Below, one piece after another: positions 1 to 47,024 of a stretch of DNA of 47,024 bases (positions within the stretch are counted from its first letter, which is position 1; each line of letters opens with the position of its first letter). A model generated the notes under the pieces. That model ran no database searches, was not told the origin of the DNA, and was given only the letters and a program-made list of their open reading frames with translations. A program made the translations under genes and the position numbers. Where the stretch lies: the sequence record SRR20825010_2269; one strand, 5' to 3'.

Positions 1-1269
1 CTGTGGATGCTTGTACTCATATAGACTCAACGGGAGCGCCACATCAAACCAATACGACTCGTAGCGAGGTGTCACACTTAAACTATTTGCGTGTCTCAAA
101 CCGAATTGCTTTTTTCCAACGGGGATTCCTTGAATTATTGTACTGTTCACATAAATTCGCGAAGCCCAAAGGTTGTAATCGAACTGAACAGAAGCGAAGG
201 TTGGAAGCCGAACTTTGTTTGTCTTTCGGACAACTCCATCAGCCGGTGGATTTTGTTGTGCAGAAAAAAGATCCAAAGGTGCATCTTCATCCACATCTTC
301 GTTAGCGTAATTTAACCATGTGTATTGCTCGAAATCATACGCCCGGTACTGCTGATCATCTTCATCAAACTTTACGGAGCCAATATCCATTATAGAGACC
401 CCAACTTTGTACTTGTAAGGAACCTTTCGACAACCGACTTTTGGGGAATTCGGATAATAAGAGGCTGCTTCTCCCAACATTTTCTGATAGGTAAAACCCA
501 AGTCCAATCCCATACCTCCTTTGGCATTAAATCGCGGATTTGACGTATACATTAAATCCGATTGTAAACTCACGACATTCGCTACGGAGTCATTATCTAC
601 TAAAAAGTCGAAATTATATACGTTTGCACCTGCTGCTCCGATAGAGAAAAACTTGGAAAAACTAATTCCCCCCATAAGCATGTCCCTTCTTTTTTTGAGA
701 AAAGTATATGCGAATGATCCTTTTATTTCGGCAAAATTGATCGATGCAACCCTCAACTTCTCAACACTATAATCGATATCATGTTGCTCCGTGTAACTTG
801 GAACACCATTCTCAATAAATTGCGCCACGTAAGTTGGAACCTTTCTCACGGCTGTATAACTTCTCCCTGTGAAAGCAAGTCCAGCGGCAAAATCACCTTG
901 ACTCCAAACAGCGCTCGGAGCCGCAACAATATTTCTATTGTAAGCATGATAAAATTTCTTTCCTTGATCGTACCCAATATCGTCTTCGGAAGGAAGGTCT
1001 GATTCATTTTTCTCTCCTCTAGAAACTTTACTAATATCTCTTAGGAGCGAAATCCATGAATTATCTTTCAAGAAAACCAAATCGTTGTTTACGTAAGAAC
1101 CAACTCCAACAATATTAATGTCGAGCCAAACTTTTGCATCCAACATGCTCGAAGGATTAACATATACCCCGTTTGTAGGCGTGAAATTACTGTTCAATGC
1201 TCCCATTGAATTCTGCGAAACTCCATAAAAAGTCCCCAAGAGTGCTGAAAAAGCAAGGAAGTACCTCAA
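1..1269 (-). CDS. DUF5723-family outer-membrane beta-barrel protein (partial, runs off the left edge)
   Basis: Not in the ORF track because it has no stop in the window. Hand translation from TTG at 1269 is open to position 1: MRYFLAFSALLGTFYGVSQNSMGALNSNFTPTNGVYVNPSSMLDAKVWLDINIVGVG...GMGLDLGFTYQ...YKVGVSIMDIGSVKF...VRLPTFASVQFDY. Signal peptide and the SN..G..NPSS / D(L/I)G motifs fit DUF5723. Confidence 0.75.
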   Translation of the reverse strand, partial: MRYFLAFSALLGTFYGVSQNSMGALNSNFTPTNGVYVNPSSMLDAKVWLDINIVGVGSYVNNDLVFLKDNSWISLLRDISKVSRGEKNESDLPSEDDIGYDQGKKFYHAYNRNIVAAPSAVWSQGDFAAGLAFTGRSYTAVRKVPTYVAQFIENGVPSYTEQHDIDYSVEKLRVASINFAEIKGSFAYTFLKKRRDMLMGGISFSKFFSIGAAGANVYNFDFLVDNDSVANVVSLQSDLMYTSNPRFNAKGGMGLDLGFTYQKMLGEAASYYPNSPKVGCRKVPYKYKVGVSIMDIGSVKFDEDDQQYRAYDFEQYTWLNYANEDVDEDAPLDLFSAQQNPPADGVVRKTNKVRLPTFASVQFDYNLWASRIYVNSTIIQGIPVGKKQFGLRHANSLSVTPRYESYWFDVALPLSLYEYKHPQ

Positions 1270-1272
1270 TTG

Positions 1273-2274
1273 TTAACCTATTCTTTTAATCAAATCAACT
1301 AGGCGATTCGAGTAGCCTGCTTCGTTATCGTACCAGCCAACCACTTTTACCATATTTCCAATTACGCTTGTTAACTCTGCGTCAAAAATGCAACTGTTTG
1401 GATTGCCAATAATGTCAACCGAAACAATAGGATCTTCTGTATAGGCAAGAATGTTCTTCAGGTCTCCCTCAGAAGCTTTATTCATTGCAGCTTTGATCTG
1501 CTCCTCTGTTGGAGGATTTTTCACAACCAACGTTAAATCCGTCATCGATCCATCTGGAACAGGAACACGTACACCGCAGCCACCAATCTTTCCGTCCAAT
1601 TCAGGAAAAATTTTCGCTAGCGCCTTTGCAGCACCAGTTGTGGTAGGTACAATTGATTCCGCTGCTGCTCTCGCACGTCTCAAATCAGAATGTGGTGCGT
1701 CATGCAATCGTTGATCGGATGTATAACTATGAACTGTTGTAATAAATGCACTCTCAATTTCGCAAATTTCTTTAAGAACCTTGAGCATTGGAGCTGCCGA
1801 GTTTGTTGTACATGATGCATTCGAAACAATTACATCTGAATCATTCAGAAGGTGATCATTCACACCTAAAACAACCGTTTTTATTGTCTCATCTTTTGCC
1901 GGAGCTGAAAGAACAACTTTCTTTGCACCACCTTTTAAATGTTTCAACGCCTCTTCTTCAGTTCTAAAAATGCCCGTTGACTCTAATACAATCTCCACCC
2001 CATAGTCTGACCAAGGAATTTCTTCGGGATTTCGATGTGATAAAAAATGGATCTCCTTTCCATTTTCAAATATGAGTTTATTTCCATCAATAGTAAAGCT
2101 GTGCTTCAGTCCTCGATGGACGCTATCGTACTTAAACAAATGAGCAAGTGTCTTTACATCAGCCAAGTCATTCACCACAGCAACGTTCACTTCAGCACTT
2201 TCCAACGTCATTCTTGTAAAGTATCTTCCAATCCTTCCAAAACCATTTACTCCAACCATCTTCATATTCGACAT
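1273..2274 (-). CDS. gap: Glyceraldehyde-3-phosphate dehydrogenase, type I
   Basis: GVNGFGRIGR Rossmann motif, SNASCTTN catalytic motif, RRARAAA, WYDNE. Confidence 0.96.
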   Translation of the reverse strand: MSNMKMVGVNGFGRIGRYFTRMTLESAEVNVAVVNDLADVKTLAHLFKYDSVHRGLKHSFTIDGNKLIFENGKEIHFLSHRNPEEIPWSDYGVEIVLESTGIFRTEEEALKHLKGGAKKVVLSAPAKDETIKTVVLGVNDHLLNDSDVIVSNASCTTNSAAPMLKVLKEICEIESAFITTVHSYTSDQRLHDAPHSDLRRARAAAESIVPTTTGAAKALAKIFPELDGKIGGCGVRVPVPDGSMTDLTLVVKNPPTEEQIKAAMNKASEGDLKNILAYTEDPIVSVDIIGNPNSCIFDAELTSVIGNMVKVVGWYDNEAGYSNRLVDLIKRIG

Positions 2275-2330
2275 TTCTTCGTGAGATATAAAGTTAAAGG
2301 TTCAGAGAGGATATCGAAACTATTTTCAAT

Positions 2331-2361
2331 AAAAAAGGGCATTCTTTTCAGAATGCCCTTT
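2331..2361 (-). terminator. Rho-independent terminator of the T9SS cargo gene
   Basis: Inverted repeat AAAGGGCATTC-N6-GAATGCCCTTT; on the minus strand it ends in a T-run just after the stop at 2379. Confidence 0.85.
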
Positions 2362-2378
2362 CAACTGCTTAACAGTTA

Positions 2379-5279
2379 CTATTTTACAACTTGAATGAAG
2401 CCCTGTTTTTCAACTTCAACTCCACTTTCAAGTGTTGCAGTGATATAATAGAAGTACGTTCCTTCTTCAACAACTTTACCTCCCTTTGTTCTACCGTCCC
2501 ATGTCCCATTAGGATCATTAAAATCATAAATCTGGTTACCCCATCTATTCACAATTGTACAGTTGAATTTCGTTACTCCTTGCTGATCAACAGACCAAAG
2601 GTTGTTTCCACTCATTGAAGAGAGGGAGATAATATTCGGAGCTTCAACTCCACAATATTTGTTCGTAACAACCCCAGATTGTGTGTCGCTATGGCAACTA
2701 TTACTTGCGGTTACGGTGTATACTCCTGGCTGAGAAACCGTAATCATAGGTCCTGTAGCTCCTGTATTCCATACGTATGTATTCTCTGGTGCACCCTGTA
2801 ACGCATATAGATCATACGAAGATCCTTCACAAATTTCAACATCTGAGACGCCCGTGTACACATAAGGTATTATGTCAATAATGGCACTTGAAGATACATT
2901 ACACACAGTATCTGTAAAGGTAATAGTATACTGTCCATGGGTACTCGCCCAGAAAGAAGGATTAAGCACATTCGTCATACTGAAGTGAATCGCTGTATCA
3001 GATGCAGACCAAATTCCACCATTGTAAGACTGTGTTCCTGTTATCTGCATGTTATAGTTACAAACAATCTGATCATCTAGTATGCTTGGAGGCGCGATAA
3101 ACTCTATTGTGGTACTTGTTGAATTTCCACATGCATTGTCCACAAAATTAATCACATACACTCCAGAATTCTGAGATGAAATGGTTGGATTAGTCGCATT
3201 TGCATTTGGACTGAACGACACATCGCTAGATGGACAACTCCAAACACCACCTGTTGTATACACATTGGTTCCTGTGACGTCAAAACTCAAATCACATATA
3301 GAAGTGTCATCAAAAATTTCGGGCAATCCTGGGAAAATAATTTGAGCATAAACAGTATCGTAACAACTTTGATCTATAAACCCTACGGTGTACGTTCCGG
3401 CGGTTGAAGTTGAAATGAGTGGGTTTAATGCATTTACATTCGGTGAAAACGAAATTTCAGGTGATGGAGAAAACCATACTACATCATCATACGCCTGTGT
3501 CCCTGAAACCTGCAGTGAAAAATTACACGCAATTGTATCATTAAAAATTCCAGCCGTTGGAATCACATACAATGTTACCGTAGTATCATAGTAGCAACCA
3601 AAGTCGTCAGTAATCGCATACGTGTATGAATAGTTCCCTGGGATATTCGGTTGAACAACGATTGCCGTATCATTCTGTCCAGATATGATTGTAGGATCAT
3701 TTAACCATCCTGATGTAACCATGTCGTTTTGATAACCAGAAACTCCTGGGAAATAAGATGGATCAAAAAACAATCCCCATTCAAAAATATATCCATCATC
3801 CACTGTTAAGTTGTCTTGAACAATAATTGTCCATTGACCATTTACTGGACATCCAGCAAATGCAGCAAAACTAGTTTCAGGAAGATAAACCCCATTTGGA
3901 TTCATTGAAGGTCCATTATTCCCAAAGTTCGGAGCAGGAATGGTGTTTCCTAGCCCAAGTTCTACCGGGTAAGTACCCCATGTATTAAATACAGAACTGA
4001 AGCAGTATTCCCAGCCTTCACCAGGTCCTCCACCTCCGAAGTCATCGATTGGGTCACCTAAATAAGTACCACCACCACCTGTTCCTCCAGGAATAAATCC
4101 AGGAGCATACGAGTTCAATAATGTTACTTGTGTCCCATTTGGACATTGTAGTGCAATTTCAAGATCTCCCAAGTACGAATGCTCCATTGTAATACAAACT
4201 TGATTTAAATCTTGCGCTGTATTAATTACAGATCCAGCTGGAAACCCTGCAATATCAATTGGTGCGTTATACTGAGCCCCAGAACCATCAGGTAAATAAG
4301 TAAGTCCCGCGAACGATCCTCCTAATTGAAAAGATCCAGGTGGAATATTAATTCCTACAGTATCAGTTGGAGAAATCCCACCAATTAATGTTGTGTTTTG
4401 CCCAAGACATACAGTATCTTCTAGCGGTCCTGTTCCTGCGAAGCTCGGTAATTGAGAAACGCGGACTTTACAAAGCATTCGCAGCGATTGTGGAAACTCG
4501 TCTGTTGTTTTTAAGTCAATTAAAAATCCGTTTCGCGTTGGAGGTGTAAACCAGATGGAATCGTTATTAGGATATGTTCCACCATCTGAAATAATCCACT
4601 CGTAAGTCATGTTATCAACATTCTGAGAATATCCGTACCCCGTCGATTCCAATGAATAGGGAAATAATGGTCGAGCAATAAATAAAACACTGTCTCCAAA
4701 ACATATATCAACAAAACCTGTATCCGAAGGATTAAGTGCATCTGGTCCAATTCCATTCACGTAAGCTTCAATATGTGGTTCGAACGGTTGAGCCTGATTA
4801 CCACATGCGGCATTTGCTACCCATCCAGTTCCTTCCACTGCGCCATCTGAAATGAACACAACAGTTAAACAACCACTCGGGTTGTTCCATGAAGCAATGT
4901 GCGAAAAACCATTTGGATCTGTCACCGAGTTGTGAACTCCCATAAGAGGCGCAGATGTATTTGGTCCGTCATAAACATAAATTGAATCTGAACCATCAAC
5001 ATCAAACTCATACCCAGAGTTGATCCCAAACGTAATTGTCATTTTTGTTCCCGTAGTCAAATCAGGACATAAAAAAACCGTGTCATTAAAGTTAGGAGAA
5101 TAATTTCCTGCTGCACCGTCATCAAAAAAGTTACTTCCAGCACCTCCAAAGACATCGCAGTCGACAGGGTTTTGCTGATTGAAACTTGCACCGCCCATGA
5201 TCACTACCTGACCAAAGGAAACTATTGTGGTCATTAAAAAACCAACTAACGCAAAATATTTTGTAATGTTCTTTCTCAT
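2379..5279 (-). CDS. Secreted T9SS type-B CTD (gliding motility-associated C-terminal domain) protein with CUB-like domain, proprotein-convertase P-domain and Ig-like repeats
   Basis: Signal peptide; CUB-like DSIYVYDGP...SGCLTVVFISDG; P-domain MEHSYLGDLEIALQCPNG...NGQWTIIVQD; three related ~75-aa Cys/Trp repeats; C-terminal NRWGNQIY...WDG...GTYFYYI...GFIQVVK. Confidence 0.85.
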   Translation of the reverse strand: MRKNITKYFALVGFLMTTIVSFGQVVIMGGASFNQQNPVDCDVFGGAGSNFFDDGAAGNYSPNFNDTVFLCPDLTTGTKMTITFGINSGYEFDVDGSDSIYVYDGPNTSAPLMGVHNSVTDPNGFSHIASWNNPSGCLTVVFISDGAVEGTGWVANAACGNQAQPFEPHIEAYVNGIGPDALNPSDTGFVDICFGDSVLFIARPLFPYSLESTGYGYSQNVDNMTYEWIISDGGTYPNNDSIWFTPPTRNGFLIDLKTTDEFPQSLRMLCKVRVSQLPSFAGTGPLEDTVCLGQNTTLIGGISPTDTVGINIPPGSFQLGGSFAGLTYLPDGSGAQYNAPIDIAGFPAGSVINTAQDLNQVCITMEHSYLGDLEIALQCPNGTQVTLLNSYAPGFIPGGTGGGGTYLGDPIDDFGGGGPGEGWEYCFSSVFNTWGTYPVELGLGNTIPAPNFGNNGPSMNPNGVYLPETSFAAFAGCPVNGQWTIIVQDNLTVDDGYIFEWGLFFDPSYFPGVSGYQNDMVTSGWLNDPTIISGQNDTAIVVQPNIPGNYSYTYAITDDFGCYYDTTVTLYVIPTAGIFNDTIACNFSLQVSGTQAYDDVVWFSPSPEISFSPNVNALNPLISTSTAGTYTVGFIDQSCYDTVYAQIIFPGLPEIFDDTSICDLSFDVTGTNVYTTGGVWSCPSSDVSFSPNANATNPTISSQNSGVYVINFVDNACGNSTSTTIEFIAPPSILDDQIVCNYNMQITGTQSYNGGIWSASDTAIHFSMTNVLNPSFWASTHGQYTITFTDTVCNVSSSAIIDIIPYVYTGVSDVEICEGSSYDLYALQGAPENTYVWNTGATGPMITVSQPGVYTVTASNSCHSDTQSGVVTNKYCGVEAPNIISLSSMSGNNLWSVDQQGVTKFNCTIVNRWGNQIYDFNDPNGTWDGRTKGGKVVEEGTYFYYITATLESGVEVEKQGFIQVVK

Positions 5280-5286
5280 CCTTCTA

Positions 5287-5649
5287 TTACTTATTCATTT
5301 CGTGATTCAATACCCATTCAGATTTCATCACAAGCATTTTCTTTTGCCCCGCTATAACGAAATATTGATTTTCCTTTTTGATTTCCAATCCAAGTTCAAT
5401 ATACGATGGTAAATTTTCAATATCTACCGTAATTGTTTCTGCATTAACACTTTTTCCTTCAGGGAGGTCAGCAAGATACAACGCGTTATCTAGCGCATAC
5501 ATCATTAGTGAAAGCTGTTGTGGATTAGATGACTTGATTTGAGCTAGTTCTGAGGAAGAATATCGCTCCAAAAGGCGACTATCAAAATCTTGTGAAAATG
5601 CTACCCCAGATAGAAAAAGCATTATACACAACGGAAAAAGTAATTTCAT
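5287..5649 (-). CDS. Hypothetical secreted protein
   Basis: 120-aa ORF with Sec signal peptide (MKLLFPLCIMLFLSGVAFSQ), 7 nt upstream of the T9SS gene, with a promoter upstream. Confidence 0.8.
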   Translation of the reverse strand: MKLLFPLCIMLFLSGVAFSQDFDSRLLERYSSSELAQIKSSNPQQLSLMMYALDNALYLADLPEGKSVNAETITVDIENLPSYIELGLEIKKENQYFVIAGQKKMLVMKSEWVLNHEMNK

Positions 5650-5677
5650 ACGTTTATTAGTTTAGTTGTTGGAAGTT

Positions 5678-5685
5678 CAAATCTA
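5678..5685 (-). promoter_or_regulatory. Bacteroidota housekeeping promoter -7 element (TAGATTTG)
   Basis: Matches TAnnTTTG, about 30 nt upstream of the ATG at 5649. Confidence 0.6.
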
Positions 5686-5777
5686 TTCTACAAATAATAG
5701 ACTCTAGATGTTCATAAAAAGTTGCATTTGACTTAAAAGTGTGCAAAATCTTAACAGTCAAATTTAAGAATTAAAGT

Positions 5778-5785
5778 TAATTTTG
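5778..5785 (+). promoter_or_regulatory. Bacteroidota -7 promoter element (TAATTTTG) of the transketolase operon
   Basis: Matches TAnnTTTG, 38 nt upstream of the ATG at 5824. Confidence 0.6.
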
Positions 5786-5823
5786 CAACGACTTCAAACA
5801 ATCGTAAATACAGACAGAATCCG

Positions 5824-6666
5824 ATGAACGTTCAAGAATTAGAAAAAATTGCATCCCAAGTAAGAAGAGACATAGTAAGAATGGTATCTGGAGCGAGTTC
5901 AGGCCACCCTGGAGGATCGCTTGGCTGCGCAGATTTCCTTACCCTTCTCTATTTTGACATCATGAATCATTCAGCGGAAGATTTTTCCATGGATGCTATC
6001 AACGAAGACGTTTTTTATCTTTCAAATGGTCACATTTCGCCTGTTTGGTACAGTGTTTTGGCTAGATCTGGTTATTTCCCAGTGAATGAGCTTGGAACTT
6101 TTAGAAAAATTTCATCTCGCTTACAAGGTCACCCATCTACGGATAAAAATATCCCAGGAATTCGAATGGCTTCTGGGTCTTTAGGTCAAGGGCTTTCTTG
6201 TGCAATAGGTACTGCGCAAGTAAAAAAACTAAATGGTGACAAATCGCTTGTATTCACGTTACATGGAGACGGAGAGTTACAGGAAGGTCAAATTTGGGAA
6301 GCAGCAATGTACGCAGCTGCTAAAAAAGTAGATAATGTAATTGCAACCATCGATTTCAATGGAAGACAAATTGACGGTGATTTGGATGACGTGCTCTCTT
6401 TAGGTAACTTAAAACAAAAATGGCAAGCTTTTGGTTGGGAAGTTCTTGAAATGGACGGTCACAACTTGACAGAAATGCAAGAAGTCGTTAATAAAGCAAA
6501 GTCACTCACAGGCGCTGGTAAACCAATTGTGATTATCATGACGACTGAGATGGGACAAGGTGTCGATTATATGATGGGATCTCATAAATGGCATGGTGTT
6601 GCTCCAAATGATGAACAATTAGCGCTTGCGTTGGATCAACTTGACGAAACATTAGGTGATTATTAA
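5824..6666 (+). CDS. Transketolase, N-terminal (ThDP-binding) subunit
   Basis: SGHPGGSLG, LSNGH, RLQGHP, GSLGQG, GDGELQEGQIWEA ThDP motif, KWHG. Confidence 0.95.
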   Translation: MNVQELEKIASQVRRDIVRMVSGASSGHPGGSLGCADFLTLLYFDIMNHSAEDFSMDAINEDVFYLSNGHISPVWYSVLARSGYFPVNELGTFRKISSRLQGHPSTDKNIPGIRMASGSLGQGLSCAIGTAQVKKLNGDKSLVFTLHGDGELQEGQIWEAAMYAAAKKVDNVIATIDFNGRQIDGDLDDVLSLGNLKQKWQAFGWEVLEMDGHNLTEMQEVVNKAKSLTGAGKPIVIIMTTEMGQGVDYMMGSHKWHGVAPNDEQLALALDQLDETLGDY

Positions 6667-6675
6667 ATCAATTTT

Positions 6676-8028
6676 TTGAAAAAACTCATTCCTATACTGT
6701 TTTTATTGCTTTCTACTCCAATTTTAGGACAGGAGCAAAAAACGCGCATTTTGTTTATTCTAGACGCGTCTAACAGTATGAATGCAAGATGGGGAACTCA
6801 AACCCGAATAGAAGCAGCCAAAGAACTTTTAGCAAAAACAGCCGACGACCTGCGTGATGTACCAAATTTGGAAATTGCACTGCGTGTTTATGGTCATCAA
6901 TCGCCAATTACAGCGACTTATCAAGACTGTAATGATACCAAGCTAGAAGTACCTTTCGCAGCAGATAATTTTACAGCGGTTAAAAATCGGGTAAAAACAA
7001 TACAAGCCAAAGGAACAACTCCTATTGCTCGCTCATTAGAGGCTGCAGCAGACGATTTCCCTGATCAAACAACGCGGAATGTGATCATTCTCATAACCGA
7101 TGGATTAGAGGCTTGCGATAACGACCCCTGTGTAATTGCAAAAAAATTAAAGGACAAGGGAGTTTCGGTTACTCCATTTGTAATTGGGTTGGGAATGGAT
7201 TTATCCTACCTCGAGAAATTTAGGTGCATAGGAACGTATGAAGATGCCGAGACACCTGAATCATTTAAACTTGTTCTCCAAAATGTGGTGTCAAAAGCCT
7301 TATTGAATACTACGGTGCAAATCAATCTTAATGATGTTAGTATGCAGCCCACCGAAACGGATGTAACAATGTTCTTATATGAGGCTGGGACAACTAAATT
7401 GAAGTATACCTTTACCCATACACTGAATGGATATGGAAATCCGGATACGCTGATTATGGATCCTGCTCTCAAATACGATTTAGTGGTAAACACTATTCCA
7501 AGGGTTGAAAAGAAAAATATCTCTATTCAACGCAACATGCATAATACGATTGAGGTTGATGCTCCTCAAGGCTTTATTCAAGTCCGATTTTTAAATGCCG
7601 ATAAGCCATATCAAATTGATGTGCGCATTATGAAGCAAGGAGAAAATCAAACGTTAAACGTTCAAAAAATTGGATCTACCGATAAGTACATTGTAGGAAC
7701 GTATGAATTAGAAGTACTCACTCTTCCTAGAATGTATATTACAGTGAAGGTTGATCAAAGTGCTAAAAGTGACATTAATATCAAAGCTCCCGGTTTCTTC
7801 AGGTATTCGGGATCAAAAACAATAACAGGCCAGATTTTTGTTCAAAATAGCGATGGTTCTTGGGATTGGGTGACCAATTTAGAAGAAGGAGCACGTTATG
7901 GAGAAGTGAGACTTCAACCTGGCGAATATCGCATGGTATATCGCGAAAAACAGCTTAAATCATCGACCTACACGATGCAAAATAACTTTAGAATTAGTTC
8001 GAACAAAACAACATCTATTAAATTATGA
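6676..8028 (+). CDS. Secreted von Willebrand factor A (VWA) domain protein
   Basis: TTG start, signal peptide, MIDAS residues FILDASNSM (DxSxS), GTTPIA, LITDG; beta-rich C-terminal part. Confidence 0.88.
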
Positions 8029-8987
8029 TTGAGATCAAAAACATCGAAGTTCTTGGAAAAAAAGACACACGATCAGGCTTCGGCGAGGGCTTACTTGAAA
8101 TTGGAAAACAAAATGACGATGTTGTAGCGCTTTGTGCAGATCTTACCGGATCACTTAAAATGAATGCTTTTCAAGATGAATTTCCTGAACGCTTTTTTCA
8201 AGTAGGAATTGCAGAAGCAAACATGATGGGAATTGCCGCGGGAATGACAATTGGAGGGAAAATACCATATACTGGAACGTTCGCCAATTTCTCAACAGGA
8301 CGTGTTTATGACCAAATTCGTCAATCAATCGCATATTCAAAAAAGAATGTGAAAATCTGTGCTTCTCACGCTGGACTTACACTTGGAGAAGATGGTGCAA
8401 CACATCAAATTTTGGAAGATATTGGAATGATGAAGATGCTTCCGAATATGACTGTTATCGTTCCTTGTGATTTCAACCAAACAAAACTTGCGACAATGGC
8501 AATTGCCGATTTAGATAGTCCAGTTTACTTGCGATTTGGTCGTCCCTCGGTTCCTATTTTCACGCAACCAGATGCTGATTTTGTAATCGGAAAAGCGGAT
8601 ACGATTTTAGAAGGGACGGATGTAACAATTATTGCTTGCGGTCATCTTGTATGGAAAGCGATTGAAGCGGCTCAAGAATTAGCTAAACAAGGTATTTCTG
8701 CTGAAGTGATCAATATGCACACAATAAAACCTTTGGATGAAAAGGCAATTATCGCGTCTGTTGCAAAAACAGGTTGCGTTGTTACTGCAGAAGAACACAT
8801 GATTAATGGTGGACTCGGTGACTCTGTTGCTCAAGTTCTTGCTCGAAACACACCAGCACCTCAAGAATACGTTGGTGTAAATGATACGTTCGGTGAGAGC
8901 GGAAAACCGGAAGAGCTTCTAACAAAGTATGGAATTGATACAGTGAATGTTGTTGAAGCTGCTCAAAAAGTAATTAAACGCAAATAA
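8025..8987 (+). CDS. Transketolase, C-terminal (pyrimidine-binding) subunit
   Basis: [29 protein letters not shown]...GGLG motifs. Confidence 0.95.
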
Positions 8988-8993
8988 GCTAAG

Positions 8994-9554
8994 GTGAACC
9001 ACCGAGAAGATGAGTATATCGTCGAAGAATTCTTGAAAGGTGGAATCCGTTCTGAAAAAGCATTTACACTCCTCGTAAAAAATTACGGGGAGTTGTTGTA
9101 TTCGCAAATTCGTAGAATAACCAAAAATCACGAGCATACCAATGATGTGCTCCAAAACGTACTCGTAAAAGTCTACCAAAATCTCGGTGAATTTCGAGGA
9201 CAGTCGGCACTTTACACATGGATGTATCGCATTGCACGTAACGAAACGCTCAATTTCTTGGATAAGGAGAAAAGGCGAAGTGGCGTCGATATGGACGAGC
9301 GTCTTTTTGAAATAAAAGCAGGGCATCACCTACTCGATCAAATTGATTCAGAAACGATCGAACGATTGCTTTTGGAGGCCATCGATCTCCTCCCTGAAAA
9401 ACAAGCACTCGTATTTCAACTGAAGTATTTTGAAGATTTAAAATACAGCGAGATGTCCACACGCTTAAAAACCAGTGAAGGAGCGTTGAAAGCAAGTTTT
9501 CACATTGCTCGACAAAAAATTGAGGAATATTTACTTAAACAATTAAACCATTGA
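8994..9554 (+). CDS. ECF-family RNA polymerase sigma-70 factor
   Basis: Region 2 (DVLQNVLVKVY...LYTWMYRIARNE) and region 4 (LPEKQALVFQLKYFEDLKYSEMS...GALKASFH). Confidence 0.93.
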   Translation: MNHREDEYIVEEFLKGGIRSEKAFTLLVKNYGELLYSQIRRITKNHEHTNDVLQNVLVKVYQNLGEFRGQSALYTWMYRIARNETLNFLDKEKRRSGVDMDERLFEIKAGHHLLDQIDSETIERLLLEAIDLLPEKQALVFQLKYFEDLKYSEMSTRLKTSEGALKASFHIARQKIEEYLLKQLNH

Positions 9555-9571
9555 TATTTTCAATCGTCTAA
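9544..9571 (+). promoter_or_regulatory. Putative ECF-type promoter (TAAACC-N15-CGTCTAA) for the anti-sigma genes
   Basis: AAC -35 core and CGTC -10 core, overlapping the sigma stop codon, 9 nt before the next ATG. Confidence 0.55.
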
Positions 9572-9580
9572 CTTAAAGCC

Positions 9581-10084
9581 ATGGAAGAGCGAAAAAACAT
9601 ACTCGATCACATTTCTCCAACGAAATCTTCAATGCCCGAAGCGAACTACTTCGAAGGGCTGGCGAATCATATTATCCAGACTCAAGGCAAAAAAACAATT
9701 CCGTTTTACAAAAAACCAGTTGTTTGGATAGGTTCTGCCGCAGCTGTAGCCATTGGATTTGTGATTTTCACTTCCGTTTTCTCGGCGCCAGATCAATCCA
9801 ACGATCCACTTCTTGCCCTTCAGGAAGTTCCCACGGAGGAAATCTTAGATTACCTTCATGAAAACATCGATGATATTGATGAACTAGAAATTGAAGAGGT
9901 GATTTCGGATGCTTCTGTGGAAGTATTGAAAAGTACCATGAATGTTTCAACCGAGTCGTCTAAATCCATTCCTAAAACGGAGGACGTAAATTTTGACAAA
10001 ATTAGTTCGGATGATATTTTAAATTACTTAAACAGTGAAGGAATTGATCCTTCGGAATTAGAAGACGACAACTTATTTCTATAA
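9581..10084 (+). CDS. Putative anti-sigma factor (single transmembrane helix)
   Basis: Directly follows the ECF sigma; PEANYFE N-terminal motif, TM helix WIGSAAAVAIGFVIF, acidic C-terminus. Confidence 0.7.
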   Translation: MEERKNILDHISPTKSSMPEANYFEGLANHIIQTQGKKTIPFYKKPVVWIGSAAAVAIGFVIFTSVFSAPDQSNDPLLALQEVPTEEILDYLHENIDDIDELEIEEVISDASVEVLKSTMNVSTESSKSIPKTEDVNFDKISSDDILNYLNSEGIDPSELEDDNLFL

Positions 10085-10085
10085 A

Positions 10086-10556
10086 ATGAATTTATTCTCA
10101 AAATTAATCACCATCACGCTATTTCTGAGTGCGCTCACTTTTTCTGCTGCCGCGCAACCTGAGAAAGGAAACGCTACAAAACGAGAGAAGGTTGAACAGC
10201 TAAAAATTGCTTACATCACCAAAGAACTTAGTTTAACCACTGATGAAGCAAAAGCATTCTGGCCTCTTTATGACTCCATGACTACTGATCTTTCTACTGA
10301 AAAAAGAAAGCGTAGAAAACTCGCTCAAAGTCTCAAGTCAAATTTAGAAACGCTTTCGGAGGATGACGTAAAGACCCAAACCTTAGAAATTTTGGACAGT
10401 GAGATCAAAGAGTCTAAATTAAAAAAGGAACACCTTGAAAAAATTGCTGCCGTGATTGGATACAAAAAGACGGTAAATCTACTCGCCGTTGAACAGCAAT
10501 TTAAGAAAGAATTATTGAAGAGACTCAATCAGCAAAATCAACCAAAGAACAATTAA
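10086..10556 (+). CDS. Periplasmic helical protein ('sensor of ECF-type sigma factor', Spy/CpxP-like)
   Basis: Signal peptide; KIAYITKELSLTTDEAKAFWPLY motif typical of this Bacteroidota family; third gene of the ECF module. Confidence 0.75.
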   Translation: MNLFSKLITITLFLSALTFSAAAQPEKGNATKREKVEQLKIAYITKELSLTTDEAKAFWPLYDSMTTDLSTEKRKRRKLAQSLKSNLETLSEDDVKTQTLEILDSEIKESKLKKEHLEKIAAVIGYKKTVNLLAVEQQFKKELLKRLNQQNQPKNN

Positions 10557-10567
10557 ATCTTTTGTAA

Positions 10568-11767
10568 ATGTCTCAAGAAATTGAACACTTCATTCAGCAC
10601 CAAGGTCAAACAAATCCCTTTCCCTATTTAATTGAGATCGATCGCGCAGAAGGAATTTTTCTGTACGATAAAAAAGGTAAATCGTACATGGATATGATTG
10701 CCGGAGTTGCAGTGAATAATGTTGGGCATAATCACCCAAAGGTGATTTCTGCCATTAAACGTCAGGTCGATCGTCATTTACATGTGATGGTGTATGGCGA
10801 GTTTATCCAAGATAGCCAATTGAATTTTGCGAAAAAACTTACCAATCTTCTTCCAGAAACTTTAAATAGTGTCTATCCTGTAAATTCAGGAACGGAGGCG
10901 AATGAAGCTGCTTTAAAACTTGCGAAGCGTGTTACAGGAAGATCCGAAATCGTTTCTTTCAGAGGTTCATACCATGGAAGTACGCATGGATCGATGAGTG
11001 TTTCAGGAAACGAAACTAAGAAAATGGCCTTTCGTCCGTTGCTCCCAGATGTTCGTTTTATTCAATTCAATTCGATTGAACAACTTTCGCAGATCACTGA
11101 AAAAACGGCAGGAGTCATTGTGGAAACAATTCAAGGAGATGCCGGAGTTCGAATTCCATCTCAAGCATTTATCTCCGCATTGAGGGCTCGTTGCACGGAA
11201 GTCGGCGCGCAATTAATTTTTGATGAAATCCAATGTGGAATCGGAAGGACAGGGAAATTATTTGCTTTCGAGCATTTTGGAATCGTCCCTGATATTTTGA
11301 CGCTTGGAAAAGCACTTGGTGGAGGAATGCCGATTGGAGCGCTTGTTTCTTCTACCGAGAAAATGAAGGAATTGAGTTACAATCCAATGCTTGGTCACAT
11401 AACAACTTTTGGCGGTCATCCAGTGGTTTGCGCTGCTGCCAACGCCTGTTTGGAAGTTATGGAAACCGACATTGACTTCGCACTGGTTGAAAAGAACGCT
11501 GCACTTTTAGAATCGATGGTTGGAAGTCACCCCGAAATTAAAGAAGTTCGACGCATAGGAATGATGTTCGCATTCGACATGGAATCTTTCGAACGGGTAG
11601 AAAAGGTCGTTAAGAAATGCCTTGAAAAAGGATTGATCAGTTTTTGGTTTCTTTCTCATCCTTACAGTTTCAGACTTTCTCCTCCACTAACGATTTCCGA
11701 AGAAGAAATGCGACTTGCAGGGAAAATCATCCTAGATTCTATTAACGAAACGTCATCGTTGAGTTGA
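10568..11767 (+). CDS. Class III PLP-dependent aminotransferase (acetylornithine/ornithine aminotransferase-like)
   Basis: NSGTEANE, SYHG, IFDEIQCGIGRTG, LTLGKALGGG, TTFGGHP. Confidence 0.9.
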   Translation: MSQEIEHFIQHQGQTNPFPYLIEIDRAEGIFLYDKKGKSYMDMIAGVAVNNVGHNHPKVISAIKRQVDRHLHVMVYGEFIQDSQLNFAKKLTNLLPETLNSVYPVNSGTEANEAALKLAKRVTGRSEIVSFRGSYHGSTHGSMSVSGNETKKMAFRPLLPDVRFIQFNSIEQLSQITEKTAGVIVETIQGDAGVRIPSQAFISALRARCTEVGAQLIFDEIQCGIGRTGKLFAFEHFGIVPDILTLGKALGGGMPIGALVSSTEKMKELSYNPMLGHITTFGGHPVVCAAANACLEVMETDIDFALVEKNAALLESMVGSHPEIKEVRRIGMMFAFDMESFERVEKVVKKCLEKGLISFWFLSHPYSFRLSPPLTISEEEMRLAGKIILDSINETSSLS

Positions 11768-12265
11768 TTCGTACCCAATTTTTCTTCGAGTATCGGTACT
11801 TTCTGCCTGATCGTTTTGCTGAAGTAAAAATTTGAGTGCATCGTACACGTCATGATAATTTCCTTCTAACGCGAACAGTCTTTTTGCCAATTCATCATAA
11901 GTGAGCGCGAACCTTCGCAGTTCTACAAATGCGCGCATAATTTGAATATTCACAGCAATCGCTTTCTCAGATTTTAGAACTCCGCTCAACATTGCCAATC
12001 CTTGTTCGGTAAATGCCTTTGGAAGGTATCGCCTCCCTCCATGCGTTGAACTTGAGGTTTCAATTTGAAACCTCAAGTTCATTTCTTCCCATTCAGCTTG
12101 AGTTATTTGGAACATAAAATCTTCTGGGAAGCGCTGAATGTTGCGTTTAACGGCCAGGTTCAGCACTTTAGTTTCTACTTCGTAAAGCGCTGCAAGGTCA
12201 AAATCTAGCATCACTTTTTGATCACGAATCATGTGAATTCGCTCTTGAATTGTGGTTAGGTTCAT
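11753..12265 (-). CDS. ORF6N-domain DNA-binding protein
   Basis: IRDQKVMLDFDLAALYEVETKVLNLAVKRNIQRFPEDFMFQ and GGRRYLPKAFTEQGLAMLSGVLKS...IMRAFV...RRKIGY are the ORF6N signature. Confidence 0.92.
   Translation of the reverse strand: MNLTTIQERIHMIRDQKVMLDFDLAALYEVETKVLNLAVKRNIQRFPEDFMFQITQAEWEEMNLRFQIETSSSTHGGRRYLPKAFTEQGLAMLSGVLKSEKAIAVNIQIMRAFVELRRFALTYDELAKRLFALEGNYHDVYDALKFLLQQNDQAESTDTRRKIGYESTQR
12047..12081. repeat. Perfect 35-bp palindrome (17-bp arms, 1-nt centre) inside the ORF6N coding sequence
   Basis: TGAACTTGAGGTTTCAA-T-TTGAAACCTCAAGTTCA read directly from the sequence. Confidence 0.97.
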
Positions 12266-12414
12266 TCTTAAATAGGTTAATTTCTATTTAAGATACGTAA
12301 AAAGATGATTTGATTTAGCGCGGTAGATAAAGAAGTTCGATGACTACATTTTTCTGTTGGGCTTATTTGGATCATTTTCAAAAAACATTCTGATAGTAAA
12401 AACTACCTGCACAA

Positions 12415-12672
12415 TTCCCTGATGATGAAATCGCTATTCGCTTTAAGCACAGAATTCTGAATATTCATTGCTTCCCAAATGGAAATGGAAGGCACAGTAG
12501 GTTAATGGCAGACTTAATTGTGGAGAAAATTTTCGATGGAAAAATCTTCACTTGGTGTCAGTCGAATTCGATTCTATAGAAAGAAGATGATCTCCGTTCG
12601 AAGTACGTAAAAGCACTCAAGAATGCCGACAATGGCGACTTTAATGATCTCTTAAACTTTACACGTTCTTAG
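12415..12672 (+). pseudogene. Decayed Fic-domain gene (mobile mystery protein B-like), 3' part only
   Basis: Frame reads FPDDEIAIRFKHRILNIHCFPNGNGRHSRLMADLIVEKIFDGKIFTWCQSNSIL*KEDDLRSKYVKALKNADNGDFNDLLNFTRS*. Fic motif HxFxNGNGRxxR; in-frame TAG at 12577-12579; upstream stop at 12397 and no 5' half. Confidence 0.85.
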
Positions 12673-12755
12673 TTGGAGGTAACAGTTGATGAAAGGAACC
12701 GATAAAGATGTATTGTTGAAAACCATCCCACTGAGCGTGTAAGAAAGAAAACAGG

Positions 12756-14030
12756 CTAATCCAACTGATCTAAGAAGTCGATGATCACATTTTTGAGTAC
12801 TATATATTCCCCTTCCGAAATAGAATACGGTGGATTCACGAAAATGACATTTCCGAGAGGTCTGAGCAATACACCATGTTCCACAAAAAAAGCATAGGCA
12901 CGATCTCGCAAGGTGGAGAAATAACTACTTCCTTCTGGTAAAATCACGTCAAATGCCAAAATAGTTCCGCTCTGACGCACGTTTTCAACGTCCTTTCGTG
13001 CTTTGAGTTCTTCTCCAAATGCTTGATTCCAAGTTGACAGTTCTTGAATTGAATTCCACGTTTCCGGTTGATCGAACAGGTCTAAACTCGCACAACCAAC
13101 GGCACACGCCAACGGATTGCCCGTGTAAGAATGTCCGTGTAGAAATCCACGTGCAGTTTGCTCGGACAGGAACGATTGAAACAGTTCTTCTGAGGTCACC
13201 GTAACTCCCATCGGAAGAATTCCTGCGGTTAAGCCTTTTGAAAGCGCTACGATATCTGGTTTTTGTGTACAATAATCCATCGCGAACATTTTTCCGGTGC
13301 GCCCAAAACCAGTCATAACCTCATCGAAAATAACAAGCGTGTTGAATCGCTTCGCTAGTTTAGTAAGTTGATCTAAAAAGTCAACCGAATACATTTGCAT
13401 TCCCGCGGCACCTTGAATGAGTGGCTCCACGATCAACGCTGCAAATTGATTCGATGAAAGAAGCTCTTCTGCGCGATTTAGAACTTCGGATTCTCGTTCT
13501 TTTGTTGGGAAATCGAGGTAATCAACATCGAAGAAAAATGGTTCGAAAGGTTTATTAAACAAATCTCGCTGTCCGACAGACATCGCTCCAAACGTGTCTC
13601 CATGATACGAGCCGTGCATTGCCAAGATGCGATCGCGCTTTTCATTTTTATTAAAGAAAAACTGGAATGCCATTTTCAACGCCACTTCTACGGCCGTTGA
13701 ACCATTATCTGAGAAAAAAACCTTCTGGAACGAGTCAGGAAGATACCCGATCAATCGCTCGGAAAGTTCCACCGCTTTTGGATGGGTAACACCCGCAAAA
13801 ATAACATGGTCCAACGCTTCAAACTGTTCTTGAAGGGCTTTTCCAATATGTGGATGTCCATGTCCATGCGTATTTACCCACCATGATGAGTTCGCATCGA
13901 TGTATTTTTTTCCTACTTCGTCGATCAAATAAACACCTTCTCCGCGCACTATCGCTAATGGATTCCCCGCAGTTTGGTGCTGCGTAAACGGATGCCAGAC
14001 GTGTTTCTTATCGCGTTCGATCAAACTCAT
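12756..14030 (-). CDS. bioA: Adenosylmethionine-8-amino-7-oxononanoate aminotransferase
   Basis: [56 protein letters not shown]; start set at ATG 14030, which overlaps the bioD stop (ATGA). Confidence 0.95.
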
Positions 14031-14656
14031 AATTGTTCCCGTAATTTTTCGGCTTGTACTAGAATAAATTCTTTTGAAAGTTGATCCGCCCATGGAATTC
14101 GAGCGATCATTTTTACTTCGCCAATTTTTAAAATAATCGATTCCGTTGCTTCGTTTGGTTCACCCACAAAAACAATTCCTTCGATTTTAATATTTTTTGA
14201 TTTCATCGCCGCGATGCTCAATAAGGTGTGATTGATACTCCCTAAATAATGCTTCGAAACAATAATAACGGGCAAATCCCAATGCTCGAAAACATCCAAA
14301 TAAGTCAATCCATCGTTATTGATTGGGACCATTAATCCGCCAGCTCCTTCAACGATGAACGAACCATCAACCTCAGGGAGATTTAGTTCTGAAACCTGAA
14401 TTGAAATATTATCAAAATGCGCTGCGGCGTGGGGCGACATCGGTTGAGAAAGTCGAAACTTCTCTTCTAACACCTTTACATTATTCGTAAGTTGACCGAT
14501 TTTTATGCTATCGGACGATTCCAAGTCTCCTGCTTGAATAGGTTTCCAATACGTTGCCTGAAGTGCTTCTGCGAAAATGGCGCTAATCACCGTTTTTCCT
14601 ATATCAGTTCCTATTCCGGTAATTACGTATTGCGTGTTTCCAATCGAATTTTGCAT
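14027..14656 (-). CDS. bioD: Dethiobiotin synthetase
   Basis: [11 protein letters not shown]-loop, [29 protein letters not shown]. Confidence 0.95.
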
Positions 14657-14661
14657 CAATA

Positions 14662-14669
14662 CAAAGCTA
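14662..14669 (-). promoter_or_regulatory. -7 promoter element (TAGCTTTG) for bioD-bioA
   Basis: TAnnTTTG 5 nt upstream of the ATG at 14656. Confidence 0.6.
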
Positions 14670-14733
14670 ATCATTCAAAAAAATCTCCATTCCTTTTCAA
14701 GCGAAATCTTGTCGAAGACTCAATTGAATTCAA

Positions 14734-17181
14734 CTATCTCAGCTGCGCTCCTAATTTCGATTCCAATGAAGTGCGGATTTTTTCCATCACAGCATCCACT
14801 TGTTTGTCTTGCAGCGTTTTTTCTGCATCTTGAAACTTAAATGAAACAGCATACGATTTCTTTCCTTTTTCGAGGTTTTTTCCTTCGTAGACGTCAAAAA
14901 GTCCCACTTCTTGCAGTAATTTCTTATCACATTGACGTGCAATTTCCTCGATTTCTTCAAATCGAATTTTGGAATCGAGCAACAAAGAAAAATCGCGCCG
15001 AACGGAGAATGTTTTCGGAAGCTCTGTGAATTTCACCTTCGCATACATTAAGCATTCAACGATTGCGTCCCAATCTAGGTCGGCAACAAATACATCGTTC
15101 TTGATTCCGAAGTGCTTCTTCATTTTCGCCGAAGCCCATCCAATCTCCCCTACTTTTTTCTTCAAAATAGTGAGTTGAATTCCATCTTGTAAAAGTGAAT
15201 TCTTGAAGGATGTTTCTTTGAGCATTCCATCCAATCCCAGACGTTTGAAAATCGCCATTGCTGCACCTTTAGCCGTGTAAAAGGTTACTAAGCTTTCTTT
15301 TGCATCCTTATTGGTATTCCAACTTTCCTTTTCCTTTCTTCCTGTTAATCCAAGAATGAGGCGTTTATTCTCTGAGAATCCGGTTTCGTATTTATGATAC
15401 ACTTTCCCGTATTCGAATAATTTCAGGTCGGCGTTTTGTCTGTTTTGGTTGTGTTCCACCATTTCCATCATATTGAAAATAAGCGATTGACGCATTACAT
15501 TCAAATCTTGACTGAGTGGATTGAGCATTTCTACATTTCTTGCTGATTGAACTACTTCACCGCCCAATTGCTCCACGTAAGAAGATTTTGTAAGTGAATT
15601 ATTCAGCGCTTCAATGAACCCCATTCCTACTAACATCTCAGCAATGTTGTGTTGGACTTTTTCTAAGTCAGGTTTCTTTTGAAACGATAGAGAAGTGTTC
15701 AATTTTTCTGGAATCGGAACATTGTTGAATCCGTATATTCTAAGTACTTCTTCCACTACATCCGCTTCGCGAGTTACATCTACTCTGTATGCTGGAATTT
15801 CAAGTTGAGCTATCCCTTCCGAAACTGAACTCACTTTAATATCTAAATTGGCAAGAATCGTATTTACCAATTCAATCGAGAGTTGATCCCCAATTAATTT
15901 ATTGCATCGGTCGTAACTGAATTCAACGATCGCGTTTTTCACCGGTGAACTATTTGTATCAACGACATCCATAGAAACAGTTCCTCCAGCAATTTCTTGA
16001 ATTAACAGCGCTGCTCTTTTGAGCGCATAATCTGTCAAATTCGGATCTACTCCACGCTCATATCTGAACGAAGCATCTGTATTCAAACCGTGGTATTTCG
16101 CTGTCTTTCTTACTGAAACAGCATCAAAATAAGCCGATTCTAAAAATACGTTCGTTGTAGCATCTGAAATCCCAGAATCTTGTCCGCCAAGAACACCTGC
16201 AATACACAAATGATCAACTCCATTGGTGATCATTAGGTTCTCAGAAGTTAACGATCGCTCTACTCCATCCAGTGTAATGAATTTATCTCCTTGATTTGCT
16301 GTTTTCACGACAATTTTCCCGTTCAATTTTGTAGCATCAAATGCATGAAGTGGCGTTCCTAATTCGTGCATTACAAAATTTGTAATGTCTACAATGTTAT
16401 TGATTGGAGAAAGTCCGATAGCACGCAATCTTTTTTGCAACCAAGCTGGTGAAGGCCCTACTTTCACACCAGCGATTGATGTTCCCATGTATCTTGGGCA
16501 ACTGTCCTGATCTTCTACACTGATGGAGATCGACACTTCTTGATTATCTACTTTGAATGCATCAACGGATGGAAATTTCAGTGATTTATTCGCGTCTTTA
16601 TGAACATTCAAGAAGGCTTTTAAATCTCGTGCGACACCAATATGTCCCATTGCATCAGACCTGTTTGGAGTGAGTCCAATTTCAATTTCGTAGTCGTCTT
16701 CTAATTCGAAATAAGTAGCCGCTGGAGTTCCAACAGCGATGGTTGGACTTAACACTAAAATGCCCTCATGACCCTTACCAAGTCCTAGTTCATCTTCAGC
16801 GCAAAGCATTCCAAACGATTCCACGCCTCTAATTTTGGCGCTTTTTATTTTAAACTCTTCTTCTGGCGTTGGATAAAGCGTGCATCCTACAGTCGCTACG
16901 ATAACTTTTTGTCCGGCAGCTACATTTGGTGCTCCACAAACGATCTGCAAAGGTTCACCCGTTCCAATTGAAACGGTCGTTACTTTCAATCGATCTGCAT
17001 CAGGATGTTGTTCACACGTGAGGACTTCACCCACAAAAACGCCTTCAAGTCCACCTTTTACGGCTTCAATTTTCGTAATTCCTTCAACCTCTAAACCAGT
17101 ATCAGTTAAGATTGCTCCTATTTCTTCTGGTGATAAATCTACTTCTATGTATTGCTTCAACCAATTAAGTGAAGTTTTCAT
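14734..17181 (-). CDS. pheT: Phenylalanine--tRNA ligase beta subunit
   Basis: SLNWL, HPDADRL, IVCGAPNV, TPNRSD, RYERGVD, EEVLRIYG, C-terminal FDX-ACB domain (RRDFS...FDVYEG). Confidence 0.97.
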   Translation of the reverse strand: MKTSLNWLKQYIEVDLSPEEIGAILTDTGLEVEGITKIEAVKGGLEGVFVGEVLTCEQHPDADRLKVTTVSIGTGEPLQIVCGAPNVAAGQKVIVATVGCTLYPTPEEEFKIKSAKIRGVESFGMLCAEDELGLGKGHEGILVLSPTIAVGTPAATYFELEDDYEIEIGLTPNRSDAMGHIGVARDLKAFLNVHKDANKSLKFPSVDAFKVDNQEVSISISVEDQDSCPRYMGTSIAGVKVGPSPAWLQKRLRAIGLSPINNIVDITNFVMHELGTPLHAFDATKLNGKIVVKTANQGDKFITLDGVERSLTSENLMITNGVDHLCIAGVLGGQDSGISDATTNVFLESAYFDAVSVRKTAKYHGLNTDASFRYERGVDPNLTDYALKRAALLIQEIAGGTVSMDVVDTNSSPVKNAIVEFSYDRCNKLIGDQLSIELVNTILANLDIKVSSVSEGIAQLEIPAYRVDVTREADVVEEVLRIYGFNNVPIPEKLNTSLSFQKKPDLEKVQHNIAEMLVGMGFIEALNNSLTKSSYVEQLGGEVVQSARNVEMLNPLSQDLNVMRQSLIFNMMEMVEHNQNRQNADLKLFEYGKVYHKYETGFSENKRLILGLTGRKEKESWNTNKDAKESLVTFYTAKGAAMAIFKRLGLDGMLKETSFKNSLLQDGIQLTILKKKVGEIGWASAKMKKHFGIKNDVFVADLDWDAIVECLMYAKVKFTELPKTFSVRRDFSLLLDSKIRFEEIEEIARQCDKKLLQEVGLFDVYEGKNLEKGKKSYAVSFKFQDAEKTLQDKQVDAVMEKIRTSLESKLGAQLR

Positions 17182-19259
17182 GCTCTATTTTTTTCCTGCG
17201 ATTTGAACTTTATCCTATAATACGCGCCATTCTCATTCACGAATTCATACGATCCTTCTAACTGTTCAACTAAGGTATGAATCAAATCAACGCCGAGTGT
17301 CTTCAGCTCTGATCTTTCCTCCTCGAAATCGAATCCAGGACCGTCATCTCCAATTACGAGTAAATATTCATCTTCGGAAATCTTACTCAAGTTCACTAAA
17401 ATAGATCCCTCTCCAGACAGTCCAAGTCCATATTTCAACGAATTAGAGATAATTTCATTCGTTAATAATCCCAGAGGGATTAACGTATCGATGCCAAAAT
17501 TATCAATATTGATAGAAACTTTCCTCTTTACAAGACCTTTAAAATCATAAGCAGTGATTAAATCATCAATTAGTGACGAATAATATTGGTTCACATTCAC
17601 CGATGAAAAGTCTGCACTTCGATACAAAGATTCGTGTACAAGTGCCATAGATGCTACTCTTTGCTCGAAATCTCGAAGTAATACTTTGATTTTTTCATCC
17701 TCATTTGTCGCAATTTGCAGGCGCGCTAAACTTTTTATTATCTGTAAATTATTTTTTACTCGATGATGGATTTCTTTCAGAAGAATTTCCTTTTCTTCCT
17801 TCCCGATCATGGTTTCTTGCAGTTGAATGTTCGTTTTTTCGAGTTCATCCGATTTAATCTTGTATGCACGCTGTTGCTTAAACCAAGAGACCGCTGCGAT
17901 AATCAAGATGATCGTTACCACACCTAGTGCTATGATTAACCAACTCGAGAAGGTCTGATTTTCCTCCAAAGTTTTCTTTTGGAATCCCAACTGCGCATTG
18001 GCTTCTGCAAGTCCTTTAATTTCAGATCTACGTTGTTCGTCTTTAAAATGTGCTTCCAATACTGAAGTTAAAACCTTCTGGGATTGCTCATCCAAGGTAT
18101 CCATACCGTCGTAAGCATTCAATAAATGATTGTATGCCTCTTCGTAGTTTCCTTGAAGCGCGTCGTATCTTCCTTCGTTGATCATTAATTGCTTCCAGAT
18201 GTCCCAAAGCTTAAATCGGATGGCACCTTCTTTCGCTAGTTCCGTGTAATGCAAATAATTTGGGTAATCCTTCAATTCTAAATATGTATCAGAAAGCGAA
18301 GAATAAGAACTCACCAGCATTTCTAGCTTGTTGAATTCCTTTTTAGCAATGACTGCGCGCTTAAAAAATTCTTCCGCCTTGACATAAAGTCCCTGTTCGA
18401 AATACATTAATCCTAAATTATGATACGTGTATCCCAATTGGGATTTATCGTCTGATTTTTTTCTATTCTTTACCGCGAGCGTATATGCTTTGAATGCTCC
18501 ATCGTAATCTTGCTTTAAGCGAAAGACATTTCCAATATTGTTGTATACATTCGCCAATCCGTGGTAATCTGCCTTTTCAACATAAATTTCTTCAGCTATT
18601 CGATAGTACTCAAGCGCCTCATCATATTGATCTAGTTGTTTGAGCACTACACCTATACTTGAACAAGCTTTGGCTTCTGATAAAACCAAATTGTGCTTCT
18701 TGCTAAGTTCGTAAGATTCAATATAGTATGTTAGAGCTTGTGGATAATTTCCAGACTTCCGATGAATAAATCCCAGTGAGTTCAAAGCATCTGTCATGCT
18801 CTCAAAATCATCAATTCCTTTAAAAACAGACAATGCGTATTGGTTCGATTCTAGCGCGTCATCGAACTTGAAAAAATTCAATTCACAATCAGCCTTTTTT
18901 CTCCACGCACTTCCGATTTTCTTTTGATCACCAAGTCTATTCAGCAACTTAATCGCTTCATCTACTGTTGAGATACTTTCCTTCTCTTTATTCGCCAATG
19001 CATACAATTCGCTTTTTTTCAAAAGGACTTCTACTTTCATTGGAATGGATTTGGCAGCCTTGGTAGCCTCACTCAAATAAGTTTCTTCTTTGCTCGTTCC
19101 CTTATTCAAAGTCGCTAACTCGAGAAGAGCGCTTATTTTTTCTGACTCAATAGACGTCTTTTCCACCACAGATAATAAGCTATCTTGTATTGGTTTCTGT
19201 CCGAATAGTTGGGAGATTGAACAGCTAAGTAGTAGACCTAAAATGAGTATTCTTCTCAT
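17178..19259 (-). CDS. TPR-repeat sensor histidine kinase (HisKA_2 type)
   Basis: Signal peptide, TPR repeats, TM helix, H-box LLKEIHHRVKNNLQII, N-box NEIISNSLKYG, DDGPGF. Confidence 0.92.
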   Translation of the reverse strand: MRRILILGLLLSCSISQLFGQKPIQDSLLSVVEKTSIESEKISALLELATLNKGTSKEETYLSEATKAAKSIPMKVEVLLKKSELYALANKEKESISTVDEAIKLLNRLGDQKKIGSAWRKKADCELNFFKFDDALESNQYALSVFKGIDDFESMTDALNSLGFIHRKSGNYPQALTYYIESYELSKKHNLVLSEAKACSSIGVVLKQLDQYDEALEYYRIAEEIYVEKADYHGLANVYNNIGNVFRLKQDYDGAFKAYTLAVKNRKKSDDKSQLGYTYHNLGLMYFEQGLYVKAEEFFKRAVIAKKEFNKLEMLVSSYSSLSDTYLELKDYPNYLHYTELAKEGAIRFKLWDIWKQLMINEGRYDALQGNYEEAYNHLLNAYDGMDTLDEQSQKVLTSVLEAHFKDEQRRSEIKGLAEANAQLGFQKKTLEENQTFSSWLIIALGVVTIILIIAAVSWFKQQRAYKIKSDELEKTNIQLQETMIGKEEKEILLKEIHHRVKNNLQIIKSLARLQIATNEDEKIKVLLRDFEQRVASMALVHESLYRSADFSSVNVNQYYSSLIDDLITAYDFKGLVKRKVSINIDNFGIDTLIPLGLLTNEIISNSLKYGLGLSGEGSILVNLSKISEDEYLLVIGDDGPGFDFEEERSELKTLGVDLIHTLVEQLEGSYEFVNENGAYYRIKFKSQEKNRA

Positions 19260-19415
19260 TGATTACAATTGCAACCTTTTTTTGTTTGTTGCGAAACATC
19301 TAATCTAACGATTTTTGTGAACTTAATTGGTATTCTAAAGAACTACTATTCAATGTTAAAATACTTGAATCCCCACGGTTTTTTTGCGAGTTTTACACAA
19401 ACTTACAACGAAGCA

Positions 19416-21812
19416 ATGCATCGGTTCCTACTCTTTTTGGTTTTCTTTAGTCACTTAGCTCTATATTCTCAAACTACCTCAACGCTAAGTGGGCACATAA
19501 CAGACGGTACTAGTGGAGAAACTGTGATTGGCGCAAAAATTTACATTCCTTCTATTCAGAAAGGTGCTGTTACGAATACTTATGGTTTTTATTCTTTAAC
19601 TATTCCGAGTGACACGCACATTGTTGAGTTTAGAGCGACTGGTTTACCGACAGAAATTCGCACGATAGACCTTACCAAAGATGTGAAATTGGACATTGAA
19701 CTGGGAGGAAATAATCAGACCATTGAAGAAGTTGTTGTTAAGGCGAAATCTGAGGACAATACAAAAAGCACCAAGATTGGTCAAATTGAACTTGATATTG
19801 ATGAAATTAAAAAACTTCCTGCTTTTATGGGGGAAGTCGATATTATCAAAACCATTCAGTTGCTTCCTGGGGTTTCTTCCGCTGCAGAAGGTGGACAGGG
19901 GTTTTATGTCCGTGGAGGAGGTCCTGACCAGAATTTAGTTCTCTTGGACGAGGCTGTCGTGTACAATGCTGCTCACCTTTTTGGTTTTTTCTCTGTGTTC
20001 AACTCCGATGCCGTAAAAAGTGTCAATTTGATCAAAGGAGGAATGCCTGCAAACTTTGGAGGAAGAATGTCCTCGGTGCTAGAGGTAAATATGAACGAAG
20101 GAAACAATAAGCGCTTCAGTGTAAAAGGAGGGATTGGAGCAATTTCTTCGAGGTTGACGTTGGAAGGCCCGCTTAAAAAGGACAAAGGATCGTTCATGAT
20201 TTCTGGACGAAGAACCTATTTGGATGTCTTAATGAAAGCAGCAATTTCAGATTCATCGCCCTTTGCTGGATCAAGTTACTTCTTTTACGATCTCAATCTT
20301 AAAATGAACTATAAACTAGGAGAAAAGGATAAACTTTTTCTAAGTGGATACTATGGTAAAGATGAGTTCAGCTTTGGAAATAAAGACGATGATTTCAAAG
20401 TAACCATGCCTTGGGGAAATGGAATTGCAGCGTTGAGATGGAACCACCTTTTTACAAACAAGCTGTTCATGAATGTAACGGGAACATTCACCGATTATCT
20501 TTTCAGTTTTGGCTCAGAGCAAGATCAATTTAGGTTCGAATTAAAATCTGGAATTAGAGACTGGGGAGGAAAGGTAGATTTCACTTATTTCCCAAATACG
20601 CGCCATAAACTCAAATGGGGATTGGATTATATCTATCACACATTCACACCAACAAGCGTTTCTGCATCGCAAGAAGATGTTGTTTTTGATACCGGATTAG
20701 CTCAACAGTTGTTTAGTCATGAGTCTGCTGCATACATTTTGGATGAATTTGATCTCACCGAAAAAATCCGCTTCAATTTTGGAATTCGGTACAGCACTTT
20801 TCAGCACGTTGGTCCATTTACACGCTACGTTAAAGGCGATATAAGTAAACCCGATTCTACGATTGAATACGGAAAAGGTGATTTATTGAAATCGTACCAA
20901 GGATTGGAGCCTCGGATTTCAGGAAGATGGTCGATCACTGACAAAAGCTCTATAAAGGCAGGCTATTCATACAATTATCAATACATCCATTTAACCTCGC
21001 TCTCCGCGGTTTCTTTGCCAACAGACATTTGGTTTCCTACTACGGATATCGCGCAACCGCAAAAAGGCTGGCAAGGATCGATCGGCTATTTCAGGAATTT
21101 TTTCGAAAATCGCTACGAAACATCGGTTGAAGTGTACTATAAAGGGATGAACAACCTTATCGAATACAAAGAAGGAGCGCTGCCGTCGGACAATGTAAAC
21201 GACAATACAGATAACCTGCTTACGTTCGGAAAAGGATGGAGCTACGGCGCAGAGTTTTTTGTGAAACGAACGTATGGTAAAATAACAGGGTGGATTGGCT
21301 ACACTTGGAGTAAAACCGAGCGAATCTTCGAAGATTTAAACAACGGTGAAAAGTTCCCTGCGAAATATGACAGAAGACACGATTTGTCGGTTGTTGTAAG
21401 TTATAAACCAAAAGAACGATGGGTGTTTAGTACAGCCTTTATTTTTGCAACGGGAAATACATTGACATTGCCTTCATCATGGTATGTTCAAAATCAAGAT
21501 TTACTTTTTAACTATGGTCAGCGAAACTCAACGAGATTGGCAGATTATCATCGCTTAGATTTGTCTGCTACCTGGTATTCCAAAGCATATAAAGAAAAGG
21601 CTGACCCAATAACTGGTGAGACAATTCAAGTAAAAAAACGCTTCAAAAGCAATTGGGCATTTTCTATTTACAATGTATATAATCGTGCAAACCCCTACTT
21701 TTTGTATGTGGACAACGATGGTGACTTTCTTCAAGGGGATTTTAAGATTTCTGTGAAGCAAGTAACACTTTTCCCCATTATTCCGAGTGCAACATGGAAC
21801 TTTGAATTTTAA
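19416..21812 (+). CDS. TonB-dependent receptor
   Basis: N-terminal carboxypeptidase-like domain (GAVTNTYGFYSL), plug (VRGGGPDQNLVLLD...HLFGFFS), barrel ending in WNFEF; start moved to the ATG preceding the signal peptide. Confidence 0.92.
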   Translation: MHRFLLFLVFFSHLALYSQTTSTLSGHITDGTSGETVIGAKIYIPSIQKGAVTNTYGFYSLTIPSDTHIVEFRATGLPTEIRTIDLTKDVKLDIELGGNNQTIEEVVVKAKSEDNTKSTKIGQIELDIDEIKKLPAFMGEVDIIKTIQLLPGVSSAAEGGQGFYVRGGGPDQNLVLLDEAVVYNAAHLFGFFSVFNSDAVKSVNLIKGGMPANFGGRMSSVLEVNMNEGNNKRFSVKGGIGAISSRLTLEGPLKKDKGSFMISGRRTYLDVLMKAAISDSSPFAGSSYFFYDLNLKMNYKLGEKDKLFLSGYYGKDEFSFGNKDDDFKVTMPWGNGIAALRWNHLFTNKLFMNVTGTFTDYLFSFGSEQDQFRFELKSGIRDWGGKVDFTYFPNTRHKLKWGLDYIYHTFTPTSVSASQEDVVFDTGLAQQLFSHESAAYILDEFDLTEKIRFNFGIRYSTFQHVGPFTRYVKGDISKPDSTIEYGKGDLLKSYQGLEPRISGRWSITDKSSIKAGYSYNYQYIHLTSLSAVSLPTDIWFPTTDIAQPQKGWQGSIGYFRNFFENRYETSVEVYYKGMNNLIEYKEGALPSDNVNDNTDNLLTFGKGWSYGAEFFVKRTYGKITGWIGYTWSKTERIFEDLNNGEKFPAKYDRRHDLSVVVSYKPKERWVFSTAFIFATGNTLTLPSSWYVQNQDLLFNYGQRNSTRLADYHRLDLSATWYSKAYKEKADPITGETIQVKKRFKSNWAFSIYNVYNRANPYFLYVDNDGDFLQGDFKISVKQVTLFPIIPSATWNFEF

Positions 21813-21815
21813 ACT

Positions 21816-22775
21816 ATGAGAAAGATGAATAAATTTCTTGTCTTAATCCTACTTCTGTCGATGGTCGTTAGTTCGTGCACCAAAGAAGTGACGATTGATA
21901 TCCCAGGTTACGAAGAGCAACTTGTCATTGACGGCTATATCGAAACGGGACAACCGCCCATTGTGCTTCTTTCTCGATCAAAAGAAGTCTATTCCCCAAC
22001 AGATCTAAATGCATTCCTCAGCGGGTTTGTTTCTGGTGCAAAAGTGACTGTTTCAGATGGCACAACCACCGTTGAACTCGACGAAATTTGCTCAGACAAT
22101 CTCCCTCCGGGCTCAGAAAATTTGGCGGCTCAACTCTTTGGAGTTCCAGTGGATGAACTTCAGAACTACAAATTATGTGGATATACTTCGTTTAACACTG
22201 CCATTTGGGGACAAGTTGGAAAAACCTACTCCTTGAAAGTTGAATTTGAAGGAAAAACATATACTTCCGAAACATCCATTCTTCCCCCTACTTCACTCGA
22301 TTCCACTTTCTGGAAACCTGATGATGGTTATACCGATCGCGGCTATTCTTGGGCAACGCTTTCTGACCCAGCTGGTCAATATGATGCGTACCGATGGCAG
22401 GTGAAAAGAACGAATTTAGACGCCATGGGAGACCCCATCGATCCGATCTACACCAGCACATACAGTCCTGTTTTCGATGATGAGTTTTTTAATGGCTTGA
22501 CTTTTGATTTCTTTTACGAAAACCCGAATGCACGTGGACCAGAAGTACCTGAAGATTATCGCTTCTATTTTCAACTTGGAGACACCGTTGTAATTAAACT
22601 TTCGAAGATGGATAAGAACGTCTATAATTTTATGGAGAAAAAATATACTCAGCTTTCAACGGCCGGAAATCCTTTTGCTACACCAACCAATATCCCCAAT
22701 AATATTACGGGTGGAGCTTTGGGAGTTTGGGCTGGTTATTCTCCGAGCTATGATACTTTAATCTGTCAGCCGTAA
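21816..22775 (+). CDS. DUF4249-family lipoprotein
   Basis: Lipobox VVSSC, LVIDGYI, DDEFFNG, NITGGALGVWAG; usual partner of this receptor class. Confidence 0.85.
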   Translation: MRKMNKFLVLILLLSMVVSSCTKEVTIDIPGYEEQLVIDGYIETGQPPIVLLSRSKEVYSPTDLNAFLSGFVSGAKVTVSDGTTTVELDEICSDNLPPGSENLAAQLFGVPVDELQNYKLCGYTSFNTAIWGQVGKTYSLKVEFEGKTYTSETSILPPTSLDSTFWKPDDGYTDRGYSWATLSDPAGQYDAYRWQVKRTNLDAMGDPIDPIYTSTYSPVFDDEFFNGLTFDFFYENPNARGPEVPEDYRFYFQLGDTVVIKLSKMDKNVYNFMEKKYTQLSTAGNPFATPTNIPNNITGGALGVWAGYSPSYDTLICQP

Positions 22776-22804
22776 TGTTTCGGCTTGTTTAACGTCAAAA
22801 GACT

Positions 22805-23293
22805 ATGAAAATTATCTTTTTTATATTGATTTTCCTGACTTCAACCGCGTTTGGTCAAACTGACGAGTATGAAAAAATGCTCGAAGATTATTACAACGAT
22901 TTCCCAACCATTTCGTGTAGTGAAGCCTCACGATTAACGAACACGGAAAACGTCTATTTCTTAGACACCCGCGAACAGAAAGAATTCAATATAAGTCACA
23001 TAAAAGGCGCTAGGTGCGTTGGCTACATCTATTTCAAAATGAGTTCGGTACGCGACATTCCCAAAGATGCCACCATTATTGTGTACTGCAGTATTGGAGC
23101 CAGGAGTCAGAACATTGGTGAAAAGCTCGTTAAAGCTGGATATAAAAACGTTAGCAATTTGTACGGAGGCTTTTTTCAATGGTCCAATTCTGGACTTCCG
23201 AAATACACTTCTGATGACAAAGTGACTCAAAAAATCCATGGTTATTCAAAGAAATGGGGAAAATGGATTACAAACGGTGTAGTTGTTCATTAA
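22805..23293 (+). CDS. Secreted rhodanese-like domain protein
   Basis: FLDTRE..EF..SHIKGA, active loop VYCSIGARS, NLYGGFFQW. Confidence 0.9.
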   Translation: MKIIFFILIFLTSTAFGQTDEYEKMLEDYYNDFPTISCSEASRLTNTENVYFLDTREQKEFNISHIKGARCVGYIYFKMSSVRDIPKDATIIVYCSIGARSQNIGEKLVKAGYKNVSNLYGGFFQWSNSGLPKYTSDDKVTQKIHGYSKKWGKWITNGVVVH

Positions 23294-23318
23294 TTTAGCT
23301 CCATACAACATCTGCTTA

Positions 23319-23930
23319 ATGGAAAAAGAGAATTTATTGATCGTTTTTGTGAAAAATGCCAAACTCGGTCACGCAAAAACGCGTTTAGCGGCGAGCATTG
23401 GTGATCAAGCTGCATTTGAAGTCTACAAAACCCTTCTTGCACTAACGGAAAAAGAGACACAATCTCTTCAAGGAGCTACAATACACATTTACTTTTCCAG
23501 CGAGTTATCAGATGAAAACTGGATCGGTCAAACAAAATTTGTTCAAAATGGAGCAGATTTAGGAGAGCGAATGCGCAACGCGTTTCAGCAGGGCTTTGAT
23601 CTCGGATTTAAACGAATTATTGGTGTCGGCTCTGATTTACCAGACTTGAATCAATCTATCATGCAAGAAGGACTTGAGGCGTTAAAAACAAACGATGCAG
23701 TTTTCGGTCCAGCGGAAGATGGCGGATATTATCTAATCGGTATGAATCAACTAATTCCGTGCATTTTTGAGAATAAACCGTGGAGTCAGGAAAACCTATT
23801 GAACGTCACTTTAGATGAACTTACGGAAAATAAACACTCCGTAGCGATCCTAAAACCGTTGAATGATATTGATACGATAGAGGATTTACGAAAGTCGTCT
23901 ATTGCGCCACGTTTTAAAGAATATCTATAA
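23319..23930 (+). CDS. TIGR04282/DUF2064 glycosyltransferase-like protein
   Basis: IVFVKN...KTRLA, QNGADLGERM, GSDLP, GPAEDGGYYLIG, DIDTIEDL. Confidence 0.88.
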   Translation: MEKENLLIVFVKNAKLGHAKTRLAASIGDQAAFEVYKTLLALTEKETQSLQGATIHIYFSSELSDENWIGQTKFVQNGADLGERMRNAFQQGFDLGFKRIIGVGSDLPDLNQSIMQEGLEALKTNDAVFGPAEDGGYYLIGMNQLIPCIFENKPWSQENLLNVTLDELTENKHSVAILKPLNDIDTIEDLRKSSIAPRFKEYL

Positions 23931-23931
23931 G

Positions 23932-24882
23932 TTAATCTTCACTTTTCTCTGCTTCCTCTTCGATAATCTGAACATCTTCACTAGGCGACGGAGCTTCGTG
24001 TTTAATTCGATCTAGCATACTCGATGTTTTCTGAGAAATTTCAATTCGCTCAATCACCGTATCGTCCTTGTATTCTATCTCGCCCTTATCGGTAATGTTT
24101 TTAATCTTATTTTGAATAGTTAGGTATTGCTCGTCCAAATCAGAATAATAAATAGTAAATACCGAGTGATTTCCGTTGTCTTTTACTAAATCTCTCAAAT
24201 ATAATTTCTCCAACGAAGCATCAGAACCACGTTCCAAATCCGCAACTATTCCGTCTTTAAACAAAATATGCGACATCGGAGGTAAATCTCTTTGCTTAAA
24301 CCATGAATTGCTTCTTTCACAAAACGGATCCTTCACATTTTGAATTCCAATAATGATTGACAAAGCGAGAATGATCAACGATTCTATGATCCAAATAATT
24401 GCTAAAAACACACCACTAACTGTCTGCCCAAACAACGCCCAAGATCCGTATTCATTCACTTCAGCCATTAAACCGAACAACCCACTTGGACTCATTGCAA
24501 TTAGCGACAATTGCTCGAAATTAGTGCTGCTCACCGTAATTCCAATTCTACTTGATCCATACGTTTCCGTTGCATTCAGTACTAAATCTGCCCAAACAAC
24601 CCAGTGCGCATAAATCGCTGCCAATCCACCTAAACTAGCGAGAAGAATGGCCAATTTTACGTTCCTCACCTTTCCTATTTTTATCACGACAAAACGAATC
24701 ACGATTCCCACTGCAAAACCAAATCCAGCGGTAATTAAGAAGTTGACATAAATGAAAGGAATGTACCAAATGGCGTACGTATACAACGCTCCCAATAGAG
24801 GAAAAGCAGTAAAACAAAGAACCAAAAAGAGAATTAATGAAGTAGGCGAAAATTTCCCTGAAGGAACATAGTACTTTTGCAT
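23932..24882 (-). CDS. Hypothetical integral membrane protein
   Basis: Several hydrophobic helices, then PFCE..NSW and a soluble tail; start set at ATG 24882 to avoid overlap with the upstream gene. Confidence 0.8.
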   Translation of the reverse strand: MQKYYVPSGKFSPTSLILFLVLCFTAFPLLGALYTYAIWYIPFIYVNFLITAGFGFAVGIVIRFVVIKIGKVRNVKLAILLASLGGLAAIYAHWVVWADLVLNATETYGSSRIGITVSSTNFEQLSLIAMSPSGLFGLMAEVNEYGSWALFGQTVSGVFLAIIWIIESLIILALSIIIGIQNVKDPFCERSNSWFKQRDLPPMSHILFKDGIVADLERGSDASLEKLYLRDLVKDNGNHSVFTIYYSDLDEQYLTIQNKIKNITDKGEIEYKDDTVIERIEISQKTSSMLDRIKHEAPSPSEDVQIIEEEAEKSED

Positions 24883-24967
24883 GTGAACATTGTTAAAGTT
24901 AGCGCGGCTAAAATAAGAATATTCTTTAAGTACGAATGTTTTGATTAAAAATCCGCTGGAAACCTCA

Positions 24968-26077
24968 TCAATCAAACGGGTTAGACCAGCGCTCATTCGT
25001 TAGCAAACCTGGTTCCGAGAGCGTTTTGAGAAATGCAATCAATGCAGCTTTTTCCTGTTGTGTTAGGTTCATCTGTCGCGGCGGGCCTCCAATCACTCCA
25101 TTTGTCGTAAGTCGATCGTCTAAATTGAAATGCGGCTGAATCCCTGAGTTGTAAAATTCGACTACTTCTTCGAGGGAAGCAAAACGACCATCATGCATGT
25201 AGGGAGCCGTATATTCGATATTCCGAAGTGTAGGAGTTTTGAATTTTCCAAAGTTCGATGAATTACCGTTTAAACCACCTACTCCTTGATCTACATAATT
25301 GGATTCCAAACCATTATTGTGTGGTGACGAATCGAAGAAATAATTCGTTTGGTGGCAATTATTGCAATTGGTACGCGCATCTACAAAAAAGAGGTCCTTT
25401 CCTTGTAATTCTTGTGCCGTATAATTGACGAAATTTGTTTCAATTCCTTCATCATACTTAGCGTCCACGCTGTATATTGATCGCATAAACTGAGCAAGAG
25501 CCAATCCAATTCGTTCGCGTGTGATGGTAGGATCTCCGAATGCCTGATCGAACAATTTTCCATAGTACGGAAGTTTGGGTAATTTCAGTTCAAGTTCATC
25601 AAGGGTCATATCCATTTCAACGGGGTGCTGAATAGGCATCAAAGCAAGTTCTTCCAGTCCATTTGCTCTTAAATCCCAGAAATAACGGAAGCCCATGAAT
25701 GAATTGACGATCGCCATTGAATTTCGGGTTGTAATTTCTCCGTAAAGTCCTGTCGAACCATTTGTTCCGTCTGTAAATGCCTTATTTTGATGGTGACAAC
25801 TTGCGCACGAGACCGTATTGTTCTTGGAAAGTTGCTTGTCGTAAAAAAGCACTCGCCCTAGTGTCGCACCTTCTTTTGTGACAGGATTACTACTCGGTGT
25901 ACTATTAAAAAATGTATACACTCCTCCTTGCAAATGGCTGGGAGGACTGAAATCGTCGTAATTGAATGGCGTAGTTGGCAGTTTGGGAAACGGCATTCCC
26001 GCAGAACTAATAACAGGCTCTTTCTTACATGAAATAAGGAGTAAACCGATACAGAATAAAAGAAATGCACTTCTCAT
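24968..26077 (-). CDS. Di-heme cytochrome c peroxidase/MauG-family lipoprotein
   Basis: Lipobox LLISC, two CxxCH motifs (CASCH, CNNCH), LGRVLFYD, FKTPTLRN, APYMHDG. Confidence 0.92.
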   Translation of the reverse strand: MRSAFLLFCIGLLLISCKKEPVISSAGMPFPKLPTTPFNYDDFSPPSHLQGGVYTFFNSTPSSNPVTKEGATLGRVLFYDKQLSKNNTVSCASCHHQNKAFTDGTNGSTGLYGEITTRNSMAIVNSFMGFRYFWDLRANGLEELALMPIQHPVEMDMTLDELELKLPKLPYYGKLFDQAFGDPTITRERIGLALAQFMRSIYSVDAKYDEGIETNFVNYTAQELQGKDLFFVDARTNCNNCHQTNYFFDSSPHNNGLESNYVDQGVGGLNGNSSNFGKFKTPTLRNIEYTAPYMHDGRFASLEEVVEFYNSGIQPHFNLDDRLTTNGVIGGPPRQMNLTQQEKAALIAFLKTLSEPGLLTNERWSNPFD

Positions 26078-26122
26078 AACCCCACAAGTTAAAAAAAGAA
26101 TGCTATCTCACCTACTCGCGGT

Positions 26123-27094
26123 CTATAGATAATCGTGTCCGATCAAATAATTTTGCACGTAATCTTTGACTCCTGCCTCCAACGAATGGAACGGGGTAGA
26201 ATATCCTTCAGCGATTAATTTAGACATATCAGCCTCTGTGAAATATTGGTATTTCTCACGGATATCTTCTGGAGTATCTACAAAAGAAATAGCTGGCTCT
26301 TTGTCCAACGCATAAAACGTATTCTTCGTAAGGTCTAAAAACGTGCGTGCCGTTCCTGAACCCAAATTATAGATTCCCGACGATGGATTTTTCTCCATTA
26401 AGAACAAACAAACACTTGCAACATCCTTCACATAAACGAAGTCGCGTAATTGCTCACCGTCTTTGTATTCAGGATTATGCGAACGGAACAATTTCATTGC
26501 TTCAGTTGCTCCAATTTGGTTAAACGCATGGAAAATCACAGAAGCCATTCTTCCTTTATGGTATTCATTTGGACCGTAAACGTTGAAAAATTTCAATCCA
26601 GCCCAAAAAGGTGGGAAAGACGTTTGTTGAAGTACCCATTTATCGAAGTCATTCTTCGAATCACCGTAAGGATTTAGTGGTTTCAACTTAGGGATAATAT
26701 CGTGATCGTCTCTGTAGCCAAACTCACCTAAACCGTATGTTGCTGCAGAACTTGCATATACCAACGGAATATTGAACTGAACACAGGCATTCCAAACCGC
26801 TTTGGAATAGTTTACATTGAGTTCATCAAAAATGGATTTGTCAAATTCGGTTGTATCTGTGCGAGCTCCAATGTGATAAATGAATTCAACTTCGTGACCA
26901 AAATCTGAAAGCCATTGAATAAAATCGTTTCTTCCAATTTTAGCCTGAATTGTTTTTCCTGCTAAATTGTCGTCCTTTTCTGTTTTCGAAAAATCATCTA
27001 CCACAGTGATATTTGTATATCCGGCAGCGTTTAATCTACTAACCAGAACGCTTCCGATAAATCCGGCTGCTCCTGTTACTACAATTGTTTTCAT
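26123..27094 (-). CDS. hldD: ADP-L-glycero-D-manno-heptose 6-epimerase
   Basis: TGAAGFIGS, YASSAATYG, PLNPYGDSK, FFNVYGPNEYHKGRMAS, KYQYFTEAD. Confidence 0.93.
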   Translation of the reverse strand: MKTIVVTGAAGFIGSVLVSRLNAAGYTNITVVDDFSKTEKDDNLAGKTIQAKIGRNDFIQWLSDFGHEVEFIYHIGARTDTTEFDKSIFDELNVNYSKAVWNACVQFNIPLVYASSAATYGLGEFGYRDDHDIIPKLKPLNPYGDSKNDFDKWVLQQTSFPPFWAGLKFFNVYGPNEYHKGRMASVIFHAFNQIGATEAMKLFRSHNPEYKDGEQLRDFVYVKDVASVCLFLMEKNPSSGIYNLGSGTARTFLDLTKNTFYALDKEPAISFVDTPEDIREKYQYFTEADMSKLIAEGYSTPFHSLEAGVKDYVQNYLIGHDYL

Positions 27095-27113
27095 ACGATT
27101 TTTTTAAGCTCGA

Positions 27114-27728
27114 TTAAAAGAGACCGTTTATTTCAGCGTCTATCGCGTTAATGATCTTTCCTAAATCTTCTTGACTCTCCAAAAAGTTGTTATTATCGAC
27201 ATCTACGATCAACAATTTTCCTTTGTCGTAGGTTGAAATCCACGCTTCGTAGCGTTCGTTTAGTCTCTTTAAATAATCCAAGCGAATGCTTTCTTCGTAA
27301 TCGCGTCCTCGTTTTTGAATTTGATTCACGAGTGTTGGAACACTTGCACGAAGGTAAATTAGCAAATCTGGCGGAGAGACAAAGGAATCCATCAAGTTGA
27401 ACAACGAAAAGTAATTTTCAAAATCACGGGTCGTCATCAATCCCATTGAGTGGAGGTTTGGTGCAAAAATGAACGCATCTTCATAAATGGTTCTGTCTTG
27501 AACAACCGTTTCATCCGATTTCTGAATCTCTTGAACCTGCGTAAATCGGCTGTTCAAATAATAAATCTGAAGGTTGAAAGACCAACGTTGCATGTCTTCA
27601 TAGAAGTCATTCAAATAGGGATTCTGTTCAACGTCTTCGAAGTGTGTTTGCCAGCCAAAATGCTTTGCCAACATTTTCGTTAGCGTTGTTTTTCCTGCTC
27701 CTATATTTCCTGCGATTGCAACGTGCAT
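27114..27728 (-). CDS. Deoxynucleoside kinase
   Basis: AGNIGAGKTT P-loop, QDRTIYED, PDLLIYL, KRGRDYE. Confidence 0.93.
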   Translation of the reverse strand: MHVAIAGNIGAGKTTLTKMLAKHFGWQTHFEDVEQNPYLNDFYEDMQRWSFNLQIYYLNSRFTQVQEIQKSDETVVQDRTIYEDAFIFAPNLHSMGLMTTRDFENYFSLFNLMDSFVSPPDLLIYLRASVPTLVNQIQKRGRDYEESIRLDYLKRLNERYEAWISTYDKGKLLIVDVDNNNFLESQEDLGKIINAIDAEINGLF

Positions 27729-27784
27729 AGATGTGTCTTTTTTTGGACTGACTAAATTAAAAACTTTGAAGCAACGAGCAAGGT

Positions 27785-28600
27785 TTATTCGGACATTTGG
27801 AAGGCAAACTTATGAACACCCTCCTCGTTTCGGAAAAAGAAATGATTCCCAATGAACACAAATGAGTCGATTCCTTTCACAGGTAATGCTGTCTTCCATT
27901 CATCAAGACTAACAGATGATCGAATCGTTAACTCATTTCCCTGAATTATAAATATCGCATTCTCTGTGGCTTCAATTCCTGTTACATTTGGTCGAGCGAT
28001 AAATTCCAATAACGAACCATATAAATCAAAAATATAGATTCCTTTATTCGGATCTACGAGCATTAACTGGTTATTTCGTTCCAAGATTTGAGAAACGGAT
28101 TCTACACTTAGAATTCCCCGCAAGTTTTTAATCTCTTGTCGCTGCCCTGTTGCATCGAGCGAAATTAAAACCAAGGTTGAATTTACGTTGTCCAAAATCC
28201 ATAATTTGTTCGGTTGACTCGACCTACAAACTAAAGAAGCATTGATGATTCCTTGATCGGACAATTCTAGACAGGATTCCGTTTGAGTGAGTGTATTATC
28301 GAAATAACAAAGGGTTTGTTGCTCCTCCGAAAAGTGAACTAACTTCATTGAGTTAATTGGAACGAGCGCGGTCATATTTCCAAGTGATTTGTAACTCTGT
28401 TTAAACTTCAAAACCCTCGTTGAGTCGAATTTTTGAATTCCGTTCGCATTCGCCACGTAGTAGTTTCCAAGAACATCCATAGACCAAGTGGAACCTTCTT
28501 CAAGCTTTAGAAGTCCAGCACTTTTCCACACCAAAGAGTCAGCTTGACCAAAGCCAAAGCATGAAATGAATAAAAATCCTATGAAAATCCAGCTACGCAT
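27785..28600 (-). CDS. Hypothetical secreted protein (beta-propeller-like)
   Basis: Signal peptide, repeated short beta motifs (DVLGNYY, GIYIFDLYG); overlaps the GH3 stop by 8 nt. Confidence 0.75.
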   Translation of the reverse strand: MRSWIFIGFLFISCFGFGQADSLVWKSAGLLKLEEGSTWSMDVLGNYYVANANGIQKFDSTRVLKFKQSYKSLGNMTALVPINSMKLVHFSEEQQTLCYFDNTLTQTESCLELSDQGIINASLVCRSSQPNKLWILDNVNSTLVLISLDATGQRQEIKNLRGILSVESVSQILERNNQLMLVDPNKGIYIFDLYGSLLEFIARPNVTGIEATENAIFIIQGNELTIRSSVSLDEWKTALPVKGIDSFVFIGNHFFFRNEEGVHKFAFQMSE

Positions 28601-30122
28601 TTAGTTTTATTTGATTAGCTATTAGCAAGATTTGTTCCAAGATGACCCGATCATTTGCCAAACGGGGAACTTTGTGCTGTCCTCCCAACTTACCTATCGA
28701 TCTCAACCACTGATCAAACGTTCCTGCTGGAATTGTTCGAATCATGGGTTCACTTAGAATCAAATTATGATACCGTTTTGCGTCGTAGTCCGAATTCAAT
28801 TCTCTCAATGTTTCATCTAGCACACGAACAAAACGTTCCATGTCATCTGGATATTGTACAAACTCAATGCACCATTCATGCGCTCCTGAAAGGTTCCCTT
28901 CCATATAAACAGGACACGCAGTGAATTCTCTTATTCGGGCATTTGTTTTTTCACACGCCCGCGCAATCCCCAATTCGGCATTTTCCACAATCAATTCTTC
29001 GCCAAACGTATTAATGAAACTTTTGGTCCTGCCTGTTATTTTAAAGCGATATGGAACGGTGGAAGTAAACCGAATCGTATCTCCCAAAATGTACCGCCAC
29101 AAACCACCATTGGTTGAAATTACGAGCGCATAATTAACACCCTCTTTCACGTCTTCCAACGCTATGATCTCCGTTGAATCAACTCCATCAAAAGTATCCA
29201 TTGGGATAAACTCGTAAAAAATCCCGTAATCGAGCATGAGAAGCATTTCGCTCACTCCTATTTGATCTTGAATTCCAAAAAATCCCTCGGATGCGTTGTA
29301 CGTTTCCACATAATGCATTTCGGGATCAGGAATAAGTGCCTCAAATTGTTTGCGGTACGGTTCAAAACTGACACCACCATGCATAAAAAGCTCAAGGTTC
29401 GGCCACACTTCTTTTAAATTGCTCTTCCCTGTGATTTCCAATACTCGATTCACCAAAACAAGCGTCCAACTTGGAACTCCAGCAATAATATAAATGTCTT
29501 GCTCAATCGTTGACCTTGCCATTCGCTCGATTTTCTCCTCCCATTCACTCAAGAGCGCAATTTCTTTCGCAGGAGTTCTTCGAATTTCAGCCCACCAAGG
29601 AAGATTTTTAACAATAATCGCGGACAAATCGCCAAAATAGGAATCCGCTGAAAGATGATTGATCTTCGCGCTTCCTCCGATTATTAAATGCTTTCCGTTG
29701 TACAATTTGCGATTCGGATGATTATCGTAATACATCGCGAGCAAGTCCTTTCCTCCTTTGTAATGGCATTCTTCCAACGACTCTTTGGTAACAGGAAGTA
29801 ATTTACTTCTACCCGATGTTGTTCCTGAAGATTTGGCAAACCATTTTGTTTCTGAAGGCCACAGTAATCCTTGTTCACCCGACATTAAACGGTCGACATA
29901 AGGTTGGAGATCATTGTACACTTGAAGGGGAACTTTCGCCTTAAAATCTTCGTAATTTGTTATGCTTTGAAAATCGTAGAGTTGACCATACTCCGTTTTG
30001 GCTCCGTTAGAAACGAGTTTATCAAACCATTCATTCTGCACGTCGATTGGATACTTGCGGAAAAGATCAATTTGATGAATCCGCTTTTTCATTACCCAAG
30101 CAAAAATAGAATTGAATGGCAT
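28593..30122 (-). CDS. GH3 auxin-responsive promoter family protein (adenylating amido-synthetase-like)
   Basis: AKSSGTT, YNASEGFFG, GLWRYILGD, KLGGQHKVPRL. Confidence 0.92.
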   Translation of the reverse strand: MPFNSIFAWVMKKRIHQIDLFRKYPIDVQNEWFDKLVSNGAKTEYGQLYDFQSITNYEDFKAKVPLQVYNDLQPYVDRLMSGEQGLLWPSETKWFAKSSGTTSGRSKLLPVTKESLEECHYKGGKDLLAMYYDNHPNRKLYNGKHLIIGGSAKINHLSADSYFGDLSAIIVKNLPWWAEIRRTPAKEIALLSEWEEKIERMARSTIEQDIYIIAGVPSWTLVLVNRVLEITGKSNLKEVWPNLELFMHGGVSFEPYRKQFEALIPDPEMHYVETYNASEGFFGIQDQIGVSEMLLMLDYGIFYEFIPMDTFDGVDSTEIIALEDVKEGVNYALVISTNGGLWRYILGDTIRFTSTVPYRFKITGRTKSFINTFGEELIVENAELGIARACEKTNARIREFTACPVYMEGNLSGAHEWCIEFVQYPDDMERFVRVLDETLRELNSDYDAKRYHNLILSEPMIRTIPAGTFDQWLRSIGKLGGQHKVPRLANDRVILEQILLIANQIKLNA

Positions 30123-30144
30123 TTTTCTCAGGGTTTAAAAGGTC

Positions 30145-30192
30145 AAAAAAAATCCCGCTAAGGTTTCACAATTGAAACACTATTAGCAGGAT
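30145..30192 (-). terminator. Rho-independent terminator between the small ORF and the GH3 gene
   Basis: Minus strand AUCCUGCUAA..GUUUCA-AUUG-UGAAAC.UUAGCGGGAU followed by U7. Confidence 0.75.
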
Positions 30193-30216
30193 AATCATTT
30201 TAAATTGATAGTGGGT

Positions 30217-30315
30217 TTATCCCCAGAATACCATCGAAAAGATAATTCCAAGCAATACAATAGTGACTATTGTTCCGATTGCAGCTGTAGAACTTTCAAA
30301 AAAATTATCCGCCAT
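30217..30315 (-). CDS. Small 32-aa single-pass membrane protein (unannotated)
   Basis: MADNFFESSTAAIGTIVTIVLLGIIFSMVFWG*; ATG with AT-rich leader, TACCTTTG promoter upstream and terminator downstream. Confidence 0.7.
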   Translation of the reverse strand: MADNFFESSTAAIGTIVTIVLLGIIFSMVFWG

Positions 30316-30331
30316 GACTTATTGTTTTTAT

Positions 30332-30339
30332 CAAAGGTA
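30332..30339 (-). promoter_or_regulatory. -7 promoter element (TACCTTTG) of the small ORF
   Basis: Exact TAnnTTTG match 16 nt upstream of the ATG at 30315. Confidence 0.65.
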
Positions 30340-30486
30340 TAAAAATATAATTGAACCAATTCCATTATCCGTTTGGAATCTCACAGGAAATTTAAACCGC
30401 CCCATCATTTTCAAATCTCAAAAGATTTACCGATCTTATATCCGACAAAATGTATAATTTTCGGTTGTTAAATCAAATATATTTGG

Positions 30487-32004
30487 ATGGATTTATTGGG
30501 TAATATCTTAAAAGGAACGACAAAAGTTGGATACAATAGACAAGTTAAGAAATCGCAAAAACTTAAAGATCAAAATTATACCCTCCACAAACTCCTTACG
30601 AGAGCGCGACTTACCGATTTCGGAATGGCGCACAATTACACCGATATTCTTGCCTCTGAGCAACCTTCACGAACGTTTCGCGAGAACGTTCCACTTACAA
30701 ATTATGAGCAGTTTCACGCGAAATGGTTAAATAAAGCGCTAGAAGACAAACGGAACATTACTTGGCCTGGGAGAATTCCATTTTACGCACTTTCCTCTGG
30801 AACAACCAATTCTCCAAGTAAACGAATTCCTGTTTCTGACGGAATGTTGCGACAATTTCAACGCGTTACTATTCAGCAAATAGTAGGAATTCACAAATTG
30901 GAGTTTCCTTCTGCATTTTTTGAATCTCAGGTGTTAATTATTGGCGGTTCAACAGAATTGGAAAAAGTAGGCGCGCACTACGAAGGGGATTTAAGTGGGA
31001 TTTTAGCTAAAAACAAATCGTTTATTCTCTCTCCATTCACTAAACCGCGCCGAAAAATTTCAAAAATTCGCGACTGGAATGAGAAAATGGAGGAAATAGT
31101 GAAGAAAGCAGATCAGTGGGACATTGGAATCATTGCTGGCGTTCCTTCTTGGATTACGTTGTTAATTGAGAATATTATCAAGCATTATAATCTTGAGAGT
31201 ATTCATGATATCTGGCCCAACTTCTCACTTTATTCCCACGGCGGTATTTTTATTGACCCCTACAAAGAACGACTGAACAAACTCTTCGCAAAACCTGTTT
31301 ACTTTCAGAATACCTATTTAGCAAGCGAAGGATACTTTGGTTTTCAGCGCAACTTCTTCGAGGATGGGATGGAGTTACTGCTTTCGAATGGGGTTTACTT
31401 TGAATTTATCGAAACGCAGCATTTTGAGAAGATTCAGAACGGAGATTTTACAGACATTTCTACGTTAAATATCGACGAAGTAGAGCAAAATGTTCCTTAT
31501 GGATTGGTGATTTCAACCTGTTCCGGTCTCTGGCGTTATGTTATTGGAGACGTTGTTGAATTTATTGAACTCGAAACCAAAAGAATCAATATCGTTGGAA
31601 GGATTTCGTTTGGATTAAGCATTGTTGGAGAACACCTTTCAGACGGAAATATGCTCGACGCGATGCGAAAAGTGAGTGCTGATTTAGGGCTTATCGTAGA
31701 AGAGTTTTGTGTACACCCAAATAGCGAAACGAATGGTCATCATTGGTACCTCGGACTTCAAAATCCGGAGGTTGTTGATGGAGAAATATTCGCTGAATTA
31801 CTCGATAAAGAAATTAAGGCCAACAACGATGATTATGCATCGATACGGAAATCATTACTTAAGTCTCCAACGGTTCTTCCCCTTTCGGTAGATACTTTTT
31901 ATGGATTTATGGAGCTGCGAGGTAAAATTGGTGGGCAGAATAAATTTCCTAGGGTTTTAAAAGAAGGACAAATTGAAGAGTGGAAAGCGTTTATCTCCAG
32001 GTAA
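30487..32004 (+). CDS. GH3 family protein, second paralogue
   Basis: ALSSGTT, YLASEGYFG, GLWRYVIGD, KIGGQNKFPRV. Confidence 0.92.
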   Translation: MDLLGNILKGTTKVGYNRQVKKSQKLKDQNYTLHKLLTRARLTDFGMAHNYTDILASEQPSRTFRENVPLTNYEQFHAKWLNKALEDKRNITWPGRIPFYALSSGTTNSPSKRIPVSDGMLRQFQRVTIQQIVGIHKLEFPSAFFESQVLIIGGSTELEKVGAHYEGDLSGILAKNKSFILSPFTKPRRKISKIRDWNEKMEEIVKKADQWDIGIIAGVPSWITLLIENIIKHYNLESIHDIWPNFSLYSHGGIFIDPYKERLNKLFAKPVYFQNTYLASEGYFGFQRNFFEDGMELLLSNGVYFEFIETQHFEKIQNGDFTDISTLNIDEVEQNVPYGLVISTCSGLWRYVIGDVVEFIELETKRINIVGRISFGLSIVGEHLSDGNMLDAMRKVSADLGLIVEEFCVHPNSETNGHHWYLGLQNPEVVDGEIFAELLDKEIKANNDDYASIRKSLLKSPTVLPLSVDTFYGFMELRGKIGGQNKFPRVLKEGQIEEWKAFISR

Positions 32005-32012
32005 TTTGCTGT

Positions 32013-32690
32013 TTACTTAAGATTCCATACCAATCCACAAAGAAGGCTTTGTCTTACGGAAGAATTACTCACCCAAATCTGTTGCAATTCTTGGCTGCAT
32101 CCTAGATAGACCTTATATTCTGGCTCTATGCTGAGACTTGATGTAATTGGAATTCGATAACCAGTTCTCATCAGTAAACCAAATGTGAACGGCTTGATAA
32201 AACCGTCCATCTCATTGAGATTCGTTTTGTTATACGTTGATGTGTATGGCGATATTCCAGTCTGCCAATATTCTCTGACTCCACTGAGTTTTTGATTTAC
32301 CAACCAATTAAAACTAACTCCGAAGGACATGTAAAAAGGATCAGATCTTCGAAGATTAAACGGATACGCTTCCAAACCAATAACATCTAACTTAACCGAT
32401 CCATTCAATTTACCGCCAGCAAAATGACCAGCATTTTCCGATGATGATATATCACTCTCATAATGTTGAAAAATGACGGATGCCCTCATTGGAAGTGTGT
32501 CCCCAAATAACGCAATATCGTCAATAGTACACTGAAATGAATACCCATATTTACCTTTAAAGTCTCTATTCCTTCTTTCCCTTAAACTTCCAAAATAATC
32601 ATGTCTATTCGCTCCTCCAGAAAACGAGAGGGTTTGCGCATTAACAGGTGTTAAAAAGAGTAAAAAGAATATAAAAAGCAGTGGCCGCAT
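32013..32690 (-). CDS. Hypothetical outer-membrane beta-barrel protein
   Basis: Signal peptide, amphipathic beta strands, C-terminal GLVWNLK. Confidence 0.65.
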   Translation of the reverse strand: MRPLLFIFFLLFLTPVNAQTLSFSGGANRHDYFGSLRERRNRDFKGKYGYSFQCTIDDIALFGDTLPMRASVIFQHYESDISSSENAGHFAGGKLNGSVKLDVIGLEAYPFNLRRSDPFYMSFGVSFNWLVNQKLSGVREYWQTGISPYTSTYNKTNLNEMDGFIKPFTFGLLMRTGYRIPITSSLSIEPEYKVYLGCSQELQQIWVSNSSVRQSLLCGLVWNLK

Positions 32691-32744
32691 GATAGTCAAG
32701 TTTATCTATAACTATCATAACGCAAAATGTAGCTGATTGGTTTG

Positions 32745-33467
32745 TTAATCTCTTCTACCCAAAAGTTGCATCAACACAATAACGAGCGAAGTAATCGCCG
32801 CTAGAGCAGCTACGACATACGTCATTGCGGCCCATTTTAAGGCATCTTTCGACATTTCATACTCACCATGAGTAGCAGTTCCGCTATCTTTAATCCATGC
32901 CAACGCACGCTTTGAAGCATCGAATTCTACTGGCAATGTCACAACGCTAAAAAGTGCCATAACTCCATAACCTGCTACCATTAGCCAAAGGACTAAATCA
33001 ACTGGGAAAGCTGTAAAAAGCGCATATCCTCCAAACATGAGTACCATCATGAGAATTTGCAATATTCGCCCAGAAACATTTTGAATTGGAACTAACTTTG
33101 AGCGCAAAGTCAACCACTGATAAGCCGTAGCATGTTGTACCGCATGTCCGCACTCGTGCGCAGCAACCGCAGCTGCTGCAGCATTTCGTTCATTGTAGAC
33201 AGCTTCAGAAAGATTCACTGTTTTATTCAACGGATTGTAGTGATCTGTAAGTTGTCCTTGAACAGAAATCACTTTAACATCATAAATTCCGTAATGTTTC
33301 AGCATTTGTTCAGCAATTTCCTTCCCAGACATCCCGCGTTGCGATGCAATTTTGCTGTATTTTGCAAAGCGCGATTTCAATTGATAGCTTACCAACGCGC
33401 CAATTCCCATAAACACGAATCCCGCGATTATGATTGGCAAAAAACTAATTCCTTGAGTTGCTCCCAT
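32745..33467 (-). CDS. Membrane zinc metallopeptidase (YugP / Zn_peptidase_2 family)
   Basis: LTDHYNP, AAHECGHAVQH (HExxH), TLPVEFDASKRA, AAMTYV. Confidence 0.92.
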   Translation of the reverse strand: MGATQGISFLPIIIAGFVFMGIGALVSYQLKSRFAKYSKIASQRGMSGKEIAEQMLKHYGIYDVKVISVQGQLTDHYNPLNKTVNLSEAVYNERNAAAAAVAAHECGHAVQHATAYQWLTLRSKLVPIQNVSGRILQILMMVLMFGGYALFTAFPVDLVLWLMVAGYGVMALFSVVTLPVEFDASKRALAWIKDSGTATHGEYEMSKDALKWAAMTYVVAALAAITSLVIVLMQLLGRRD

Positions 33468-33506
33468 AATAAATCAAATTAGTTTAACATCAGAAAGAAA
33501 GTTGAT

Positions 33507-34217
33507 TTACTCTCTTCCGAGAATTCTCAATAAAGACATGAAAAGGTTGATAAACAGGATGTAAAGTTGCAAACCACCTACAAGTGCTAATTTACTTCTA
33601 TCCATTCCGCTTAACGAACCATCTTGAGAGATCCGCTTTAGTTGTTGCATGTAATAAGCTGTAAGTCCAGTAAAGACAAACACTCCTATTACAGAAATTG
33701 CAAAATCAAGCATTCCACTTCCAATGAATATATTAGCAATACCTGCAATGAAAATCCCAATAAATGCCATATAAAGCAAACTTCCCATTTTGGTCAAGTC
33801 TGTTTTAGTTGTATAACCCAAAACTGCCATCGCTGCGAATCCACCTGCTGCGGAAACAAACGCTAACAAAATGGTTGTTGGTGGAAACACTAATAAAATA
33901 GTACTCAGAGAAAGTCCCATTAAAATTGCGTACCCCAAAAAACTCGCCATCAGCACTCCGAAAGAGAGGCGACGATACGCCATTTGAATCAACAATGCCA
34001 AACCTACAGGTGCGAACAAGATGATATAATAAAAAGGAGAAGCACCTGTTTCAGTAAAAAAGTACTTAAATACAAATCCGCTATTTGCTGCCCAATAGGC
34101 AATCACTCCAGATAAACCAAGCGCAACGAACATGTAACTATACACTGACTTAAAGAAATCGCGTGTGATATCTTTTGAGTATCCGTCAGCGTATTGTTGG
34201 TCTAAAATTTCATTCAT
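33507..34217 (-). CDS. Bax inhibitor-1/YccA family membrane protein
   Basis: About 7 TM helices, VYSYM, GYTTKTDLT, LYILFINLF. Confidence 0.9.
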   Translation of the reverse strand: MNEILDQQYADGYSKDITRDFFKSVYSYMFVALGLSGVIAYWAANSGFVFKYFFTETGASPFYYIILFAPVGLALLIQMAYRRLSFGVLMASFLGYAILMGLSLSTILLVFPPTTILLAFVSAAGGFAAMAVLGYTTKTDLTKMGSLLYMAFIGIFIAGIANIFIGSGMLDFAISVIGVFVFTGLTAYYMQQLKRISQDGSLSGMDRSKLALVGGLQLYILFINLFMSLLRILGRE

Positions 34218-34304
34218 TTTTTTAACGATTATTTTTACACATAAAGATACACATTAGAAGATGCATCTTGTATCACAATTAACAAAAAATAAGAATCGCG
34301 GTTC

Positions 34305-34892
34305 CTAGTGGAGTTTCGCTTGAACAAGGTCGATAAACTCCTTACGTGTAGAATCATTCGTCATGAATAGCCCCGTAAACGCACTTGAAGTTGTTGAAGA
34401 GTTTTGCTTTTGAACACCGCGCATTTGCATGCACATGTGGGCAGCTTCAATTACAACTGCTACACCTTTTGGTTTAAGCGTACGTTGAATACAGTCACGA
34501 ATTTCTAAAGTCAATCTCTCTTGCACTTGCAAACGACGCGCATAGGCATCAACAACGCGTGGAATTTTGCTCAATCCAACTATTTTTCCGTTTGGAATGT
34601 ATGCAACGTGTGCTTTTCCGAAAAATGGCAGCATGTGATGTTCGCAAAGTGAGTACAATTCAATGTCTTTCACGATGACCATTTCCGAATATTCTTCGTG
34701 AAAAATGGCCTGCTCGATAAGTTTGTCTGGATTCTGATCGTACCCTCGCGTTAAAAACTGCATCGCTTTCGCAACCCGTTCAGGAGTTTTTAATAACCCT
34801 TCACGATTCGGATCTTCTCCCAATTCTTCAATCACCTGACGGTAATTTTTGGAAAGTACTTCTGTAATTTTATCGTTGTATTCTTCTGCCAT
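34305..34892 (-). CDS. folE: GTP cyclohydrolase I
   Basis: [48 protein letters not shown]. Confidence 0.97.
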
Positions 34893-34951
34893 GCTTTGAA
34901 TTGTTCCTCCGTTTATGGATAATTTGGGAGGGATCTCTGTCTCGAAAATAC

Positions 34952-35383
34952 CTAAAAAGGTTCGTTCCCTCCGAAGTATTCAACGAAATTGTTTTCTGTT
35001 TCTACTAATTTTATTTTTGCAAGCTCTCCACCTGCCATTCGTATTGGGTCTTTAATTCGATTCCAAATTTCGATGATTACATTCTCTGTTGAAGCAAGCA
35101 TTCCTTGCAAAAACGGCACATCTAAATTCAAATTCTTGTGATCCAAAGGCTCAATAACTTCGTCTTTGATTATTTCACTTAAGTCTTTTAAATTCATCAC
35201 GAAACCTGTATCGGGGTTCGGAACCCCTTTTACAGTAACGTAAATCGTAAAGTTGTGTCCATGCCAGTTATGATTACTGCATTTCCCGAACACTTCCCAG
35301 TTTTTTTCCTCAGACCAATCTTCCCGCCAGAGCTTATGCGCTGCGTTGAATGTCTCTCTTCGTGTAATATATACTGTCTTCAC
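34952..35383 (-). CDS. 6-pyruvoyl-tetrahydropterin synthase family protein (PTPS-II-type motif)
   Basis: [35 protein letters not shown]; start GTG 35383 (TTG 35392 is an alternative). Confidence 0.88.
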
Positions 35384-35400
35384 TCGCTTCAAATAAAGTG

Positions 35401-35408
35401 CAAATATA
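35401..35408 (-). promoter_or_regulatory. -7 promoter element (TATATTTG) for PTPS-folE
   Basis: TAnnTTTG match just upstream of the inferred start. Confidence 0.6.
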
Positions 35409-35494
35409 CGCAGGAGTTGGGAAACTTGAAATTCAGAGTGAAACATCTTATAAGAATAAACAGCAGATGTGAACCTGAGTTTGATTACTCGAAG

Positions 35495-35502
35495 TATCTT
35501 TG
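35495..35502 (+). promoter_or_regulatory. -7 promoter element (TATCTTTG) for tlyA
   Basis: TAnnTTTG match 4 nt upstream of the ATG at 35507. Confidence 0.6.
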
Positions 35503-35506
35503 TCCT

Positions 35507-36241
35507 ATGGAAGAAGAACGCCTCGATAAAATTCTCATGCAACGCAATCTTGTATCAACAAGAGTTCGTGCGGAAAAAATCATTCGCGAAGTTGGAGTGA
35601 AGGTCAACGGTAAATTGATTACAAAAACGGGAAAAAAGATTCCTGTGGATGCGCATATTGAAATGATTGCGGAAGAAATTCCATGGGTTTCTCGTGGTGC
35701 TCTCAAGTTAATTGAAGCGATAAATCATTGGAAACCTGAGATGGATGGAAAAGTGTTCTTGGACATTGGTGCATCAACGGGTGGGTTTACTGAAGTACTT
35801 CTTGCAAATGGCGCATCTAAAGTATTTTGCGTAGATGTAGGGCACAGTCAGTTGCATCCTCGAATTGCAAATGATGAACGTACCGTTAACCTAGAAAAAA
35901 CACACGTTCGAGAGCTTACTACACGTCAAATCCCTGAAAAAGTGGATGGTTGTGTTATTGATGTTTCTTTTATCTCGCTGGAAAAAATCTTTCCGTTTGT
36001 TCATTCTTTCCTGAAGGATGACGCGTTTGTGATCACACTGATCAAGCCACAGTTTGAAGTTGGAAAGGATAATATTGCCAAAGGAGGCATCGTGAAGAAC
36101 AAAAATCTCTACCCAACCGTCATTGAAAAAATCAAGCAGGTTGCTCTTTTAAATAATTTAACATTTATTGATCTCGCTGATTCTCCGATACTTGGCGGTG
36201 ATGGAAACAAGGAATTCCTCATTTATTTTAGAAAAAAATAA
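35507..36241 (+). CDS. tlyA: TlyA-family rRNA (cytidine-2'-O)-methyltransferase
   Basis: S4 domain ERLD, VSRGALKL, LDIGASTGGFT, DVSFISL, LIKPQFE, GNKEFL. Confidence 0.93.
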   Translation: MEEERLDKILMQRNLVSTRVRAEKIIREVGVKVNGKLITKTGKKIPVDAHIEMIAEEIPWVSRGALKLIEAINHWKPEMDGKVFLDIGASTGGFTEVLLANGASKVFCVDVGHSQLHPRIANDERTVNLEKTHVRELTTRQIPEKVDGCVIDVSFISLEKIFPFVHSFLKDDAFVITLIKPQFEVGKDNIAKGGIVKNKNLYPTVIEKIKQVALLNNLTFIDLADSPILGGDGNKEFLIYFRKK

Positions 36242-36249
36242 ACCTCGAC

Positions 36250-36277
36250 TAAACCTTTTGGTGAAATCGTGATCCAA
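36250..36277 (+). promoter_or_regulatory. Putative ECF-type promoter (TAAACC-N15-GATCCAA) for the EF-hand gene
   Basis: Same -35 hexamer and spacing as the element at 9544-9571. Confidence 0.45.
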
Positions 36278-36308
36278 TGTGTAGTAGAAACAATAAAAAC
36301 ACAAAATC

Positions 36309-36827
36309 ATGAGAACACTAAAATTTGGAATTATTGCATTAGGACTTATGTCAACTACAATGATTAATGCGCAAGAAAGAGGAAATGGTGATAAATTCTT
36401 CGAAAAAATGGACACCAATTCTGACGGCGTTGTTAGTAAAGCAGAATTCATTGCTTCAAAGGAAGGTAAGACGCGAAAGGATGGAGAAGCTGTGGATGCC
36501 GAGAAACGTTTTGCGAAAATGGATTTAAACGGCGACGGTAATTTTGATCGAGCTGAATTCGATAAGCTTCGTGAGCAACATGCTGAACGTGCTGAAAACA
36601 GACCAGAGCGCGACGGAGAAAAGGTCTTCCAAAAAATGGATGCCAACAGCGATGGTTTAATCAGTAAAGCAGAATTTAAAGCGAAGCACGAAGGAAAAAC
36701 CAATAAAAAAGGTGAAGCTATTGATTCTGACAAGCGATTTGAAAAACTCGATTCAAATAAAGATGGAAACATCGATAAAACAGAATTCGAAAATGCAAAA
36801 AAAGCGCACGAAGGGAAAAAGAAATAG
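36309..36827 (+). CDS. Secreted EF-hand calcium-binding protein (4 EF-hands)
   Basis: Signal peptide; loops DTNSDGVVSKAE, DLNGDGNFDRAE, DANSDGLISKAE, DSNKDGNIDKTE. Confidence 0.9.
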   Translation: MRTLKFGIIALGLMSTTMINAQERGNGDKFFEKMDTNSDGVVSKAEFIASKEGKTRKDGEAVDAEKRFAKMDLNGDGNFDRAEFDKLREQHAERAENRPERDGEKVFQKMDANSDGLISKAEFKAKHEGKTNKKGEAIDSDKRFEKLDSNKDGNIDKTEFENAKKAHEGKKK

Positions 36828-36864
36828 CCTTCTGAGTTTTAAACATAAATAACTCTCCATATTG

Positions 36865-36895
36865 AAAGCCAGACGTCATTGTCTGGCTTTTTTTT
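36865..36895 (+). terminator. Rho-independent terminator of the EF-hand gene
   Basis: AAAGCCAGAC-N6-GTCTGGC followed by a run of 8 T. Confidence 0.88.
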
Positions 36896-36920
36896 GTGTT
36901 GATAAGGCAAACCATACTTG

Positions 36921-36963
36921 GTGACTCAATTCATTTGGAAACAAATAATTGAGTCGCGTTTTT
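36921..36963 (+). other. Long hairpin with GAAA tetraloop followed by T-run
   Basis: GTGACTCAATT(C)ATTTG-GAAA-CAAATAATTGAGTCGC-GTTTTT. Confidence 0.6.
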
Positions 36964-37179
36964 CGATTAATGAAATTTCGTACATTGGTTGAAAATCTAA
37001 CCGAGATCAATTAACTGTATGAGTTTTCTTAGCAAAAAGGCGTTCACAAACAACGCCAAAAATCAACCTTTAAAATCTGTAGATCATTGCATTATAGTGT
37101 GAAATGCATTACCCATCTAATTCATAGCCACAACGAAATAGCCTAAGTCACACCACTATAACTAAATAAAAAGGAAGTC

Positions 37180-40100
37180 ATGAGTACTAAAAAAGTGAAA
37201 CCTGTAAGCGTAAAAGTTGAAAAAAACTCTTCGTATCCTAACCCTTCAGATTGGATTAAGAATCCTAAATCTCTCAAACGCAGTACAGTTGCATATGACT
37301 CAATTGCATATAGAAAACTAACCCATTTTACCGTTGATTCCAAAATAATAACTTATGATTTATCGGGGTTCGAAGCTGAAGATAAAATTACCCTCGAAGC
37401 TCCCGAAAACAAAGAAAACAGAGCCAATATCTATATTCATGTCATTCTTTTTGGAAGTACTATAGTACTTTCTCAATTAGATTTTTCGGAGCTAGATACC
37501 CAATATACTCATTGGCTTAAGTTCGAAGATGAGAGAAAAAAATACACAATAGATGTAATGGCCACAACTATTGATTTATGTATTTCCAGTGCTGAGCATC
37601 TTGACACAAAATGGAAAATCATAGGCCTTCATTGTAATCTTTTGATTGTTCCTGAATATAATAACAACACAAGACTTCATGCATGCTTTTCACTGCATAA
37701 TAATCTTAATAAATCACTTCAAAAAAATCAAGATGGAATATCAGCGTGCCATTTTAATGAGCTAAAAGTCCAGGCGACCAATTATGAAAACATCTATCAA
37801 AGCCACAATATAGGTACTGTACTACAAAGCTTTTTTGCTTCTAATGACCCCACTTATAGTCTCCCTAATCATTATTCGAAAAAGTACATTACTCAAAATA
37901 CGCTCAAAGTAGCAATTGAAAACCTCGATGATCCACATGCCAATACGAATAGTGTTTATGTGAAAATGGCTCATCAACATACTATGTGTAAATTTCTGAG
38001 CTATCTTATTTCAAGGGAAAAACAGGGCATCCGTCTTTCATTGGGGAAAAGCGAAAGTCAACCTGAGCATATAGATGTTTCGATGCTAAAATTCTTTGAT
38101 CTTGTGGAAACAATAAACAATTCCGCACAAAGTGAGTATCAGAATTTGTCTTTAGATGAAATATCCAACCAAAGTAATTTAAAAACCCAAGTAAGTGCAC
38201 TAAAAAAAATTGATCCTATTCTATTAGATATTTTTGGTAGTAGCAGAATTGCTGAAATAATAAATTCAAGAACGTATTTCAGTGACTTGGTCAGAGATTT
38301 CAATGGGAATAATGGAGAAGAGTCAATTCATAATATATTTCATGAAAAAGACAATCAAGTGATGATGACATTAAACACCTTGAGTCTTATTTCTCATAAG
38401 CGGGAAGACTTCTCTGGTAATGATGCACAAAAACCAGTTCCGAAAGATATTAATCTATCTCAAGACCTTGTTCTTGACTATAATGATCCAATAGTAGCCT
38501 ATCGAATTGAACAAGATAGTTTACTTAACTTTTTGGAACAAAACCCTGTTGTTTCTGACTACTATTTGTTCTTATATGGCTATTGGAATAACAAAATGAA
38601 AGAAAGTAATGACTATAAAAGTATCGATCATCCAATAGATAAAATTGAAGCTGCAAGTCGTCATGAAATATTACCGAGCATTTCCTATCAGATAGACTAT
38701 CTCAACAGATTAAAATCTCCGATCATGCCTATCTATAATCTCATAAAACTTACTGATTTTTCCAGAAATTATACAGACTCCATCAGAAGTCAATTGTCTT
38801 CTATCGCTTTGAATCCTTTTAGTAAAAAAGCTCAAGAGGATAACAATTATCTCTATTTATTATGTCGCAATATGCGAAACTCAATGATTGAATTTCAAAC
38901 AGTTATTGATAGATCTCAAAAGATCAGTGAAAATGAAAGAACACGTTTCGAAAAAGAAATCGCGTCAAATGACTTTCAATGTAATGTAGATATTTTGTCC
39001 CGAATTTTTAGTGATTTCTATGACATAACTAATTACTATACGAGTTTCTTTGCGGGCAATTCAATTGAATTGTCAGGTCTAAGAGCAAGTAAACTAAATG
39101 AGCTCTTGAATTCTGGATTAAGCCTTGTTAATCACGATGAAATACTCAATGCCATCAAGCTTAGTGAAACCAATGTAATCGGTGCTATAGATAAAATCAA
39201 AGAGAATTTCGACACATACATTCAATCCATACAGAAGTATAATCATACAATGCATGATACGTTTGAGGCGCTTGTCGAAAATAACGCTTCTAATTTTGAG
39301 ATGTTATGCGCAGGAACAAAAAGAGTATTTGACGAAATTGACAAATTAAAAATCGAGACGAATGAACACTATGACAAATTCGTAGAAGAATACAAAAAAG
39401 AAGCATTAAAGGAACAGGATAATGATTCAGCACGAAGAAATAAATCTACCGCGATGTTTATATTCGAAGGGATTCTCAAAGGCTTTAAGGCAGCAGAAGC
39501 ATTTGCGGAAGGAAAGGTGTTAAACGGAATCGAAAACTTGTATGGTGCCTTTAAAAGTTTTGATTCAATAATGCATTACTCCAATGATTTAAAGGCTATA
39601 CCAGAAAAAGATAAAATGAAAGGATTCATTGAGTATGACTTCCAAGATGACTTTAAAATAATTACGGAGGCCGAGATAAAAAATCATTTCATAAAAGTAA
39701 CGTCTGAAATATCTGTATTTGATGAATTTGCAGGTACGCATCGCCAAACTGTGACTGATGATTTGCAAAAAATGTCCAACTTAGCGGTTGAAAGCCTCAA
39801 GTTACGTGATAAGCATATTGAACTGCAGAGCAAAGATTATTTCTTGCGAAATAAGTTAATCGCCATAGATCAATTTAGCACACAACTAGCTCAAATTACC
39901 TCTGACACAAAAGACGAAAAGAAATCTGTTGAGGAGTTAGATAAAGCCTTTTATTTGATGGAACAAATCAAACAAATTGAGTTCAATAACAAGATGCATC
40001 GATTGGTAATCCTGAATAAATATAAGATCGTAAAACAGTATGAAGAAAACAGCAAGATCTTTGATTTTTCAACAATCAGAAATTTCAATGATATAACACC

Positions 40101-47024: not shown

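Follow-up and report, generated by a model that had tools for sequence, protein, structure and literature searches.

The window, which is the whole stretch of 47,024 nucleotides that was analysed (sequence record SRR20825010_2269), contains an ORF6N gene located between two class-III aminotransferase genes and adjoining a decayed Fic/DOC gene. A perfect palindrome lies inside the ORF6N gene. The features that concern this work are listed below, and bases of the palindrome are numbered from its centre.

11753..12265, minus strand: ORF6N gene, 170 aa, assigned by the ORF translation and by Pfam, PADLOC and PHROG matches
11792..11968, minus strand: codons of two long C-terminal helices, residues 100-136 and 138-158, from the AlphaFold secondary structure
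12047..12081, no strand: perfect 35-bp palindrome with 17-nt arms, in codons 62-73 of the ORF6N gene
12051..12077, no strand: 27-bp dyad core (centre ±13), the part conserved in the family, from aligned relatives
12143..12172, minus strand: codons of the helix formed by residues 32-41 (TKVLNLAVKR), from the AlphaFold model
12155-12157, minus strand: L37 codon, which covaries with -4 and -5
12164-12166, minus strand: V34 codon, which covaries with -5
12167-12169, minus strand: K33 codon, which covaries with -7
12400-12672, plus strand: decayed Fic/DOC gene, divergent from the ORF6N gene (Pfam Fic, E 2.3e-5)

The class-III aminotransferase gene upstream, on the plus strand, converges with the ORF6N gene, with an overlap of 15 bp between the two 3′ ends (11753-11767). 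The Fic/DOC remnant consists of a 59-aa piece with the HCFPNGNGRHSR motif, ended by a stop, and its continuation lies in another frame.

The product of the ORF6N gene matches the Pfam family ORF6N (PF10543) with 114 bits, against a gathering cut-off of 27.8 (E 3.9e-33); the match covers residues 9-96 of the protein and positions 2-86 of the 86 in the profile. The domain is reported to have been defined by Iyer et al. in 2002. ORF6N is the only Pfam domain found in the protein at E ≤ 0.01, with neither KilA-N nor ParB among the matches; the NCBIfam models gave no match, and the PDB sequence search no real one. In addition, the protein matches the PADLOC candidate single-gene defence family PDC-S05 through the HMM PDLC04869 (E 1.5e-54) and a second HMM, PDLC04856 (E 8.1e-54, residues 4-163), as well as a PHROG labelled anti-repressor.

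The AlphaFold model of the protein, built on 82 sequences and with a mean pLDDT of 84, presents helices at residues 21-27 and 32-41, three short strands, and the two long C-terminal helices, which we infer from the model to be the probable dimerisation part. The peptide encoded by the palindrome, which a preliminary description of this DNA had called the variable core of the protein, belongs instead to a low-confidence loop: residues 62-82 have no secondary structure, and their pLDDT is about 65-67. Foldseek returned nothing for the model at E ≤ 0.001. Fold matches to winged-helix DNA binders were obtained with VIA at Z 5.1-6.4, which is below the level at which the tool is trustworthy; among these are the DdrC N-domain (Z 6.1), Dachshund (Z 5.5) and pSK1 Par (Z 5.1).

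The arms of the palindrome, at 12047-12063 and 12065-12081, are 17 nt long and 100% complementary around a single centre base at 12064. On the gene strand they are read as M62 NLRFQIETSSS73, followed by THGGRRY, and the window letters and the ORF translation bear out the description of a perfect palindrome with 17-bp arms that encodes (M)NLRFQIETSSS ahead of GGRRY. The accompanying claim that such arms are too long for chance in 47 kb also holds: about 6e-6 palindromes of this arm length are expected given the base composition of the window, and the longest arm in each of 30 window shuffles was 8-13 nt. The runner-up among the perfect inverted repeats of the window, at about 2334, has 12-nt arms and a 4-nt loop. 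The 25-nt core, searched with at most three mismatches, was found once in the window and in none of 100 shuffles, and half-sites occur at chance level; the window carries a single copy of the dyad.

A terminator scan flags the palindrome on the plus strand (12047-12091), antisense to the ORF6N gene and in a mid-gene position, with the tail TTTCTTCCCA. On this strand the terminator-like palindrome could stop read-through out of the aminotransferase gene.

Conservation of the dyad among relatives

Relatives were sampled from genome contigs (80 of 598) and from viral contigs (80 of 215). The tblastn matches that covered query residues 40-95 were kept, which gave 175 gene copies, and after removal of five copies with internal stops and merging of duplicates there were 148 distinct proteins. 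At the homologous position, 63 of 92 copies from genome contigs and 40 of 82 from viral contigs have a perfect stem of at least 9 bp, while the best stems elsewhere within the same genes are mostly of 3-6 bp. When the geometry was fixed to 12 pairs (±2 to ±13), all 148 relatives scored at least 9, with 12 pairs in 62 of them, 11 in 52, 10 in 28 and 9 in 6; control windows in the same genes scored 5-9 of 12, with a mode of 7. Another 40 genes also keep the dyad, all of them with at least 9 of the 12 pairs. Among the relatives the arms reach 20 bp and are often perfect.

The arms covary. Across 137 aligned sites, 79.7% of the cells are paired, against 61.8% after shuffling (a value reached in 0 of 500 shuffles) and 27-40% with slid partners. 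The covariation score is 0.457 versus 0.142, changes on both sides were found in 16 of 17 arm pairs, and compensatory cells number 423 against 159 expected. Complementarity is retained as the residues change, which is the result that the preliminary description had proposed to look for by testing the arms of homologues. The motifs that it gave for homologues (LRSQFVTS, LKSQFATS and LRCQIGTS) were each present among the relatives fetched, and its explanation of the residue pairs around the central Q[F/I] as by-products of compensatory base changes in the arms agrees with the codons: TCA..GTG for S..V, TCG..GCG for S..A, TGC..GGC for C..G and, in the window, TTT..GAA for F..E.

The consensus of the half-site, from -13 to the centre, is Y T T G A G R T N N C A A W, and the window half-site has G at -7 and T T at -5/-4. 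The centre of the dyad is AT-rich. In 106 distinct cores from different phyla, T at -6 and C at -3 are each conserved in 97% and A at -2 in 100%.

Three loci present two tandem dyads, 24-39 nt apart, within one coding region: L162 (1507 and 1543), L167 (1507 and 1531) and L022 (994 and 1033). The ORF6N paralogue of L174 is interrupted by an in-frame stop (GE*WE) when aligned by tblastn, yet keeps 12 of the 12 pairs of its dyad.

As for the surroundings of the gene, no common neighbourhood was found in the flanks of the relatives that were scanned. These flanks are heterogeneous and mostly housekeeping; mobile or defence genes, among them integrases, DNA methylases and a type I R-M pair, occur in some. 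The majority of close relatives are solitary genes of the chromosome amid housekeeping genes, at many unrelated places. In five Pedobacter-like genomes (L012, L016, L021, L028 and L077) the ORF6N gene lies between ilvD and the gene of the acetolactate synthase large subunit, all in the same orientation. PF10543 is present in 41 of the 201 genomes of one phylum sample, a tally that includes one unpublished genome on which nothing else here depends, and in a collection of isolate phages there were five records, all unannotated.

Recognition helix and site bases

Variation within the dyad is shared with three residues of the predicted helix 32-41. Expressed as a fraction of base entropy, the shared information is 0.97 between -4 and residue 37, 0.96 between -5 and residue 37, 0.73 between -5 and residue 34, and 0.83 between -7 and residue 33. 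For -4 and -7, the helix residues predict the base better than do the residues encoded by those very bases. The correspondences are as follows:

Q37: A at -4, in 86 of 88
E37: G at -4, in 21 of 21
R37: C at -4, in 19 of 20
K37: C at -4, in 8 of 8
L37: T or G at -4, in 10 of 10 (on both arms T in four and G in two; mixed arms in four, one of them T/A)
K33: G at -7, in 70 of 71

Phylogenetically independent pairs were taken from supported branches of a tree built without the helix and site columns; this tree is based on 126 columns and is weakly resolved. There were ten such pairs for K33 with G at -7 (p 0.004), eight for Q37 with A at -4 (p 0.008), eight for E37 with G at -4 (p 0.008) and six for R/K37 with C at -4 (p 0.03), with no pair in the opposite direction in any of the four cases. 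L37 gave just three independent pairs, which is not significant.

The rule was also applied to an out-of-sample set of 40 genes, assembled from a phylum-wide PF10543 search, the paralogues of four genomes and a distant plasmid subfamily, with sequences already used and a locus from an unpublished genome left out. The base at -4 was the one predicted from residue 37 on both arms in 38 of the 40, and G at -7, predicted from K33, was found in 19 of 19. The prediction failed for L191, whose site is asymmetric, and for L170, where E37 occurs together with A at -4. L170 and L168 are related genes from different genomes that have a common CA-type site, one gene with K34/Q37 and the other with R34/E37. 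No departure from the helix rule is clearer than this pair, which may represent a recent switch.

The window fits the rule, with K33 and G at -7, and with L37 and T T at -5/-4. An asymmetric site, with T/G at -5 and R37, is retained in several lineages. Residues 33, 34 and 37 stand in the relation i, i+1 and i+4, on one face of the predicted helix. Judged from the aligned sequences, the bases of the dyad track these three helix residues in the product of the gene that contains it. The coupling between site and protein had been placed in the peptide encoded by the palindrome; the residues that follow the site are instead 33, 34 and 37, in a helix about 30 codons upstream. The helix codons lie only about 90 nt from the site. 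Recombinational co-transfer of helix codons and site could add to the correlation, although the columns in between carry little information.

A protein-contact account of the S..V-type residue pairs was rejected, since the relation between helix and bases is also found in genes that read the core in another frame.

Replication could also generate symmetry with no function, if template switching copied one arm onto the other and the palindrome perpetuated itself. Quasi-palindrome correction is a known mutational process, and the perfect arms with abrupt ends, together with the scarcity of intermediates among the long stems of relatives, which hold eight internal mismatches, agree with it. Such a process leaves unexplained both the tracking of bases by residues 33, 34 and 37 and the cross-phylum conservation of T-6, C-3 and A-2 (97%, 97% and 100%), and as the whole explanation it is extremely unlikely. 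On the other hand, perfect arms of 17-20 bp exceed the conserved core of 27 bp, a surplus that binding alone leaves unexplained, and template switching may help to keep the arms perfect.

Nature of the element and location of its copies

The preliminary description proposed that selection acts on a DNA or RNA hairpin or cruciform. Selection at the nucleotide level stands, and the RNA hairpin is disfavoured, as the mismatches lack a wobble preference. The 106 distinct cores hold 91 mismatches, of which 44 are of the transversion type, 32 are A:C and 15 are G:T, the rarest class, and one-sided (wobble) states are near zero across the 137 aligned sites. Relatives that seemed to have a 3-nt loop have unchanged geometry and spacing, with merely ±1 unpaired. 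In eight relatives the core is read one frame over and gives ITNCD-type peptides, and eight extra copies, in six loci, fall outside any ORF6N-like coding match. Given the absence of a G:T preference, the fixed spacing, the cores in the other frame and the non-coding copies, the palindrome is, on this comparative evidence, best taken as an element that acts as dyad-symmetric duplex DNA, rather than through RNA or the peptide.

These data bear on the possibility that the palindrome forms an mRNA hairpin for stability or translation, for instance an RNase III site or a target of the protein on its own message. The palindrome is transcribed within the mRNA, and covariation of this kind is shown by structured RNA. 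Against this stand the rarity of G:T (15 of 91) and of one-sided changes, the retention of the core in another frame and in non-coding copies ahead of starts, and the lack of an Rfam family: a scan of 11500-12700 returned just sub-threshold miRNA and snoRNA noise, and the best models overlapping the palindrome, both miRNA, reached 19.6 bits (threshold 83) and 15.9 bits (threshold 70). Moreover, Q with A, R/K opposite G and E opposite C are typical pairs of DNA reading in the major groove, which is what the helix rule resembles. An mRNA hairpin is accordingly a very unlikely explanation indeed.

Inversion of the loop was also considered, as suggested by the complementary loop pairs A/T, AAA/TTT, AAC/GTT and GAT/ATC. 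It was dropped, since the 3-nt loops are the same geometry with ±1 unpaired and a symmetric site has no strand. No evidence was found that the palindrome is a mobility signal or serves inversion or templated diversification, which were among the roles first listed: the locus appears in the contigs of four sequencing runs with no differences, joints or loose ends, and as these copies are contigs, minor variants are not detectable there.

The 13-nt core has 3-6 occurrences in four genomes, against 0-1 for the reversed control. Fifteen core matches in these genomes were inspected, a set that omits two sites on G002:C63; eleven are inside ORF6N genes, one is beside an ORF6N fragment, and the remaining three have arms of only 6 bp. 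A regulon of further sites was thus found neither in the window nor among the sites inspected in the four genomes, and without such a regulon the gene must have some further output.

Two Segatella copri plasmids, L176 (2,955 bp) and L177 (4,140 bp), have rep and ORF6N as their only annotated genes, in a PLSDB gene table that is incomplete. Their dyad is inside the ORF6N gene and nowhere else on the plasmid. These two-gene plasmids hint that, on small replicons, the role may be one of maintenance or control.

Copies of the dyad also occur in non-coding DNA. Upstream of starts, at distances of 62-220 nt, there are four clear copies; one fits the type of the adjacent gene and three (L035, L039 and L065) do not, and a fifth upstream copy (L035b) is degenerate. 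Three others lie 20-85 nt past a stop, and all three match the type of the adjacent gene. The mismatched upstream copies fit cross-regulation by a paralogue, not simple autoregulation.

Tandem arrays of ORF6N paralogues were observed in L071 (four copies), L035 (three), and L002, L003, L027, L044 and L079 (two each). Specificity classes are mixed in L002, L035, L044, L071 and L079, for example E37/CG beside R37/GC or Q37/CA; L003 and L027 present one class throughout.

A further explanation is that a folded single strand or cruciform would serve as a signal for recombination, replication or mobility, the protein reading the stem. The long arms (up to 20 bp), often perfect, the AT-rich centre, and the presence of the gene at many unrelated chromosomal places and on two-gene plasmids would suit such a signal. 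No recombinase or HUH nuclease is regularly near, however, as 150 flank ORFs scanned include two Y1 transposases and two integrases; the spacing is invariant, and the T/G at -5 kept with R37 in several lineages would be a mismatch in a stem. The absence of joints and variants in the contigs of the four runs points the same way, weakly. A folded or cruciform signal is, on balance, very unlikely.

Proposed function and comparison with known systems

We propose that the palindrome is probably the cognate binding site of the product of the gene in which it lies. Of the roles first listed for it, an intragenic operator coupled to the specificity of the protein fits best. The ORF6N protein would bind the dyad as a dimer, each monomer placing helix 32-41 into a major groove. 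In each half-site, residue 33 would read -7, and residues 34 and 37 would read -5 and -4. The site would be accommodated in codons of a flexible loop, whose peptide (here with F66 and E69) would follow the bases that the site needs. The bound dimer would then block RNA polymerase within the gene, and expression would be self-limited. Such a roadblock, if true, makes a one-gene module that is independent of the promoter context in which it lands.

If binding is real, self-limiting expression is a nearly even prospect. An aba-like mark of "self", which would restrain a defence activity on the DNA that carries the gene, is on the same premise possible and rather doubtful, and some other function, for example that of a partition-like or nucleation site, a little more doubtful still.

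Sites for a protein within its own coding sequence are known from other systems. The lambda origin consists of iterons inside gene O, in codons of a flexible linker, that are bound by the O protein; several iterons and an AT-rich region are present, and the origin fires replication. The ORF6N dyad resembles it in lying within the coding sequence of its proposed binder, at a flexible part of the protein. It differs in that ORF6N genes are chromosomal and usually have one site, with one copy in the window and a tandem pair in a minority of relatives.

The purB operator and the second operator of purR, the latter in the repressor's own gene, are palindromes in coding sequence at which a repressor dimer limits transcription. 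The likeness is the palindrome within a reading frame as a proposed dimer roadblock. These are single cases in one species, whereas the ORF6N site is found at one codon position across phyla and changes with the recognition helix.

In partition systems, too, the cis site is found inside the gene of its binder or next to it, as in parS inside parB/spo0J, and pSK1 Par is a single-protein partition factor. The DNA-binding domain of pSK1 Par (PDB 8csh) superposes weakly on residues 18-100 of the model (Z 5.1, rmsd 2.2, 53 aligned), below the trusted range. In contrast to ParB/parS, the window protein has no ParB domain, and chromosomal genomes present several ORF6N paralogues, each with its own site.

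The closest comparison for the "self" mark is BstA and its aba element. The aba element has 63 bp, composed of 29 bp upstream and the first 34 bp of the bstA gene, and needs terminal CCCGCC direct repeats, according to Owen et al. 2021 (PMC8585504). In both systems the protein, of a defence type for BstA and of a candidate one for ORF6N, carries a DNA-binding domain of the phage type at its N terminus, a short element located at the gene of that protein acts as DNA, and each variant has a cognate element; for ORF6N this last likeness is by comparison only, from helix residues to site bases. They differ in that the ORF6N site is a mid-gene dyad (codons 62-73), while aba spans the start codon and has direct repeats, and in that no Pfam KilA-N match was found in the window protein at E ≤ 0.01.

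By its HMM scores the window protein is a member of PDC-S05 and of PF10543, and an in-gene site is mentioned neither in the family match output nor, judged by title and abstract, in the ORF6N papers found. Our literature searches yielded no description of a palindrome inside ORF6N genes, and nothing on KilA-N with a palindrome in coding sequence. In the accessible part of a preprint (bioRxiv 10.1101/2024.09.26.614923), one PDC-S05 representative protected E. coli B and lowered the plating of T7 and T5 about 1000-fold. This phage-protective representative bore a Virulence_RhuM domain, and no ORF6N-only member with phage protection is reported in that part of the preprint.

These comparisons concern a second reading of a product-bound site, chiefly aba-like self-immunity, in which a defence effector would hit foreign DNA and spare DNA with the cognate site, and a site in the coding sequence would keep gene and antidote inseparable. 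The match to PDC-S05 (E 1.5e-54), the effect of the tested representative on T7 and T5 (bioRxiv 10.1101/2024.09.26.614923), the pairing in BstA of a KilA-N-like DNA-binding domain with a cognate element at its own gene (PMC8585504), the many ORF6N specificity classes, mixed among tandem paralogues, and the 215 relatives on viral contigs favour it. However, the tested representative may be a different type of protein, given its Virulence_RhuM domain; single chromosomal genes amid housekeeping genes have no obvious use for the immunity of a replicating element; the promoter-proximal extra copies resemble ordinary operators; and aba is made of terminal direct repeats across a start codon, not of a mid-gene dyad. 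We consider self-immunity unlikely as the main role of the site. The broader proposal, that ORF6N genes are portable one-gene self/non-self modules whose protein would interfere with DNA that lacks the cognate palindrome, and whose 33/34/37 classes would be immunity groups diversifying under conflict, is speculative and equally doubtful.

Across many phyla, protein sequence is being shaped by a DNA site concealed within the coding frame, a clear case of a non-coding constraint that overrides the choice of codons and residues. For annotation, the labels terminator, hairpin RNA and repeat element are probably best avoided for the palindrome. The helix rule, if true at the bench, would explain how tandem paralogues avoid or use cross-talk, and would supply a natural set of orthogonal, re-programmable DNA binders with their sites. 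A very common and poorly understood candidate anti-phage family gains a testable handle, in the form of a defined site and a three-residue specificity rule.
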